Virus record (IMG/VR): IMGVR_UViG_3300046557_000378 | Direction: 5' to 3' (one strand) | Length of the DNA stretch: 62,170 nt | From: a virus | In this document: positions 1 to 62,170 of the stretch, one piece after another | Layout of the letters: each line of letters starts with the position of its first letter | Numbering within the stretch: the stretch's first letter is position 1 | The notes under the pieces: model-generated | Seen by the model: the letters and a program-made list of their open reading frames with translations, nothing else | The model's database searches: none | What the model was told of the DNA's origin: nothing | Position numbers and translations under genes: made by a program

Positions 1-50
1 GCGACCTGGCCCCCGAGGGGGCCGTCTCCGCTCGCCTGAGCCTGCTAGTC
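1..50. repeat. terminal direct repeat (identical to 62121-62170); circular-assembly overlap or terminal redundancy
   Basis: 50/50 nt identity read directly; an ORF is continuous across the junction. Confidence 0.95.
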
Positions 51-911
51 CCCGGCGCTGCCGCCGGCGAAGTCTGGTACGTCGACCGAGCCGAGTGGCT
101 CGTAGGTGGCCTGACGGCTCTGGCGGAGGCAGCGAGCGGCGGAGGAGCGGCAATCACCCTGCGCGGACTGACGACGGGCGGACCCACCTATACGTGGTCC
201 CTTGTCCGCATCGTGTCCGGCATGGCGGCACAGCCCGTTCGAGGATGGCTCGGCGATCTGACGTCTCAGACCATCACTGGGGACATCGCCGTTGCCACAG
301 ACTACGAGGCTCCGTTAGGAGTTCCCGTGCAGTGGCGCGTCATTCTCCTGGATCCCAGTGGCGTAGCCCGCATGAGCTACACCTCCGATCCGGTGACGCT
401 GGACGCTGAGACAACGGACGTGTGGCTGAAGGATCCCGGCCTACCGCAGCGATCCGTCCGAGTGACCGTCGCAACCCCGATGCCGACGTGGTCGCGTGCC
501 GCTCGGCAGGGCGTGAACCAGGTTAGGGGACGCGCTCTTCCCGTCGCCATCAGCGACGTCCGCGCTGGCAAGACCGGGGATCTCACCGTCGTCACGGAGA
601 CGGACGCAGACCGAGAGGCCCTGTGGTGGGTGCTCGAATCCGGAAGCACACTGCTCATCCAATGGCCTCCGGCGTGGGGTGAGGACGACATCTACGTCTC
701 GGTCGGCGACGTCCAGGCCGCCCCCGTCGTCGACTACGCGGAGTTCCACGACCGCACATGGGTGTTGCCATTGACCGAAGTGGACCGCCCGATCGGCGGA
801 GTCACGGGCAGTGCTGACCGCACCTGGCAGACCGTCAAGGACACCAACCCAACATGGGCCGATGTGCTAGCTGGCGCGTCGTCGTGGCTCGACGTCTACA
901 CGGGAGCGTGA
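1..911 (+). CDS. minor tail protein, C-terminal part (continuation of ORF 60836-62170; Dit/siphovirus tail-component-like)
   Basis: Frame 3 open from nt 3 to stop 909-911 and in phase with 60836 ORF through the 50-nt overlap (1285+911 nt = 732 codons); lies after tape measure. Confidence 0.85.
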   Translation, partial: DLAPEGAVSARLSLLVPGAAAGEVWYVDRAEWLVGGLTALAEAASGGGAAITLRGLTTGGPTYTWSLVRIVSGMAAQPVRGWLGDLTSQTITGDIAVATDYEAPLGVPVQWRVILLDPSGVARMSYTSDPVTLDAETTDVWLKDPGLPQRSVRVTVATPMPTWSRAARQGVNQVRGRALPVAISDVRAGKTGDLTVVTETDADREALWWVLESGSTLLIQWPPAWGEDDIYVSVGDVQAAPVVDYAEFHDRTWVLPLTEVDRPIGGVTGSADRTWQTVKDTNPTWADVLAGASSWLDVYTGA

Positions 912-918
912 GGCACTG

Positions 919-2028
919 ATGTATGCAGTCAGCAGCACATTCCTGAAGACCCTGGCGACCTCACACGTGATGGTTGCCAGGGTCGATGCCTACTACAACG
1001 GCGTACTTACGGCGTCTGCCCTTCCGTTCACCGACGGGGCTGTGACCGTCGACCGCGGGAGCAAGACGCGGAGGACGCTGACACTGACGGTCTCCGACCC
1101 GAAGTATCTGCCGTGGAGTGCAACCGACCCGCTCGCGGCCTACGGTCAACAGCTCGTCGTATCGCGCGGGATCAGATTCTCGAACGGTGCTGAAGAGTGG
1201 GTGCCGCTCGGGACGTTCCGCATCAACGAGCCTGGAGGCGACGTCCATCTAGGCCCCGTGAACATCACGGGCGCGTCGATGGAGTGCGCCGTCATCGACG
1301 ACAAGTTCCAGGCGCCGGCCACCACCCGTGGATACGGCGGATGCGTCGACGCTATTACGGCGCTCATCCGGCAGACGCTGCCTGACTCCATCATCGTCAA
1401 TCTCACCTCCGGAGCCCGCAATCCAACGTGCGCCGTTGCGACGTGGGATGCGGGCGGTGACCGATGGGACGCCGTTGTCCAAATCGCTCTGGCGATGCAA
1501 GCGGAGATCTACGTCGACGCTCAAAACCGCTTCGTGATAACCGACTTGCCTGATGTCGTAAACGGCACTGTTGCGTGGGACATCGCGGAGGGGGAAGGCG
1601 GAACGCTCATCTCGGCGGCCCGAACGATGCCACGAACGGCCGTTTGCAACGCCGTTGTGGCGTCGGGCGAGAACTCCGCTTCGGGAGCGGCTCCGGTAAG
1701 CGGAGTTGCCCGCGACACCGACCCTACGAGCCCCACCTATTGGGGTGGTCCGTTCGGCAAGGTCACCAAATTCGTTTCATCCGCCCTCTGGATAACGGCG
1801 GCTGACTGCGTGGCTAATGCGCAGTACGCGCTATTCGATGCCATCGCTCCGAATGTTCAGACGTCGATCGATTCTCTTCCGAATCCGGCGCTGGAGGGTA
1901 ACGACATCATCCGCCTGGCCTACGTGGGACGGAAGGAGCGCTATCTCGTGCAATCCCTGACGGTCCCGCTGACGCCAGACGGCAGCTTCGCCCTGGCGCT
2001 GCGCGGAGGGAAGGACGACAGCTCGTGA
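919..2028 (+). CDS. minor tail protein (tail-tip/Tal-like; N-terminus reminiscent of DUF5047-type prophage tail proteins)
   Basis: 369-aa ORF 8 nt after upstream stop; position after Dit-like gene. Confidence 0.7.
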   Translation: MYAVSSTFLKTLATSHVMVARVDAYYNGVLTASALPFTDGAVTVDRGSKTRRTLTLTVSDPKYLPWSATDPLAAYGQQLVVSRGIRFSNGAEEWVPLGTFRINEPGGDVHLGPVNITGASMECAVIDDKFQAPATTRGYGGCVDAITALIRQTLPDSIIVNLTSGARNPTCAVATWDAGGDRWDAVVQIALAMQAEIYVDAQNRFVITDLPDVVNGTVAWDIAEGEGGTLISAARTMPRTAVCNAVVASGENSASGAAPVSGVARDTDPTSPTYWGGPFGKVTKFVSSALWITAADCVANAQYALFDAIAPNVQTSIDSLPNPALEGNDIIRLAYVGRKERYLVQSLTVPLTPDGSFALALRGGKDDSS

Positions 2029-2279
2029 CGCTCTCAAAGCGCCTGGCGGACGCAGTGCAGCGCGCGGCAGAGCGCGCTGTCGAACAGCGCGCCTCGTCGT
2101 GGATTCTCGCCACTGTGACGGTCGTGAACACGGGCGGGACGGTCGACATTTCGACGGCCCGCGGTCCCGTTGCGGCCGTCCGTCGAATGGCGTCCTACTC
2201 GGCTCCAGTTGTGGGCGACGTCGTAAAGGTTTCACGCAACGCGGACGGTAACTGGGTCGTTGACGGCGCCCTTGCATAA
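2025..2279 (+). CDS. hypothetical protein, tail module
   Basis: 84 aa; GTG start overlaps upstream stop (GTGA coupling). Confidence 0.55.
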   Translation: MTLSKRLADAVQRAAERAVEQRASSWILATVTVVNTGGTVDISTARGPVAAVRRMASYSAPVVGDVVKVSRNADGNWVVDGALA

Positions 2280-2314
2280 CTCCTCTTTCCCGATGCGCAG
2301 GAGGCGCTAATCCA

Positions 2315-2947
2315 ATGCCCCGCAGTGATTCGTACAGTCAGAACGTGCAATACCCGGTCCTCGGTGACGCAGCGGATATCGAGCTAGCAACGCAAACGCT
2401 GATAGGCGGCATCGTTCCCAAGCTCGTCATGCGTTTCGCGGACGCCAACGCCCGTGCAGCAGCGTTGACCGGCTCAACGGCCCCCGTTCCCGGGATGATT
2501 ACCTACCTCGTCGCCGAAGACCGATGGGAGGGACGTCAGGGTGACGGAACATGGCTCCTGTTGTCTGACGGTCCGTGGCAGCCGTTGACCTACAAAACGG
2601 GTTACGCAGCGCATGACGGCGCACCCGGTTGGCGAAAGAAGGCGGGTGGCGGAATCGAACTCCGCGGGCGCGTCCGGAGAACTTCCGGCGGACCGTTCGA
2701 GGACGATGGATCACTCGTTCCGTTCGCATTGATCCCGTCCAGCATCGCGCCTGCCGCCTTCCGCTACTTCCTGGTCCCAGCGAAGCGGGTAACCGTCAGC
2801 GGGGTAACGCGGTACTCGTCGCGCGTGGAGGTCACAACCGCGGGCGTCTTGCAGTACACCGTCGAAGCCGGCGGAGGGGCAGGTACATCGGCCGACCCGG
2901 GTTGGATCGCGCTCGACGGAATCCAGTTCAGCCCCGCCGGCGACTGA
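2315..2947 (+). CDS. minor tail protein, possible receptor-binding protein
   Basis: 210 aa; AGGAGG RBS 8 nt upstream of ATG; last gene of tail block. Confidence 0.6.
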   Translation: MPRSDSYSQNVQYPVLGDAADIELATQTLIGGIVPKLVMRFADANARAAALTGSTAPVPGMITYLVAEDRWEGRQGDGTWLLLSDGPWQPLTYKTGYAAHDGAPGWRKKAGGGIELRGRVRRTSGGPFEDDGSLVPFALIPSSIAPAAFRYFLVPAKRVTVSGVTRYSSRVEVTTAGVLQYTVEAGGGAGTSADPGWIALDGIQFSPAGD

Positions 2948-2968
2948 CGCACACCACAAGACATTCAA

Positions 2969-2993
2969 GCCTCGCAGCAGCGGGGCGCTTTTT
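2969..2993 (+). terminator. intrinsic terminator-like hairpin
   Basis: GCCTCGC-agca-GCGGGGC (one G-U) followed by GCTTTTT. Confidence 0.55.
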
Positions 2994-3010
2994 CATGCCC
3001 TGGAGGAAAC

Positions 3011-3922
3011 ATGACCGCGCACATCTACCCCGGCGCTGACGCATCGACGCAGTGGTTCCACTCGAAGTACCCCGGCGACACCATGGCGCACCCCAACACG
3101 CTGGTGCTCCACACGACGGAGGGCGGCACCTTCCCCGACTACTCGGGCGGTTCCGTAGCCCCGACGTTCACCGTCCACCCGGACGGCAGGGTCCGTCAGC
3201 ACTTCTACGCCAACGAGTCCGCGCGAGCCCTCGTCAACGCGAGCGGTGGCGTGCAGACGAACACCCTGAACGCCGTGCAGATCGAGCTGATCGGTACGTG
3301 TGACAAGGGCGGTCCCGGAGTCATCTGGCCCAGTGCGACGGACGCTCAGCTCGCCGGGCTGGTCAAGCTCGTGAAGTGGCTGACGTCCACCTACCCGATA
3401 CCGCTGAAGTCGACGTCGAAGCCGTGGCTGAGTTACCCGACGTCGTACGGCTCGGCGAGCGGGCAGCGGATGAGCTTCGCGGAGTGGGAAGCCTTCAGCG
3501 GCATCTGCGGTCACCAGCACGTTCCCGAGAACTACCACGGCGACCCGGGTAACTTCCCGATCGCCCGGCTGATCAAGCTGGTTGGCGGGGCGACGTCGAC
3601 GCCCACCACGCCCACGAAGCCGACGACGAAGCCGACCGTCTCCGTCGCGCACCTGAACGCCGCGCGGGCGAAGGACATCCCCGCCGCGACCGGGCACACG
3701 ACCTACAAGGCCGAAGTCCTCGTATTTGAGAACGCCCTTGTGGCGGAGGGTCTGCTCAGCAAGTCCTACGCGGACGGATCCTTCGGCACGCTGACGCAGA
3801 CGGCCTACGACACGTTCCGGCGCAAGGTTCTGAAGCTGACCGGCTCCGACGCGACCGGCACCATCGGCCTGGCGTCGCTCAAGGCTCTGGCTGCGCGTCA
3901 CGGGTTCACGGCGAAGGCCTGA
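3011..3922 (+). CDS. endolysin: N-acetylmuramoyl-L-alanine amidase with C-terminal peptidoglycan-binding domain
   Basis: Amidase_2/PGRP-like N-terminus (TLVLHTTEG...HQHVPENYHGDPG), Thr/Pro linker, PG_binding_1-like end (YKAEVLVFENALVAEGLL...GSFG). Confidence 0.85.
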   Translation: MTAHIYPGADASTQWFHSKYPGDTMAHPNTLVLHTTEGGTFPDYSGGSVAPTFTVHPDGRVRQHFYANESARALVNASGGVQTNTLNAVQIELIGTCDKGGPGVIWPSATDAQLAGLVKLVKWLTSTYPIPLKSTSKPWLSYPTSYGSASGQRMSFAEWEAFSGICGHQHVPENYHGDPGNFPIARLIKLVGGATSTPTTPTKPTTKPTVSVAHLNAARAKDIPAATGHTTYKAEVLVFENALVAEGLLSKSYADGSFGTLTQTAYDTFRRKVLKLTGSDATGTIGLASLKALAARHGFTAKA

Positions 3923-4224
3923 TGAGTCCTGACGTCCTCGTTGCTGTGGTCACCGCCGCGTCAGTACTTGGCGCAGCGGTGATTGCGGCCGTCCCCGCAT
4001 TCCTCGCCCTCCACAGACGCACCACAGGTGCAGTCGCTCAGGAGGGGACGGCGACGAGAGAAGCCCTGGAGGGCATCGCGACCGCACTGAACACGCGCAT
4101 CGACGACGTCCGCGACGACATCGACGGCGTCCGGGAGGACGTCGCCCGCGTACGCGAGTGGCAGGCCGGCCACGACGCGGAGCACCTGCTGATCGACCGC
4201 CCACGCCCACGAGGAGACGCCTAA
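3922..4224 (+). CDS. membrane protein, holin-like/lysis-associated
   Basis: 100 aa; ATGA overlap with lysin stop; N-terminal TM VLVAVVTAASVLGAAVIAAVPAFLAL then charged helix. Confidence 0.5.
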   Translation: MSPDVLVAVVTAASVLGAAVIAAVPAFLALHRRTTGAVAQEGTATREALEGIATALNTRIDDVRDDIDGVREDVARVREWQAGHDAEHLLIDRPRPRGDA

Positions 4225-4226
4225 CC

Positions 4227-6590
4227 ATGCCCGCAATCCCGTCCGGTATCGCAACCGTCGTCCTCACTGGCCGGTACATCCGCCCGGACGGGACGCCGCT
4301 CTCTGGGTCACTCACATTCACGCCGCCGGCCACGCTGACTATGCCCGGGGCCGACACCATCAGCTCAGGCGCGGCGTCTATCGCGCTCGCCTCTGACGGA
4401 TCGTTCTCCGTCATCCTGATCGCCACTGACCAAGCGGGAATGCAGCCGTCCGACTGGACGTACACCGTCGTCGAGAAGCTCTCGCACGCGACGGGCCGGA
4501 CCTTCCCCATCAAGCTGCCTGAGGCAACGCCCGTCGTCGATCTGGCGGACATCGCGCCGACGGATCCCGACCAAGGTGACTACGTCATCATCACGGGGCC
4601 GGCAGGCAAGGACGGCTCGCAGATATACAGCGGGACGGGCGCCCCCTCCAACTCGCTGGGGGTCGACGGCGATTACTACGTCGACACGACGGTTGACGCA
4701 GTCCGCCTCTTCGGAGCGAAGGCATCCGGCGCCTGGCCGACGCCAGGAGTCCTCTTGAACGGCGTGACGTCCGTCAACGGCGAGACTGGCATCGTCTCTC
4801 TGTCGGCTGCGGACGTGGGCGCGGATGCAGCCGGTACAGCAGCCGCCCTAACGGCCGTCGGCCTCACCGACTGGGTCAACGTAAAGAATGCTTCGTATGG
4901 GGCTGTTGGCGACGGGGTTACCGACGACACGGCCGCGATACAGAGCGCGATCAGCGCTGTTGCGGCAACTGGCGGCGTCGTTTACCTCCCCGCAGGCAAG
5001 TACCTTCTGAACGGCTCCAGTGGCCTCAGTATCCCCACCAGCGCCGTGACCCTCCGCGGAGCGGGAACGGAGGCGTCAAGGATCCTCATCGGATCGAGCT
5101 TCACCGGGTCGTCAGCAATCACCGTAACGGGTGCCAACGCCCAAGTGACGGACCTTAGTGTCAACGGCAGCAGCACGACGACGACCAGCAACCCCGCGGC
5201 ACACGGCATCACTGTGAGTGGCGCCCGACGGCTGAGAGTCTTCAACTGCCAAATGTGGTACCTGAACGGATACGCCGTCCGTGCCCTGGCCACGAGCGGG
5301 AGCAGCACCACCAACCCGCACGGTACCCAGATCTCGAACGTCCGGATCAATCAGTGCGCCGGCGGGCTGTACTTCCTGGGCGACACCACTCAGGGCTACG
5401 CCGTCAACAGCTTCGTCACCGACGTGCATATTCAACAGAGCGGCGCGGCGAGCGGCACGAACGCCAACGCAGATGGCATCCGCATCGAGGATGCGTGGGA
5501 CGTACTACTGGAGAACGTCATTACGTGGCTCCAGGCCGGTACCGGATCGGCGTTCCATGTGATCGGCAACTGTGCCGCAACCTTCGCCAAGAACATCGAC
5601 GCGCTGGGGCCGAACAGTCTCGCCCCGAACGTGCTGGTGGAGGACGGGGCGAACGGAAGCCCGCAGAACGTGCAGATCAGCGGTGGCGTGATCCAGCAAG
5701 GCACCGTGGGAATCAAGATCTCCGGCGGCGCACAGCACGTTCACGTGGACTCCCTCCGGATCATCAACAACAGCGGGCACGGTGCGCAGGTCGACGGATC
5801 GGGCGTCGGCATCTACTTCCACAAGGTGTTCTTCTCGCAGTCGGGCCAGGGCGCTGCCGGCACGAACTACGACATCAACTGGAGTGGGACGGCGACGGGG
5901 CACGTCCTCAACTGCCGCTTCTCATCGCCCGTCGTCGCAACCGGCGTCGCAGGCGTGCAGCAGACGATCAACGTTGCTGCCGGACAGGGCGTCCGTGTCC
6001 TCAACACAGACTTCCAGGGCTCCGGCGCCAGTTCGGCCAACTGGTTCACGAACCTACCGATGGTGGTCACTCGCGTCGACGGCACCAACATGGAGCACAT
6101 TGGCAACCTGGACGTCCGGCTGCCGACCGGTACCCGCGTCAGCCTCCGACCCGTAGCAGCAGGTAACAACGCCCTTGCCATCAACGTGAACGGGGCAGAC
6201 TCCGTTGACCGATTCAGGCTTCTAGGCAGCGGTAACCAGGAGTTCGGCACCGGTGCAGTGGCCCGCGACACCACGTGGGGGCGCCAGGGAACTGCCCAGA
6301 TAGGCAGCCCCGACTCTGACATCATCATCGGCCTCGCAGGAAAGGGGCTGCGGGTGAAGGAGGGCACCAACGCACGCCAGGGGACGGTGACGCTGGTTGC
6401 CGGAGCGGCAACGGTGGCCAACACCTCCATCACGGCGACGTCTCGTGTCCAGCTGACGTCACAGGCGGACGGAGGCACGCCGGGATGGCTTCGAGTGAGT
6501 ACCCGGACGGTGGGGACGTCGTTTGTCATCACCTCGTCCAGCTCCTCCGACACGAGCACCGTGGCGTACTTCATCACGGAGCCCGCGTGA
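4227..6590 (+). CDS. tailspike/tail fiber with right-handed beta-helix (pectate-lyase-superfamily) domain
   Basis: ATG 4227 with GAGGAG RBS (track start 4158 is an Arg-rich extension overlapping the upstream gene); collagen-like GPAGKDG; YGAVGDGVTDDTAAIQSAI...GGVVYLPAGKY motif. Confidence 0.8.
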   Translation: MPAIPSGIATVVLTGRYIRPDGTPLSGSLTFTPPATLTMPGADTISSGAASIALASDGSFSVILIATDQAGMQPSDWTYTVVEKLSHATGRTFPIKLPEATPVVDLADIAPTDPDQGDYVIITGPAGKDGSQIYSGTGAPSNSLGVDGDYYVDTTVDAVRLFGAKASGAWPTPGVLLNGVTSVNGETGIVSLSAADVGADAAGTAAALTAVGLTDWVNVKNASYGAVGDGVTDDTAAIQSAISAVAATGGVVYLPAGKYLLNGSSGLSIPTSAVTLRGAGTEASRILIGSSFTGSSAITVTGANAQVTDLSVNGSSTTTTSNPAAHGITVSGARRLRVFNCQMWYLNGYAVRALATSGSSTTNPHGTQISNVRINQCAGGLYFLGDTTQGYAVNSFVTDVHIQQSGAASGTNANADGIRIEDAWDVLLENVITWLQAGTGSAFHVIGNCAATFAKNIDALGPNSLAPNVLVEDGANGSPQNVQISGGVIQQGTVGIKISGGAQHVHVDSLRIINNSGHGAQVDGSGVGIYFHKVFFSQSGQGAAGTNYDINWSGTATGHVLNCRFSSPVVATGVAGVQQTINVAAGQGVRVLNTDFQGSGASSANWFTNLPMVVTRVDGTNMEHIGNLDVRLPTGTRVSLRPVAAGNNALAINVNGADSVDRFRLLGSGNQEFGTGAVARDTTWGRQGTAQIGSPDSDIIIGLAGKGLRVKEGTNARQGTVTLVAGAATVANTSITATSRVQLTSQADGGTPGWLRVSTRTVGTSFVITSSSSSDTSTVAYFITEPA

Positions 6591-6605
6591 CGACTCCATC
6601 CCACT

Positions 6606-6639
6606 CCCGCGTCACATCACCCTCTGATTCCCCCATTAC
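6606..6639 (+). promoter_or_regulatory. phage-specific promoter-like motif, copy 1 (CCCGCGTCACA-N11-TTCCCCCATTAC)
   Basis: One of five near-identical sites; GTCACA 6611-6616 and CATTAC 6634-6639 are 17 nt apart; 31 nt before ATG 6670. Confidence 0.5.
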
Positions 6640-6669
6640 CTGTGTGTCATCACATGGAGGAGGAGACGG

Positions 6670-7269
6670 ATGGGCAACATCGGCATCATCGGCCGCGCGA
6701 GGGCCGGCAAGGACACCGCGGGGAAGTTCTTCGTCGACGGGCACGGGTACAGGCGGATCGGGTTCGCGGACGCGCTGAAGGAAGCGGCGCTGAGGCTGGA
6801 TCCGGTCGTCGGGTGCTTTCCGGACGAGGACACCCGAGCGGCCGTGTACGTGCACCTGTCGGAGGTCGTCGGTACGCACGGGTGGGAGGTTGCCAAGGAG
6901 ACCCCCGAAGTCCGCCGCATCCTCCAGGAACTCGGCTCCGCCATGCGCGCCGTCGACGAGGAGGTCTGGCTCCGCGCGGCACTGGCGAAGGTCCGCAACG
7001 CCAACGACCAGGGTGTGCCCGTCGTCATCACCGACGTCCGGTACCGCAACGAAGCGGCGTCCCTCGTCCGCGCCGGATTCCACCTGCTTCACATCAACCG
7101 ACCCGGCGTCCCGCAGCTCGACCACGAGTCGGAGCGGGATCTCGGGCCGGAGGACGCGCGCTACCTCGTCCAGAACGACGGCGATCTTGCCCACTTGGGT
7201 GAGCAGCTCGAACTCATCTGGGACGAGATTTTCGCCCTGGAGTCCGCCCGCCACTTCGCCCGCCTCTGA
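6670..7269 (+). CDS. deoxynucleoside monophosphate kinase-like P-loop kinase
   Basis: 199 aa; N-terminal Walker A GIIGRARAGKDT; size and pattern as phage dNMP kinases. Confidence 0.7.
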   Translation: MGNIGIIGRARAGKDTAGKFFVDGHGYRRIGFADALKEAALRLDPVVGCFPDEDTRAAVYVHLSEVVGTHGWEVAKETPEVRRILQELGSAMRAVDEEVWLRAALAKVRNANDQGVPVVITDVRYRNEAASLVRAGFHLLHINRPGVPQLDHESERDLGPEDARYLVQNDGDLAHLGEQLELIWDEIFALESARHFARL

Positions 7270-7278
7270 AAGGCATTC

Positions 7279-7521
7279 ATGCAGCAGATCCGAGACTTCC
7301 TGAACACGCTTTCCCTCCGTGCGGTCGTCGCGCTCCAGACGTTCGCTGCGACGGAGCCCGTGCGACTCCGGTCGATCCTGACGTCACTCGTCCTCGCCGG
7401 CGGGTTCCTCCTCCCGGCACTGGCCAACCACAACGTCGCGCAGGCCATCGCGAGCATCGGCGCCGTGGCGCTCCCCATCGCCGTCGGGGAGACGACGAGG
7501 GCAAGGGTGACGCCCGCCTAA
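7279..7521 (+). CDS. membrane protein (2 predicted TM, holin-like size)
   Basis: 80 aa; hydrophobic stretches AVVALQTFAA and SLVLAGGFLLPALA...IGAVALPIAV. Confidence 0.55.
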   Translation: MQQIRDFLNTLSLRAVVALQTFAATEPVRLRSILTSLVLAGGFLLPALANHNVAQAIASIGAVALPIAVGETTRARVTPA

Positions 7522-7582
7522 CGTACGAAAAGGGGTAAGCGCTCACCGCCTCCCCTGTGATGTAACCGATTCCGCCAAGCCT

Positions 7583-7615
7583 CCGTCTTCCCACCTGGGA
7601 GGGCGGGGGTTTTTG
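7583..7615 (+). terminator. intrinsic terminator
   Basis: CCGTCTTCCC-acct-GGGAGGGCGG (two G-U) followed by GGGTTTTT. Confidence 0.7.
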
Positions 7616-7628
7616 CGTTAAGAGCTTC

Positions 7629-7689
7629 GTAAGACGACTGACGGAGCTGCCTCATAGCGTGTTGTGGTGGTCGACATAATGCCTATACT
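7629..7689 (+). promoter_or_regulatory. early promoter/operator module 1 (palindrome variant + TTGTGG-N16-TATACT, GGTCGACATAA in spacer)
   Basis: GTAAGACGACTGAC 7629-7642; TTGTGG 7662-7667; TATACT 7684-7689, 6 nt before ATG 7696 (leaderless). Confidence 0.55.
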
Positions 7690-7695
7690 CCGGCC

Positions 7696-8322
7696 ATGCC
7701 GACCTCACCCGGCCCGCTACTGCAAGCGCTCGTCGACCTATGGGATCGACTACAAGCCGAAGTACCGGAGCTACCACGTATAACCCCTGTCGTCTCCCCG
7801 ACGACCAGGAGGAAAGACCACGGCCCCGAGAGGTGGAGGAGAGACGCCGACGGATCCGTATCGGGTCTCGTCATCACCGCTGACGTCCTGCATGAGGGCG
7901 CTGAAGCCACCCTCGTAATGGTCCTGCACGACGCTGCCCACATCCTCAACTGGACCCGCGACGTGCAAGACACAACGATGCGGGGCGTCTACCACAATCA
8001 GAGATTCCTGACGGCCGCGGAGGAAGTGGGCCTCGAATGGCCTGCCCACTCAGAGCGTGCTCCGGGACAGGGGTACGTCAACCCAGTGCTTAACGCGGTC
8101 GCCCACACACGGCACAAGCCTGATCTACAGAGGCTGACGGAGGTCATCCCGGAAATCCTCCCGCACCTGGAGGTTCCCGCGTCCTCCAGCGCCGGCCGCG
8201 TCGACCGGTTGACGTTGAAGTGCGGGTGCAAGCCAGCACGGTCCTTCCGCATCTCCAGAACGGTTGCTGCTCAAGGGCCGATCACGTGCAACGTGTGCGA
8301 CACCGAGTTCACCTCTGAATGA
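7696..8322 (+). CDS. hypothetical protein with HDAAH metallopeptidase-like motif and C-terminal Cys4 zinc-ribbon-like end
   Basis: 208 aa; VLHDAAHIL; LKCGC...ITCNVC; first gene after early promoter. Confidence 0.65.
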   Translation: MPTSPGPLLQALVDLWDRLQAEVPELPRITPVVSPTTRRKDHGPERWRRDADGSVSGLVITADVLHEGAEATLVMVLHDAAHILNWTRDVQDTTMRGVYHNQRFLTAAEEVGLEWPAHSERAPGQGYVNPVLNAVAHTRHKPDLQRLTEVIPEILPHLEVPASSSAGRVDRLTLKCGCKPARSFRISRTVAAQGPITCNVCDTEFTSE

Positions 8323-8412
8323 TCACCACGGCTACCGTGCGGTAAGGTCTGTCGAAAGTCAGTGATTGACGGTACTGTGCGTGCGGTAGCCGTGTGCCCT
8401 AGAGAGGTCAGG

Positions 8413-9180
8413 ATGAGCCGTAAGGACGTCGCCCGAGCGGGGCAAGGCATCGTGGCTGGCATCAAAGACGTCGCCCTGCCGGCGCTGGACCTCGACGAGA
8501 TCGAGAACGAGCCTGAAGGCGCGCTCATCGCGCGAGGTGCTGCCTACGCTCGTGAGTATGCGGCGATCGAGGACAAGCCGACGATCCTGGCAATGAACAT
8601 CGCCACCGTGCTACTCGCGATCAGGAAACAGCACGACGACTGGCTAGGCAGATCTCATGAGTACCGTCTGGTAGCAGCAGAGGTCTACGCACAGGCCAAC
8701 ATCCCGGATGACGCCAGAAAGCGACTTCAAGGCGCAGTCAGATACCACGTCGGAAACATGCTCCGTCGGTACCTGACCCCCCGTGAACTGAAGTCACTGG
8801 AGCTGCTGGACACGTCCCCGCTGGAGCGTCAGCAAGACAACCGAGCGACGAACTCAGTGCTCCTGTCTGCGATGCGGGTAAGCGCAGAGGTTGAGGCGTC
8901 AACTCCGAAGCGCGCCCCGGCGCCGGCGAAGGGGAAGGCGACGTCGAAGGAGACGGTCCCCGAACAAGGAGGGGGCGCAGGCCTCGTCGTCAAGGCGACT
9001 GCCGATCACCTCCGCCTGGCACACGCCGCATCCAACATCCTCGGGCAGCTCAACGCCAGCGTCATCGACGAGCACATGACCGACGGACAGCGCGCCAAAC
9101 TTGACGAGGAGCTAGCGGAGGTCGAACGCGTGACCCGTCGGCTACGTCGGATGCTGAAAAGGGCCGGTTCAGAGGCCTGA
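8413..9180 (+). CDS. hypothetical protein
   Basis: ATG 8413 in frame within track ORF 8362-9180, preceded by GAGAGG; helical, Lys/Ala/Pro-rich linker. Confidence 0.6.
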   Translation: MSRKDVARAGQGIVAGIKDVALPALDLDEIENEPEGALIARGAAYAREYAAIEDKPTILAMNIATVLLAIRKQHDDWLGRSHEYRLVAAEVYAQANIPDDARKRLQGAVRYHVGNMLRRYLTPRELKSLELLDTSPLERQQDNRATNSVLLSAMRVSAEVEASTPKRAPAPAKGKATSKETVPEQGGGAGLVVKATADHLRLAHAASNILGQLNASVIDEHMTDGQRAKLDEELAEVERVTRRLRRMLKRAGSEA

Positions 9181-9230
9181 TCCGGCCTCTACGTCGCCCC
9201 GCATCCTCGTCCCCGGCTGACACAAACTGC

Positions 9231-9299
9231 CAAACTAACCCCTTATTTCTAACTCTCTCTAACGCGTTATAGAGAGAAGTGAAAAGAAGGGTTAGTTTG
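9231..9299. repeat. 69-bp AT-rich imperfect palindrome, copy 1 (homologous to 41022-41090)
   Basis: CAAACTAACCCC...ACGCGT...GGGTTAGTTTG read directly; followed by ACGTTTTGG. Confidence 0.9.
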
Positions 9300-9385
9300 A
9301 CGTTTTGGCGCCGGACTGGCCACGGGGGAGGACGAGGTTCGTTGACGGCCTGCCGGGCATGGGGTGGACTCGCCATACTCGGCAG

Positions 9386-10129
9386 ATGGACACTCAAGAC
9401 CGGCAGGACGACGATCGGTGGCACCGGACGGCGCTTGTGGCCACTGTGGTTGCTGTGGTTGGTACCTGCCTCGCGGGGTTGAGTGCTGTTCTCGGGCCTA
9501 GTTACGATCCAGCGTGGTGGCAATTGGTGGTTCTCATCATTCTGCTCTCCGCTGTGGTGCTTGGGCTCATTGCCCTCACGTTCGTAATTGCCAGGCGCCG
9601 AGAGTTCCATCCCAGGGGGCTCACTTGGCTTCTGCTGCTTGGGATGCTGGTCCTCGTCGTGTGGCTTACCTGGTACAGCCTTCGGCACGTATTGGAGGCG
9701 TACCAAGCGCATGCCTCGCTGAGTCCGGATGACGCACCAGCCATCCTCGGGGCACTGTCCGGTAGCGTCGCCATGGCAACGGCTGTCAGCGTCATCGTTG
9801 TACGCCTTATGCGCGGGTTCGGCGCGATGAGGAAGGACAGCGGGAGCGGGACGGAGTCGGCCAGTAAGGGACGAGCCGAGATCATCAGGGCGGAGGCAGA
9901 GGCAGAGGCGATGTTGATCACGGCGAACGCTGAGGCTGAAGCCACGCGTATTCGGGCCCGAGTGGAGTTGCGTCGTGCGGAAACTGACACTATTCGTGCG
10001 GATCTTTATCGCATGTCTTATGAGTCTTTGAACGGTAGCCAACCCGTTCAAGGTCAGGGACCGAGTGCGACCGGGGATTCTGGCCCTGCGGTTGGTCTAC
10101 CTGGCACCGATCAGTCAGAAACAGTCTGA
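9386..10129 (+). CDS. polytopic membrane protein with C-terminal Glu/Ala-rich coiled segment
   Basis: ATG 9386 in frame in track ORF 9305-10129; about 5 hydrophobic helices; AEIIRAEAEAEAMLITANAEAEATRIRA tail. Confidence 0.65.
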   Translation: MDTQDRQDDDRWHRTALVATVVAVVGTCLAGLSAVLGPSYDPAWWQLVVLIILLSAVVLGLIALTFVIARRREFHPRGLTWLLLLGMLVLVVWLTWYSLRHVLEAYQAHASLSPDDAPAILGALSGSVAMATAVSVIVVRLMRGFGAMRKDSGSGTESASKGRAEIIRAEAEAEAMLITANAEAEATRIRARVELRRAETDTIRADLYRMSYESLNGSQPVQGQGPSATGDSGPAVGLPGTDQSETV

Positions 10130-10132
10130 AGT

Positions 10133-10166
10133 CCCGCGTCACATCTGCCCCCGCTTCCCCCATAAC
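10133..10166 (+). promoter_or_regulatory. phage-specific promoter-like motif, copy 2
   Basis: CCCGCGTCACA-N11-TTCCCCCATAAC; 39 nt before ATG 10205. Confidence 0.5.
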
Positions 10167-10204
10167 TCCTGTGTAAGCACGAGCAAGGCGACACAGGAGG
10201 CCGA

Positions 10205-11008
10205 ATGGCCGGAGTGAGCACGATCAAGCGTGGCGGCAGCCGCTTCTACATCGACCCGGACGACGGAGCGATCAAGGTTCCGGGCGTGACCAGCGTGGGC
10301 GGCATGCTGCCGAAGGACTTCCTGACGTTCTGGGCAGCGAAGGAGGCCGCGGATGCGGCCGTCAACAACTGGGACATCGTCTCGGAGCTGATCAAGCGCG
10401 ACCCGAAGGGCGCCGTCGACTACCTGAAAAATGCGCACCGACGGAAGACGACGGCCGCAAGTGACTTGGGGTCCACAGCGCACGACCTCTTCGAGCGCCT
10501 GGCGCGCGGGGAGACCATCAACCCGCGGCACGTGCACGTCGACGTGAAGCCCCACGTCAGGTGGTTCTCGGAGTTCCTCCAGGAGGTGCAGCCGGAGTTC
10601 CTGTACCTCGAAGAGACGGTCTGGAGCGACACCAACCACTACGCCGGCAGCTTCGACGCCATCGCGGTTGTCGACGGGGAGACGGTCGTCCTCGACTGGA
10701 AGACGTCGAAGGCCGTGTACGACTCGGTGGCGCTCCAGTTGAGTGCCTACCGCTACGCGGACCGCATCATCCTCTCGTCCGACGGATCCTCAGTTCCGAT
10801 GCCGCAGATGGCCGGCGGAGCCGTCCTCCACGTCCGCCCGGAGGGCTGGCAGTTCGTCCCCGTCAAGTGCGACGAGGAGATCTACGAGACGTTCCTCCAC
10901 CTGCGCGGAGTCTTCGACTGGGAGAGCGGCGGCAAGCGTGGCGTCGTCGGCCGGCCGATCGCATCCGGCGGCGAGCTGGTGACGGGGACGCAGAGGCGGG
11001 CAGCGTGA
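10205..11008 (+). CDS. RecB/Cas4-family PD-(D/E)XK exonuclease
   Basis: 267 aa; SFDAIAVVDGETVVLDWKTSK (D...DxK) and QLSAYRYA (QxxxY) motifs. Confidence 0.8.
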   Translation: MAGVSTIKRGGSRFYIDPDDGAIKVPGVTSVGGMLPKDFLTFWAAKEAADAAVNNWDIVSELIKRDPKGAVDYLKNAHRRKTTAASDLGSTAHDLFERLARGETINPRHVHVDVKPHVRWFSEFLQEVQPEFLYLEETVWSDTNHYAGSFDAIAVVDGETVVLDWKTSKAVYDSVALQLSAYRYADRIILSSDGSSVPMPQMAGGAVLHVRPEGWQFVPVKCDEEIYETFLHLRGVFDWESGGKRGVVGRPIASGGELVTGTQRRAA

Positions 11009-11010
11009 GG

Positions 11011-11574
11011 ATGCCGACGACGATGCTCCTCGCGCGGGTCTTCAACAAGGGCCGTGACGCGGTGGACGGCTACCGGGACCTCATTCCGTCGGAGGACGTC
11101 TCCAGTCTCCTGGACAGCTTGGAGACCGAAGCCCTTCGGGTGCTGTACGACGAGAACGAGGAGGGCGGCCATGCTCGCAGGGTGGTTGCCGGCGCGGCTC
11201 GCGCGCTGAACGTCGATCTCAATGAGGGAATTCACGACCAGTGGAGCCCCGAGAACATGGCGCGAGTCGTCAGCGCTGCGCAGGCGGTTGCCGACGACCG
11301 GGACCACTGGCGGCAGGAAGCGGAAAACCACGGCAAGCAGGCGGAGCTGTGGAAGTCGCTTGCGCAGCGCCAGGACAACACCGCTCCGCTCCGCACGGGA
11401 CTGCGAACCGCGGAGCGCGAGCGCGACCACTGGCGTGCGCGGTTCGAGGGCGCACAGGCCAACGCAGAGTACGTCCGGGGTCAGTACGGGCATCCGGACG
11501 AGGTCGACGAGCTGAAGGCGACCGTCGTCCGCCAGGCGCGCGAGATCACGCAGTTGAAGGGGGAGGGCGAGTGA
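11011..11574 (+). CDS. hypothetical coiled-coil protein
   Basis: ATG 11011, 2 nt after upstream stop, in frame in track ORF 10561-11574. Confidence 0.65.
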   Translation: MPTTMLLARVFNKGRDAVDGYRDLIPSEDVSSLLDSLETEALRVLYDENEEGGHARRVVAGAARALNVDLNEGIHDQWSPENMARVVSAAQAVADDRDHWRQEAENHGKQAELWKSLAQRQDNTAPLRTGLRTAERERDHWRARFEGAQANAEYVRGQYGHPDEVDELKATVVRQAREITQLKGEGE

Positions 11575-11885
11575 GCCTCGAAGACCTGTTGAGCAAGGTG
11601 GAGTTCGGCGGGCACACCGACTACGACGACGCAGCGATGATCCCGACACCCGTTGCGGATCTTCTCCGCGGCCTGGTAGGCGACGTCCAGGCGCTGATGG
11701 AAGTGGCGCAGCGTCCGCAGGCGGAGTCCGGCGCCATGTCCCGCCCCGACGCCTTGAAGCTCGCCCGCGAGCACGTCGAAGCCATGAGCACGAACGGCCG
11801 TGGCTACCAGGACGGCGTGAAGCTGCACGACAAGGTCCAGGCCATGGAGCGCTTCGCGCGCTTCCTGATGGGGGAGAGCGAATGA
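11571..11885 (+). CDS. hypothetical protein
   Basis: GTG 11571 overlaps upstream stop (GTGA); in frame in track ORF 11241-11885. Confidence 0.6.
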   Translation: MSLEDLLSKVEFGGHTDYDDAAMIPTPVADLLRGLVGDVQALMEVAQRPQAESGAMSRPDALKLAREHVEAMSTNGRGYQDGVKLHDKVQAMERFARFLMGESE

Positions 11886-12124
11886 GCGACGATCAGCATC
11901 CAGGTACCGATGAGTTCCCGGCGGTACGAAAGACCGCACACACCTTCGGGTGGACCATCGGGTTCCTGGCCGGCGTATCCGTCGAAGCGCTCTTTGCTTG
12001 GATCCTCCTGGCAGGGCTGAACGCCGCAATCTCGTCCGACGTGCCAGCTACCTACAGCGTGGCATTCCTTGTCACTCTCGCCACGGAGTCGACTCGGGAG
12101 GCCGTGCGGAGCCTTCGCAAGTAG
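11882..12124 (+). CDS. membrane protein
   Basis: 80 aa; ATGA coupling; two hydrophobic helices. Confidence 0.6.
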   Translation: MSDDQHPGTDEFPAVRKTAHTFGWTIGFLAGVSVEALFAWILLAGLNAAISSDVPATYSVAFLVTLATESTREAVRSLRK

Positions 12125-12188
12125 CACAAGTCACTCATGCTAGGCGTCCACATCGGGCGCCCCGCTTCGCATGCATGGAGGAGAGACC

Positions 12189-12827
12189 ATGACAGAGTTC
12201 GCCCCTGAGTTCCACGAGTGGCCCAAGACGAAGCGGCTCTTCAGGCCCATCACGGTGTCGGAGAAGCTCGACGGCTCGAACAGTGGCGTCGGGATCACCA
12301 AACTCGACTGGACGGACGACATCACCGCTCCGCCCGTGGACTTCAAGGTCGTGACTGTCGGCGCCGACGCGTACGCCGTTCACGCGCAGTCGAAGAACCG
12401 GATCATCTATCCCGGGAAGACCAGCGACAACTACGGCTTCGCCGGCTGGGTCTACGACAACGCCGCGGAACTCGTCGACGTCTTCGGCCCCGGACTGCAC
12501 TACGGCGAGTGGTGGGGGAGGGGGATCCAGCGAGGCTACGGCGTCGACGGTAAGCGGTTCTCGCTCTTCAACACGGCGCGGCACTTTGAGAACCCGGGGG
12601 CGGAGATCGGCGGTGTTCCGGTCGGTCCCGTTCCGGTGCTGTACGAGGGCATCTTCGACGAGTCCGCCATCACGGGCGCCCTGATGGACCTCCGGACGTA
12701 CGGTTCCGTCGCGGCCTCCGGCTTCGACAACCCGGAAGGCATCTGCGTCTACCACACACAGACCCGCAACGTCTTCAAGGTCACGCTTGACAACAACGAC
12801 GCCGGCAAGTGGGAGGCGGCTGCGTGA
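12189..12827 (+). CDS. ATP-dependent RNA ligase-like nucleotidyltransferase (minimal, adenylyltransferase domain only)
   Basis: Motif I SEKLDGSN, motif III-like YGEWWG, motif IV EGICVY, motif V FKVTL; ATG 12189 after GGAGGAGAG. Confidence 0.7.
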   Translation: MTEFAPEFHEWPKTKRLFRPITVSEKLDGSNSGVGITKLDWTDDITAPPVDFKVVTVGADAYAVHAQSKNRIIYPGKTSDNYGFAGWVYDNAAELVDVFGPGLHYGEWWGRGIQRGYGVDGKRFSLFNTARHFENPGAEIGGVPVGPVPVLYEGIFDESAITGALMDLRTYGSVAASGFDNPEGICVYHTQTRNVFKVTLDNNDAGKWEAAA

Positions 12828-12855
12828 GTCGTTTGACGGAGCCCGTCAGAGCGAC
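12828..12855. promoter_or_regulatory. inverted pair of palindrome half-variants (GTCGTTTGACGG-agc-CCGTCAGAGCGAC)
   Basis: Reverse-oriented copy of GTCAAACGAC operator variant directly after stop 12825-12827. Confidence 0.45.
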
Positions 12856-12942
12856 AGAAGACGACATGCGCAGCCCCGATTGGTGCCACCGTCACGGCTG
12901 CCACCGATCCCAGTGCCCCGGACCGAACCACTAGGAGGAGCG

Positions 12943-13155
12943 GTGACCGACGAGGAGTACGCCGCGGAGCTGGAGAGGGAGCGCAAGGAGCGGAACGACC
13001 GGGCGCTCTATCAAGTGCGGCCGGAGCGCGGCGAGTTCCTGCTCCAGCGTCGCAACGGTTCTGGACAGGCGTGGGGGTTCAGCAGATACGTCAAACGAGA
13101 GACCGCTGACCTGGCGGCAGCGTTCTTGAACAAGCTGAAGGAGGACGAGGCATGA
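12943..13155 (+). CDS. hypothetical protein
   Basis: GTG 12943 after TAGGAGGAG; upstream part of track ORF 12787-13155 is Arg/Pro-rich and unlikely to be coding. Confidence 0.55.
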   Translation: MTDEEYAAELERERKERNDRALYQVRPERGEFLLQRRNGSGQAWGFSRYVKRETADLAAAFLNKLKEDEA

Positions 13156-13216
13156 TCCTGCTTGCGCTGATCGCCGGACTGGTCATCGGATACGGCCTGG
13201 CGGAGTGGCGGGCCCT

Positions 13217-13405
13217 ATGACCCTCGAAGACCACGCCCGCGCGATAGAGGCCGCGATCAAGTCGGCTGCGGAGGAGGGCTACGAGCTGGACAACGGGGCC
13301 GGAACACCGCTCTTCGCCATCGAGCTGAACAAGGTGGTCGGCGGGGAGTTCATCGTCGCGCCAGAGTTCTCGGTGAAGATCTACGCCCCGTACAGCTACT
13401 ACTGA
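13217..13405 (+). CDS. hypothetical protein
   Basis: 62 aa; ATG 13217 in frame in track ORF 13205-13405. A possible 22-codon membrane micro-ORF (13152-13220) links it to the upstream gene. Confidence 0.55.
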   Translation: MTLEDHARAIEAAIKSAAEEGYELDNGAGTPLFAIELNKVVGGEFIVAPEFSVKIYAPYSYY

Positions 13406-13428
13406 CGCAAGTCACACATGCACTACCG

Positions 13429-13460
13429 AGCCCCCGGATGCTTCGGCGCCGGGGGCTTTC
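13429..13460 (+). terminator. terminator-like hairpin, member of a repeated hairpin+leader module
   Basis: AGCCCCCGG-11 nt-CCGGGGGCT then TTTCGG; about 85% identical to 20570-20600. Confidence 0.6.
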
Positions 13461-13490
13461 GGCGTGTAACCACACGAGAGGAGAGCCACC

Positions 13491-13670
13491 GTGATCAGCG
13501 GCGGACGCACCATCCACACGGCCGACGGCTCGTCGGTGAGCATCCGGCCCGTGGGCCTGGAGTACGACCTCGAAACCCGCAACGCGCTGGGGGAGACGAT
13601 CTCCACGGTCCGCATGAACTCCGACGACCTGGCGGGGCTGATCAGCGAGGCGGAGGAGGTGCAGGGATGA
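13491..13670 (+). CDS. hypothetical protein (59 aa, below ORF-track cutoff)
   Basis: GTG after GAGGAGAG RBS; stop overlaps next ATG (ATGA at 13667). Confidence 0.5.
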   Translation: MISGGRTIHTADGSSVSIRPVGLEYDLETRNALGETISTVRMNSDDLAGLISEAEEVQG

Positions 13671-13993
13671 GGACCGACGCACAAAGGCAACGCCTGATCA
13701 TCGCCGATCTGCTCGACGAACGAGCAGCGCAAGACCGGAAGTTCGGCCCGCAGGATCTTCCGAACGGTACGGACTCCGGTTCGTTCGGCCCTATCGCCGA
13801 CGCCCATCGAACCGAGTGCGACGCAGCGTTCGCCGCAGGGTGCGGCACCTTCCGTCACGTCTTCCTGGAGGAGGTTTTCGAGGCCATGGCGGAGAGCGAC
13901 CCCGTGAAGCTGCGAGCGGAGCTGGTGCAGGCAACTGCTGTCGGGGTCAAGTGGATTGAGGCCATCGACCGGGCTGCGGAGAGCGGCGGGTGA
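13667..13993 (+). CDS. MazG-like nucleotide pyrophosphohydrolase (tentative)
   Basis: 108 aa all-helical; ERAAQDRKFGPQ...LEEVFEAMAE...ELVQATAVGVKWIEAIDR pattern. Confidence 0.45.
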   Translation: MRTDAQRQRLIIADLLDERAAQDRKFGPQDLPNGTDSGSFGPIADAHRTECDAAFAAGCGTFRHVFLEEVFEAMAESDPVKLRAELVQATAVGVKWIEAIDRAAESGG

Positions 13994-14352
13994 GCCCCAA
14001 CCTCACACATGACCTGGGCCGCATGTTCGGGTCCATCCCCGACCCCGAGTCCGCCTACGGCGACCTCGTGACGCAGATGGCGCACGCCGAAGGCGGATAC
14101 ATCTGGAGCGAGGAGGAAGCCCGCGCGCTCGTTGATGCGGTCCTGAACGAGGCCGCGGAGAAGGTCCGTTGCACGGACGCCCCGGAGGGGCATGAGGACA
14201 CCTTCGACGCCGGCGCCGTGTGGGCGTCGGACCTGATACGTCCGGCGGGGGATCCCGTGATGGTGACTGTCGCCGTGGATCACACCCCGGTCAAGTTGGG
14301 GCTTCGCGCGTGGGCGGAAGAGCTGGACGCCTTGAAGGAGATGACCGAATGA
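13990..14352 (+). CDS. hypothetical protein
   Basis: 120 aa; GTGA coupling. Confidence 0.6.
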   Translation: MSPNLTHDLGRMFGSIPDPESAYGDLVTQMAHAEGGYIWSEEEARALVDAVLNEAAEKVRCTDAPEGHEDTFDAGAVWASDLIRPAGDPVMVTVAVDHTPVKLGLRAWAEELDALKEMTE

Positions 14353-14594
14353 GTATGGCCGACCTCGTAGCCGCCGGAGCCCCGGTGCTGCCGGAGGGGT
14401 GGTTCTACCGCCTCACGACGTCTGGACCCATCTGCGGGTGGCCAACGGTGGAGATCAGGCAGCCGGGACGGTGGTTCGGCTCGCGAGTCGTTTCCTACTC
14501 CCTCGTTCGCACCGAGGAGCACGACGAGCACCTGAGGAAGACGAGCGAGGCACTGGCGCTTCGCGGAGACCACGACCCGAAGGGCGGACGCTGA
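14349..14594 (+). CDS. hypothetical protein
   Basis: ATGA coupling; in frame in track ORF 14220-14594. Confidence 0.55.
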   Translation: MSMADLVAAGAPVLPEGWFYRLTTSGPICGWPTVEIRQPGRWFGSRVVSYSLVRTEEHDEHLRKTSEALALRGDHDPKGGR

Positions 14595-14806
14595 TGTTCG
14601 GAACCCATACCCCCACCATCGAAGAGCAACGCGAGGCACTGACGGAACAGCTCATGGACCACCGAGCATCGGTCCTGACGCCCATCTTCGACACGGCGGA
14701 CGGTATGCGCGCGGATCTGCTCGCCCGTGGCTGGTCGGAGCACGTCGTGGAGTACCTCGCCGGCCAGTGGCTCGCCTCGATGCTTGCGAAGATCGGGGCG
14801 AGGTAG
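14594..14806 (+). CDS. hypothetical protein
   Basis: ATG overlaps upstream stop (TGATG); in frame in track ORF 14399-14806. Confidence 0.55.
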   Translation: MFGTHTPTIEEQREALTEQLMDHRASVLTPIFDTADGMRADLLARGWSEHVVEYLAGQWLASMLAKIGAR

Positions 14807-15255
14807 TGCCGTACACCCTCGCCGACGCCATCCGCGACGAGTTCGAGCGCACGCACCCGAATGGCAAGAACACCCTTCTGTGCATCGGCCTGTGTCGGCG
14901 CTGGAAGGACCGGGAGGAGTTCCGCGAGACTCCGTGGCACGGCCGTGCGGCTGAGTGCGTGCGCTGTGAGGGGCTGCGCTACGTCGACGAACTGCGGCTC
15001 CGCCAAGCGTGGGAGCTGGAGCAAGAGCGGGTGAAGGTGCGGATGCTCGTCCGACACGTCCAACGGCTTCGGATGCAACGGATCTTGACACCCGTTGTCC
15101 GGTCGGCCGATGCCTTCGCGGCGCATCACCAGCCGTACTACGACGCCCTTGAGCGCGGTCAGCGCCGTTGGCTGGCGGCGTACATGTCGCTGCCGGAGCC
15201 CTCATTCAGGATGCGCTCGAAGCGCACACGACTGACGAAGGAGACGACTCGATGA
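14806..15255 (+). CDS. hypothetical protein with CxxxC...CxxC cluster
   Basis: GTG overlaps upstream TAG; LLCIGLC...ECVRCEG. Confidence 0.55.
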   Translation: MPYTLADAIRDEFERTHPNGKNTLLCIGLCRRWKDREEFRETPWHGRAAECVRCEGLRYVDELRLRQAWELEQERVKVRMLVRHVQRLRMQRILTPVVRSADAFAAHHQPYYDALERGQRRWLAAYMSLPEPSFRMRSKRTRLTKETTR

Positions 15256-15425
15256 CGCAGTCCCTGGCCTCCCTGATCTACCAGACGTGGGCCGACCAGT
15301 ACGACCGGGAGGCGGACCCGGCGACCGTCCAGGCCCGTCATAACATCCTGGCCGTGTGGGCGCCCCACCTCTACGCCCCGATGGTGCCGGAGACGTTCCG
15401 GGGTTCGAAGTGGGGGATGCGGTGA
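15252..15425 (+). CDS. hypothetical protein
   Basis: 57 aa; ATGA coupling. Confidence 0.5.
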   Translation: MTQSLASLIYQTWADQYDREADPATVQARHNILAVWAPHLYAPMVPETFRGSKWGMR

Positions 15426-15757
15426 GCGTCAGCGTCACCCAACGCACCGTGCTGGACTGCGAGATCGAGGGGCGTCACTTCCTCCTGGAGGTCCGCGTTC
15501 GGGACATCGGCGCCACGATCGGGACCGAGATCCTGGACGACGAATCGGCGCGCATCGTCGCCTACAGGTCTGGCACCCGTTACAGCGACCGGGCGGAGGA
15601 GATCGCAAGGGAGCACGTTCGAGAGTCATTGACGCGAGTCGCTGCGGACCCGGAACGCCGATCCGCATACCTGCCCGACCTCGTCCGTGTGCACCTGGCC
15701 GAAGTAGTCGCGGCCGAGCAGCCCTGGACCCCGGACGAAGAGGACGAGGAATGGTGA
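15422..15757 (+). CDS. hypothetical protein, acidic C-terminus
   Basis: GTGA coupling; in frame in track ORF 15356-15757. Confidence 0.55.
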   Translation: MSVSVTQRTVLDCEIEGRHFLLEVRVRDIGATIGTEILDDESARIVAYRSGTRYSDRAEEIAREHVRESLTRVAADPERRSAYLPDLVRVHLAEVVAAEQPWTPDEEDEEW

Positions 15758-16302
15758 CTTACCCGCAGCCCGGAGACTTCGCCCTGACGAGGATCGGCGG
15801 TCTCACCGGTCGGTTCATCGCTGCCGGCCAGTACCTCGTAGGCGACGGCTCACCGGTTCAGCATGCCCTCGTCTACGTCGGCAACGGTCAGATCGTCCAA
15901 GCCATGCCCGGCGGGGCGGAGCTGATCCCGCTGGAGGACGCGAACGAGCCGTACGTCTGGTCCTCCGGGAAGATCGAGCTGACGACATCGGAGCGCGTGC
16001 GCATCTGCGGTGCCGCGCGCGGCCTCGTCGGTACGCCGTACTCCTTCCTCGACTACGGCTCCATCGCCCTGGCGCACTACCACGTCCGCCCGGCGTGGGT
16101 GCGGGACTTCGTGGCGGACAGCGGACACCTGATCTGCTCGCAGCTCGTCGACGAGGCGTACCTCCGTGCGGCCGTGCATCTCTTCGACGACGGCCGGCTC
16201 CCGGGCGACGTGACACCGGGGGATCTGTGGAAGCTGCTGCACCCGAAGCGTGTGACATCGACGGACCGTGAGTTGGGGAGGTTGGCGTATGGAGCTGCAT
16301 GA
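15751..16302 (+). CDS. papain-fold (NlpC/P60-superfamily, YiiX/C92-like) hydrolase
   Basis: 183 aa; HALVYVGNG...AMPGG then GTPYSF...HLICSQLV pattern. Confidence 0.5.
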   Translation: MVTYPQPGDFALTRIGGLTGRFIAAGQYLVGDGSPVQHALVYVGNGQIVQAMPGGAELIPLEDANEPYVWSSGKIELTTSERVRICGAARGLVGTPYSFLDYGSIALAHYHVRPAWVRDFVADSGHLICSQLVDEAYLRAAVHLFDDGRLPGDVTPGDLWKLLHPKRVTSTDRELGRLAYGAA

Positions 16303-16708
16303 CCGGCTGTGTGACGCCGTAGACGTCATCCTGTACGGCCCTGACAGCCCGAAGAGCAATGCGGAGCACGCGGACGACTTGCTTGACGTGCTGCGGTCAG
16401 AGTTGGAGGAGCTGAGTCGGCTCCGCAACGCCTGGCGCGCCGCTCGCCGTCGGGCATCCCGTGCCATGGGTGCCTGGCGCTACATGCGTTGGCACGAGGA
16501 TGCGCAGAACAAGGAGATGCGGGCACAGGACGATTTCGCGTCGTGGCTCTGGAAGCAGATGTCCGAGCGCCGTAAGGAACGCGACCGCTACCGCCTCGCC
16601 TGGCTATCCGCCCGCCGGCGTGCCGCGGACGAGGCCAACTTCGGCACGGAGGCCCTGGCACTCCGGGACGCAGAGATCCGGCGCCTGAAGGCTCCGTCAG
16701 TCGACTGA
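16289..16708 (+). CDS. hypothetical basic coiled-coil protein
   Basis: ATG 16289 in frame in track ORF 16268-16708. Confidence 0.55.
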   Translation: MELHDRLCDAVDVILYGPDSPKSNAEHADDLLDVLRSELEELSRLRNAWRAARRRASRAMGAWRYMRWHEDAQNKEMRAQDDFASWLWKQMSERRKERDRYRLAWLSARRRAADEANFGTEALALRDAEIRRLKAPSVD

Positions 16709-16709
16709 C
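16696..16709. promoter_or_regulatory. perfect 14-bp palindrome GTCAGTCGACTGAC
   Basis: Overlaps stop codon 16706-16708. Confidence 0.6.
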
Positions 16710-16722
16710 GAACCCCAAAAGT

Positions 16723-16756
16723 CCCGCGTCACATCGACGCTCCATTCCCCCATAAC
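16723..16756 (+). promoter_or_regulatory. phage-specific promoter-like motif, copy 3
   Basis: CCCGCGTCACA-N11-TTCCCCCATAAC; 65 nt before ATG 16821. Confidence 0.5.
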
Positions 16757-16820
16757 TCCTATGTAAGGCCGAACGGCCGCACACAACACGCACACTGCCA
16801 CCTGCGAAAGGCATTCACGT

Positions 16821-17567
16821 ATGGCCAACAACCTTGCCTCCATCTGGGACGCCGACCCGGACGCCGCTCCGAAGGACCGTCCCAACTTCGCCGATGACAT
16901 CGTCGGCCGCTTCCGCTCCGGTCGCCTGGTCAAGCTGGGCACGAAGGAGACCCCGGAGTCGCTGAACGAGTGGCGCGTCACCACCGGTGACCCGTCCGTC
17001 GCTGCGAAGGTTGCGGAGCTGCTCGGCGGGGAGTCGGAGGAGTGGGAGACGGAGAAGGAGGACAACCTCCAGATCCTCACCGACGCCTCGTCCGTGCAGA
17101 TCATCATCGAGCCGGATGGCGTCGACGCGTCGTTCAAGCAGTTCGTTCCCGGCGCCGGTATGACGCACCACTGCGATGGGTTTTCCTACCTCTCGCCCGA
17201 CGAGGACAAGGGCCAGTCGTGCGGCTGCCCCTCGCTGATCGCGGAGCGGAAGCTGAAGGCGCAGCAGCAGCGAGGCCCGAAGCCGAGCGTGGACATCGAG
17301 TTCCGCCTCGCCGACGCTCCGGATCTCGGCAAGTTCCGGTTCAACAGCGGCAGTTGGAAGCTGGTCGAGACCCTCGCCCCGCTCTTCAAGTCGCTGGACG
17401 ACGCGGGCAACGAGACCAACCCGGTCCGTGCGTCGCTGACGATCGAGAACGTCACGTACGTCCCGCAGAAGGGCCCGCGCGCCGGCCAGACCGTCAGCTA
17501 CAACAAGCCCGTCATCAAGGTCTTCGGGCCCGTGACGGCGACCGCGGACCTGGCGAAGGCCGCGTAA
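16821..17567 (+). CDS. hypothetical early protein; possible phiC31-gp3-type recombination directionality factor (size/position only)
   Basis: 248 aa; Cys/His cluster HHCDG...CGCP; strong GC3 bias; own promoter motif and terminator. Confidence 0.7.
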   Translation: MANNLASIWDADPDAAPKDRPNFADDIVGRFRSGRLVKLGTKETPESLNEWRVTTGDPSVAAKVAELLGGESEEWETEKEDNLQILTDASSVQIIIEPDGVDASFKQFVPGAGMTHHCDGFSYLSPDEDKGQSCGCPSLIAERKLKAQQQRGPKPSVDIEFRLADAPDLGKFRFNSGSWKLVETLAPLFKSLDDAGNETNPVRASLTIENVTYVPQKGPRAGQTVSYNKPVIKVFGPVTATADLAKAA

Positions 17568-17594
17568 GTCACTGGCACTGCACGGCAGCGCGTT

Positions 17595-17639
17595 GCGCCC
17601 GCTCCTCCCCGATTCCGGCAGGGAGGGGTGGGCGCTTTC
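17595..17639 (+). terminator. intrinsic terminator
   Basis: About 15-bp imperfect stem GCGCCCGCTCCTCCCC/GGGAGGGGTGGGCGC then TTT. Confidence 0.65.
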
Positions 17640-17674
17640 CACGAGTCTACGCACACTGAGGAGATAGATGTCCC

Positions 17675-18761
17675 ATGCCGATTCTCGAACTCTGCGCCGG
17701 TTACGGCGGTCTCGGAATTGCGGTTGAGGCCCTGACGGGCGACAAGGTCACCGTCGTCGCGGAAGTCCACAGAGCTGCCTGCAAGGTCATGGCGCACCGA
17801 TTCCCCGACGCCCCCAACATCGGTGACGTGCGAACCCAGAACTGGGGCGCGCTGCTGGGCGAGGGGATCGACACCATCACGGCGGGCTTCCCCTGCCAGG
17901 ACATCAGCAACGCGGGACGCCGGGAGGGGATCAAGGGTGAGCGGAGCGGGATTTGGTTCAACATCGCTGAAGGAATACGGGTTCTTCGACCCCGACACGT
18001 CTACCTGGAGAACGTCGGAGCACTCCGAAATCGGGGGCTCGACTCGGTCCTCACATCGCTTCACGAGATCGGGTACGACGCGGCATGGACGTCTATACGA
18101 GCTTCCGACATTGGGGCTCCGCACCATCGCGACCGCTGGTTCTGCGTTGCCACACCTTCCGTCCCCGACGGTAAGTGACGCGACCCGCGGACCGGACTAC
18201 GCCAAGCGGACCCGGGAGGGATCCGGCGGCGACGACCTGGTGACGGCTATCGCCCGCCTCTTCCCGCGGGAGAAGGCGGAGAAGCTGTTCAAGACGCCGA
18301 CAGCAAACCTGGCCAGCAACGGCAGCGCGCAGCACCCGGACAAGCGCAAGGCGGGAGGCCACGGGCCGACGCTGGAGGACGAGGTGTGTTTCCTCCTGAA
18401 CGTCGAGCCTGACGCCGAGCACCCCGACGACGGTCCGCACTCGCCGGCCGACTGGTGGGGCGAGTTCGCCCGCGCCGTCTACCGCTGGGAAATCTTCATG
18501 GGCACTCCGGCGCCCGTGCCGATCATGCGCGGTCCGCGCGGGGGCGTGAAGCTGGCGCCCAAGTTCTGTGAATGGCTGATGGGCCTCCCCGACGGGTGGG
18601 TCACCGACGTTCCGGACCTGACGCGCGAAGAACAGATCGGGCGCATCGGTAACGGTGTCTGCCCGCAGCAAGCACACCACGCGTTCCGCTTCCTGAGAGA
18701 GCAGTTGAGCGCGGTACACACGGAGGAGAGCAGCACACATGGGCAAAGCCCGACTGACTGA
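17675..18761 (+). pseudogene. dcm: DNA (cytosine-5)-methyltransferase, reading frame interrupted (+1 shift needed near 18146-18160)
   Basis: Frame 2: motif I LELCAGYGG, IV GFPCQDIS, VI ENV, VIII HHRDRWF, stop 18176-18178. Frame 3 continues with LPSPTVSDATRG...EWLMGLPDGW...GNGVCPQQA. Confidence 0.8.
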
Positions 18762-19014
18762 CTTCACGGGCGCGGAGATCCGCGTCGGTGTCGTCATCGC
18801 GTACCCGACGCGTCAGGGGAACGTCGTCCGGAACAGTGAGGCCATCGTCCTGGAGACGATGAGCGACAAGAGCACGGGGCGCATCGTCCCGATGCTGAAG
18901 GTGAGGCCGACGGGGAGGGACTCGGGCTTCATCGCGCGCAAGACGCTGACGGTGCAGAACGTCGCCGCGAAGCACGTCGTAGTCATCGTAGACACGCAGG
19001 GGGAGAGCAAGTGA
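18739..19014 (+). CDS. hypothetical protein
   Basis: 91 aa; overlaps end of methyltransferase frame. Confidence 0.55.
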   Translation: MGKARLTDFTGAEIRVGVVIAYPTRQGNVVRNSEAIVLETMSDKSTGRIVPMLKVRPTGRDSGFIARKTLTVQNVAAKHVVVIVDTQGESK

Positions 19015-19760
19015 CGGAGACGTTCGAGGTGGGGCAGAAGGTCAAGCACTACACCCGCGGTGACGTGGAGGTCTCGTACGGTCCGTACGACAGCCCGTTC
19101 GGCGGCCCCCGGTACGTGGTGAAGCTGGACAGTGGGAAAGAGACAGCGGTTAGCCCCGACACTCTCACCGCCATCCCCGTGACCCCGAAGTTCGCCGTTG
19201 GCGACGAGGTGACGCTTCGAACGCGCGGGAGTAAGGCGACCGTGGAGTACGGCCCGTTCGACGATCGGGACGTGTACGTCGTGAAGCTCGTCGACGAGCC
19301 GACCGACCCGGACGGGGTCCGCACGTTCACGGCCCTAGCGAGTGTCATGCAGGCGGTGCCGGAGATCAAGGTCGGTGACCGAGTGCGGGTGGTGAAGGAC
19401 GATCCGGCGATCAGGACGGGCGAGTTCGTCGGGAAGACGGGCGTCGTCCAGGGTCTGAACAGGCGGAGCTCCCGACTCCCCTTCGACGTCAGGTTCGACG
19501 CTGGTCAGGGTGCGCACTACGGATCGTGGAACGTGGCGGAGGTCGAGCCCGTCACCGACGAGAACGCCCACACCCACGACGGCGTGACGTACGACCTGAC
19601 CGCGAAGTACAAGGACCGGGACAGCGACACGTGGCACCTAGCGGTGATCGACGGTCGGCTGTACGGCGGTACCTCGTGGGCTCCGCGTGACCGCCACGAC
19701 GGCATATCTGTTGAGTCGATCCTCGAATCCTGGGGACCCCTCACCCGCGTCACCACCTGA
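19011..19760 (+). CDS. repeat protein: three (F/I)KVGD SH3/KOW-like modules plus HDGVxYDL...DRDxDxW...GPLTRV C-terminal domain (paralog 1)
   Basis: 249 aa; GTGA coupling; internal repeats read directly. Confidence 0.7.
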   Translation: MTETFEVGQKVKHYTRGDVEVSYGPYDSPFGGPRYVVKLDSGKETAVSPDTLTAIPVTPKFAVGDEVTLRTRGSKATVEYGPFDDRDVYVVKLVDEPTDPDGVRTFTALASVMQAVPEIKVGDRVRVVKDDPAIRTGEFVGKTGVVQGLNRRSSRLPFDVRFDAGQGAHYGSWNVAEVEPVTDENAHTHDGVTYDLTAKYKDRDSDTWHLAVIDGRLYGGTSWAPRDRHDGISVESILESWGPLTRVTT

Positions 19761-19774
19761 CCAACCCCCACCAC

Positions 19775-19806
19775 AGCCCCCGGACAGCGACGATCCGGGG
19801 GCTTCT
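19775..19806 (+). terminator. terminator-like hairpin
   Basis: AGCCCCCGG-11 nt-CCGGGGGCT then TCT. Confidence 0.5.
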
Positions 19807-19833
19807 GCACGAGCCATTCACGGAGGAGAGAGC

Positions 19834-20556
19834 ATGGCGAGCACGTTCAAGGTCGGCGACAAGGTGAAGCACGAGACCTACGGCGAGGTGGAGTTGGCGT
19901 TCGGTCCTGTCGACTTCGGGTCCTTCACGGGCGGCTGGCTGGTGAAGCAGGAGGACGGGGACTACGCCGTGGCGACTTCCGGCGCTCTCTCGTCGATCGC
20001 GAAGTTCAAGGTTGGGGACCAGACGCAGGGCGTCCGTACCGGCCAGAACTACACCATCGACGCGGGGCCGTTCTTCGACCCGAGCGAGTGGTACGTGACG
20101 CGGAAGGAGAACGGCGACGTCACGTCCACCCACGCTCGGAACATGGTCGCCGTGGAGTCCGTCGCCGACCCCATCAAGGTCGGTGACGTCATACGCATCC
20201 CGCGCGACAACCTCCAGGGCGCGGACGTCAAGGCGGGTGACCTCCTCGTCGTCTCTCGTGTCGGCGCCGGCGTCGTCCGTGCCCACGCTGCCCCGGGAGC
20301 GCGTCAGCGCACGTGGGTCTTCGCGCCGCGGAACGTTCAGAAGGTCGACGCGGACTCCGTCACCGTCCACGACGGCGTGGTCTACGACCTGGCGGAGACC
20401 TACCTCGACCGCGACCGTGACGCCTGGAAGCTGCGTCGTAACCCGGAGCTGCGTGACGAGGTGCAGGCGCAGATGACCCCGATCGACCAGGATGAGTGGC
20501 GCCACTACACGCTGGGCAGCCTCGTTCGGAGCTACGGCCCCCTGACCCGCGTCTGA
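19834..20556 (+). CDS. repeat protein, paralog 2 of 19011-19760
   Basis: ATG 19834 after GGAGGAGAG; same module order and same GPLTRV end. Confidence 0.7.
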   Translation: MASTFKVGDKVKHETYGEVELAFGPVDFGSFTGGWLVKQEDGDYAVATSGALSSIAKFKVGDQTQGVRTGQNYTIDAGPFFDPSEWYVTRKENGDVTSTHARNMVAVESVADPIKVGDVIRIPRDNLQGADVKAGDLLVVSRVGAGVVRAHAAPGARQRTWVFAPRNVQKVDADSVTVHDGVVYDLAETYLDRDRDAWKLRRNPELRDEVQAQMTPIDQDEWRHYTLGSLVRSYGPLTRV

Positions 20557-20569
20557 CTCAACTCCCTTC

Positions 20570-20600
20570 AGCCCCCGGTGACTTCGGTCCCGGTGGCTTT
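20570..20600 (+). terminator. terminator-like hairpin, second copy of the hairpin+leader module
   Basis: AGCCCCCGG.../CCGGTGGCT TTTCGGCGTGTAAGCAC. Confidence 0.55.
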
Positions 20601-20640
20601 CGGCGTGTAAGCACATGTCGTCGGAAAGAGGAGAGACCGC

Positions 20641-20811
20641 ATGGCCAAGGTGATTGCGAAGAGCGGCGTCACGGTGGAGCTGAGCGGCCGTGAGGTGGAG
20701 CTGATCCGGCAGGCGCTGCGGCACTCCGTCAGCCACAACACCAACTGGAACGACACGGACGACAACGACGCGCGCGAGCTGGAGGGCGTGCTGTCCGAGT
20801 CCCCGGAGTGA
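20641..20811 (+). CDS. hypothetical protein (56 aa, below track cutoff)
   Basis: ATG after GAGGAGAG; stop overlaps next GTG (GTGA 20808). Confidence 0.5.
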   Translation: MAKVIAKSGVTVELSGREVELIRQALRHSVSHNTNWNDTDDNDARELEGVLSESPE

Positions 20812-21002
20812 CCGGACTCCACGTCATCGACGACGCCAGCGCCCCCGCGCTGGGCGACGTCCGTGACGCCGGCCCCGGTGACCTGATCTACATCCGCCCC
20901 GTAGCAACGAGCCGCCGCGACTTCCCGAAGTACTGGGAGGCCGCGGGGGTTGCGCTCGCACGGGGCGCGCAGGTGGTTGTGATGAGTCGAGAGGAGAGCT
21001 AG
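20808..21002 (+). CDS. hypothetical protein
   Basis: 64 aa; coupled. Confidence 0.5.
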   Translation: MTGLHVIDDASAPALGDVRDAGPGDLIYIRPVATSRRDFPKYWEAAGVALARGAQVVVMSREES

Positions 21003-21250
21003 TGCCGTACCGAGATTCCTTCGGTGTCAAGATCGAAGAGGACGACTACGTCATGTCAGCTTCGACGAGCGGCGGGAACGCCAAGCTGGGGACGGTCTAC
21101 CTCGCGGCGTCGGGTCGGCCCATGCTCCACGTGGCGCACTCGAACCACGGGATGCGCAACCGGCGCAGCGAGCTGGGGTACATGACGCTCGTCCTCCGCA
21201 AGGCGGACGGTTCGGTGCCCGCGCACGTGGCGGGGGAGGTGGCCGACTGA
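21002..21250 (+). CDS. hypothetical protein
   Basis: 82 aa; start overlaps upstream stop. Confidence 0.5.
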   Translation: MPYRDSFGVKIEEDDYVMSASTSGGNAKLGTVYLAASGRPMLHVAHSNHGMRNRRSELGYMTLVLRKADGSVPAHVAGEVAD

Positions 21251-21528
21251 TGGCGCGGCACACGGGTGACGACGCTGAGACCTTCCGCGCAGTCCTGGAG
21301 GTCGAGCGGGCGAAGCGAAACCCCGAATACCACTACCGCGACAACCGCGACGTACCGGAATTCCTGGACGAGTGGGAGCCCGGAGTCAGCTACATGGGTC
21401 CGTACTCGACGAAGGGCGCTGCGCGAGCGCAGTTCAGTCGGCACCGCCGGGGGACGCTGTGGGGCGGGGCTCGGCTCGTCCGTCAGTACGTGCAGTGTGC
21501 GGCGCTGACGTGGGAGGACGTCGAATGA
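21250..21528 (+). CDS. hypothetical protein
   Basis: 92 aa; TGATG coupling. Confidence 0.5.
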   Translation: MARHTGDDAETFRAVLEVERAKRNPEYHYRDNRDVPEFLDEWEPGVSYMGPYSTKGAARAQFSRHRRGTLWGGARLVRQYVQCAALTWEDVE

Positions 21529-21719
21529 GCCGCATCAACATCCATCAGACAACGACTGGTGACAGCCGACTGGAGATCAACCTCCCCGCGCTCCAGCGAG
21601 GCGAGGAGACGCACTCGTTCACCGACGGCGAGGAACTGGGAGCAGCGTCGACGATCATCGACATGGTGTCTGCGCTCGACAACGGCGAGGCCCTCGTCAT
21701 CACGCGCGAGATCTTTTAG
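21525..21719 (+). CDS. hypothetical protein
   Basis: 64 aa; ATGA coupling. Confidence 0.5.
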   Translation: MSRINIHQTTTGDSRLEINLPALQRGEETHSFTDGEELGAASTIIDMVSALDNGEALVITREIF

Positions 21720-21836
21720 GGGGCGTCGTGGGGCAACAACTTCTGATCGCCGCAACGCTCATCCCGTCCGGCGTCGCCCTGGCGGCCCTCGTCTTCCTCT
21801 GGGCCTACGCGACGATCCACAGAGAGGAGATCAACA

Positions 21837-22049
21837 GTGTTCCGAGTAGTACAGACGCGTGAGGCCTTCGCGTACCCGGAGGGCAAGGTATGGGGGCCGT
21901 ACGTCGAAGAGGTCGACGCGCAGGAACGGGTGAAGACACTCCGGGAGTTCGACGGTGACGGCGTCATCGAGTCTGGTGAGTTCGGCACCCCGTGCCGCAT
22001 CCTCGTCGACGCCGGCGGGGGAGGTGGAGGTCTTCTAGTCACGGCGTGA
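21837..22049 (+). CDS. hypothetical protein
   Basis: 70 aa; GTG after AGAGAGGAG. A 44-codon membrane micro-ORF (21728-21862) may precede it. Confidence 0.5.
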   Translation: MFRVVQTREAFAYPEGKVWGPYVEEVDAQERVKTLREFDGDGVIESGEFGTPCRILVDAGGGGGGLLVTA

Positions 22050-22138
22050 AGGCATTGTGTCTGTGTGTACCCGCATCCCACATCGCTCGTTGGCTCATGG
22101 TCAGTACTCATACCCGCTGTATCGAACGCGCGTACGAT

Positions 22139-22336
22139 ATGACAGAGGCAAGAGACGAAGGGGTGCGGGCAGTGACGGACGAAGCGGCACAGAGCACAAC
22201 CGGGGACGGGGTTCTTACGTACCGGGAACGCACGTGGACAGTTCAGTCAGAGCCCGTAGTCATCGACTCCGACGGAGGGTCTGACCTCGTCGAAGTCTGG
22301 GTCCGAAGAGGTGAGGGCATCGAGCAACCCCAGTAA
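22139..22336 (+). CDS. hypothetical protein
   Basis: 65 aa; ATG in frame in track ORF 21992-22336. Confidence 0.45.
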   Translation: MTEARDEGVRAVTDEAAQSTTGDGVLTYRERTWTVQSEPVVIDSDGGSDLVEVWVRRGEGIEQPQ

Positions 22337-22727
22337 GGCCAAAGGCACCGCGTGGGAGTCGGCCATCGTCGGCTATCTGCGCGAACACCACGACCCGGGC
22401 GTCCATCGGAATGTACAGATGGGCGCCCGCGACATTGGCGACGTCGCCGGCTACTACCTGCACGCGCTGGAGGCGAAAGCGGAGCGCACGATCACGCTCT
22501 CTGACTACATCGCGCAGGCCAACCGGGAGGCCGTCAACGCGGGTCAGCCGTACGGCTGCGCGGTGGTGAAGCGGCGGATGAAGGGGGTCTCTGACGGCTA
22601 CGTCGTGAGGGACTTGCGTACCGACGTGCGGTTGATGAACCGCATGAAGGTCATGGAGGAGGCGCTCCAGGACGTCGATTACGACCGCTGGTGCGACGTC
22701 GACGCGGAGCACAGGGAGGCAGCGTGA
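22311..22727 (+). CDS. PD-(D/E)XK Holliday-junction-resolvase-like nuclease
   Basis: 138 aa; KGTAWESAIVGYL...DIGDV...LEAK pattern. Confidence 0.55.
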   Translation: MRASSNPSKAKGTAWESAIVGYLREHHDPGVHRNVQMGARDIGDVAGYYLHALEAKAERTITLSDYIAQANREAVNAGQPYGCAVVKRRMKGVSDGYVVRDLRTDVRLMNRMKVMEEALQDVDYDRWCDVDAEHREAA

Positions 22728-22924
22728 AGAAAGCCGTCATCGAGTTCTCAGGAACCCTCACCGTTCGTCCTGGCGACGAGTACGAGGGGGAGGAGATGTC
22801 CCTCGAAGACGCGCGTGGGTGGGTGAGTCACGCCCTGGCGCGCGGCGACAAGCACGCATCGGGCTACGACACGTACGGCGGGGTGACGTCGGTCAGCTAC
22901 GAGGACTACGACCCGGAGGAGTAG
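22724..22924 (+). CDS. hypothetical acidic protein
   Basis: 66 aa; GTGA coupling. Confidence 0.5.
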   Translation: MKKAVIEFSGTLTVRPGDEYEGEEMSLEDARGWVSHALARGDKHASGYDTYGGVTSVSYEDYDPEE

Positions 22925-22972
22925 CTCCGCCAGTCGTCTAGCGCATCGCCACAACCGCAAAGCACTGACACA

Positions 22973-22999
22973 AGGGGCGTCCTTCGGGGCGCCCCTTTA
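22973..22999 (+). terminator. intrinsic terminator
   Basis: AGGGGCG...CGCCCCT then TTT; preceded by palindrome variant 22929-22942. Confidence 0.65.
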
Positions 23000-23024
23000 G
23001 GCATGACTCAAGAGGGGAGAGACC

Positions 23025-25538
23025 TTGCGACTGACGGAGATTCTGGGGCGGCTCGAAGGAGTTGAGGAGGATCATGACGGCTATCTCGCGCTCTGCCCCG
23101 CGCACCGGGACCGGAACCACCCGTCGCTGAAGCTGACACTGAAGGAGGGCGGAAAGCTTCTGCTCGTCTGCCGTACGGGATGCGTGCAGTCTGACGTACT
23201 GCTGAAGATGGATCTCCGTCCGTCCGACCTCTTCGACGTCGACGGCGAGGGCGTGAAGACCGTCAGCGCGAGGGCTCCGGAGACGATCGGCCCTGGAGAG
23301 ATCGCGGGACTTCGAGTCGCCGTTGACCAGTGGGTGAGCGCGCTTCAGCACCAGGGAATGGGGGCAGGGTTCGCCGATGCCGCGCGGCAGTACGCCGCGG
23401 ACCGGTTCGGCCTGTCTGCGGAGCAGTGTGCCGAACTCCTCGTCGGCCTCTCCACCCCCGCAGAGCAGTCGTGGCCGTGGCTCTCACGTGGCTTCACACG
23501 GTACCCCCGCCTAACCGTCCCGTTGGTTGGCTTCGACGGTGTGGTCCGCGGCCTACAGGGGCGCGACCTGTCGGGGAAGTGTCCGGCCCGTTGGGTCTCC
23601 CTGACCAATGTGGAGGGGCGGACGTGGGCGAAGTACGGCGTCCTCTCCGCAGGCGCCGGCTATGACACGATCCTTGTGACCGAAGGTCCCGGCGACGGAC
23701 TGACCTCCGTCGGTGTCGGCTACGACGCGCTCGTCATCCGTGGCGCCGGGCTCGCCCGTAACGCCGCCCTCGTCGCGGAACTGGTTACTCACCTACGAGG
23801 CCGTGACGTCGTCCTGGCCTTCGACCCTGACGACGCTGGCGCGCGAGGTATTGGCGCCCTGGCGACGGCGCTTGTGGAGGACGGGAACCACCCTCGTCAG
23901 CTCCCGTTCCCCAACGCGGGGGAGGATCTGACGGACTGGCGTACGCGGGACCCGGAGGCGTTTCCCGCGGACCTGCACCGCGCTGTCCGTGCGGCGTCGG
24001 TGGTTGATCTGGAGGTCGGTAAGCCCGCAGCTTCCGCGTCAACTTCCGCTCCGTCGACGGAGGTTGACGTCCCTGACACGGACACCGCACTTCAGGGCAT
24101 GAGCGCTTCCTCGCGCGAGATGTTCGATCTGACGGACGTCGGCCTTGCCGTGCGCCTGCGCGACTATATGCGGAGCCAGGGCGGGGGAGTGCGCTACGCG
24201 CGAGGGCTCGGGTTCCTCGTATGGGACGGAACGATCTGGACGCAGACGACGGACGCTGTACGCGAGGCGCTGCACCGCATGGGCGCAGAGATGATCGCGG
24301 ACGGCAGCGACTTCGAGCGGAAGCTTGCGTTGAAGGCTCTGACCAACCGGCACATCGACGGCATCTTGAAGGAGCTTCCGTCGGTGCCCGGAGTTCCCGC
24401 CCGCGCTGACGCGTTCGACGCCTGTCCGGAGCTGCTCACAGTGGCCAACGGAACGGTGAACCTGCGCACAGGGCAGATTCACCCGCACACCCCTGCGGAC
24501 ATGATCACGAAGCGTCTCGACGTCGCGTACGACTCCACAGCGGAGGCGACGAGGTGGGAGAAGTTCCTTGAGGAGATCTTCCCCAACCACCCCGAGCTGC
24601 CCTCGTACATGCGGCGGTTGGTCGGCTACGGAGTCACCGGATCGACGGCTGAACAGTGCTTCGCCTTCCTCCACGGCCAGGGCGCGAACGGGAAGTCGGT
24701 GTTCCTGGACGCCCTACTCCACGTGTTCAAGGGCGTCACGAAGTCGACGGAGTTCTCCACCTTCGAGCAGCGCGTGAACGTCGGGCAGGCGAGCCCCGAA
24801 CTGGCGTCGCTCCGTGGCGCTCGACTGGTCACAGCGTCGGAGACGGAGAAGTACAGCCGCCTCGCGGAGGCACTGGTCAAGCAGCTAACAGGCGGGGATC
24901 CGGTGACATGCCGGTTCCTCAATCAGAACCCGTTCACCTACGTCCCGCGGTTCCTATTGATGGTGGCCGGCAACTACAAGCCCGCCATCCTGTCGCAGGA
25001 TCTCGGGGTCTGGCGACGGGTCAAGCTCGTTCCCTTCGAGGCCACCTTCCGCGGCGCGAAGGCGGATACCTCACTGCCCGCGACCCTGCGGGACGAGGCG
25101 GAGGGCATTCTCGCGTGGGCCGTGCGCGGCGCGCAGGAGTGGTACGAGCACGGACTCCAGGAGCCCGGCTCCGTCGCCACGGCCACGCAGGACTACCGCG
25201 AATCGGAAGACCGTCTCGCGGAGTTCATCACCGCGCGCCTCGTCCAGGAGCCCGCCGTCCGCGTCGCCCCCATGGCGGTCCGGCGTGCCTACGCCGAGTG
25301 GGCGGAGGACGCAGGCCTGAGCCGCAAGGAGGTGCTCTCCGGATGGGCTCTTGGCGTCGAACTGGAGTCGCGAGGCTTCACGAAGGACAAGCGCCGGAGC
25401 AAGTGGGGTTTCAACGGGATCCGCCTCATGACCGACGAGGAGGCACAGACCGCGCGGGCAGCGGAGACAGAGGCACCCACTGACGAGCCTGACCCGTCGG
25501 CAGACATCTTCGGACAGCAGCGAGAGGAGGCAGCGTGA
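23025..25538 (+). CDS. DNA primase/helicase (zinc-binding N-terminus, Toprim, D5/P4-type SF3 NTPase)
   Basis: 837 aa; CPAHRD...CRTGC; ILVTEGPGDG...AFDPDDAG; Walker A GQGANGKS; TTG start after GAGGGGAGAG. Confidence 0.85.
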   Translation: MRLTEILGRLEGVEEDHDGYLALCPAHRDRNHPSLKLTLKEGGKLLLVCRTGCVQSDVLLKMDLRPSDLFDVDGEGVKTVSARAPETIGPGEIAGLRVAVDQWVSALQHQGMGAGFADAARQYAADRFGLSAEQCAELLVGLSTPAEQSWPWLSRGFTRYPRLTVPLVGFDGVVRGLQGRDLSGKCPARWVSLTNVEGRTWAKYGVLSAGAGYDTILVTEGPGDGLTSVGVGYDALVIRGAGLARNAALVAELVTHLRGRDVVLAFDPDDAGARGIGALATALVEDGNHPRQLPFPNAGEDLTDWRTRDPEAFPADLHRAVRAASVVDLEVGKPAASASTSAPSTEVDVPDTDTALQGMSASSREMFDLTDVGLAVRLRDYMRSQGGGVRYARGLGFLVWDGTIWTQTTDAVREALHRMGAEMIADGSDFERKLALKALTNRHIDGILKELPSVPGVPARADAFDACPELLTVANGTVNLRTGQIHPHTPADMITKRLDVAYDSTAEATRWEKFLEEIFPNHPELPSYMRRLVGYGVTGSTAEQCFAFLHGQGANGKSVFLDALLHVFKGVTKSTEFSTFEQRVNVGQASPELASLRGARLVTASETEKYSRLAEALVKQLTGGDPVTCRFLNQNPFTYVPRFLLMVAGNYKPAILSQDLGVWRRVKLVPFEATFRGAKADTSLPATLRDEAEGILAWAVRGAQEWYEHGLQEPGSVATATQDYRESEDRLAEFITARLVQEPAVRVAPMAVRRAYAEWAEDAGLSRKEVLSGWALGVELESRGFTKDKRRSKWGFNGIRLMTDEEAQTARAAETEAPTDEPDPSADIFGQQREEAA

Positions 25539-27454
25539 AGTACTTCCCCTACACCATCGCGGGCACGGAGACTATGACCCGCGTTCCGGAGACGGCCGCG
25601 GACCTCGACGAGTTCCGTCGGTGGGTGGAGAACAAGGCTCGCGCCGACGAGATGATCGGGGCGGACACGGAGACGACCGGACTCGACACGTTCTCTCCGA
25701 CGTACCGTCTGCGTACATCGCAGTTCGGCGACAAGCGGGACGCGTGGGTCCTTCAGACCGAACTCTCCGACCGCACCGCGGGAACGGCTCGGTGGGCGTT
25801 CGACGTGCTGCCCCGTCTCGTGCTCCATAACGCCACCTTCGACATGTTGGTCTTGGACCGTCACCTAGGGGTCCCGCTGGCGACGCTGGCGCCCAAGGTG
25901 ACGGACTCGAAGATTATCGCGCATCTGTTCGATTCGCGACCCCGACACGAGGGCGGCTACGGACTGAAGCTGAAGGAGCTGTGCGCGAGGGACATTGACC
26001 CCAACGCCCCTGACACGCAAGAGGACTTGACCGCTGTTTTCCGCTCCATCGGGGAGACGAAGGCCACCGGGTGGGCGAAGATCGACATCAACCACCCGAC
26101 CTACCTCCAGTACGCAGGACTTGACGCGATCCTCGTTTCTCGGTGGCTCCCTGTCGGCGAGGAACGGCTCCGCAAGGTCGGAGTTCGTCAGGCACTCGTG
26201 GACTTCGAGCACCGCGTGATGTACGTCTGCGCGGTCATGGAGCGCCGCGGGATGCTCGTCGACCAGGACTATGTGCGCCCGCTCGTGGAGCGGCTGACGG
26301 AGGAAGCGGCACTTCACGCCGGCAAGGCGTCGAAGTACGGCGTGAACTCCGTCAACGCTCCGGCGCAGGTCTCCGCGGCGCTGCTCGGCATGGGCGAGAC
26401 ACTGACGGAGCGCACGGACTCCGGCAACCTGAAGGTGGACAAGGAGATCCTCCAGGTTCTTGCCGACGTCGACCGGGATTGGGAGCGGATCGGCGCACGC
26501 AAGCCGAACCCTCTGGCGGACGCGGTTCTCCGCTCGAAGCGCGCGGGGAAGTGGGCGAAGTCGTACGGCGTCGCCATGCGCGACGGCCTGGACGTCGACG
26601 GCCGCATCCATCCGAACATCAACTCACTTCAGGCACGCACGGCGCGGATGTCCATCTCGCGTCCTCCGCTCCAGCAGCTCCCGTCGGGGGACTGGACGAT
26701 CCGGCGCGCGATGCTCGCGGACCCGGGGCACCGCATCTTCTCCGTCGACTACTCCGCGGTGGAGATGCGCGTCCTTGCCGCCCTGGCCGACGAGAAGACG
26801 ATGAAGCGTGCCATCGCGGAAGGTCGCGACCTGCACGACTTCACCGCCGAACTCATCTGGGGCCCGAACTTCACGAAGGGGCACCGAAAGATCGGCAAGG
26901 GTGTCGGCTTCGGGAAGGTCTACGGAGGCGGAGCAACGACCTTGAGCCGTCAGACTGGTGCCCCGCTGGACGAGGTGAAGCAGGCTGTTGCGGCGTACGA
27001 CAGGGTGTATCCGGGGATCAAGCGCTACTCGCGCGACGTCCAGCGGAAGGCACGGGCTAACGGCTACGTCGTCATCACACCCACGGGCCGGCGCCTGGCG
27101 CTGGACCGGGACAGGGTCTACGCGGCGACTAACTACGCGGTCCAGAGCACCGCGCGGGACGTGCTCTGCCAGGCCCTGTTGAACATGCACAACGCGGGTC
27201 TGACGGAGTACCTCCTCCTGCCGATCCACGATGAGTGCCTAGGGTCGGCCCCCGTCGACGTCGTGGACGAGGTGGCGCGAGAGGTGGGCGAGGCCATGCG
27301 GATGGACTTCTTCGGGGTCCCACTGGACACGGATCCGGAAGTCGGGGGCCGGAGTTGGGGGTCGCTGTACATGAAGACCCCTGACGGCAAGTACGACCAC
27401 GCTCTCCGCGCGCGGGAAGACGAGTGGTACGCAAGCGTGAGGCTGGCGGCATGA
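25535..27454 (+). CDS. family A DNA polymerase with 3'-5' exonuclease domain
   Basis: 639 aa; ExoI GADTETTGLD; RDLHD; motif B KIGKGVGFGKVYGGG; motif C LPIHDE. Confidence 0.9.
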   Translation: MKYFPYTIAGTETMTRVPETAADLDEFRRWVENKARADEMIGADTETTGLDTFSPTYRLRTSQFGDKRDAWVLQTELSDRTAGTARWAFDVLPRLVLHNATFDMLVLDRHLGVPLATLAPKVTDSKIIAHLFDSRPRHEGGYGLKLKELCARDIDPNAPDTQEDLTAVFRSIGETKATGWAKIDINHPTYLQYAGLDAILVSRWLPVGEERLRKVGVRQALVDFEHRVMYVCAVMERRGMLVDQDYVRPLVERLTEEAALHAGKASKYGVNSVNAPAQVSAALLGMGETLTERTDSGNLKVDKEILQVLADVDRDWERIGARKPNPLADAVLRSKRAGKWAKSYGVAMRDGLDVDGRIHPNINSLQARTARMSISRPPLQQLPSGDWTIRRAMLADPGHRIFSVDYSAVEMRVLAALADEKTMKRAIAEGRDLHDFTAELIWGPNFTKGHRKIGKGVGFGKVYGGGATTLSRQTGAPLDEVKQAVAAYDRVYPGIKRYSRDVQRKARANGYVVITPTGRRLALDRDRVYAATNYAVQSTARDVLCQALLNMHNAGLTEYLLLPIHDECLGSAPVDVVDEVAREVGEAMRMDFFGVPLDTDPEVGGRSWGSLYMKTPDGKYDHALRAREDEWYASVRLAA

Positions 27455-27861
27455 GGCCTGCGCGTCTCGTGCCCCCAACGGCGGGACGTGCTACCGCAGT
27501 TGGCCGCACGGTGGCGGGAATTCGCCCCTCTGCCGTGCGTGTCGCACCTCGTCCCATGCGCATCACACCGTCTCTTCGTCCCCCGGAGCCCCCGCTGTAC
27601 CCCTCCCGTCGTGACGTTCTGCGACGGTGGGAGGAGTTGGAGGTGTGGTCCTGTGCCTACTGTGACTGCGCTTTCAACAAAAAGGTTGTACCGGAGGTGG
27701 ACCACGTTCGTCCGCTTGCGAAGGGCGGTCTTCACGAGTGGTCCAACTTCGCCCCGGCGTGCGCCTGGTGCAACCGCACGAAGGGTGATCAGGATGTTGT
27801 CAAATGGCTGGTCAAAACCACTGGTGAGAGTCTCACCGTGGAGCGCGCAGCGGACACGTAG
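27451..27861 (+). CDS. HNH endonuclease
   Basis: ATGA overlap with polymerase stop; CAYCDC...VDHVRPLAKGG...N..PAC.WCN. Confidence 0.8.
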   Translation: MRPARLVPPTAGRATAVGRTVAGIRPSAVRVAPRPMRITPSLRPPEPPLYPSRRDVLRRWEELEVWSCAYCDCAFNKKVVPEVDHVRPLAKGGLHEWSNFAPACAWCNRTKGDQDVVKWLVKTTGESLTVERAADT

Positions 27862-27944
27862 CGGTACACCGCACCGAGTCAACGTGCTTCACACTCTCTT
27901 CACTATGTAACGAATTAATTACGTCGAATCGCTCACGTCCCGGC

Positions 27945-27990
27945 TATGTCGACCGACATAACCCCAGGTGAGATTGGGTGGTCGACATAA
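27945..27990. promoter_or_regulatory. operator cluster: 16-bp dyad TATGTCGACCGACATA plus GGTCGACATAA
   Basis: Read directly in the AT-richer intergenic region 27862-28130. Confidence 0.5.
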
Positions 27991-28130
27991 CCCGGTCGCG
28001 TGCTCCGTATCGCCAAAGCGGACGTAGTTACCCATATGGGGCCGGATAGCGGAGCTGATCCGGCCGCTTGCTCATTGCCTGTGGAGGATGCGTGACTTAC
28101 AGTCCTGATCACGTCGCAGACGGACGGCGA

Positions 28131-28439
28131 ATGACCGAATTTCTTGACGCGCTTGATCGTGCGTCAGCTGAGGTCCGGCAGTTCGTCAACGCCTACGGCG
28201 ACGCAGTGACCATGCCGGGACGTCGTCCCGATGTGGATGCGGACGGAACCGGCCGGCAGGCGACGCACGGACCATCCCGCCCGACGGAGCTTGTGGCCCT
28301 AGACCTCGGTCGCGGAGCGCTCCAAGCAGAACTGAATAACGGCGTCAAGTGGCTGCCCTACGCGATAGCGGCAGTTCAAGGCGTCGCCGCATCCATGGAT
28401 CGCGCGCTCGCCCGATGGGAGGGGGAGGACGTGGCCTGA
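28131..28439 (+). CDS. hypothetical protein
   Basis: ATG 28131 in frame in track ORF 28068-28439. Confidence 0.5.
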   Translation: MTEFLDALDRASAEVRQFVNAYGDAVTMPGRRPDVDADGTGRQATHGPSRPTELVALDLGRGALQAELNNGVKWLPYAIAAVQGVAASMDRALARWEGEDVA

Positions 28440-28457
28440 ACAGTCCGGGGGGACGGG

Positions 28458-28679
28458 TTGATCATCATCACGGGGCCGCAAGCCACTGACGATGAAGTCG
28501 GGGATGTAGAAGAGATGGCGGCTTTGCTCGGGGCGCTGCCTGCCTACAGCGCCGCGATTCAGTGGGCGACGGTAACCGCCCTGTACTGCCTGGCCGGTTG
28601 GGAGACGTGCTCCCTGGCCGTGGCCGATGTTGCCGTGGCCGACGCACTCGGCCTGACGGTCCGGCACCTGCCTGTCTGA
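28458..28679 (+). CDS. hypothetical protein
   Basis: 73 aa; TTG start; acidic N-terminus, hydrophobic C-terminal half. Confidence 0.45.
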   Translation: MIIITGPQATDDEVGDVEEMAALLGALPAYSAAIQWATVTALYCLAGWETCSLAVADVAVADALGLTVRHLPV

Positions 28680-28684
28680 CCTCC

Positions 28685-28737
28685 GCTAGTCGACTGACGA
28701 AGCCCCCGTTCCTGCACGGGACGGGGGCTTTCGTTTG
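28685..28737 (+). terminator. palindrome variant GCTAGTCGACTGAC (28685-28698) followed by intrinsic terminator (28700-28737)
   Basis: AAGCCCCCGT-11 nt-ACGGGGGCTT then TCGTTT. Confidence 0.65.
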
Positions 28738-28771
28738 CCCAAATCACTGCGTGACCCAGGTCACTTACGAT

Positions 28772-28805
28772 CCCGCGTCACAACTAGCTCAGATTCCCCC
28801 ATTAC
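28772..28805 (+). promoter_or_regulatory. phage-specific promoter-like motif, copy 4 (upstream of sigma gene)
   Basis: CCCGCGTCACA-N11-TTCCCCCATTAC; 34 nt before ATG 28839. Confidence 0.5.
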
Positions 28806-28838
28806 CTCAGTACGCAAGGCACACACGGAGGAGACGGC

Positions 28839-29630
28839 ATGAACCGCATCGAGGTCACGGACGAGCAGATCCTTGCCGCACAGACGGGCGACGGTGACGC
28901 CATGTGGGACATCGTCCAGTCGTTCGACCCCATGCTGAAGAGCATCATCCGCAGCGCCGCCCCGAGCGCCAGCGCGGAGGACGCGGAGGATCACCTCCAA
29001 GAGGGACGCGCGGTATTGATCCAGCACATTCGCGACTACGACTCGTCGTCCTCGTCGGCTCAACTCTCCTCCTACGTCTACCGTGCTGTGCGCCGCGCCA
29101 TCGCGGAGGCGGACGTCGTGTCGAAGACTCCACTCACCATTGACGCAACGGCGGCGCTCCGTGTGCGCTGGGCGCTGTGGGAGTGCGGGGGAGACACCGA
29201 GCGGGCGTGGGCGACGTTCCGTGACGCGACGTCGCCGACGAAACGGATGAGCCGGGAACTGTTCATCGCGATGGTGGAGGCACTCGCCGGTACGGAGAGT
29301 CTGGACAGTCCGTTCGCGGGATCGCTTACCAGGCGTGCGGGCGCGATGGAGCGGGACAACGGCCTGACGCTCGCCGACGTCCTGGAAGACCGGGCGACGT
29401 CGGTCACCGACCCCCTGGAGCGCCGCGACCTCGCACGCTGGCTCATGACGCAGATCCCGCAACGTCAGTCACTCGCACTCCGCGCTTTCTACGGCGTCGG
29501 CATGACTCGCATGACCGACCCGGAACTGTGCGCGGACCTGGAGGTCAACGGCGTCGCCCTCCGACGGCTCCGCTCCCGCGGAGTGGCCTCCGCCCGCACC
29601 GTGGCCGACGCTCACGACCTTGCTGCGTAA
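28839..29630 (+). CDS. sigma-70-family RNA polymerase sigma factor (group-3-like)
   Basis: 263 aa; region-2-like DAMWDIVQSFDPMLKSII...EDHLQEGRAVLIQHIRDYD...SYVYRAVRRAI; region-4-like IPQRQSLALRAFYGVGMTRMTDPELCADLEVNGVALRRLRSRG. Confidence 0.7.
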   Translation: MNRIEVTDEQILAAQTGDGDAMWDIVQSFDPMLKSIIRSAAPSASAEDAEDHLQEGRAVLIQHIRDYDSSSSSAQLSSYVYRAVRRAIAEADVVSKTPLTIDATAALRVRWALWECGGDTERAWATFRDATSPTKRMSRELFIAMVEALAGTESLDSPFAGSLTRRAGAMERDNGLTLADVLEDRATSVTDPLERRDLARWLMTQIPQRQSLALRAFYGVGMTRMTDPELCADLEVNGVALRRLRSRGVASARTVADAHDLAA

Positions 29631-29664
29631 GACATTAACCATCATCTGACCTGGAGTTACGACC

Positions 29665-29811
29665 ATGAAGCGACTTCCTTCCCTCGACGACTACGACGTC
29701 GACGGTGTCCGCCTCGACGAGGCCGCCCTCTGGGGTGACGACATCAGGTACGCGGTGGAGGCCCGGAACGACTCAATGCCTCTCGACGGTTTCTCCGTCG
29801 AATCGCTCTGA
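29665..29811 (+). CDS. hypothetical acidic protein (48 aa, below track cutoff)
   Basis: ATG 34 nt after sigma stop; Asp-rich; ends 10 nt before operator 29822. Confidence 0.4.
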   Translation: MKRLPSLDDYDVDGVRLDEAALWGDDIRYAVEARNDSMPLDGFSVESL

Positions 29812-29821
29812 CCCACCCTCC

Positions 29822-29835
29822 GTCAAACGACTGAC
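29822..29835. promoter_or_regulatory. palindrome variant GTCAAACGACTGAC
   Basis: 28 nt before ATG 29863. Confidence 0.55.
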
Positions 29836-29862
29836 GCAGCTACAAGACACGAGGAGAGCCCC

Positions 29863-30330
29863 ATGGAGTTCACGCTGAAGTGCAAGCTCGACAGCAACGA
29901 GCGCGACCGCATCGAAGTCTCACGCGACTACGACGGCGACATCCGGTTCTACGCCCCCGCCAACAACACGGTGTTCACCGACGACTCCGGGGCGCGCGAG
30001 TTCGCCCGGAAGATCCTCGCGCTCGTCGGGGACGAGGCGCCGGAGGCGGAGCCGCTCAAGGTCGGTGACCTGGTGGAGGTCACCGTCGACCGTCACCACG
30101 ACACATCGGACGTCGGCAAGCGCGGGCGGCTGACGCGGATCGACACGGATGACGTCCCATACGGCGTCACCCTGGACAACGGCGCCTTCATCTGGGTCAC
30201 GGACGTCCGTAAGGTGCCGCCGACGGTCTCGTCCACCCGGTCCACCCTTCTCGCCGAAGCCCGCCGCGAGGCAGGTACCGGCGCCTCGCCGGCCGACGTT
30301 CTGGCGTACGCGAAGTTCCTGTCCGAGTAG
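29863..30330 (+). CDS. hypothetical protein with one KVGD SH3/KOW-like module (family member 3)
   Basis: 155 aa; LKVGDLVEVTV...; N-terminal domain shared with 30379 ORF. Confidence 0.65.
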   Translation: MEFTLKCKLDSNERDRIEVSRDYDGDIRFYAPANNTVFTDDSGAREFARKILALVGDEAPEAEPLKVGDLVEVTVDRHHDTSDVGKRGRLTRIDTDDVPYGVTLDNGAFIWVTDVRKVPPTVSSTRSTLLAEARREAGTGASPADVLAYAKFLSE

Positions 30331-30334
30331 CTCC

Positions 30335-30348
30335 GTCAGTCGACTGAC
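30335..30348. promoter_or_regulatory. perfect palindrome GTCAGTCGACTGAC
   Basis: 5 nt after stop 30328-30330, 31 nt before ATG 30379. Confidence 0.6.
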
Positions 30349-30378
30349 GCACCGCAAGACATCAACAGAGGAGAGAAC

Positions 30379-30951
30379 ATGACCGAGTACACGATCCGAT
30401 GCAACTCCGGTGTCAGCGACGTCATCATCGCCTACCGGGAGTCTGGCAGCGACTCCGTGAAGCTGAAGGGCACGCGTAGCGGAGAGTTCGCCATCGACGC
30501 GTACGCCACCCCGGACACCGCCCGCACATTCGCCCGCGGCATCCTCGCCCTGGCCGACGAGATCGACGGGGGAGAGGTTGCGGAGGCGGCCCCTCCCGCG
30601 CGTACCCCGGTGGTCGGCGACAAGGTCCGCGTCGCCGAAGACGACGCATTCAACCGGAGGGGCGAGTTCGTCGGCCTGGTCGGGACGCTGAAGGAGATCC
30701 GCTCCAGCGCCCGCCGGCTCCCGTACTACGTCGAGTTCGGCACCGGATCCGGGAAGCACGGCGACTCCGTGAACGGATCGTGGTACTGCGCGAGGGTCGA
30801 ACTCGTCGACGAGCCGGATACTGCCCCGGACCCGGAGCCGTCCCTCAGCGTGCGCGGTGAGTTCGTGGTGGAGGCTCAGGCGCTGCTCGTCGGCAAGGAG
30901 TACACGGCCATGGACCTCGTCACCGTGGCGGCGTTCCTGTCGGCGCCGTAG
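30379..30951 (+). CDS. hypothetical protein with one VVGD SH3/KOW-like module (family member 4)
   Basis: 190 aa; VVGDKVRVAEDDAFNRRGEFVG... matches module 3 of 19011 ORF. Confidence 0.65.
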   Translation: MTEYTIRCNSGVSDVIIAYRESGSDSVKLKGTRSGEFAIDAYATPDTARTFARGILALADEIDGGEVAEAAPPARTPVVGDKVRVAEDDAFNRRGEFVGLVGTLKEIRSSARRLPYYVEFGTGSGKHGDSVNGSWYCARVELVDEPDTAPDPEPSLSVRGEFVVEAQALLVGKEYTAMDLVTVAAFLSAP

Positions 30952-30955
30952 CTCC

Positions 30956-31024
30956 GTCAAACGACTGACGGAGGAAGTTTCTCCACGAACCATGTTGTGG
31001 TGGTCGACATAACTGTGCCATAGT
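30956..31024 (+). promoter_or_regulatory. early promoter/operator module 2
   Basis: GTCAAACGACTGAC 30956-30969; TTGTGG 30995-31000; N18 with GGTCGACATAA; CATAGT 31019-31024. Confidence 0.5.
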
Positions 31025-31088
31025 CGACCCCGCAAGGCACTGACGGAGAGGGGCGCTCCACACGGGGCGCCCCAGGGGAGGGGACGAG

Positions 31089-31400
31089 ATGGCCACCATC
31101 ACCGATTGGTCGGGCAAGGAAGTCACTGGCGTTCTTTCCGACGTCCCCGCCAAGTGGGCGTCTGTGAACGTGAGGGACGCGGGCTTCTCGCACTACGAGG
31201 CTGGCGGTGACCTGATCCGGGCGCGCGTCGAGTACAGCCACAAGCGCGGTTACTGGATCTGGGAGCTGTACTCGGGGTGCAGGTACGTGCCTGTTGACGA
31301 CAACGAGTACCGCACTCCCAAGACCTGTACCACGGCGCTCCAGGCTATTCGCGCCGTACAGCGCGCTGCCCGGAAGCACCGTGTAGCGCAGTACTTCTAG
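31089..31400 (+). CDS. hypothetical protein
   Basis: 103 aa; first six codons (MATITD) duplicated at 33138. Confidence 0.6.
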   Translation: MATITDWSGKEVTGVLSDVPAKWASVNVRDAGFSHYEAGGDLIRARVEYSHKRGYWIWELYSGCRYVPVDDNEYRTPKTCTTALQAIRAVQRAARKHRVAQYF

Positions 31401-31471
31401 CCGAAACGTCCTCCGGGGCGTCCGCGGGGCATGGCCTACCCGCGTTGAAGAGGCAGGCCGTTGGAGGGGAA

Positions 31472-31687
31472 ATGCGCGTCACTGGACGTTGGATCGACGA
31501 GGACGACAAGAACGGTCGGATGCCTGGAAAGTTCGGTACCGCTGAGGAGGCTGAGGACGCCGCCCGGAAGTTCATGGAGGGACACCCCACCGTGACCAGG
31601 GTGTCGATCAGCCACGAAACGGGCGGATGGCTCACCGACGTGGACCGAAGCGGAAAGTCGTCGCACGGGTGGCGTGCGAACCCCTGA
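31472..31687 (+). CDS. hypothetical protein
   Basis: ATG 31472 after GGAGGGG; in frame in track ORF 31445-31687. Confidence 0.5.
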   Translation: MRVTGRWIDEDDKNGRMPGKFGTAEEAEDAARKFMEGHPTVTRVSISHETGGWLTDVDRSGKSSHGWRANP

Positions 31688-31693
31688 ACCCCC

Positions 31694-31767
31694 GCCCCCA
31701 TAGGCAAGCCCGTCGACCTGGTACCCCCAGTGCCGGCGGGCGCGCGGTTCGAATCCGCGGCGGGGCA
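31694..31767 (+). pseudogene. tRNA remnant: intact T arm and 3' acceptor strand, degenerate 5' two-thirds
   Basis: CGCGG-TTCGAAT-CCGCG then GCGGGGC-A; 5' strand pairs 5/7; no D or anticodon arm can be drawn. Confidence 0.6.
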
Positions 31768-31802
31768 CGCGAAGCACCACACCCTGATTGAAAGTAGGAG
31801 CC

Positions 31803-32423
31803 ATGCCTCGACCCTCCCGCGCGCCGCTCATCGGAAGCCTCGCCCTGGCGGCAGTCGCCACGGCCGCAGCCATGTCGACGGTCCTGTCCGTCGCCTCCGA
31901 CGCGCAGGCGCCGGGTAACCCGCGCCTGTCCGACGTCACCACGGCGCCCGTCGTGACGCCCTCCCCGGTCGCTCCGTCGCCCTACCGCCCGACGCCGCAC
32001 ACGTCGCGTGAGGGGGAGCGCAAGGCACTGCCGCCGTCCTCCATCCTGCGCCTCACCACTCAGTCGACGAGGCCGGCGACGCCGCACCCCGTCGCGACGC
32101 CTCCGGCGGACATCAGGATCACCTACTACCGCGACTGCTCAGGGAACCCCCAGCCGTGCGTGGACGCGGGTTCCCTGACGCAGTACGCGGGACGGATCCT
32201 CGCCGGCCACAACTACATGGGCTACCAGTGGCTTTCCCGAGTCCCCGTCGGCCGCACGGTCCGCGTCATCTCCGGTCCACTCGCCGGGACGTACAAGGTC
32301 TACGGGCACCTGACCATCGGGCGCCAGGGCGGAGCCATCCCGAACTTCCCGGGGTCGCCGTCGCTGGTGCTTCAGACCTGCGAGGGAAGCGGGACGGGGT
32401 TCACGCTGCTGCACCGGGCGTAG
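31803..32423 (+). CDS. secreted sortase-like (class E/F-type fold) protein, tentative
   Basis: Signal-like N-terminus (LIGSLALAAVATAAAMSTVLSVASDAQA), Pro-rich linker, ILAGH...VGRTVRV...YKVYGH...LVLQTCEG...R matching the His/TLxTC/Arg layout. Confidence 0.45.
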   Translation: MPRPSRAPLIGSLALAAVATAAAMSTVLSVASDAQAPGNPRLSDVTTAPVVTPSPVAPSPYRPTPHTSREGERKALPPSSILRLTTQSTRPATPHPVATPPADIRITYYRDCSGNPQPCVDAGSLTQYAGRILAGHNYMGYQWLSRVPVGRTVRVISGPLAGTYKVYGHLTIGRQGGAIPNFPGSPSLVLQTCEGSGTGFTLLHRA

Positions 32424-32432
32424 CACCACAAG

Positions 32433-32636
32433 TCACTTACGTCGCCAACGGAAGATTGACTCAAGCAGTCCTCGGTAGAAGTAGGTCAGTGCGCGGATGA
32501 TGTCGGGGCGAGCGGCCTCCGACGTGCCACGGACACCGATGCGTAGGGTGATGATGCCGCCCACTATCACGACGACAACGAGGGCTAGCAGGTAGAGGGG
32601 CGCGACAGCCCATGGAACGACGCTGGCGTACGACAT
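32433..32636 (-). CDS. small membrane protein
   Basis: 67 aa; TM PWAVAPLYLLALVVVVIVGGIITL; GAGAGGAG RBS 4 nt upstream of ATG. Confidence 0.6.
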   Translation of the reverse strand: MSYASVVPWAVAPLYLLALVVVVIVGGIITLRIGVRGTSEAARPDIIRALTYFYRGLLESIFRWRRK

Positions 32637-33006
32637 GCGTCTCCTCTCAAAGTTGCTGCCTTCGAGAGGTCACCGCCCTGTGACGGTGCTTCAACCTCAA
32701 CGAAGGACAGGTTTTCCTGTCGACACGGCGCCCGCTTACCGTGCTCCGCCGGAGCGGATGTTTCGTTGAGGTCGTGTGCGCGACCTTCGGTACTGCATAG
32801 CGGGCGGGATAGCCGTCGGCTGGTAAGGCCGTCAGTGCCATCCCATACAGGGCATTCAGAAGCCCCAGCATCCTGTGGGGCAATGCCCCTGCAGGACGGA
32901 ATACGTGAGTGCGGCACCTCGGCGGCGGCGCCTCTTGTCTGTCGCGCAGGACGGTACACCACACATCGTCAGCCGCGCCAACTAGCTTGAGAGAACGGGA
33001 GTTGAA
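32637..33006 (-). other. highly structured untranslated region (candidate long 5' leader or ncRNA)
   Basis: No credible ORF; RBS-occluding hairpin 32643-32669; 79-nt cloverleaf 32694-32772 closed by an 11-bp helix; nested helices 32848-32891; TTCAAC-N16-TAGTTG promoter-like on minus strand at 33006-32979. Confidence 0.4.
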
Positions 33007-33038
33007 GGTGTAGGAGGCCGCGACGACGGCAGGGCTCC

Positions 33039-33101
33039 GTCAAACGACTGACGTTACTTCCCCTAAGGGTATTGTGGTGGTCGACATAACTGTGCCATAG
33101 T
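33039..33101 (+). promoter_or_regulatory. early promoter/operator module 3
   Basis: GTCAAACGACTGAC 33039-33052; TTGTGG 33072-33077; CATAGT 33096-33101. Confidence 0.5.
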
Positions 33102-33137
33102 GAGGGCAACGCAAGGGACTGACGAATGGGACGCAAA

Positions 33138-33350
33138 ATGGCCACCATCACCGACACTCAGATAGTTCGCATCGACACCGCCAACGACGAGCGTCGCAGC
33201 GTCTTCAGCATCCTGGTGGACGGTGGCTTTGACCCCGACGGCATCCGCCACGGCATCCGCGCTTCCGCGGGCCGTATTTGCCCCGCCCACTGCATCACCT
33301 GCCGCAACAACCGCGCTCACGCCAGCTGCGTTGGCTGCCCCGACTGCTAA
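33138..33350 (+). CDS. small Cys-rich protein
   Basis: 70 aa; C-terminal CPAHCITC...C.GCPDC (7 Cys in 24 aa). Confidence 0.55.
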   Translation: MATITDTQIVRIDTANDERRSVFSILVDGGFDPDGIRHGIRASAGRICPAHCITCRNNRAHASCVGCPDC

Positions 33351-33363
33351 ACCGAGCCACCCC

Positions 33364-33397
33364 GGAGCCCCTGTCAATTTCCGGCGACAGGGGCTCC
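33364..33397 (+). terminator. 12-bp stem-loop (no T-run)
   Basis: GGAGCCCCTGTC-10 nt-GACAGGGGCTCC. Confidence 0.5.
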
Positions 33398-33441
33398 ACA
33401 GCACCCCCAACTCACACACCACGCACACGAACTGAGGAGCC

Positions 33442-34089
33442 ATGAGAGCCAACCTGCGGGATCCACTCCTGATTCAGGCCGTCATAGCCGCAGCCCTCTC
33501 CTTCGCGCACATCCACGACATCGCGGACGCCGCGGGGCAGCACGGGTGGAAGGCATGGGCGTACCCGATCAGCGTCGACCTCCTCTTGGTCATGGCCTGG
33601 AAGCAGATCCGGGAGGCCGCGGAGGGTGAGTCGAAGCGCGCGCCGTGGGTGTGGTTCCTCCTGTCCATGGCCGCGTCGATCGGGGCGAACATTGCGACGG
33701 CCGGCGTCCTCGACCTGGAGCATCCCCCGACGATCCTCCGCGTCCTCGTCGCCGGCTGGCCCGTGCTCGCGTTCTTTGGTGGCTCGTTGCTCGTCCACTC
33801 GCGCAAGCCACGCACGGATGGGTCGCAGGAGGCCGCTGGAGAGCCTGCGGGGGATCAGGTGGAGGAAGTGGTCCCGGAGCCCGTGAAAGTTACCCCTGCG
33901 CGCGTCCTGGTGTCGTACAAGGAGGCTGCCGACGTCCTGGGCGTGGCCGTCGAAACGGTGCGAGGCGCGGCGAACGGATCGAACCCCCGACTGATGAAGT
34001 ACCCGGCGCCGGATGACCCCCGAGCCGTCCGCGTCGACCTGAGCGAGGCCCGTAGGGTCATCAACAACCGTCGCCCCGTGGCTGGGTAA
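33442..34089 (+). CDS. DUF2637-like membrane protein with C-terminal excisionase/MerR-type HTH
   Basis: 215 aa; 4 TM N-terminal half (AALSFAHIHDIA...AYPISVDLLLV); C-terminal VSYKEAADVLGVAVETVRGAA. Confidence 0.6.
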   Translation: MRANLRDPLLIQAVIAAALSFAHIHDIADAAGQHGWKAWAYPISVDLLLVMAWKQIREAAEGESKRAPWVWFLLSMAASIGANIATAGVLDLEHPPTILRVLVAGWPVLAFFGGSLLVHSRKPRTDGSQEAAGEPAGDQVEEVVPEPVKVTPARVLVSYKEAADVLGVAVETVRGAANGSNPRLMKYPAPDDPRAVRVDLSEARRVINNRRPVAG

Positions 34090-34168
34090 AGCAGTTTTAA
34101 AAGACCATAGACATCCTGTGCTCCGGCCTAGGCGTTTCGTGACGCTTATGCCACCATAATTCCTGAGT

Positions 34169-34345
34169 ATGCCCTCTGAGAAGCGTAGCGGAGACGCCGC
34201 AACCTCCGCCCCCATAAAAGCCGCCGTTGACCTGCGGATTGGGGGAGTGCGCCTCACTGTTCAGCGAGTGCCTCCATGGCTCTTAGCCCTTCCGGCTTCG
34301 GTTATCGGTTCGGGCGCGGGCATGGCTTGGTGGACCCACCGATGA
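34169..34345 (+). CDS. small membrane-anchored protein (58 aa, below track cutoff), paralog of 41905-42063
   Basis: DLRIGGVRLTVQRVP...WW aligns with ELRIGGFRVTAERIP...WW. Confidence 0.5.
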   Translation: MPSEKRSGDAATSAPIKAAVDLRIGGVRLTVQRVPPWLLALPASVIGSGAGMAWWTHR

Positions 34346-34411
34346 CACCACGAGTTCCCGTCGACCACATCGGCGGGGGCTTCGCCATGTCCGGACGTAG
34401 GATCCTGCCAC

Positions 34412-34669
34412 GTGGCCGATATTTCGTTCGATGACCTGATCAACCTGGAGCGTGACGCCGTCGAGGCGTACGAGGTGGCGCGGACGCTGGACTACTCCGC
34501 GGAGGCGTGGAAGCCGTGGCTGGACGCTGCCGCAGCCTTCCATGCGGCTGTCACCGCGTACGCCAAGCAGGAGGGGAAGGACCGGATGTCGGTCGAGATG
34601 GACGTGAAGAAGACCGTCCGTCACCCGGCGCCGACAGAACCGCTCGTGTCCAGTGATAGCCCAGACTGA
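34412..34669 (+). CDS. hypothetical protein
   Basis: 85 aa; GTG start; helical. Confidence 0.5.
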   Translation: MADISFDDLINLERDAVEAYEVARTLDYSAEAWKPWLDAAAAFHAAVTAYAKQEGKDRMSVEMDVKKTVRHPAPTEPLVSSDSPD

Positions 34670-34778
34670 CTCCGTGCCGCCGGAGCTGGAGCGCCGAAAT
34701 TTGGTTTCTCTCGATCGCCGGTAGATGTCGGAATGCGCAGCGGTCTGGCTGGCGAGGTAGGGGCCAGATGCCCGGCTG

Positions 34779-35297
34779 TCAGCTGGATGACGGGGGATGG
34801 AACGGCGGAGCGGCCCGCGGGGGCGGCTGAATGCCTTCACCGCCGTCCCCCTGCAACTGCTCCGTACGCCCCGTGACGATCATCGTTTTCCGCTCCAGCA
34901 AGCTCCGGAATGTCTCCAGTGGCACCCCTCTCCGCCGCTCTCTCGCCTGGATGAGCGCGAATTTTGCCTGCGCATCCAGGACTAGCAAAGCGTTGGTGCG
35001 AACCCTTGCCTCCTCTGCACGGACCTGCGGGTGGAGGAAGCTGGCAGCAGCAACCAGACCTGCACTGATGAGAGCCAGGATCGCCGCTGGCACGCGAGCG
35101 CCTGTCGCCGTCAGACCTGTGGTGCCGGATATCGCGGCGATTACAGCCGCCGGCAACCCCAAGACAGAGTGCACCAGCTCCCAATTTCGCGCCTGGACAC
35201 TGCCAATGTGCGCAAGTCTTTGACAATCTTGGCGGAAATCTTCGATCTCGCTCTCCACGCTTCTCGGGACCGGCGCGTCGCCTGCGCTAGTGGCCAT
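34779..35297 (-). CDS. SLATT-like 2TM protein (tentative)
   Basis: 172 aa; N-terminal helix, TM hairpin VLGLPAAVIAAISGTTGL / VPAAILALISAGLVAAASFL, C-terminal helices; opposite strand to neighbours. Confidence 0.45.
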   Translation of the reverse strand: MATSAGDAPVPRSVESEIEDFRQDCQRLAHIGSVQARNWELVHSVLGLPAAVIAAISGTTGLTATGARVPAAILALISAGLVAAASFLHPQVRAEEARVRTNALLVLDAQAKFALIQARERRRGVPLETFRSLLERKTMIVTGRTEQLQGDGGEGIQPPPRAAPPFHPPSSS

Positions 35298-35572
35298 GAG
35301 ACCGCCCCCCTCGCTCTAAGACCTCGGACACGCGTCATCCGAACTTGGACCGAGGGTGGCACCGTGATGAGTGTCCGGCCAGCCCATCCACCAGAAATCT
35401 TGTGCAGCGTGGAGGCCTTACCTTTCCACATCCGCTAGGAGATACCGGAGTAGGCCGGGGCCGGGCGGACATGGAGCTAGGAATCGACAACGCGTGACCT
35501 ATGGTGAGCAGTATTGACGTAACTGCGCTGGACTACTGCTGTTCATGACGGCTGCGCTCTATCGTCGTTGGC

Positions 35573-36106
35573 ATGGGGGACGCCTTCTTGAAGGCTCGCA
35601 ACAAGGTACGGCTCGGCCGTCAACTGCGATGGGCAGGGGCTGGCGTCTTCTGCGCTGTGGCTCTGGCGGCGCTGCTTTTTCCCTTCTCGGGAGGGCATGC
35701 GCGGGCGCCCACTGTGGATCATTCCTACTCCTCACAATCCTCTCCCGTCTCGGTAGTTACTTCCCGGCCTTCAGACGAGGGGACGAGCGGCGGAGAGGGG
35801 GTGAGCCCGCCTGCGTCCATTCCGCCGCCAGCTTCATCGAACGGCGAGACAAGCCTGCCGTCGGCTAGCTCTGCTCAACCACAGCCTCCCGCGCCGTTGA
35901 CGCCGACGTCCAACTCGGCCGTGGTAGATGTCCCTCCGCCGTATGCCCCTGCGGAGCCCGGCGCCGGCACGAACAATGCGGCTGAGATCATCAAGGCGAC
36001 TGCTTACCTTGTTGGGGCGATCGGAGGCGCAGCGGCTGCGGTTGTTGGGCAGGTTGTCTCGATGCGCGCAACGCGAAGGACAGCGCCACGGGATATGGAT
36101 CCCTAG
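35573..36106 (+). CDS. membrane protein with Ser/Pro-rich low-complexity ectodomain
   Basis: 177 aa; N- and C-terminal TM segments. Confidence 0.55.
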   Translation: MGDAFLKARNKVRLGRQLRWAGAGVFCAVALAALLFPFSGGHARAPTVDHSYSSQSSPVSVVTSRPSDEGTSGGEGVSPPASIPPPASSNGETSLPSASSAQPQPPAPLTPTSNSAVVDVPPPYAPAEPGAGTNNAAEIIKATAYLVGAIGGAAAAVVGQVVSMRATRRTAPRDMDP

Positions 36107-36122
36107 GAGCCCCCACCGCGCG

Positions 36123-36157
36123 AGAGCCCCGCCGGATGATCCGACGGGGGCTCTTTG
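36123..36157 (+). terminator. intrinsic terminator
   Basis: AGAGCCCCGCCGG...CCGACGGGGGCTCT then TTG. Confidence 0.6.
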
Positions 36158-36403
36158 CGGCGTGCGTTGGGCGACGTCGCCGCGCTTCACGGCGTCGGCG
36201 AGTGCGCCCCACGCGGCACTGCCAAAGACGACTGCCCGCCCGGCATGGCTCAGAGCTCCGGAGGGGGACACGTGCGGCAGTACGGGAGGAACAGCGCCGT
36301 CGCCTGACGCACCGCGGGATGGCTCTAGGCACCCTTGACGTCTGCGCCCTCCGGCGTGATGGTCGTAGAACATTGCGCAACCCGCGTGACAACGGAGGTC
36401 ATC

Positions 36404-36646
36404 ATGGCTCTACGCTCATTCGGCAAGGACCCCGAAACCAACGGCGACCACTGCCCGACTGTGTGGCTCGACGAGGAGAAGCAGGAGTTTGTGTTCCAGG
36501 GGTGGAAGGCGGACGAGGTTCTCCAGGCAGAATGCCTTGCTACGGGATCCATCCCCGACACGGAGGCAGTCGTCCGGCTGCCTGCCCGCATGGTTCAGCA
36601 GATCAGGGAGGCGTGCGATGCCGCAGATGGTGCCGCCGTTCGGTGA
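36404..36646 (+). CDS. small protein, first gene of a three-gene cassette
   Basis: 80 aa; ATG after ACGGAGG; DHCPTVWLDEEKQEFVFQGWK; overlaps next gene by 29 nt. Confidence 0.55.
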   Translation: MALRSFGKDPETNGDHCPTVWLDEEKQEFVFQGWKADEVLQAECLATGSIPDTEAVVRLPARMVQQIREACDAADGAAVR

Positions 36647-37142
36647 ACTGATCGCAGGCTGTCACCACTCCGCCGTTCACCTGGAGACGCGGGACGTCTA
36701 CGGAGTCGAAGAAGAGGACGCCGACTTCGCAGCGTGGCGTAACGGACAGGCGTACGACCTGAGTGATCGGGCGTCCTGGTGGAACGGCTTCCATCAGTCC
36801 ATCGCTGACGCCGTGGCACGTGGCGTTACCGTTCGTCGTGCCCGCGTCGTGTCGGAGCCCGTCAGTGAGTACATCCGCTACGAGCATTCGTGCACGGCGC
36901 AGAACATCGCGGCCGGCGAAGACATTCGGTGGCTGCCGCGACGTCTGGCGTCGGATCTTCTGATCCCCGGCAACGACCTTTGGATCTTCGACGACCGACT
37001 GATCCGGTCCAGCCTCTTTGCAGGCGACGGACGGTTTGTCGTTGACGTCATGGAGGACGCGGCCGACGTCGTGAAGCGCCACGCAGAAGCGTTCGCTGCC
37101 GTCTGGGAACGTGCCATCCCGCACGAGGACTTCCGGATCTGA
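36618..37142 (+). CDS. DUF6879-like protein (tentative)
   Basis: 174 aa; SAVHLETRDVY...ARVVSEPVSEYIRYE...AGEDIRWLPRR...DLWIFDD pattern. Confidence 0.55.
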   Translation: MPQMVPPFGELIAGCHHSAVHLETRDVYGVEEEDADFAAWRNGQAYDLSDRASWWNGFHQSIADAVARGVTVRRARVVSEPVSEYIRYEHSCTAQNIAAGEDIRWLPRRLASDLLIPGNDLWIFDDRLIRSSLFAGDGRFVVDVMEDAADVVKRHAEAFAAVWERAIPHEDFRI

Positions 37143-37155
37143 GCGACGCGCACCG

Positions 37156-38007
37156 ATGCAATCTCCCTACCCGTCGACGGCTCTTGACGCCGCACGCCGC
37201 GCCATCGCGGAGCAACTCCGCGAGATCCGGCGTGACGCTGGGCTGACGGGTAGGGAGGTCGCAGCCCGCGCAGGGTGGTTGCCCTCGAAGGTCTCACGCC
37301 TCCAGAGCGCAACTACGCCCCCGTCGGACGACGACATCCGCGCATGGTGCGTCGCGTGCAACGCTGAGGACAGGGTCCCGGATCTCCTGGCGGCGAACCG
37401 CACGGCAGAGTCCATGTACTTGGAGTGGCGCCGTGTCCAGCGAACAGGGCTCAGGCGACTTCAGGAGTCGCGCATCCCGCTGTACGAGCGAACGCAACAG
37501 TTCCGCGTCTACAGCTCTACCGTCATCCCTGGCTTCCTCCAGACCTACGAGTATGCGGCGGCCCTCTTGGGGAACATCGCGCGCGTCCACGGCACACCAG
37601 ACGACGTCGACGACGCGGCAGCCGCGCGGGTCGAGCGCTCGCACATCATCCGCGAGGGAGGGCACCGCTTCGGGATCCTCCTGGAGGAGTCTGTTCTCCG
37701 CCACATTGTGGGGGAGGCAGCGACCATGGCGGGGCAACTGGGCTATCTACTCTCGGTGATGGCTCTGCCGTCCGTGTCGGTCGGGATCATTCCGGCGAGT
37801 AGACCGCGGGGGATGTGGACGCTGGAGACGTTCACGCTGTTCGACGACGAGCGCGTTCATGTGGAACTGCTGACGGCCGCTATCACCGTGACGACGCCCG
37901 GAGAGATCTCGCAGTACGCCCACGCGTTCGAGGAAATGGCGTCACTCGCGGTACACGGAGCCGGCGCGCGCACGCTCATCTCAGCGGCCATTGACTCGCT
38001 CGATTGA
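37156..38007 (+). CDS. XRE-family HTH regulator with DUF5753-like C-terminal domain (WhiJ/Scr1-type)
   Basis: 283 aa; HTH LREIRRDAGLTGREVAARAGWLPSKVSRLQS; long C-terminal domain with IPGFLQTYEYA. Confidence 0.65.
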   Translation: MQSPYPSTALDAARRAIAEQLREIRRDAGLTGREVAARAGWLPSKVSRLQSATTPPSDDDIRAWCVACNAEDRVPDLLAANRTAESMYLEWRRVQRTGLRRLQESRIPLYERTQQFRVYSSTVIPGFLQTYEYAAALLGNIARVHGTPDDVDDAAAARVERSHIIREGGHRFGILLEESVLRHIVGEAATMAGQLGYLLSVMALPSVSVGIIPASRPRGMWTLETFTLFDDERVHVELLTAAITVTTPGEISQYAHAFEEMASLAVHGAGARTLISAAIDSLD

Positions 38008-38097
38008 AGTTGCATAGAACTTCGTAGGATTCCGTGGAACTTCCCCTCCCGCCCGTTCTAGCTTCGACGTACAGAAGCCCGCGGCGGAGGTGCAGGG

Positions 38098-38319
38098 ATG
38101 GCGCTGGAGACGACGCTCAGAGAGCCCGTTCAACTGACAGACCCACTCGATGCCGAGCCCCCGGAACCGGCGCCCGGCTGTGACGTCTGCGGCGCGCTGA
38201 TGCGGCAGTGGAGGCAGGCAACGGAGAAGGGAAGTCCCGCGCACGACCCGTCGCACGCAACGGACCTTGCCGTCGAAATCAAACGGCACCCGCACGCGTG
38301 GCAGAAGGAGAAGCGGTGA
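38098..38319 (+). CDS. hypothetical protein
   Basis: 73 aa; coupled (GTGA) to next ORF. Confidence 0.45.
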   Translation: MALETTLREPVQLTDPLDAEPPEPAPGCDVCGALMRQWRQATEKGSPAHDPSHATDLAVEIKRHPHAWQKEKR

Positions 38320-38807
38320 CGGGAATAGATCCCTTCCCCGAGGTGCGTACGCGCGTTGAACTCGGCGCCTTGCCGCCACGTGAGTGGATCGAGTGCGCGG
38401 GGTGCCTCGAACACGAATCCGTGGGCGATCCCATCGATCAGATGCTCTGGGCGGGGCAGCACGCCAAAGAGCATCCCGCCCACGACCGGTTTCGTACCGT
38501 GCGCCAGTCTGCCTTCCGCATCGCGCCGGCGGGGTTCGCCGTATCTGTCGACGTTCAGAGCGCCGAGGACGAGCCCGTATGCGACGTCACGGTCACGCTC
38601 CCCAGTGATCCGGAGTGGCTGACGCGGTTCGGCTTCGAACCGAAATTGGGCAGCGTCACCGTGACGTGCAGCGAACCGCCCCATACAGGCGCGGAGGGGG
38701 ACGTCGTCCACTGTGGTCACATCTTTGGCGACGACGGAGAGACGGTGACCGGCACCTACTACTGGGGTCCTGGCTACCGCCCGACGTCGCTTGCGCCACC
38801 CCCCTGA
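38316..38807 (+). CDS. hypothetical protein, N-terminus DUF7848-like (tentative)
   Basis: 163 aa; ECAGC...WAGQHAKEHPAHDRFRTV pattern. Confidence 0.5.
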   Translation: MTGIDPFPEVRTRVELGALPPREWIECAGCLEHESVGDPIDQMLWAGQHAKEHPAHDRFRTVRQSAFRIAPAGFAVSVDVQSAEDEPVCDVTVTLPSDPEWLTRFGFEPKLGSVTVTCSEPPHTGAEGDVVHCGHIFGDDGETVTGTYYWGPGYRPTSLAPPP

Positions 38808-39200
38808 GCCCGCTCGCTGGCTGCCTGTGCAGTTGGCGCGCGGCGGGCGCAGCGGGGGTCTGGGGTAGCTGATGTGAGGTCGGCCGACGCCCCAACCCCC
38901 GCCAGCGTCCGAACTCCTCGTCTCCGGCGTGCCCATCACACACGGCCGCGGACGAGGTGCCGACGTGGTTGGTTTCGCACCTTCCTGGCCACGTCGGAGC
39001 TGGGATCCCGCTCGTCCGTCTGCCGTGACTTGGGCGAGCGGGGTTCCCAGCGCCAGAACTTCCCGTCCCGAGCGATCGGAGGCGGGGCACCGCCCGTCGG
39101 TGGAGTCCCTGTCGCCAGGGACTGCCCGGGGCGGTACAGGAGCCCCACTCGTGCGACGTCCCCCGCGTTGCGTGAGTGGGGCTTCTTCATGATGCTGACA

Positions 39201-39248
39201 TACGCAGGTTCTTCTAGTACGACAACCCGTACACGGGATACCTGCGTA
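39201..39248. other. candidate attP (48-bp imperfect inverted repeat)
   Basis: TACGCAGGT...ACCTGCGTA perfect 9-bp outer arms, inner GTACG/CGTAC symmetry, centre AA; ends 15 nt before int ATG. Confidence 0.45.
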
Positions 39249-39263
39249 GGTATACTCGGACTC

Positions 39264-40826
39264 ATGACAACCCGCGTACTGGGCGCCAGGCGGCTGAGCC
39301 GCGTCAAGGACAACTCGACATCGTTCGAGCGGCAAGGCATAGCCATCGAGACGGTAGCCGCGTCTGTTGGGGGAGAAGTCGTCGCGTGGGCGGACGACCC
39401 TGACGTCAGTGCCGCGAAGGTGGCACCTAAGGACCGTCCGGAACTTGGCCCCTGGTTCGAGCGCCCCGACGAGTTCGACGCTATCGCATGGTGGAGGCTC
39501 GACAGGGCCGTTCGAAGCATGCGGGATATGGCATGGCTTGCAGGGTGGGCGCGCGATAAGAAAAAGCGTTTGATCTTCGCTGAAGGACCCGGCGGGGGAC
39601 GCCTTGAACTCGATATGTCGTCCCCCATGTCAGAGCTGATTCTGATGATTCTGGCCTTCGCCGCTCAGATGGAAGTCCAGGCAATTCAGGAGCGCACGGA
39701 AGGATCTACTGAATACCTCCGCAGCGTCGGCCGATGGAAAGGCGGACGGGTGCCTTTCGGGCGCATGCCGATCCCACATCCGGAGGAAGGCGAAGGATGG
39801 TGGCTGGGACGTCACGACAAAACAGCGAGCATCGTTGACGACATGGTGAAGCTCGTGATCGACGGAACGTCGTACAACGCACTCGCCGCGTGGCTAAACA
39901 GCAAACACCCTGGCGTCACGCCTTCCAATCACCGCCGTTCCCTGGCCACTCCGCCGAAAGAGCCGGACCCCAACGTCCGTTGGAATCCAGGGATGGTGAG
40001 TTCGTTCCTCCGTCAACCGTCGTTGAGGGGGTGGTCGATGATCGGCGACGATCCCGTGCGTGACGAGGAGGGTGAGCCCGTCAGGCTGGGTCCGCCTCTG
40101 ATCGACGATGAGACATGGAGGAGGCTCCAGGCGGAAATGGACACCAGGGAAGGAAACGGGGGCCGCAACAAGAGCGACACGCACCCGCTCCTGGGCGTTG
40201 CCTACTGCGGATCATGCGAAGGCAAGCTGTACCAAGGGTGGATCTCTGCCGGGGAGCGTCGCACAGCCAAGCGGCAGTACCGATGCGCAGCGAAGGCGCA
40301 CGGGCGCATATGCCGTAAGCCCGCGTACGTCACGGCGGATCCGGTGGACGAGTGTGTCGAAGAGGCCTTCCTCGATCAGTTCGGCCGCTTCGAGTTGATC
40401 GAGGTCATCGTCATCCCCGGTGTGGACCGCCGCGACGAGATCAAGGAGTTGGAGGCGGACGTCGAGACCCTCGCCGGGCAACTGGCCAACCTCCGCGGCG
40501 CTGCTGCGGACGCCGTCGGCCGGCAGATACAGGGGCGGTCCGACAAGCTTGCGCGTCTCCAGGAACAACCTGTCATTCCCGCGCGAACGGAGGAGGTGCG
40601 TACAGGCGTGACCTACGGCGACGCATGGCGCCGGGCAAAGGCCGACAGGGACTTGCATGCGTGCCGGAAGATGCTCCGCGATGTCGGGCTCCGTGTGACC
40701 GTTGGAGAGACGTACCGGGGCGCCCGTGACGTTCGCGCAAGGCTCAGTGTGGATGTGGTGACGCCGGATGACGTTGATCTCGCCCAGGATGCCCTTGACG
40801 ACGTGGCGGAGCAGGAGCGCCATTAG
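39264..40826 (+). CDS. int: large serine recombinase (integrase)
   Basis: 520 aa from ATG 39264; N-terminal RLSRVKDNSTSFERQ catalytic-Ser motif, Bxb1-like order; TATACT 39251-39256 suggests a leaderless mRNA; the 130 upstream in-frame codons are Arg-rich and non-coding-like. Confidence 0.85.
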   Translation: MTTRVLGARRLSRVKDNSTSFERQGIAIETVAASVGGEVVAWADDPDVSAAKVAPKDRPELGPWFERPDEFDAIAWWRLDRAVRSMRDMAWLAGWARDKKKRLIFAEGPGGGRLELDMSSPMSELILMILAFAAQMEVQAIQERTEGSTEYLRSVGRWKGGRVPFGRMPIPHPEEGEGWWLGRHDKTASIVDDMVKLVIDGTSYNALAAWLNSKHPGVTPSNHRRSLATPPKEPDPNVRWNPGMVSSFLRQPSLRGWSMIGDDPVRDEEGEPVRLGPPLIDDETWRRLQAEMDTREGNGGRNKSDTHPLLGVAYCGSCEGKLYQGWISAGERRTAKRQYRCAAKAHGRICRKPAYVTADPVDECVEEAFLDQFGRFELIEVIVIPGVDRRDEIKELEADVETLAGQLANLRGAAADAVGRQIQGRSDKLARLQEQPVIPARTEEVRTGVTYGDAWRRAKADRDLHACRKMLRDVGLRVTVGETYRGARDVRARLSVDVVTPDDVDLAQDALDDVAEQERH

Positions 40827-40923
40827 GTTACGGATTCATAACGTCGGAGTAGTGTCATCGCACACCCTTTGGGTATCTCGGTGGCGTTGGCAGCCGTCTC
40901 GTCCACGTCGACCAGCGTCCCCA

Positions 40924-40977
40924 TCATCCACAGGCGTCTGTGGATAACTGCAAAGCGTTACCGGTTTCTGTGGATTC
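40924..40977. other. cluster of three DnaA-box-like 9-mers
   Basis: TCATCCACA (40924-40932, +), TGTGGATAA = TTATCCACA (40939-40947, -), TGTGGATTC (40969-40977, -). Confidence 0.35.
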
Positions 40978-41021
40978 GCAACACTGCGTAGTCACGTGAC
41001 CCGTCGAACGGTCCAAAACGT

Positions 41022-41090
41022 CAAACTAACCCCCTACTTCTAACTCTTCTAATACGCGTTAGAGAGAAGTAGAAAAAGGGGGTTAGTTTG
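41022..41090. repeat. 69-bp AT-rich imperfect palindrome, copy 2
   Basis: About 85% identical to 9231-9299; preceded by CCAAAACGT (reverse complement of the copy 1 3' flank). Confidence 0.9.
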
Positions 41091-41127
41091 CCACTCTGTC
41101 GCACCCCCGCCGGAGGGTGCTACCAAG

Positions 41128-41157
41128 ATCACTACCGCGTCACACTTCCCCCATAAC
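41128..41157 (+). promoter_or_regulatory. phage-specific promoter-like motif, copy 5 (spacer 10 bp shorter)
   Basis: CCGCGTCACA-c-TTCCCCCATAAC; an alternative -35-like ATCACT lies 18 nt upstream of CATAAC. Confidence 0.4.
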
Positions 41158-41355
41158 AGTAGTAGGAGGGGAGGACGTGCGGCCGTCGCGAATGGCGGAC
41201 GGTCCGCTCCCCTCCCTGACGGCCGGCGCCGCTCCTGCGCTCCCCGTACTCTCTCCTCCGGGTTGAGCGCGGTTGAGCGGCCCCGGCTGTCCCAAGACTT
41301 CCTTGCCCGGTGCATGGGACTTCGACCCGCTCGAAGCCCGGAACGGGGGAGGGTA

Positions 41356-41467
41356 GATCACGTAGTGCAGCGGCCAAGCACACCCGAGGGAGTAGGGATC
41401 GAGTCCCGCCGTCTGACGGCAAGTGGTCGCCCCTGGCGTATCGCCGGTTCGAATCCGGTCGTGATCA
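41356..41467 (+). ncRNA. tRNA-like element (acceptor, D and T arms; 60-nt non-canonical core)
   Basis: GATCACG-TA-GTGC-AGCGGCCAA-GCAC ... GCCGG-TTCGAAT-CCGGT-CGTGATC-A. Confidence 0.4.
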
Positions 41468-41646
41468 CTCGCTGTGTGGAGGGTTCGAAAGCGAGCGCGG
41501 ATTGTGAGAGCGCGTGATGCCACGCAGTGGTCATGGTTCCGGGTAAGTCCCCGGCACGCGACGACCAACACCCGGACCTTGTGGGTCCGTGGCGAGTCCA
41601 CTTGCGCCCCGTACGGCGGGGAGGCGGCATACGGACTCACAACCCA

Positions 41647-41671
41647 CCCCGTCCCTTGTGGGCGGGGTTTT
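41647..41671 (+). terminator. intrinsic terminator
   Basis: CCCCGTCCC-ttgt-GGGCGGGG then TTTT. Confidence 0.75.
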
Positions 41672-41745
41672 CGACGTCACCGGAGCCGGACGCGAAGCGG
41701 TGACGCGGTCAGGACTTCGCGCCACTGGCCGCACGGTGACGTCAA

Positions 41746-41819
41746 GCCTCCGTAGCTCAGTTGGCTAGAGCGCTGCTCTCGTAAAGCAGAGGTCGCGCGT
41801 TCGACTCGCGCCGGGGGCT
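41746..41819 (+). tRNA. tRNA-Thr (anticodon CGT)
   Basis: Hand-folded cloverleaf: acceptor GCCTCCG/CGGGGGC, D arm GCTC-AGTTGGCTA-GAGC, anticodon arm CTGCT-CTCGTAA-AGCAG, T arm GCGCG-TTCGACT-CGCGC. Confidence 0.85.
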
Positions 41820-41823
41820 CTCA

Positions 41824-41901
41824 CGGGACGTGGCCAAGTTGGTTCAGGGCGCCCGCTTTGGGAGCGGGAGGGCGAAGGTTCGAGTCGCACCATCCCGACC
41901 A
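41824..41901 (+). tRNA. tRNA-Pro (anticodon TGG) with encoded CCA and aberrant T stem
   Basis: C1-G72, A73, anticodon arm CCCGC-TTTGGGA-GCGGG; T stem GAAGG/CGCAC pairs only at its two ends. Confidence 0.6.
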
Positions 41902-41904
41902 TAA

Positions 41905-42063
41905 CTAGTGTCCCGCCCACCAGGTGAGTGCGGCGGTTGCAACTCCGGTAAGTGCCGACAGGGCTTTCACGGGGATGCGCTCTGCTGTGACGCGGAAGCC
42001 TCCGATGCGGAGCTCGAAGTATGGCGCTGTCTTGGCGGTGATGTCGCGCTGGCCGCTCGTCAT
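41905..42063 (-). CDS. small membrane-anchored protein, paralog of 34169-34345
   Basis: 52 aa from internal ATG of track ORF 41905-42096. Confidence 0.45.
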   Translation of the reverse strand: MTSGQRDITAKTAPYFELRIGGFRVTAERIPVKALSALTGVATAALTWWAGH

Positions 42064-42213
42064 GGTGTGTCCTCCCACCGCTGCACGTGACTGCACGCGA
42101 ACTGTGCCACGAGCTTCAGACGGCCTGGAATCCTCTTAACGAAGAGGGCGACCGGTTGCAAGACTGGGGCACGCCGGGGAAAACTGAAGATTAGATGACT
42201 TTCACCCGAGACG

Positions 42214-42252
42214 CAGCCCCGCCGCGGAGGACGACTCCCGCGTGCGGGGCTG
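42214..42252 (-). terminator. stem-loop downstream of 42260 gene
   Basis: CAGCCCCGC-21 nt-GCGGGGCTG. Confidence 0.5.
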
Positions 42253-42259
42253 AGCTACG

Positions 42260-42454
42260 TCAAGCGGAGTTGGTGCCGCGCGCCCATGCTGCAAGCTCCT
42301 TGATTACCTCGACGACGACACGTTGTCGAGGTTCGGGAAGGAACGGCCAGGCTATCCAGGCAGGCGTGGACAGGGCGACGATGAGCAGGACGGGGAGGAC
42401 GCGGACGGCAGTCAGCAGAGCCTCGGAGACTCCCGGTGGAACGTGCGGAACCAT
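42260..42454 (-). CDS. small membrane protein
   Basis: 64 aa from internal ATG; TM VLPVLLIVALSTPAWIAWPFL. Confidence 0.5.
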   Translation of the reverse strand: MVPHVPPGVSEALLTAVRVLPVLLIVALSTPAWIAWPFLPEPRQRVVVEVIKELAAWARGTNSA

Positions 42455-42647
42455 GTTGTGCTCCCCCGTGTTCGGAGGCGGGCGCCAGTCGTTCGTAACT
42501 GGCACCCCTTGCTTACGTACGGGTTCTCCGCGGATGTTCTGATTCCGTTTGACGTGTGAGGGTGTCGGCTACTTCTGAGCCTGGTTAGGCGTCACGTTAC
42601 GTAAATTGGTGTAGTCGTTTCGCTCGGTGCGGTTGTCACCGGGGCGT

Positions 42648-42908
42648 TTAAGCGACGCCCTTTGAAACGGCGCGGAACGTCAGCGTCCAATACACCTGCC
42701 GGTACCCATGCGCATTCTTCTCGCCCTCTTGCTGATGCTCCAGAGCCCAACCCGCGGCCTCGACACGGGTGATGGCCTGAGCTAGCCCGCCATCTGGCCG
42801 GCCAGGTATGGCGTGGACGATGCGGACGTAGACCTGATCCCCGCGCTTGTACGCCTTCATGGCCACCTTGTCGGGTGCCGAAGGGTCGCGCCTCGTAAAG
42901 AGCCCCAT
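42648..42908 (-). CDS. hypothetical protein
   Basis: 86 aa from internal ATG of track ORF 42648-43133; the upstream part is Arg/Cys-rich. Confidence 0.5.
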   Translation of the reverse strand: MGLFTRRDPSAPDKVAMKAYKRGDQVYVRIVHAIPGRPDGGLAQAITRVEAAGWALEHQQEGEKNAHGYRQVYWTLTFRAVSKGVA

Positions 42909-42937
42909 GACCGAACACAGTAGCGGGAGGTGAGCGT

Positions 42938-43246
42938 GTGTCAGCCTGGATTGGCAGCACGCGTAGAGCCCGCCTTCCGAAGGACTGGCCTCGTCGCCGG
43001 CTCCGTGTACTAAGGCGCGATAAGCACTCATGCACCATGGCGTTCTCCGACGGTCGCGTGTGTGGCGCACCTGCGAACCAGGTGGACCACATCGAGCCCG
43101 GTGACGACCACAGCATGGCCAACCTCCAGGCACTGTGCGCCTGGTGCCACACGCACAAGAGCAGCAGCGAGGGAGGCACAGCAGCCGCCCTCACGCGCGT
43201 GCGCACACACAGGCCCAAGCCCACACACCCAGCCCTGGAGGACTGA
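42938..43246 (+). CDS. HNH endonuclease (packaging-associated type)
   Basis: 102 aa; VDHIEPG...NLQALCAWCHTHK. Confidence 0.8.
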   Translation: MSAWIGSTRRARLPKDWPRRRLRVLRRDKHSCTMAFSDGRVCGAPANQVDHIEPGDDHSMANLQALCAWCHTHKSSSEGGTAAALTRVRTHRPKPTHPALED

Positions 43247-43367
43247 TGGAGCCACGCGCAGAGGCACCCACGCAGGGCGCTACCACGTGTAGGTGGACGT
43301 GGTACGCAGGGCGTAGATGGGTGGACAACGGCAGCACGCACCCACGTGACACGGATGGGGACGAGGC

Positions 43368-43619
43368 ATGAGTGGTGCCCATGTGGTGCTGGAGGAGGCA
43401 GACGACGCAGGCGCAGACGGAGTGATCGTCACGCGCGTGAGCATCAACGGTGTTGACGTCGGCAAGCTTGCCGGCCCTCCGAAGGTCAAGGTCGGTCACG
43501 ACCGCCAGTGCACGACGGTGACCATCGTCCTCGTGCCGAGTCGCCTGGAGATCAGGGGCGAGCTTGCCGACGGCGAACGTCGCCCGCCTCGCGCCGGATT
43601 CGCTGCGAAGATCGACTAG
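43368..43619 (+). CDS. hypothetical protein
   Basis: 83 aa. Confidence 0.5.
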   Translation: MSGAHVVLEEADDAGADGVIVTRVSINGVDVGKLAGPPKVKVGHDRQCTTVTIVLVPSRLEIRGELADGERRPPRAGFAAKID

Positions 43620-43871
43620 CCCTGGACCCAGGGGGGTGACCCCCTCCGGGAGGATCTCCGAATCGTAAAGGTGCTGGGCCTCGCTGTCTGTACGGGTCTG
43701 GGGGATGCCGTCACGGCGTCCGCAGGAGCCCGCTGGAGCCTCGAACCGCACCCTTCCGGGGTGTTGAGGGGTTCGAATCGGCACACGGGCGCACAGCGAT
43801 CCGGTCTCACAGTGAAATGAATCATCGCAGGTCAGTGGACTAAAAGCGTTCGCGGCCGATAGGATGAACCC

Positions 43872-44486
43872 ATGCCAACGACACCCGCCAGGACGTGCGA
43901 GCAGTGCTCGTCGCCCCTTCCACTGATGGCCCGTCAGCACGCTCGGTACTGCGACACGCGGTGTCGGTCGAAGGCATTCAGGGCGCAGAAGAACGACGCG
44001 ACTCCACGCGAGCTGACGATCCGCGACAGGTGGATCCGGCGCAGCGCGACGAAGGTCCCCGTGACGATCGGCGGCATGCCGGCGTCGTCGACGGACCCGC
44101 GCACCTGGAGCACGCACAAGGACGCTGCCGCCTCGACGGCCAGCGTCGGTCTGGGTTTCGTGCTGAGCGACGAGGACGACATCGTCTGCCTGGACCTGGA
44201 CCACTGCTTGAACCCGCTCACGGGCCGTCTGGCTCCGTGGGCCGCAGCCATCATCCGTGACGCGGGAGCCACCTACGTAGAGGTTTCCCCGTCCGGGGAC
44301 GGACTGCACATCTGGGGCCGTGCCGACGTCCGACAGGGACGGAAGCTTCGGCGCCCCGACGGTACGGCCGTAGAGATCTACGGGACCGGCCGCTACATCG
44401 CAATGACGGGGCGCCGACATGGCAACGCCCCATCATTGCTAGCGGACGTCTCCGAGGTCATTCGTCGGCTGACTGAGGCGGATTGA
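43872..44486 (+). CDS. AEP-superfamily primase-polymerase (Prim-Pol)-like protein with N-terminal zinc ribbon
   Basis: 204 aa; CEQC...CDTRC; RW...KVP; GLGFVLSDEDDIVCLDLDHC; VEVSPSGDGLHIWG. Confidence 0.6.
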   Translation: MPTTPARTCEQCSSPLPLMARQHARYCDTRCRSKAFRAQKNDATPRELTIRDRWIRRSATKVPVTIGGMPASSTDPRTWSTHKDAAASTASVGLGFVLSDEDDIVCLDLDHCLNPLTGRLAPWAAAIIRDAGATYVEVSPSGDGLHIWGRADVRQGRKLRRPDGTAVEIYGTGRYIAMTGRRHGNAPSLLADVSEVIRRLTEAD

Positions 44487-44913
44487 TCTCCCGGCGCTGC
44501 GGACCGCGAATCTCTTCGACAAGCTCCCGGATCGCGCGTACGGCCTTCTTAGCCTCGCGGCAGACGACGGGCACTCTACGAAGTGCCGACACAACCACCC
44601 ATGACACGGCGCTGATCCCCGAAACGATCGCCGCAGCCCATCCGTACGCTTCCATCTGGCTCGACGAGCCTCTCTGATAAGAGCGGTCGGGCCGAAGCGA
44701 AAAGGGCGCGCTCGGCCCGACCACATAACTGTGGTCGAAGCCGAGATGCGCCCTCGACGGCCGCGCGTCCGGCTCCCGAAGGGCCGTTCGCGCGAAGTAC
44801 GAATCTCGAAGTTCGTTGGTCTCAAAGAAAACTTCGTCGATGGTGTCTTTCAACGTCAGGCCCGTCGAGTCCTGACGCCTAGCAAAACTCAGGGCCTCAA
44901 CATACCAGGGCAA
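44458..44913 (-). CDS. hypothetical C-terminally membrane-anchored protein (opposite-strand insert)
   Basis: 151 aa; visibly lower GC; TM WAAAIVSGISAVSWVVVSAL; converges on and overlaps AEP gene by 29 nt. Confidence 0.55.
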   Translation of the reverse strand: MPWYVEALSFARRQDSTGLTLKDTIDEVFFETNELRDSYFARTALREPDARPSRAHLGFDHSYVVGPSAPFSLRPDRSYQRGSSSQMEAYGWAAAIVSGISAVSWVVVSALRRVPVVCREAKKAVRAIRELVEEIRGPQRREINPPQSADE

Positions 44914-44971
44914 TCCTCAGCAGTCCAAACACCCTGTATAGGGGCCTAGTTGTGTCAAAGGAGGAGCGCCC

Positions 44972-45436
44972 ATGGCAGGCCGCGGACCCGCCCCCAAGGA
45001 CCCAACCAAGCGCCGTCGGCGCAACGCCGCGGATCCCGAGACGGTCATCACCCCTGACGACGAGACCCGCGGCCCTGAACTGCCGGAGGGCGTCCTAGGC
45101 GTCGACACGAAGACGGGCGAACTCTACGAGTGGCACCCCATGACCGTGGCGTGGTGGCAGACCTGGCGCGAGTCCGCGCAGGCGTCGACGTTCACCGCTA
45201 CCGACTGGTCGTTCCTCATCGACACGGCCCTCATGCACCACTCGATGTGGGACAAGGGTCAATGGACCCTGGCTGCTGAAGTCCGGCTCAGGGCAGCCAA
45301 GTTCGGCGCCACGCCGGAGGACAGGGCCCGACTGAAGCTCAAGGTCGACGAGCCCTCCGCATCCCCTCAGAAGCCCGCACAGCGCCCCGACGGGGTGACT
45401 GACATCAACTCGCGCAGGGCGCGTCTTACAGGCTAG
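44972..45436 (+). CDS. terminase small subunit (P27-like)
   Basis: 154 aa; GRGPAPKDPTKRRRRN N-terminus; immediately upstream of large terminase. Confidence 0.75.
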   Translation: MAGRGPAPKDPTKRRRRNAADPETVITPDDETRGPELPEGVLGVDTKTGELYEWHPMTVAWWQTWRESAQASTFTATDWSFLIDTALMHHSMWDKGQWTLAAEVRLRAAKFGATPEDRARLKLKVDEPSASPQKPAQRPDGVTDINSRRARLTG

Positions 45437-45444
45437 GAGACCGG

Positions 45445-47154
45445 ATGCCGCACGTCACTGTGCGCGCCCCCGGTCACGACCGCTCCCGCTCGCTCGGGTG
45501 GCTGTCGGTCGCATGGATGGAGTACTTCGTCGTGCACGGCCCTGGTGACGTCCAGGGAGAGCCTGTACGCCACGGCGACGAGTACACAGGCTTCGTCGTT
45601 GACTGCTACGCGGTTGACGACGACGAGGGAAAACTCCTCTACGACTCCGCGTTCTTCTCCCGCCCGAAAGGGTGCGATAAGAGCGGGCTCGGTGCCCGCA
45701 TCGGGCTCTTCGAGGCGTTCGGCCCCTGCCGGTTCGACGGATGGGCGGAAGGCGGTGAGGTCTACGAGGACCCTTGGGGTCTCGGCTTCGAGTACGTCTA
45801 CGAGCCCGGTGAGCCGATGGGACGCCCGGTCCGCGTCCCGTACCTCCGCATCATGGCAACGGAGGAAGGCCAGACCGGCAACGTCTACGACACCATCCAT
45901 TTCAACCTGACCGACGAGGCGTCACGCCTTTCGCAAATCCCGGGCGTAGACCCCGGATTGACAAAGATCAACCTTCCCGACGGCGGAGAGATAACGCCGT
46001 CAACGGCGTCCGCATCGTCGAAAGACGGCGGTAAGGAAACGTGGGTCTGTTTCGACGAGACCCATCTGTACAACACGCCTGAACTGCGCCGGATGTACAC
46101 GACAATGACTCGTAACCTCCGGAAGCGAAAGAAGAACGCCGGCACATGGTATTTGGAAACAACGACCATGTTCGCCCCCGGTCAAGACTCTGTAGCTGAA
46201 AAGACCTACGAGGAAGCCGAAGCCATCCGTGAGGGGAGGAAAAAGCGCGGTCGCGCGCGACTCCTCTACGACCACCGATACGGCGTCTGCAAAGACCTCA
46301 AGAACGAGGACGAACTCCGCGCGGCGCTGATCGACTCCTACGGCGACGCCATGGAGTGGATGGACATCGAGACCCTTGTCGATGACTTCTACGACCTGCG
46401 TAACGATGCCGCGGACGGCAAGCGCTACTTCCTCAACTCCCGGACGTCCTCCTCCGACGCGTGGATGGACTCCGACGCGTGGGAGGTATGCCGCCGGCCG
46501 GAGGAGATAGCCCCCGGTGAACTGGTCACACTCGGGTTCGACGGCTCGATTCGCGACGACGCAACGGCGTTGTGCGCCTGTCGGGTGTCTGACGGGCACC
46601 TGCAACTTCTCGGCGTCTGGGAGAAGCCCGAAGGGCCCGAAGGCGAGGGCTGGCAAGTCGACCGCGAGTCCGTTGACAACACCGTTGCCCGAGCGTTCGA
46701 CAAATACGAGGTCTGCGGTTTCTACTGCGACCCGCCGCACTGGCAGGACTACGTGGACAAATGGACGTCGGAGCACAGCGAAGGCCTCCAGGTGTGCGCC
46801 ACACAGGCACGCCCGCTGGAATGGTGGACCAACCGGCCAACGGCGATGGAACACGCGTTGGACCGCTTCGTTGAGGCCGTTGACGACAAGGCGTTGTCGT
46901 TTGCCGGAACTGAACGCTCGGATGACGAGGAATCGTTTTCCAAACTCGGGGCAACGCTCACCCGTCACGTACTAAACGCCAAGCGACGCCCGATGGGGCG
47001 CAACCACATGGGCATCGGCAAGGAACACGCTAAGTCCTCGAAGAAAATCGACGCCGCCATGTCCGCCACGCTCGCTTACGAGTGCCGCGCTGACGCCATC
47101 GCGGCCGGAATCACGAAGCGCAAAAAGCGCTCGTCCAAGCTACACGCCTTTTAG
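45445..47154 (+). CDS. terminase large subunit
   Basis: 569 aa; position and size; ATPase then nuclease-like halves (CFDETH, GFDGS...D). Confidence 0.85.
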   Translation: MPHVTVRAPGHDRSRSLGWLSVAWMEYFVVHGPGDVQGEPVRHGDEYTGFVVDCYAVDDDEGKLLYDSAFFSRPKGCDKSGLGARIGLFEAFGPCRFDGWAEGGEVYEDPWGLGFEYVYEPGEPMGRPVRVPYLRIMATEEGQTGNVYDTIHFNLTDEASRLSQIPGVDPGLTKINLPDGGEITPSTASASSKDGGKETWVCFDETHLYNTPELRRMYTTMTRNLRKRKKNAGTWYLETTTMFAPGQDSVAEKTYEEAEAIREGRKKRGRARLLYDHRYGVCKDLKNEDELRAALIDSYGDAMEWMDIETLVDDFYDLRNDAADGKRYFLNSRTSSSDAWMDSDAWEVCRRPEEIAPGELVTLGFDGSIRDDATALCACRVSDGHLQLLGVWEKPEGPEGEGWQVDRESVDNTVARAFDKYEVCGFYCDPPHWQDYVDKWTSEHSEGLQVCATQARPLEWWTNRPTAMEHALDRFVEAVDDKALSFAGTERSDDEESFSKLGATLTRHVLNAKRRPMGRNHMGIGKEHAKSSKKIDAAMSATLAYECRADAIAAGITKRKKRSSKLHAF

Positions 47155-47166
47155 GGAGGTTCGCGA

Positions 47167-48681
47167 GTGCCTATCGATGCTACGAAGGTCGAGTCTCCCG
47201 GCTGGTGGCTTCAGCGGCTCGGTAAGAAGCTGCTCGACGAGCGTGACGACTGCCGTGACGCTGACGGGGAGACGGAGCCAGGCCTCAACACGCTGCGGCG
47301 CTACGCGGAGAACAAGGCCCCGCTGCCGCACGTCCCCGGCATCGACCCCGCGGAGATCGCGGAATGGATGAAGGACGCGCGCACCAACTGGACGTCACTC
47401 GTCATCGACTCCCCGGTTGAGCGCATGCACGTCGACGGATTCCGCTTCGGATCGCCCTCTGACGGCGACACTGCGCAGGCCGCGGACGACGACGCCAACC
47501 GCATATGGCAGGAGAACAGCCTCGACGCGGATGCCGACCTAGTCCACTACGGAGCCCTGTCCCAGCGACGGGCGTTCGTCATGGTGGAGGAGGAAGCCGG
47601 GCGCCCGGTCCTGACCCACGAGTCGCCACGCCAGGTGGCTGTGGAGCACGTCCAGGGCAGCCGGCGGAAGTTGGCCGCGGGCTTGAAGATGTGGCGCGAC
47701 GACTGGACTGGCGACACTCGCGCGACGCTGTGGACGCCAGAGAGTGTGTACGACTTCGTGACGAAGTCGCAGTCCCCGGTGTTCGCTGGCAACTCGGCGT
47801 CGCTCCGTGGCTGGGATGCCTTCGCGCTCCCCAGCTCGACGGACGGCACACGGGCCAACCTGTTGCGTGCGGTCCCTATCGTCCCCTTCATCAACCGGCG
47901 CAACCGACGGCTGATGGGCTTCGCGGAGCACGAAGACGTGCTGACGATTCAGAACCGGATCACGCTCTCGCTGATCAACCTGATTGCCGCCATGAAGTAC
48001 GGCGCATTCAGGCAGCGTTACGCGTCGGGCCTGGAGGTCGACGAGGACCCGATCACGGGTAAGAAGCTCACGCCCTACAAGCTCGACATCAAGAGTCTGT
48101 GGACGTCGGAGGACCCGGAGACGAAGTTCGGCGAGTTCGCCGCGACGGACCTCGCTCCGTACGTGCGCGCAGTCGAATCCGCGGTACAGGATCTCGCGGC
48201 CATCAGTCGCACGCCTCCGCACTACCTGATCGGCGCTGTAGTCAACGTCTCCGGCGACGCTCTGAAGGCAGCGGAGACAGGGCTCGTCAGCAAGGTCCGG
48301 GATCGTCAGCGCACCTTCGGCGAGTCCTGGGAACAGACGATGAGATTGGCGTTCCGTGTCCTAGGGGACGAGGCGAAGGCCACGGCGTACACCGCCGAAA
48401 CCCTCTGGCGTGACCCCGAATCCCGCTCCATCAGTGAACTCGCGGACGCTGCTGTGAAGGCGGAGGCCGCGGGCGTTCCCTGGCGTCAGCGCATGGAGGA
48501 CATGGGCTACACGCCCGCACAGATCGCGCGGATGGAGATCGACCGCGCGGCGGACGCGATCACCGCGCAGGCTGCCGCGGACGCTGCGGCCCCACAGCCG
48601 ACGTCCCTGGACGCTGCCCGTGCGGCACGCGATCAGCGGACCGTGATCGGACGAGGCGCCAATGCCCCTGTCGCCGCTTGA
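47167..48681 (+). CDS. portal protein
   Basis: 504 aa directly after terminase. Confidence 0.85.
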   Translation: MPIDATKVESPGWWLQRLGKKLLDERDDCRDADGETEPGLNTLRRYAENKAPLPHVPGIDPAEIAEWMKDARTNWTSLVIDSPVERMHVDGFRFGSPSDGDTAQAADDDANRIWQENSLDADADLVHYGALSQRRAFVMVEEEAGRPVLTHESPRQVAVEHVQGSRRKLAAGLKMWRDDWTGDTRATLWTPESVYDFVTKSQSPVFAGNSASLRGWDAFALPSSTDGTRANLLRAVPIVPFINRRNRRLMGFAEHEDVLTIQNRITLSLINLIAAMKYGAFRQRYASGLEVDEDPITGKKLTPYKLDIKSLWTSEDPETKFGEFAATDLAPYVRAVESAVQDLAAISRTPPHYLIGAVVNVSGDALKAAETGLVSKVRDRQRTFGESWEQTMRLAFRVLGDEAKATAYTAETLWRDPESRSISELADAAVKAEAAGVPWRQRMEDMGYTPAQIARMEIDRAADAITAQAAADAAAPQPTSLDAARAARDQRTVIGRGANAPVAA

Positions 48682-49462
48682 CCGTCGCTATGGGTCGGCC
48701 GTACGAAGCGTCTGGACGAGCGTCCTCGGGCGAACTGACCAGTCCTGGAAGGGCCTTCGGTCCTGGCGCGACGCCGATATGCGCACCTTCCAGCGTCGGG
48801 CACTTCCGATCATCCTGGCTGGCGAACGCCAGGTAGCGACGCTCACGGCGGCCTACTTGGAGCAGCTCTACAAGGAGATCGACGACAAGGCGAAGCGCGT
48901 AGCCCTCGACTTGGACGCAGTGACGGGCAAATCCCTTCGCGGCGTCGACCCGAGCGAGGTCTACGCGCGCCCCTTCACCGAGGTGTACACGGCGCTCTCC
49001 AAGGGGACGCCGCTCGATGCCGCAGTAGATCAGGGCGCACGCCGCTTGGAGACCCTCGTAAAGACGGATCTCCAACTCGCCCGAACGCACACCGTGCGCG
49101 AAGTGTCGGCCGACATGCCGCGCTTCACCTACACCGTGCGCGAGCTGCAAGGTGAGTACGACTGTGCGCTCTGCATCGTCGCTTCGACTCAGCGCTACCT
49201 CAAACGAGATCTCGCTCCGATCCATCCCGGGTGTGACTGCCTGATCAAGACGGTCACGGCGGACGAGGATCCCGGGCAGGTCATCGACGAGCAGAAGCTT
49301 GAGCAGATTCACAAGGCCGTGGAAGACGCCCTAGGTCAGTCAGACCGGGGCGGACGAGCCATCGACTACCGACAGATTCTCGTGACCAACGATCACGGGG
49401 AGATCGGGCCCGTTCTGGGCTTCAAGGGTCAGCGCTTCACAGGCCCTGACGGAATCCTTTGA
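48662..49462 (+). CDS. MuF-like head morphogenesis/minor capsid protein
   Basis: 266 aa after portal; CALC...HPGCDC motif. Confidence 0.65.
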   Translation: MPLSPLDRRYGSAVRSVWTSVLGRTDQSWKGLRSWRDADMRTFQRRALPIILAGERQVATLTAAYLEQLYKEIDDKAKRVALDLDAVTGKSLRGVDPSEVYARPFTEVYTALSKGTPLDAAVDQGARRLETLVKTDLQLARTHTVREVSADMPRFTYTVRELQGEYDCALCIVASTQRYLKRDLAPIHPGCDCLIKTVTADEDPGQVIDEQKLEQIHKAVEDALGQSDRGGRAIDYRQILVTNDHGEIGPVLGFKGQRFTGPDGIL

Positions 49463-49517
49463 GGAATTCAGAGGCCTGGGACCTGGTCAAGCGATTTCAA
49501 CTCGACTGAGTTCGATC

Positions 49518-50168
49518 TCATATGTCCTGAAGGCCGTCTGGTAGTTGTCGGTGCCCGTTAGGGGCTAGCGGGAGGTTTCGTAGGCTGATACCGAGCGGCT
49601 GAAGGGCAATCTTGTATGTTTCGTTCAAATACACGCGCGCCTTATCCGCATCGTTGATCATTTCGGTAAGGGTCTCGAAATCAGACTGTTGCACCGGGGC
49701 CGGGAGCTGGCTGTTCCAAGGTGGAATTGGAAGGTTGCCGCGCTGGATCTCCTGAACTAGGCGCTGGGTCTCCTGAACTCGATGTATGTAGGTCCCCAGC
49801 TTTCTGCCTGCCACTATGGCAAGGCTGTTAAACGTGAGCGTCCCCGAACCAACGTGTATGAAGGCGCGAGTTGCGTTGGCTTGAGCTTCGCGTGACTTCT
49901 GTGTCAGCTCCTCTAAGCGATTCCCGAATTCTTGCTCGTCCACATGTTTGCCGTTGGAGATGGCGTGCAGGGTGTCCTGGAGGAAGAAGATCACGTTTTG
50001 CCCTTTGATGCGTATCTGGATGCCGAGCTCAAGGGCTTGTTCAATCTTCCTCTCGCGGACTTCCGTTTGGCGATCATTGCTGGTCCTCTTCGCTGCGGCG
50101 AGCGAAGACCAGCCGGTAAGTCCCGCTCCGATGATCGCCCCGACTAATCCTGATATGGCCTCCCACAT
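49518..50168 (-). CDS. hypothetical N-terminally membrane-anchored helical protein (opposite-strand, low-GC moron)
   Basis: 216 aa from ATG 50168; TM ISGLVGAIIGAGLTGW; AT-richer codons than all neighbours. Confidence 0.6.
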   Translation of the reverse strand: MWEAISGLVGAIIGAGLTGWSSLAAAKRTSNDRQTEVRERKIEQALELGIQIRIKGQNVIFFLQDTLHAISNGKHVDEQEFGNRLEELTQKSREAQANATRAFIHVGSGTLTFNSLAIVAGRKLGTYIHRVQETQRLVQEIQRGNLPIPPWNSQLPAPVQQSDFETLTEMINDADKARVYLNETYKIALQPLGISLRNLPLAPNGHRQLPDGLQDI

Positions 50169-50275
50169 GAACACAGGGTCCCAGCGGGGATCCGCTGGGA
50201 CCAGAGAAAGAGGCCATTCATCTTCCGACCTGACGCCCGACATGGGCTGACGACTCCCGACAGGGGATAACACGC

Positions 50276-50965
50276 ATGCAGCTTCCGCACTCCTTCGCGC
50301 TCTCGCGCGCCCCGTACACGATCCTCGGCTACCGCAAGGACGGCCGTCCGATCCGCTTCATCGGAGGTGGCGACGGCACAGGCGACGGCACGGGTACCGG
50401 CTCCACGGGCGCTGGCGACGGTACGGCCCTCAACGAGCACGGCTATCCAGACGGTAAGCCCGTCGCGGAGATGACGTCGGAACAACAGGTCGCCTACTGG
50501 AAGCACCACGCGCGCAAGCACGAGCAGCGCGCCAACTCGGGTCCCGACGCCACGGAGCTGGAGCGCCTGAAGGTCCGTGACGCGGCGCTGAAGAAGATCG
50601 AGGACGAGAAGCTCACCGCGGACGAGCGAGCGGCGCAGGAGCGTCGGGCACTGGCGGCAGCACGGGACACCGCCACCTCAACCGCAACGACGCTGACCGA
50701 CGAGAACACCCGCCTCAAGGTCGCCCTGGCGAAGGGCCTGACTCTGGCGCAGGCGAACCGGCTGAGCGGCTCCACGCAGGCGGAGTTGGAGGCCGACGCG
50801 GATGCCTATCTCGCGGAGGTCGGCCAGACCGGCACCCAGACCGGAGGTAACTCCGGCGGAGGTGCTCAGCGCTCCGGCGGCAACCGCGGAGGCGACGTCG
50901 ACGGCGGAGCCAAGACCGTGGCGGCCGGCGCGGACCTCTACAAGCAGCGCCACGCGAAGCAGTAA
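50276..50965 (+). CDS. scaffolding protein
   Basis: 229 aa; Gly/Asp/Thr-rich then long Ala/Glu/Arg coiled coil; between MuF and capsid genes. Confidence 0.7.
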   Translation: MQLPHSFALSRAPYTILGYRKDGRPIRFIGGGDGTGDGTGTGSTGAGDGTALNEHGYPDGKPVAEMTSEQQVAYWKHHARKHEQRANSGPDATELERLKVRDAALKKIEDEKLTADERAAQERRALAAARDTATSTATTLTDENTRLKVALAKGLTLAQANRLSGSTQAELEADADAYLAEVGQTGTQTGGNSGGGAQRSGGNRGGDVDGGAKTVAAGADLYKQRHAKQ

Positions 50966-50986
50966 CGACCCCTCAACGGAGGATCA

Positions 50987-51385
50987 ATGAACCTCGGACT
51001 CATCACCGAGTCTTTCTCGCAGGACAAGCGTGACTGGATCGGCCACGAGCACGGCACGGACCTCGCCGTCAGCGTGACCCTCGACGTCACCAAGTTCACG
51101 GCGGGCACCCACTACCCGGACGGCTACATCAAGAGCGGCCTCCCGCTCGGCAAGATCACCACGGGCGGCAAGTACGGCCTGTACGACGACACCGCGACCG
51201 ACGGCCGACAGACCTGCGTGGGCTTCCTCTTCACGGGCGTGGAGGTCGTCACGCGGCGTGGCGCGACCCTCCCCACTGCCGTCGCTTCGATGCTCCTCCA
51301 CTGCGTGATCAAGGAGAGCAAGCTCCCCGTCGCCGTGGACGCCGCCGGCAAGGTCGATCTCGCCAGCCGCGTCATCTTCATCTGA
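50987..51385 (+). CDS. head decoration protein (lambda gpD-like position)
   Basis: 132 aa immediately upstream of major capsid. Confidence 0.55.
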   Translation: MNLGLITESFSQDKRDWIGHEHGTDLAVSVTLDVTKFTAGTHYPDGYIKSGLPLGKITTGGKYGLYDDTATDGRQTCVGFLFTGVEVVTRRGATLPTAVASMLLHCVIKESKLPVAVDAAGKVDLASRVIFI

Positions 51386-51401
51386 GAGGTAACCACCAGC
51401 T

Positions 51402-52418
51402 ATGCAGCTCATTGACGAGTTCGCGACTCCCGCGGAACTCACGGGCTACGCGCGAGCGGCCCTTGCCGACCGCCCGGAGAACGCGGAGACCCTCGACCGC
51501 TGGCTCCCGAACCGCACGATCAACGATCTCTCCTACCGCTTCACGCGAGGCGGAGGCGGCCTGACGGAAGCGGCCGTGTTCCGCGCCTACGACGCGTCGT
51601 CTGACGTCGCCGTGCGCCCCGGTGGCGCGCGAGTGAGTGGCGAACTGCCGCCCATCTCCCGCAAGATCCCCGTGGGGGAGTACGAACGGATCAAGCGGAG
51701 GAACGTCGACACCCAGAACGCGGAGATCCGCGATGCCATGCTCGACGACGGCGTCCGACTGGCCCGTCAGATCGAAGCCAGGCTCGAACTCGCGCGTGGC
51801 GAGGCTCTGTTCTCCGGTGCGGTGAACCTGAACGAGAACGGCGTGCAGGCCAGCGTCGACTTCGGCCGCAACGCCGCGCACTCCGTGACCGCTTCGACCC
51901 CGTGGAACACCTTCGCTACGGCGGACGCCTACGGCGACCTGTCGGCCTGGCTCGACGTCTACAACGCGACGAACGGCCGTCTCCCGGCTTACACCCTGAT
52001 GTCTCGCCTGGCCTACAACTGGCTGCGCCGGAACACGGGTCTGACGAAGCTCGCGAACTCGCTGAACCCTCCGACGGTTCTGACCCGGGACGCGCTGAAC
52101 ACCGTCCTCGGTGACTACGACATCCCGCCCGTCCTCATCTACGACGCGCAGGTTTCCGTGAGCGGCACCGCCACGCGAGTCACTCCCGTGGACAAGATCT
52201 TGTTCCTCCCGGAGTTCGGCGACGCCGTAGGCCAGACCCTGTGGGGCGTCCCGGTGGAGGCCGACGACCCGCGGTATGGGCTGGGCGGTGACGCTGCCGG
52301 CGTCGCGGTCGGTGGCTACAAGAGCGAGGACCCGCAGACCGTGTGGACCCGCGCCGTGGCCATCGCGCTTCCCGTCGTGGCTGCGCCCGACCTCACTTTC
52401 CAGGCCGACGTACTCTGA
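51402..52418 (+). CDS. major capsid protein (lambda gpE-type)
   Basis: 338 aa; MQLIDEFATPAELTGY N-terminus typical of the E-family; position. Confidence 0.8.
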   Translation: MQLIDEFATPAELTGYARAALADRPENAETLDRWLPNRTINDLSYRFTRGGGGLTEAAVFRAYDASSDVAVRPGGARVSGELPPISRKIPVGEYERIKRRNVDTQNAEIRDAMLDDGVRLARQIEARLELARGEALFSGAVNLNENGVQASVDFGRNAAHSVTASTPWNTFATADAYGDLSAWLDVYNATNGRLPAYTLMSRLAYNWLRRNTGLTKLANSLNPPTVLTRDALNTVLGDYDIPPVLIYDAQVSVSGTATRVTPVDKILFLPEFGDAVGQTLWGVPVEADDPRYGLGGDAAGVAVGGYKSEDPQTVWTRAVAIALPVVAAPDLTFQADVL

Positions 52419-52441
52419 CTCGAAGCGCGAGGCATTCACGC

Positions 52442-52687
52442 ATGGCAACCCTGACAACGAACGTCCACGTGACGGACGCAGAGGGCACGGCCCACGTGTT
52501 CGGCCCCGCGGACGATGTCCCGGAGTGGGCGCAGGCGCTCATCACGAACCCGAAGGCGTGGGCGGAGGCCGCACCGACCTCCGTCAGTCGACTGACGGAG
52601 CCCGCTCCGGCGCGGAAGGCTACGCCCGCCAAGCGGACCCCCGCGCGGCGAAAGGCGGCTGACGGTGGCGCTGTTCAGTCCGACTGA
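52442..52687 (+). CDS. hypothetical protein with basic C-terminus
   Basis: 81 aa; contains the 22-bp perfect palindrome. Confidence 0.5.
   Translation: MATLTTNVHVTDAEGTAHVFGPADDVPEWAQALITNPKAWAEAAPTSVSRLTEPAPARKATPAKRTPARRKAADGGAVQSD
52579..52600. promoter_or_regulatory. 22-bp perfect palindrome CTCCGTCAGTCGACTGACGGAG
   Basis: Read directly; core identical to 16696 and 30335 copies. Confidence 0.6.
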
Positions 52688-53045
52688 GCTTCGGACACTG
52701 CTGAAGCAACCTCTCACCGACGCTGAGTGCGCACTCGCTCACGACCTCACCGACGACGCCTTTTACGGCGAGGTCGGGGAGCGGCTGACCGACCCGCCAC
52801 AGCGCGGAGTCAAGTCGGTCGCTCTCATGGTCGCGGCACGCATCCTGACGAACCCCGGCGGACTTCGGTCCGAACAGGCGGGCGGCATGCTCCAGTCCTA
52901 CGCGGATTCGGAGACTGGCGTCGTCCTGTCCGACGATGAGCGTCGCCGGCTACGTCGCGCGGTCGGCCTGTCGACGGGAGCGTCTTCCCTGGACATCGGT
53001 CCGGAGGACGTAGCCCCGCCCATGCCGGTTTGGCGGCCGACGTGA
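52665..53045 (+). CDS. head-tail adaptor
   Basis: 126 aa; first of four small genes between capsid and major tail. Confidence 0.55.
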   Translation: MALFSPTELRTLLKQPLTDAECALAHDLTDDAFYGEVGERLTDPPQRGVKSVALMVAARILTNPGGLRSEQAGGMLQSYADSETGVVLSDDERRRLRRAVGLSTGASSLDIGPEDVAPPMPVWRPT

Positions 53046-53398
53046 GTCTCTTCGGGCAGATCTTCAACGAGACGATCACTATCGAGCGTTCCGGCACACC
53101 GACTCGGGACTCAACAGGGTCCGAGGTGCCGGGCTCTCCCGTGCGCGTGGACGTCGACTTCTGTGCCGTCATGCCGCCCTACGGTGTGACGGTCGGCAGC
53201 TCGACGGAGACACACGACGCCTCGACGACCATCGAAACCCGCCGTGTCCTCTTCGCCCCGCTCGGAACCGACGTCCGCCCCGCGGACCGCATCGTCCGGA
53301 GCAACGGCGAGATCTGGCAGGTACAGGGCCGACCCAACGTCCTGCCCGCGACATCCCTTGCCCACCTGGAAGCGAATCTGACGGAGGTGACCGGCTGA
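53042..53398 (+). CDS. head closure (stopper) protein
   Basis: GTGA coupling; 118 aa; position. Confidence 0.5.
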   Translation: MSLFGQIFNETITIERSGTPTRDSTGSEVPGSPVRVDVDFCAVMPPYGVTVGSSTETHDASTTIETRRVLFAPLGTDVRPADRIVRSNGEIWQVQGRPNVLPATSLAHLEANLTEVTG

Positions 53399-53757
53399 TG
53401 GCCTACCGCTCGCGCTACACCGGACGCTACTCCGGCATTGGTTCGATGCTCTCGCGACCCTGGCTCCAGGCCCCGTGCCTGGCTGCGGCGGAGAAGTTGA
53501 AGACGATCGCGGAGGCACGCTCTCCAGTCGGCGACCCCAGAACTGACCCGCACTCAGGCCGGTACAAGGCGTCGTTCAGCGTGGTGCCCATCACGAAGAA
53601 CGTGCCGTTTCGCGGTAAGCCACGGCGACGTTCTGGGGCGCGGCTGGTCAACTCATCCCCGGAAGCATGGATGGTCGAGTACGGAAACGGCGACACCCCC
53701 CGCTACCTGGTGCTCTGGAAGAGCGTCGAAGATCTGAAGGCGGCTCATCGTGCCTGA
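53398..53757 (+). CDS. neck/tail completion protein (HK97 gp10-like)
   Basis: 119 aa; TGATG coupling; position. Confidence 0.5.
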   Translation: MAYRSRYTGRYSGIGSMLSRPWLQAPCLAAAEKLKTIAEARSPVGDPRTDPHSGRYKASFSVVPITKNVPFRGKPRRRSGARLVNSSPEAWMVEYGNGDTPRYLVLWKSVEDLKAAHRA

Positions 53758-54115
53758 CGTCGAAGCGGTGCTAGCCCCGTGGGCGGAGTCGACGTTCGGC
53801 GTGTTCAGCGCCGCAGAGACCCCCGCGGACCTTGAGAAGCGGCTCCCCGTGATCCGTGTTGAGCGGGGCGGGGGAGACGACGATCGGTTCAGCGGGCACC
53901 CCAGGGTGTTCGTCGACGTCTTTGCCGCCACGGCCGACGAGGCTCGCACCCTAGCGAACACGGTTCGTGACGCGCTGCTCTTCCTCCGCGGTCCCGTGAA
54001 CGGCGCCGTCATCCGAAGCGTCCGATGCGACTCCGGCCCTTCTCGGCAACCGTGGGTGAGCGAAGCGGTACATCGTCGCGGAGCCACGTACACCGTGAGC
54101 CTCCGGGCTGCGTAA
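53750..54115 (+). CDS. tail terminator
   Basis: 121 aa immediately upstream of major tail gene. Confidence 0.5.
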   Translation: MPDVEAVLAPWAESTFGVFSAAETPADLEKRLPVIRVERGGGDDDRFSGHPRVFVDVFAATADEARTLANTVRDALLFLRGPVNGAVIRSVRCDSGPSRQPWVSEAVHRRGATYTVSLRAA

Positions 54116-54179
54116 ACCACTGACAACCTGACCCGACGCCGACGAGGCGGGCGGGTCTCTCGCATGCCCTGGAGGGCAC

Positions 54180-54773
54180 ATGGCGGACACCCGCAATGCC
54201 GATCTCACTTTCGGCGCAAACGACTACCTGATGTACCTGGCGCCGCTGAACACGGCGGCCCCGACCGGGTTCGCGGACCCCGCCTCCGCGTGGCTGTGCC
54301 TGGGATGGGTGACCACCGACGGCGGGCTCTTCAAGATCGACGAGGAAACCAAGGACGTCGACGCGGCCGGCAGCCTGGAGCCGATCCGGACGCTGATGAC
54401 GAAGTCGACGAAGAGCCTTCAGGTTACGTTCCTGGAGGGCCTCAACCCGCTCGTCCGCAGCCTCTACGACAACGTTCCGGTGGCGTCCATCGAGCCGGCG
54501 ACGGGCGTAGCGTCCTACGACCTGCCCGACAAGCCGAACGACCTGAGGTACGCCTACATCGCCGACACGATGGACGGCGACAAGAGGATGAGGTTTTACA
54601 TGCCCAACGGCAAGGTCGTGGAGCGCGGGGACGAGCAGCCGCAGACGACCGACGTCATGAACGTGCAGATGACGTTCAAGTTCTACAAGGGCAGCACCGG
54701 TGCGGCCGTGAAGCGCTACATCGACTTCGCCGACCTGGACGTCAGCGGGTTCTTCCCGTCGTCCGGCGGCTGA
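54180..54773 (+). CDS. major tail protein
   Basis: 197 aa; upstream of G/GT chaperone pair. Confidence 0.75.
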   Translation: MADTRNADLTFGANDYLMYLAPLNTAAPTGFADPASAWLCLGWVTTDGGLFKIDEETKDVDAAGSLEPIRTLMTKSTKSLQVTFLEGLNPLVRSLYDNVPVASIEPATGVASYDLPDKPNDLRYAYIADTMDGDKRMRFYMPNGKVVERGDEQPQTTDVMNVQMTFKFYKGSTGAAVKRYIDFADLDVSGFFPSSGG

Positions 54774-54794
54774 TCCATCAGTCCCTCATGAACC

Positions 54795-54830
54795 AGCGGG
54801 GCCCGTATCTGCGCGGGTCCGGGCCCCGCT
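54795..54830 (+). terminator. 11-bp stem-loop after major tail gene (attenuator-like, no T-run)
   Basis: AGCGGGGCCCG-14 nt-CGGGCCCCGCT. Confidence 0.5.
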
Positions 54831-54851
54831 CGCACTGCACCACCGACCCGC

Positions 54852-54865
54852 GCTAGTCGACTGAC
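54852..54865. promoter_or_regulatory. palindrome variant GCTAGTCGACTGAC
   Basis: 29 nt before ATG 54894. Confidence 0.5.
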
Positions 54866-54893
54866 GCACCCCAGACATAGGAGACCCGCGCGC

Positions 54894-55217
54894 ATGACCA
54901 CTGAGACCACCCCCGCTGAGGCGCAGGAGACGGAAGCGACCCAGGAGTACGTCACGGCGTCCCTCGCCGGAGAGTCGATCCGCGTCAAGACGGTCGAGTA
55001 CTGGCGTCCCTCGTTCCTGCGCGCGCTGCGCCAGGGCGACTACGACACGTGGGCGGAGGGTGCCATCCACCCCGACGACGTGGCGTCGTTCATCGACGCG
55101 GACGCGACCTTCAAGGAGATCAACGAGTTCACGTCGGAGGCCATGAGCGCTGCCGGGGAGGCCCCGGGAAAGTCTGGCGGACCCTCGCCACGCTCGACGC
55201 GCACCCGGAAGCGCTAG
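54894..55217 (+). CDS. tail assembly chaperone (G-like)
   Basis: 107 aa; between major tail and tape measure. Confidence 0.8.
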   Translation: MTTETTPAEAQETEATQEYVTASLAGESIRVKTVEYWRPSFLRALRQGDYDTWAEGAIHPDDVASFIDADATFKEINEFTSEAMSAAGEAPGKSGGPSPRSTRTRKR

Positions 55218-55624
55218 AGGCCGACCTCCTCCGCTACTTCAACGTCGACGTCCTTGACGTCTACCGCGGGCGGATGTCCATACGCAGGCTGCGGGTGCTC
55301 ATTGAGCACCTGCCGTCGGAGAGCGCGACCCTGACCGCCATCCGTCGGTCGATGCCCGTGAGCGAGCTGGAGCGTGCGACCGAGGAGCACCGTCCGGACC
55401 TCGCTCCCTGGAGCGGTACGGAAGTTCTCCTGGCGACCCTGACGGACGAGGTACGCCTCCTCCGCATGATCACGGTGGCTGCCAACGGCGGAACGCCGGA
55501 GCCATTCACACCTACGCCACGACCGGGGGTTCCCCCGAAGTCCGCGCAACAGAAGCGGGGGCTCACCGAAGAGCAGCGCCGCGCGCTTGACCCGCGGCTG
55601 AGAAATCAGACGCAGGAGGCGTAG
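54894..55624 (+). CDS. tail assembly chaperone, -1 frameshift fusion (GT-like)
   Basis: -1 frame open from the slip site to 55624; downstream frame equals track ORF 55049-55624. Confidence 0.75.
55166..55172 (+). promoter_or_regulatory. -1 programmed frameshift slippery heptamer G_GGA_AAG
   Basis: In zero frame CCG GGA AAG; identical to the lambda G/GT slip sequence. Confidence 0.75.
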
Positions 55625-58600
55625 TGGCTGGCGACCTTGACATTGTCGGTGGGGCAGCGGTCGACGTTGTCCCCATCGTCCCCAATTTCCACACGAAGCT
55701 GAAGGCCATCGTCCTCCCCATCGCTGACAGGGTCGGCGAAGAGGCGGGACAGAAGATGGGCGAGGCGATATCGAAGCACATCGTCATCGCCATCCCGGAC
55801 GGAATCACCGACGGCGGAAAGATCGGTGTCCGTCTCGCCGGCAAGCAGGGCGACGACGCGGGCGGGGCGTTCGCGCGCTCCATCCGCCGGAAGCTCGAAG
55901 CGGCGTTCAAGGCCATGCCCAAGCTCGACGTCAAGCTTGGCGACACTGGCGTTGACGCTGAACTCGCGCGCATCCGGGCGAAGTTGGAGCAGCTCTCCAA
56001 CAAGCGCGTCGGCATCGACGTCAGCGCAGAGGACGCAGAGGCGGAGATAACCCGCCTAGAGGCCAAGCTTCAGGAACTTGGAGCGCAGCACCCGAACGTG
56101 GCGGTCCGCGCGGATACAGCAGCCGCTCGCGCTGCTCTCGCGGAGATCCGTGCGGAGATCGCTGCCGTCGGTGGACGGCGAACCGTGACCCTGGAGGTCG
56201 ACGGAGCTTTCGGCGCCAAGCTGCGTGCGGTCGTGGCGGAGGCTCAGGCTTCCATCCCGGACATCAACGTCGACGCAGACACGTCGCCCGCGCGCGCTGA
56301 GGTTCAGGAACTCCGGGCACGCCTGGCCGCGCTGGCTGACGTCCGTGTCGGGATCGACATTGACGCCGGCACGGCACTGGCAGAGATCCAGGCTATTCAG
56401 GAGCGGCTAGAGCTCCTCTCCATTCAGCGTCACGACATCGACGTTCGAGTTGATGCCGCTCGCGCGGCGGCTCAACTTGCGGCCCTGGATGCCGAAGTCG
56501 ACTCGGTCAAGATCCTGAACATCAAGGCACTGGCAGACACTTCGGGGGCCTCGTCGGCCCTCATGGGTCTCGGCGTGCAGATGGCCATCCTGACGGCCAT
56601 TCCGCTGGGCCCCGTGCTCGCGGCGGGAATTGGCGCCATCGCCTCCGCTGCCGTTGCCGCCGGCGCCGGAGTCGGTGTCCTGGCACTGGCTGCGGTACCC
56701 GCCATCAAGGGCGTCACAGAGGCCATCACAGCGAAGTCGGCCGCGGACAAGGAAGCTTCCTCCGCGTCGGACAACTCCGTCGCTGCGGGCAACAGAGCAG
56801 CGCAGAGTGCCCTTCAGACGGTCGGCGCCCAACAGGCCCTGACGTCAGCGCACCGCAACGCCGCGCGGTCGATCGCGCAGGCCAGCGAGCAGATAGAGAA
56901 CGCGGAACGGTCCGTCGCGCAAGCCTCGCAGCGTGCCGCGGAACAGCGTCGGCAGGCTGTCGATAGCGTCGTCCAGGCGGAGCGCTCCCTCGCGGACGCT
57001 CAGCGACAGGAACAGCAAGCACAAACGGACCTGACGCAGGCGCGGAAGGACGCTGCACAGCAACTCGCCGACCTGAACGACAAGTTGACGGACGGCAAGC
57101 TCTCCGAGCGGGACGCCACCCTCCGTGTGACGGAGGCGGAAGAGCAGCTCAATCAGACGCGGCTCGCGTTCGACGCCGGCAAGGCATCAGACACCGACCT
57201 CGCTCGCGCTCAGCTCTCCTACGACCAGGCTGTTCAGGCGCAGAAGGAGCAGTCGAAGAACTACACGCAGCTCCAAGCCGACGCAAAGGCCGCAGAGAAG
57301 GCAGGCGTCAACGGCAACGCCAACGTCAAGACGGCCGCACAGCAGCTCGCCGACGCTCAGCAGAACGTCAAGGACCAGGTAACGGCCCTCGCAAAGGCTC
57401 AGCGAGACGCAGCTCAAGCGGAAATCGACGCGGCACAGTCGGTCGCCGATGCTCAGCGGAACCTTGCTGACGCAGTCCAGAACGCGGCAAACACGCAGGT
57501 CGACGCGGCGGATTCGATCGCGTCCGCCGAGCGTGGTGTCGAGTCGGCTCGACTGTCGAGCAGCAACGCAACCGGAACCGCGACGACGAAGGCCGACGAG
57601 TACAAAAGGGCCCTAGCCAAGCTGACGCCCGCGCAACGTGACCTCTACGACTCGATCGCCGGCCCCAAGGGGCTGACGAAGGCGTTAAAGGACTGGAGCA
57701 AGGAACTTCAGCCTGACGTTCTGCTGCTCTTCACGAGGGGCGTTGACGGGGCGAAGAACTCTCTGCCCGGACTGACGCCGCTCGTCAAGACCACGGCGGA
57801 TGCGGTGGGCATCCTCTTCGACAAGGCGTCTAAGGCGCTGAGGTCGCCGTTCTGGACGGGCTTCAAGGACGACATCAACAAGAACGCAAAGCCCGCGATC
57901 GTCGGACTAGGAATTTCGTTCGGCAACATCATCACGGGCATGGCCGGAATCGTTGACGCCTTCCTTCCGCACATGGACGGCATCTCGAAGACGATGCAGC
58001 GGATCACGAAGCGATTCGCCGACTGGGGGAAGAACCTCAAGGGTTCGCCGTCATTCGAGAAGTTCCTGCAGTATGTCAAGGACAACTCTCCGGGGCTGGC
58101 AGAATTCCTAGGCGATCTGCTGTCTACGATTGTCGACGTAGCCCAGGCGCTGGCTCCGCTGAGCCAGACAGCCATGGACGTGGTTAAGCCGATGTTGGAC
58201 GGCATTTCGTGGCTCGCGAACCATGCGCCGTGGACAATCCAGCTTCTGTGGGGGCTGTACACGGTATTCAAGGCGATCACGCTTATGCAAGCGGGTTTCG
58301 CAGCGGCAATGCTGATTTATGACATCGCCGTAGCCGGCGCCACGCTAGTTACAAGCGGGTGGGCTGCAGCGATCCAGGCGACAGGCATTGTCCCTCTGAT
58401 TGAGGCAATCGTCCTGGTCATTGCGTTGCTCGTCATCGGCATCATCTGGGCGTACAAGAACGTCGGTTGGTTCCGAACCATAGTTGACACCTCCTGGCAC
58501 TTCATCCGCGACGTCACGGTCTGGCTCTGGGAAAAGGCGCTGAAGCCTGTATTCCAGGGGATGTGGACGCTGATCAAGCTGGTCGGCGACATCTCTGTCT

Positions 58601-60651
58601 GGCTGTGGCAGAAGGCGCTATCCCCGGCGTTCGACGCCATCGGGCTGGCAGCGCGGATCCTGTTCGCGGTCGTGGTCGTCGCCGTTCTGACGCCCATGTG
58701 GCTCGCTTTCCAGGCTCTCGGCTTGATATCCATGTGGCTGTGGGAGAAGGCAATCAAGCCGTCTCTCGGGTTCATCGGGGCGTTGGCGGTATGGGTCTGG
58801 AAGAACCAGCTTCAGCCGTTCTTCCAGAGCATGTGGAATGCGATCCAGTGGGTCGGCGCCAAGTTCAAATGGCTTTACGACCACGCTATCAAGCCGATAT
58901 CCGAATGGATCGGCAGCAAGGTGAAAGCCCTATGGGACAGCTGGCTTTCCCCGGCATTCTCGTCTATCTGGGACGGAATCCAGTGGCTTGGCGGTAAGTT
59001 CAAGTGGCTGTACGACAAGGGCGTCAAACCCATCGTCGACGACATAGCCAGCGCCTTCAAGTCGATGGGCAAGAGCATCAAGGCGGCGTGGGATGACGTA
59101 GTTGACCACTCCAAGACGCCCGTCAACTTCATCATCAAGTGGGTGTACACGAACGGCATCAAGGCCGTTTGGGACAAGGTCGCTTCATTCGTCGGACTCT
59201 CGAAACTCCCTGCCGCACCGAAGCTGCTGGAGGCCGGCGGAACCGTCGGGAGCGGCTGGGGAACTGCCCGCCCGATGGTGACGAACCGTCCGACGGCGAT
59301 CGTCGGCGAAGGCAACCCGCGATACCCGGAATACGTCATCCCGACGGATCCGAAGTACCGGGGACAAGCGCAGGCACTACACCGTCAGGCCGGTACGCAG
59401 CTCCTCGAATCCGGCGGAGTTCTCGGCGGAATCTGGGACTGGACGAAGGACACCGTCTCTGACGTCGTCGGCAAGGGCGTCGACTGGGCGAAGACCGGAG
59501 CAAGTCTCCTCTCCGACCCCTCGTCGGTGTGGAAGAAGCTCACGACGCCGATCCTCAACAAGGTGTCGGACGGAGTCGGCACTTCCCCCATGGGCAAGGC
59601 GCTGACGCAGTACCCGACGAAGATGGTCGCGGGACTGAAGGACAAGATCGTCACTGCCGCGGAGTCTCTGTTCTCCAGCGGTGGCGGAGGTGGCGGGCAG
59701 TGGATCAAGCCCGTCAACGTGCCCTTCGGAACGCGCTTCGGAGTCTCCGGCCCCATGTGGTCGTCCGGGCATCACACGGGCCTGGACTTCCCGGCACCGA
59801 CCGGTACCCCCGTTCACGCGGTGGCCGACGGTGATGTCACGGGAGCAGCGAGCGGAGGCCCGTACGGAAATCACGTCATTCTCTCCCATGGTGGAGGCCT
59901 AGCGTCGCTCTACGCCCACATGTCGAAGATCCTGACGGCAGTCGGCAAGCACGTGACGCAGGGCCAGGAGATCGGCAAGGTCGGCGCGACGGGCAACGTC
60001 ACCGGTCCACACCTCCACCTGGAGGCACGCGTCAACGGCGCGGCCGTCGACCCGATGCCATACCTGACGGGATCGAAGGGCTTCACCGCTGGCGCAGCCG
60101 GTACGGCGCAGAAGTACGCGAAGGGCATGCTCGGCCAACACGGCTGGGACGCAGGGCAGTTCGGTCCGCTGAAGAGCCTGTGGCAGGGCGAGTCCGGTTG
60201 GAACTACCGCGCAAAGAACCCCAGTTCAGGCGCCTACGGCATCCCGCAGGCGCTCCCCGCGTCGAAGATGGCGTCCGCCGGCTCCGACTGGCTGACGAAC
60301 TACGCGACGCAGATCCGTTGGGGTCTCGGTTACATCGACGACCGGTACGGCACGCCGGCCAACGCCTACTCCAAGTGGATGGCACGCAGCCCGCATTGGT
60401 ACGACGATGGAGGCATGCTCCCGACGGGCCTGTCCCTTGTCGCCAACGGAACCGGCTCGCCTGAGCCCGTGTTCACCGGATCCCAGTGGTCCGACATCCG
60501 CGCGGCGAAGAGCGGTGGCGGAACGAGCACCATCCATGCCGACGTGAAGGTCTTCATCGGCGACCGCGAGATCACGGACATCGTCGACACCCGCATCGAG
60601 CTGCACGAGGACTCGACAGCTTCGGCAATCACTACTGGAAGGTGGGTCTGA
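55624..60651 (+). CDS. tape measure protein with embedded M23 peptidase and transglycosylase-like domains
   Basis: 1675 aa; coiled coils, W-rich TM repeats; HHTGLDFPAPTGTPVHA...GPHLHLE; WQGESGWNYRAKNPSSGAYGIPQA. Confidence 0.9.
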   Translation: MAGDLDIVGGAAVDVVPIVPNFHTKLKAIVLPIADRVGEEAGQKMGEAISKHIVIAIPDGITDGGKIGVRLAGKQGDDAGGAFARSIRRKLEAAFKAMPKLDVKLGDTGVDAELARIRAKLEQLSNKRVGIDVSAEDAEAEITRLEAKLQELGAQHPNVAVRADTAAARAALAEIRAEIAAVGGRRTVTLEVDGAFGAKLRAVVAEAQASIPDINVDADTSPARAEVQELRARLAALADVRVGIDIDAGTALAEIQAIQERLELLSIQRHDIDVRVDAARAAAQLAALDAEVDSVKILNIKALADTSGASSALMGLGVQMAILTAIPLGPVLAAGIGAIASAAVAAGAGVGVLALAAVPAIKGVTEAITAKSAADKEASSASDNSVAAGNRAAQSALQTVGAQQALTSAHRNAARSIAQASEQIENAERSVAQASQRAAEQRRQAVDSVVQAERSLADAQRQEQQAQTDLTQARKDAAQQLADLNDKLTDGKLSERDATLRVTEAEEQLNQTRLAFDAGKASDTDLARAQLSYDQAVQAQKEQSKNYTQLQADAKAAEKAGVNGNANVKTAAQQLADAQQNVKDQVTALAKAQRDAAQAEIDAAQSVADAQRNLADAVQNAANTQVDAADSIASAERGVESARLSSSNATGTATTKADEYKRALAKLTPAQRDLYDSIAGPKGLTKALKDWSKELQPDVLLLFTRGVDGAKNSLPGLTPLVKTTADAVGILFDKASKALRSPFWTGFKDDINKNAKPAIVGLGISFGNIITGMAGIVDAFLPHMDGISKTMQRITKRFADWGKNLKGSPSFEKFLQYVKDNSPGLAEFLGDLLSTIVDVAQALAPLSQTAMDVVKPMLDGISWLANHAPWTIQLLWGLYTVFKAITLMQAGFAAAMLIYDIAVAGATLVTSGWAAAIQATGIVPLIEAIVLVIALLVIGIIWAYKNVGWFRTIVDTSWHFIRDVTVWLWEKALKPVFQGMWTLIKLVGDISVWLWQKALSPAFDAIGLAARILFAVVVVAVLTPMWLAFQALGLISMWLWEKAIKPSLGFIGALAVWVWKNQLQPFFQSMWNAIQWVGAKFKWLYDHAIKPISEWIGSKVKALWDSWLSPAFSSIWDGIQWLGGKFKWLYDKGVKPIVDDIASAFKSMGKSIKAAWDDVVDHSKTPVNFIIKWVYTNGIKAVWDKVASFVGLSKLPAAPKLLEAGGTVGSGWGTARPMVTNRPTAIVGEGNPRYPEYVIPTDPKYRGQAQALHRQAGTQLLESGGVLGGIWDWTKDTVSDVVGKGVDWAKTGASLLSDPSSVWKKLTTPILNKVSDGVGTSPMGKALTQYPTKMVAGLKDKIVTAAESLFSSGGGGGGQWIKPVNVPFGTRFGVSGPMWSSGHHTGLDFPAPTGTPVHAVADGDVTGAASGGPYGNHVILSHGGGLASLYAHMSKILTAVGKHVTQGQEIGKVGATGNVTGPHLHLEARVNGAAVDPMPYLTGSKGFTAGAAGTAQKYAKGMLGQHGWDAGQFGPLKSLWQGESGWNYRAKNPSSGAYGIPQALPASKMASAGSDWLTNYATQIRWGLGYIDDRYGTPANAYSKWMARSPHWYDDGGMLPTGLSLVANGTGSPEPVFTGSQWSDIRAAKSGGGTSTIHADVKVFIGDREITDIVDTRIELHEDSTASAITTGRWV

Positions 60652-60652
60652 C

Positions 60653-60832
60653 GTGCCCGACGAGCCAACGACTGACGACGAGGGCGAAGGCGAGGTCGTT
60701 CCCCCCATCGTCGACTACACGCCGGAGGAGGTGGACCCCGATCCGGTGATCGTTCCGAGCACACCAGAGAGCAACGACGGATCGTCCATCATCAACGACG
60801 GCCCGACGTACCCGGCACCCGGGGAGGGCTAA
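60653..60832 (+). CDS. hypothetical acidic Pro-rich protein (59 aa, below track cutoff)
   Basis: GTG 2 nt after TMP stop; stop 3 nt before next GTG. Confidence 0.4.
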   Translation: MPDEPTTDDEGEGEVVPPIVDYTPEEVDPDPVIVPSTPESNDGSSIINDGPTYPAPGEG

Positions 60833-60835
60833 GCA

Positions 60836-62170
60836 GTGGCCATCACTGGCAACCTTCTGTCGGCCAACGCGGAGAGCATCGAAACGGATGCCTCCGCGTG
60901 GTCGGCGCTGGTCAACGCGGCGACCCTCACGCAGGGCTCAGGGGGCACGCTCGGTACCCATTGCCTGTCGTTCAAGTCCGTTGCGGCGGGGGACTGCCAA
61001 GTCGGTCTTGCCGCTCGGGTCGCAGTGACGCCAGGTGTCGAGCACTGGAGTTGCGCCTCGATCTTCCCGCCGGCGAGTGGCGCCACGGCGTGGCTTGAGA
61101 TCCGCTGGTACACATCCGGCGGGACGCTGATCAGTACGACGACGGGGCCGACGATCGCCGCCCCGGCCGCAACCTGGTTCCAGATAGCGGCAGTTGGAAC
61201 CGCCCCTGCCACGGCGGCAACTGCGCTAGTCGTTTTGCGCGTCACGGCAACGGCCGCTACTCAAAGCTGGTTCGCCGACAGGATCTTCCTGGGGCAGACG
61301 ATCCGGTCGACGGGCAACCTGTTGCCGTGGAGCACGGAGACGATCGAAGTCGACCGCTCCGGATGGGCTGCGGACACGAACTGCACGCTCGGCATCTCCA
61401 CGACGTCGTACACGTGGTATCAGTCGATGATCCTCACGTCGTCCGCGGCCGGCGCATGCCTAGCGCGGAATGCGGTGGCGGACGCTCCAGCAGTGACGCC
61501 AGGCGTCGAGTACGCAGCACAGGTTCAGGTGTCACCCGGAGTCAGCGCGCTGTCCTTCGCGATTCAGATCCGGTGGAGGGACGCGTCAGGGACGGAGATC
61601 GGAACCTCCTCCGCAGCCTTCACGCCGGCGAGCGGCCAATGGACGCGGTGCACAGTCGCTGCGACCGCCCCGGTCGGTGCCGTGACTGCACGCGTTGCAC
61701 TGGCACCCACGGCAACAGCCGCAGGGCAACAGTGGGTCCTCGACCGCATGCTCCTCGCGCCGACGAGCGCGCTCATGACGTCCGGGAACCTACTTCCCTA
61801 CAACACGAGCGACATCGAACAGGACTCGACCGGTTGGACGGTGACCGGCGGGACGGCCACGCAGACGACGGAGCAAGTCCTAGGCGGTGCCTACGCCTTG
61901 CGAATCGCCGCTACTGGCGGCGACGTCGTGGCAACGATCACCGTACCTGTTGGCGGCGTGCAAGAGGATCTCGGCTATCAGTTCGCTCCCTGCGTCTACA
62001 AGCCCGTCACTCGCGTCTACCAAACGCGCATCGAGTGGTTGAACTCCGCAGGCGATGCGGTGCGGACGAGGTGGCAGTCCTGGACCGGCGCCGTGGGTGG
62101 GTGGGCCGTCGCACGCATGGGCGACCTGGCCCCCGAGGGGGCCGTCTCCGCTCGCCTGAGCCTGCTAGTC
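60836..62170 (+). CDS. minor tail protein, N-terminal part with three tandem ~150-aa carbohydrate-binding-module-like repeats (continues at nt 51-911)
   Basis: No stop to window end; repeats each begin GNLL(S/P)xN...E.D..GW; full product is 731 aa after removing the overlap. Confidence 0.85.
   Translation, partial: MAITGNLLSANAESIETDASAWSALVNAATLTQGSGGTLGTHCLSFKSVAAGDCQVGLAARVAVTPGVEHWSCASIFPPASGATAWLEIRWYTSGGTLISTTTGPTIAAPAATWFQIAAVGTAPATAATALVVLRVTATAATQSWFADRIFLGQTIRSTGNLLPWSTETIEVDRSGWAADTNCTLGISTTSYTWYQSMILTSSAAGACLARNAVADAPAVTPGVEYAAQVQVSPGVSALSFAIQIRWRDASGTEIGTSSAAFTPASGQWTRCTVAATAPVGAVTARVALAPTATAAGQQWVLDRMLLAPTSALMTSGNLLPYNTSDIEQDSTGWTVTGGTATQTTEQVLGGAYALRIAATGGDVVATITVPVGGVQEDLGYQFAPCVYKPVTRVYQTRIEWLNSAGDAVRTRWQSWTGAVGGWAVARMGDLAPEGAVSARLSLLV
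62121..62170. repeat. terminal direct repeat (identical to 1-50)
   Basis: Read directly. Confidence 0.95.

Follow-up and report, generated by a model that had tools for sequence, protein, structure and literature searches.

The window analysed here, the whole stretch of 62,170 nucleotides of IMG/VR virus record IMGVR_UViG_3300046557_000378, is the genome of a Samy-like temperate Streptomyces phage, and its large terminase (TerL) shares 90% identity with the Samy protein. It encodes a serine integrase, a Gp3-like recombination directionality factor and a sigma-70 region-2 protein, which together are consistent with a temperate phage of the Samy type. Between the integrase and an HNH endonuclease gene lie two tRNA genes and, upstream of them, the tRNA-like element that is the subject of this work (Table 1).

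The gap after the integrase holds a near-perfect AT-rich palindrome of about 79 nt with arms of about 35 nt, which drew spurious miRNA-precursor matches from Rfam and has a similar counterpart at the same place in Samy (L096 of our locus numbering, about 6663-6735); it could act as a bidirectional terminator or bind a protein. The non-coding block of about 200 nt that follows is common to the loci L002, L009, L010 and L061 and to Samy, where an annotated hypothetical protein starts inside it. RNAalifold predicts hairpins in this block with no net covariation. Its inclusion in a larger RNA together with the element was considered and rejected: the absence of net covariation and its retention in Samy, which has the same layout of integrase, palindrome, leader and tRNA and lacks the element, indicate that the two are separate. 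The block may be a promoter or leader, or an RNA of its own. On the other side of the element, the interval before tRNA-Thr contains a T-loop-like sequence, GGAGGGTTCGAAAGC, and the matching space in L002 is occupied by a tRNA-Glu and a tRNA-His. The tRNA-Pro scores 38.8 bits against the Rfam tRNA model and has three mismatched T-stem pairs; both it and the GGAGGGTTCGAAAGC region may be decayed tRNA genes.

The window also encodes an RNA ligase-family protein, homologues of which are annotated as "RNA ligase" in Streptomyces, Arthrobacter and Mycobacterium phages, and its sequence suggests RNA or tRNA repair in this phage. Ligase and element do not co-occur: no ligase is annotated in Arthrobacter phage EvePickles, which carries the element, and phage Auxilium has the ligase and no copy of the element in blastn with the element queries.

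Table 1. Positions of the features discussed, in the coordinates of the window; fractions refer to the alignment of 28 family members
Feature	Position	Strand	Remarks
RNA ligase-family protein	12171-12827	+	218 aa; PF09414, 32.7 bits; phrog_548
Gp3-like recombination directionality factor	16821-17567	+	
Sigma-70 region-2 protein	28839-29630	+	Possibly a phage sigma factor
Serine integrase	38874-40826		Upstream of element; element 530 nt downstream of it
Palindrome	41017-41095		
Non-coding block	41150-41355		Directly upstream of element
Element, whole	41356-41468	+	
Acceptor stem, 5' strand, GATCACG	41356-41362	+	Pairs perfectly with 41460-41466; double-sided changes at 7/7 pairs family-wide
U8-A9 linker, TA	41363-41364	+	T in 28/28
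D arm, stem GTGC/GCAC, loop AGCGGCCAA	41365-41381	+	A14, G18, G19 and A21 equivalents; A, GG and A in 28/28
P3 (CCCGA, anticodon-stem equivalent) and extension P3b (G,GG), 5' strand	41383-41390	+	Partner 41431-41438
Junction strand AGTA	41391-41394	+	G in 26/28, A in 27/28
Inner T-loop hairpin T', GGG-ATCGAGT-CCC	41395-41407	+	GG, TCGAGT and CC in 28/28
Inner capped hairpin AS', GCCG-TCTGA-CGGC	41408-41420	+	Adjoins T' without linker; 3-bp core conserved
D-loop-like junction strand AAGTGGTCGC	41421-41430	+	GG in 28/28
P3b/P3, 3' strand (CC,C,TGGCG)	41431-41438	+	Partner 41383-41390
Variable loop, 4 nt, TATC	41439-41442	+	Family consensus TAAC; tRNA-Glu of phage L002 also 4 nt (TGAC)
T arm, GCCGG-TTCGAAT-CCGGT	41443-41459	+	TTC, A, T and the CC/GG closing pairs invariant
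Acceptor stem, 3' strand, CGTGATC, with discriminator A (41467) and conserved C (41468)	41460-41468	+	Pairs with 41356-41362
Interval between element and tRNA-Thr	41469-41745		277 nt
tRNA-Thr(CGU)	41746-41820		
tRNA-Pro(UGG)	41824-41901		
HNH endonuclease	42938-43246		Downstream of tRNA-Thr and tRNA-Pro
ORF of a PHROG family labelled DNA polymerase/primase	43872-44486		Weaker HNH matches
Small terminase	44972-45436		
Large terminase	45445-47154		Followed by portal protein

A preliminary description of positions 41356-41467 gave the sequence as GATCACG-TA-GTGC-AGCGGCCAA-GCAC-A-(60 nt)-GCCGG-TTCGAAT-CCGGT-CGTGATC-A and recognised in it an acceptor stem, a D arm and a T arm in tRNA register. The sequence is as reported, the three parts stand in exact tRNA register around the 60-nt centre, and about thirty homologues keep this architecture with compensatory changes in every helix. 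Pair 13-25 of the D stem covaries (GC in 16 members, CG in 10); the last base of the variable loop makes the Levitt pair 15:48 with D-loop position 15, as G:C in 27 members and A:U in L007; and the T arm is paired in 100% of cells, with three covarying pairs. An "AC" follows the acceptor stem in nearly all members, most of which have no encoded CCA. G.U pairs are frequent, and the nine found at T-stem pair 106-122 alone, which would be C.A on the opposite strand, point to the plus strand as the RNA.

The centre had been described as holding no anticodon arm. The 7-nt anticodon loop is indeed missing, but the helix is present: P3 and P3b form a stem that pairs cleanly in the relatives, P3b being an extension of 2-3 bp past a small bulge, and all seven family pairs change on both sides. 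Covarying variants of P3 include CCGCG/CGCGG, CCCCA/TGGGG, CTCCA/TGGAG, CCGTG/CACGG and TCGCG/CGCGA; the window copy has mismatches at C29.C82 and G31.G80, followed by three extra G-C pairs. Two of the hairpins originally listed for the centre, GGGA-TCGAG-TCCC and GCCG-TCTGA-CGGC, are conserved and real (T' and AS', respectively), while the third, GGCG-TAT-CGCC, is discarded, as it overlaps the 3' strand of the anticodon stem, the variable loop and the T stem. Throughout the family T' consists of 3 bp closing the loop (T/A)TCGAGT, the canonical T-loop sequence TTCGAGT being found in 12 of the 28 members, and its outer pair covaries (GC in 17, CG in 10). The length of AS' differs between members, with GAAA, UUCG and the like as caps. 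The G of the first junction strand can pair with the invariant C at 41430, a combination that is G-C in 26 of 28 members. The second junction strand has the consensus A-R-Y-G-G-C-C, agreeing at six of seven positions with the outer D loop, A-G-M-G-G-C-C.

Standard tools do not report the element. ARAGORN finds in the window only the two tRNA genes, the Rfam scan likewise returns these two and no match at the element even at E<=10, so that the window copy stays below the tRNA gathering score, and ARAGORN with default settings calls none of the 28 family members; the absence of a canonical tRNA noted in the preliminary description is thus borne out. Three relatives pass the Rfam tRNA gathering threshold of 29 bits (49.1, 31.9 and 29.8 bits), in each case only with 41 nt treated as an insertion. 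A weak Twister-sister match below threshold (E = 0.048) was obtained for L073 and for no other member. The minimum free energy of the window copy is ordinary (z = -1.07), so support for the element comes from comparison and not from thermodynamics; its fold constrained to the consensus has -41.4 kcal/mol, 2.5 above the minimum of -43.9 kcal/mol.

The 1.4-kb region had no megablast match among 50,697 phage records. Sensitive blastn of the same records with three family members gave EvePickles as sole match, in an unannotated 168-nt gap between the genes for the capsid maturation protease and the scaffolding protein. Scanning IMG/VR, GTDB genomes and JGI metagenomes by pattern yielded further candidates, which were confirmed with a covariance model, R1, so that the family survey is one of pattern-seeded loci. 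Members score 65-118 bits with R1, against at most 60 bits for about 480 ordinary tRNAs of the same loci. The family of about thirty distinct homologues comprises EvePickles, IMG/VR and soil metagenome contigs, and actinobacterial prophages in Streptomyces iranensis, a Streptomyces sp., a Rhodococcus and a Nocardia. Several unrelated phage contigs from IMG/VR have a tRNA-like appendage of a different kind: about 10-25 nt or less beyond a canonical tRNA comes another T-arm, and in some of them a stem beside it recalls an acceptor/T-arm minihelix (L014 6154-6204, equal to L041; L016 4833-4881; L017 1003-1051; and others).

RNAalifold on a MAFFT alignment recovers all helices. A structure of 29 pairs is satisfied in 94.5% of the cells of that alignment and 21 of the 29 pairs show double changes, values of which none was reached in 500 shuffled controls, and structures slid along the alignment were paired in 33-46%. 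In the 28-sequence alignment double changes affect 22 of 31 pairs and about 95% of cells are paired, again beyond any of 500 shuffles. Invariant bases include U8, A14, G18G19, A21 and the T-loop bases of the shell, and the GG-TCGAGT-CC of T' and the GG of the junction strand in the insert, which is the most conserved region of the molecule. In the subgroup of EvePickles the acceptor stem has 6 bp and position 1-72 is usually unpaired, which leaves the exact mature ends uncertain. We are highly confident that 41356-41468(+) is the gene for a structured, non-decoding tRNA-like RNA, one of a conserved family of accessory RNAs in temperate phages of Actinobacteria. This RNA family is apparently undescribed: literature searches turned up no account of it, Rfam has no matching family, and the only cultured example in GenBank carries the element unannotated.

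The outer shell is a full tRNA body. When the insert is exchanged for a 7-nt loop ARAGORN calls a cloverleaf tRNA in 28 of 28 members, and the Rfam tRNA model aligns L007 from end to end (the relative with 49.1 bits) with an intact anticodon stem, which is its P3, and a loop grown from 7 to 41 nt. Several observations connect this body with tRNA-Glu. The D arm of divergent members reads GTCTAGCGGCCxAGGAC, which we take to be that of bacterial tRNA-Glu; of the four canonical tRNAs scoring highest with R1 (59.8-47.2 bits), three are for Glu and the fourth is for Gln; among the five nearest tRNAs of each member, 55 of 140 entries are Glu, against a share of 4.5% in the comparison set; and L002, a close relative of the window phage, has a tRNA-Glu(UUC) 58 nt downstream of its element that agrees with the shell in D stem and in a variable loop of 4 nt. 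The shell is of the tRNA-Glu type, and its descent from tRNA-Glu is in our judgement probable. The earlier suggestion of a tRNA disrupted by an insertion of 35-40 nt was therefore right about the anatomy and probably about the ancestry, but it does not hold if disruption is taken to imply a dead gene, given that the insert is the most conserved part and the helices covary.

In place of the anticodon loop stands a module of about 41 nt with a three-way junction, made up of the extension of the anticodon stem, T', AS' set directly on it and the D-loop-like strand, in that order and without a D stem. By analogy with the tRNA elbow, T' and the GG strand are modelled as a second one with its parts in the permuted order V, T, acceptor-like hairpin, D, as in YrlA RNAs, and the whole molecule is predicted to be rod-shaped, one elbow lying at either end. 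Covariation gives no signal on the contact between T' and GG, as the bases concerned never vary. The likeness of T' to the outer T arm and of the junction strand to the outer D loop suggests that the element goes back to a phage tRNA-Glu gene duplicated internally or in tandem. Two other arrangements were considered and set aside: a pseudoknot between the D loop and the inner strand (GGCC/GGCC) shows no compensatory changes and does not fit L007, so that the local elbow of T' and GG is preferred, and a small ribozyme of the hammerhead or twister type in the three-way junction finds no support in Rfam and lacks the core motifs.

No single splicing scheme leaves a conserved anticodon across the orthologues, and without an anticodon the RNA would be unable to decode. 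As its function we tentatively propose, at somewhat less than even odds and from sequence comparison, mimicry of a tRNA, possibly tRNA-Glu, acting in trans on a host tRNA-binding factor. The element would be transcribed together with its neighbours, excised by RNase P and a 3' nuclease and given a CCA end like the tRNAs beside it; the mature RNA would then occupy or redirect the factor, which might be an enzyme that processes or modifies tRNAs or else a toxin or defence enzyme aimed at them, and the conserved inner elbow would be the specific contact to it. A decoy for acceptor-end enzymes could do without a conserved inner module, and we know of no host factor documented to need two elbows. 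A bolder form of the proposal, which we rate as rather unlikely, is that of a new class of accessory phage RNA, a double-elbow mimic of tRNA-Glu which clamps a host tRNA-recognising machine by two corners at a fixed distance and so neutralises or hijacks it; a tRNA-targeting defence toxin or a dimeric tRNA-processing enzyme would be candidates. For the account as a whole, that is the family, its structure, the descent from tRNA-Glu and the mimicry in trans, the chances seem to us about even, and it is the best explanation that we have.

The distribution of the element bears on an alternative in cis, in which it would serve as tRNA punctuation, present in order to be cut by RNase P and RNase Z. 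The cuts would divide a polycistronic transcript, between the protease and the scaffold-capsid genes or between the integrase region and the late operon, and would determine how stable the mRNA downstream is. At every locus the element is intergenic and oriented like its neighbours, often just upstream of packaging or head genes, and in EvePickles and L004 it starts about 5 nt past the stop codon of the protease, with the 5' UTR of the scaffold gene next to it, all of which fits such a role. However, any tRNA would do for punctuation, which leaves the high conservation of the inner module unexplained. The slot between protease and scaffold that holds the element in EvePickles and L004 holds a tRNA-Trp in Hestia and a spacer of about 60 nt that is not a tRNA in the close relative Richie; Richie and Samy, both without the element, show that it is not required in those operons. 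Other copies lie upstream of terminase genes and, less in keeping with punctuation, between RusA and primase genes or near a glycosyltransferase gene. We regard the punctuation role as quite unlikely.

Downstream of this variable slot L001 (3105-3160) and its equivalents in L202, L203 and L004 have a conserved scaffold 5' UTR in common. In these four Arthrobacter-type phages it contains a hairpin, TTCCTT-TCCGGGATGGAT-AAGGAA, followed by AGGAGG, and the cargo is swapped precisely in front of it. Clustering of the neighbourhoods of 19 loci revealed no conserved partner protein within 6 kb on either side, and genomic positions vary. Pfam and PHROG annotation of the neighbours showed only terminase, portal, HNH and integrase proteins to recur, with no RNA-binding or RNA-modifying partner among them. 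The lack of the element in Samy and Richie, the changing cargo of the slot and the variable positions characterise it as an accessory cassette, and it behaves as tRNA-gene cassettes do, mobile between backbones and independent of any one neighbour.

A second alternative to mimicry of a host factor's tRNA substrate starts from the inner module, whose succession of T arm, closed acceptor-like hairpin and D-like element, hung on a stem, resembles that of YrlA. The module might act as a Y-RNA-like adaptor which recruits host Ro60 (Rsr) together with PNPase, or another RNA-decay machine, and YrlA RNAs do occur in phages and actinobacteria (PMC4201824). Against this, no TROVE (Ro60) protein was found in the window in Pfam and PHROG scans of all ORFs of at least 400 aa and 35 more, in accordance with the original remark that no Rsr/Ro60 gene is present, nor among eight large flanking ORFs at six other loci scanned with PHROG. 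Neither is the Ro-binding strand GNCGAAN0-1G at conserved positions of the 28-sequence alignment; no Rfam family matches at E<=10; the inner module has no D stem; and the 5' and 3' ends close an acceptor stem and not a Ro-binding helix. An adaptor of this kind is improbable. The original suggestion of a tRNA-mimicking module of a non-coding RNA was right in kind; on the same evidence the element is not a Y RNA of the YrlA type.

A decoding tRNA is a third alternative: the gene could be an intron-containing tRNA-Glu which is spliced to a normal one, or it could read a codon through the T' loop (U-CGA-G, anticodon CGA). The shell is a perfect tRNA body, the T' loop carries at its second and sixth positions a U and a purine that recall U33 and R37, and ARAGORN in intron mode returns a "tRNA" for 27 of 28 members. 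These calls, however, have six isotypes and intron sites that differ among orthologues, so that their anticodons are mutually inconsistent. No single intron restores the same 7-nt anticodon loop, a group I core or BHB motif was not found with Rfam, and to our knowledge bacteria have no BHB splicing endonuclease; an intron-containing tRNA was rejected on this basis. The bases flanking the insert are paired and covary (P3b), unlike those of a YU-NNN-R loop. As to reading through T', its 3-bp stem, invariant G-C closing pair and TTCGAGT loop are the signature of a T-loop and not of an anticodon arm, and its position on a three-way junction should clash with the decoding centre. Decoding by either route appears highly improbable.

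That the element is a dead tRNA pseudogene, or a scar of nested att/tRNA rearrangements as was also suggested at first, is hardly credible. It does lie near a serine integrase and beside tRNA genes, and the window copy has its two P3 mismatches. Against this, the family counts about thirty homologues, which occur on unrelated phage backbones and represent four actinobacterial genera, with compensatory changes throughout their helices and with invariant loop bases; the covariation effectively refutes the idea. The att repeat of Samy is found upstream of the integrase and not at the element's place, and the EvePickles copy is 23 kb away from the recombinase.

Mimicry in trans remains the reading we prefer, with consequences for how arrays of phage tRNAs are understood. 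Such arrays are usually read as codon supplements or as spares against anticodon nucleases; the present family shows that they also hold a conserved RNA with all features of a tRNA except decoding, plus a predicted second elbow. If the double-elbow proposal were true, it would be an RNA-only factor of counter-defence or host takeover carried in phage tRNA arrays. EvePickles and its sister phages offer a natural test set, with the empty slot of Richie and the tRNA-Trp of Hestia, all plating on Arthrobacter globiformis B-2979. The identity of the partner would tell whether tRNA mimicry is an RNA-based weapon in the conflict between actinobacterial phages and their hosts. It would also offer structural biology a compact natural case in which a permuted tRNA module is joined to a normal tRNA.

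Among known RNAs one of the closest is YrlA, the Y RNA with a tRNA-like domain described by Chen et al. 2014 (PMC4201824), which in M. smegmatis is cut by RNase P and receives CCA (PMC4201824). Both are non-decoding mimics with T-arm and D-loop features and no anticodon, both are found in actinobacteria and phages, and the order of T arm, closed acceptor-like hairpin and D element in the inner module resembles the permuted order of YrlA. The element differs in that it lacks a neighbouring Ro60 gene, a Ro-binding helix and the Ro-binding motif; its inner module has no D stem and sits within the anticodon stem of another tRNA body, one of normal order; and similarity to YrlA in sequence or by covariance model was not detected. 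It is not a member of YrlA.

Another close comparison is with phage tRNA-Glu. The D arms of the element and of the tRNA-Glu(UUC) of L002, TA-GTGC-AGCGGTC(A/T)A-GCAC, are nearly identical, with the same stem and a loop one base apart, and the two also agree in a 5-bp anticodon stem, a variable loop of 4 nt, the T loop TTCGAAT and a discriminator A followed by C; both occur in tRNA arrays. From a canonical tRNA-Glu the element is distinguished by its 41 or so structured nucleotides, the missing anticodon and an acceptor stem of unconstrained sequence. The tRNA-like domain of tmRNA also has an acceptor stem and T arm without an anticodon, whereas the element has a full D arm, is not called as tmRNA by ARAGORN and has no G3.U70 (pair 3-70 of the window copy is U-A), tag ORF or pseudoknots.

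Other tRNA-shaped RNAs that do not decode are the vtRNAs of MHV68 and mascRNA, expected products of RNase P and RNase Z with CCA and no working anticodon, which act by mimicry. They belong to eukaryotic systems, are smaller and possess only one elbow, with no sign of homology to the element. In phage T4 "species 1/2" are stable RNAs of the tRNA cluster that are co-processed with the phage tRNAs; the likeness is one of description, a second T-loop module not being known in their architecture. The element is a new architectural variant inside the known class of tRNA mimics.
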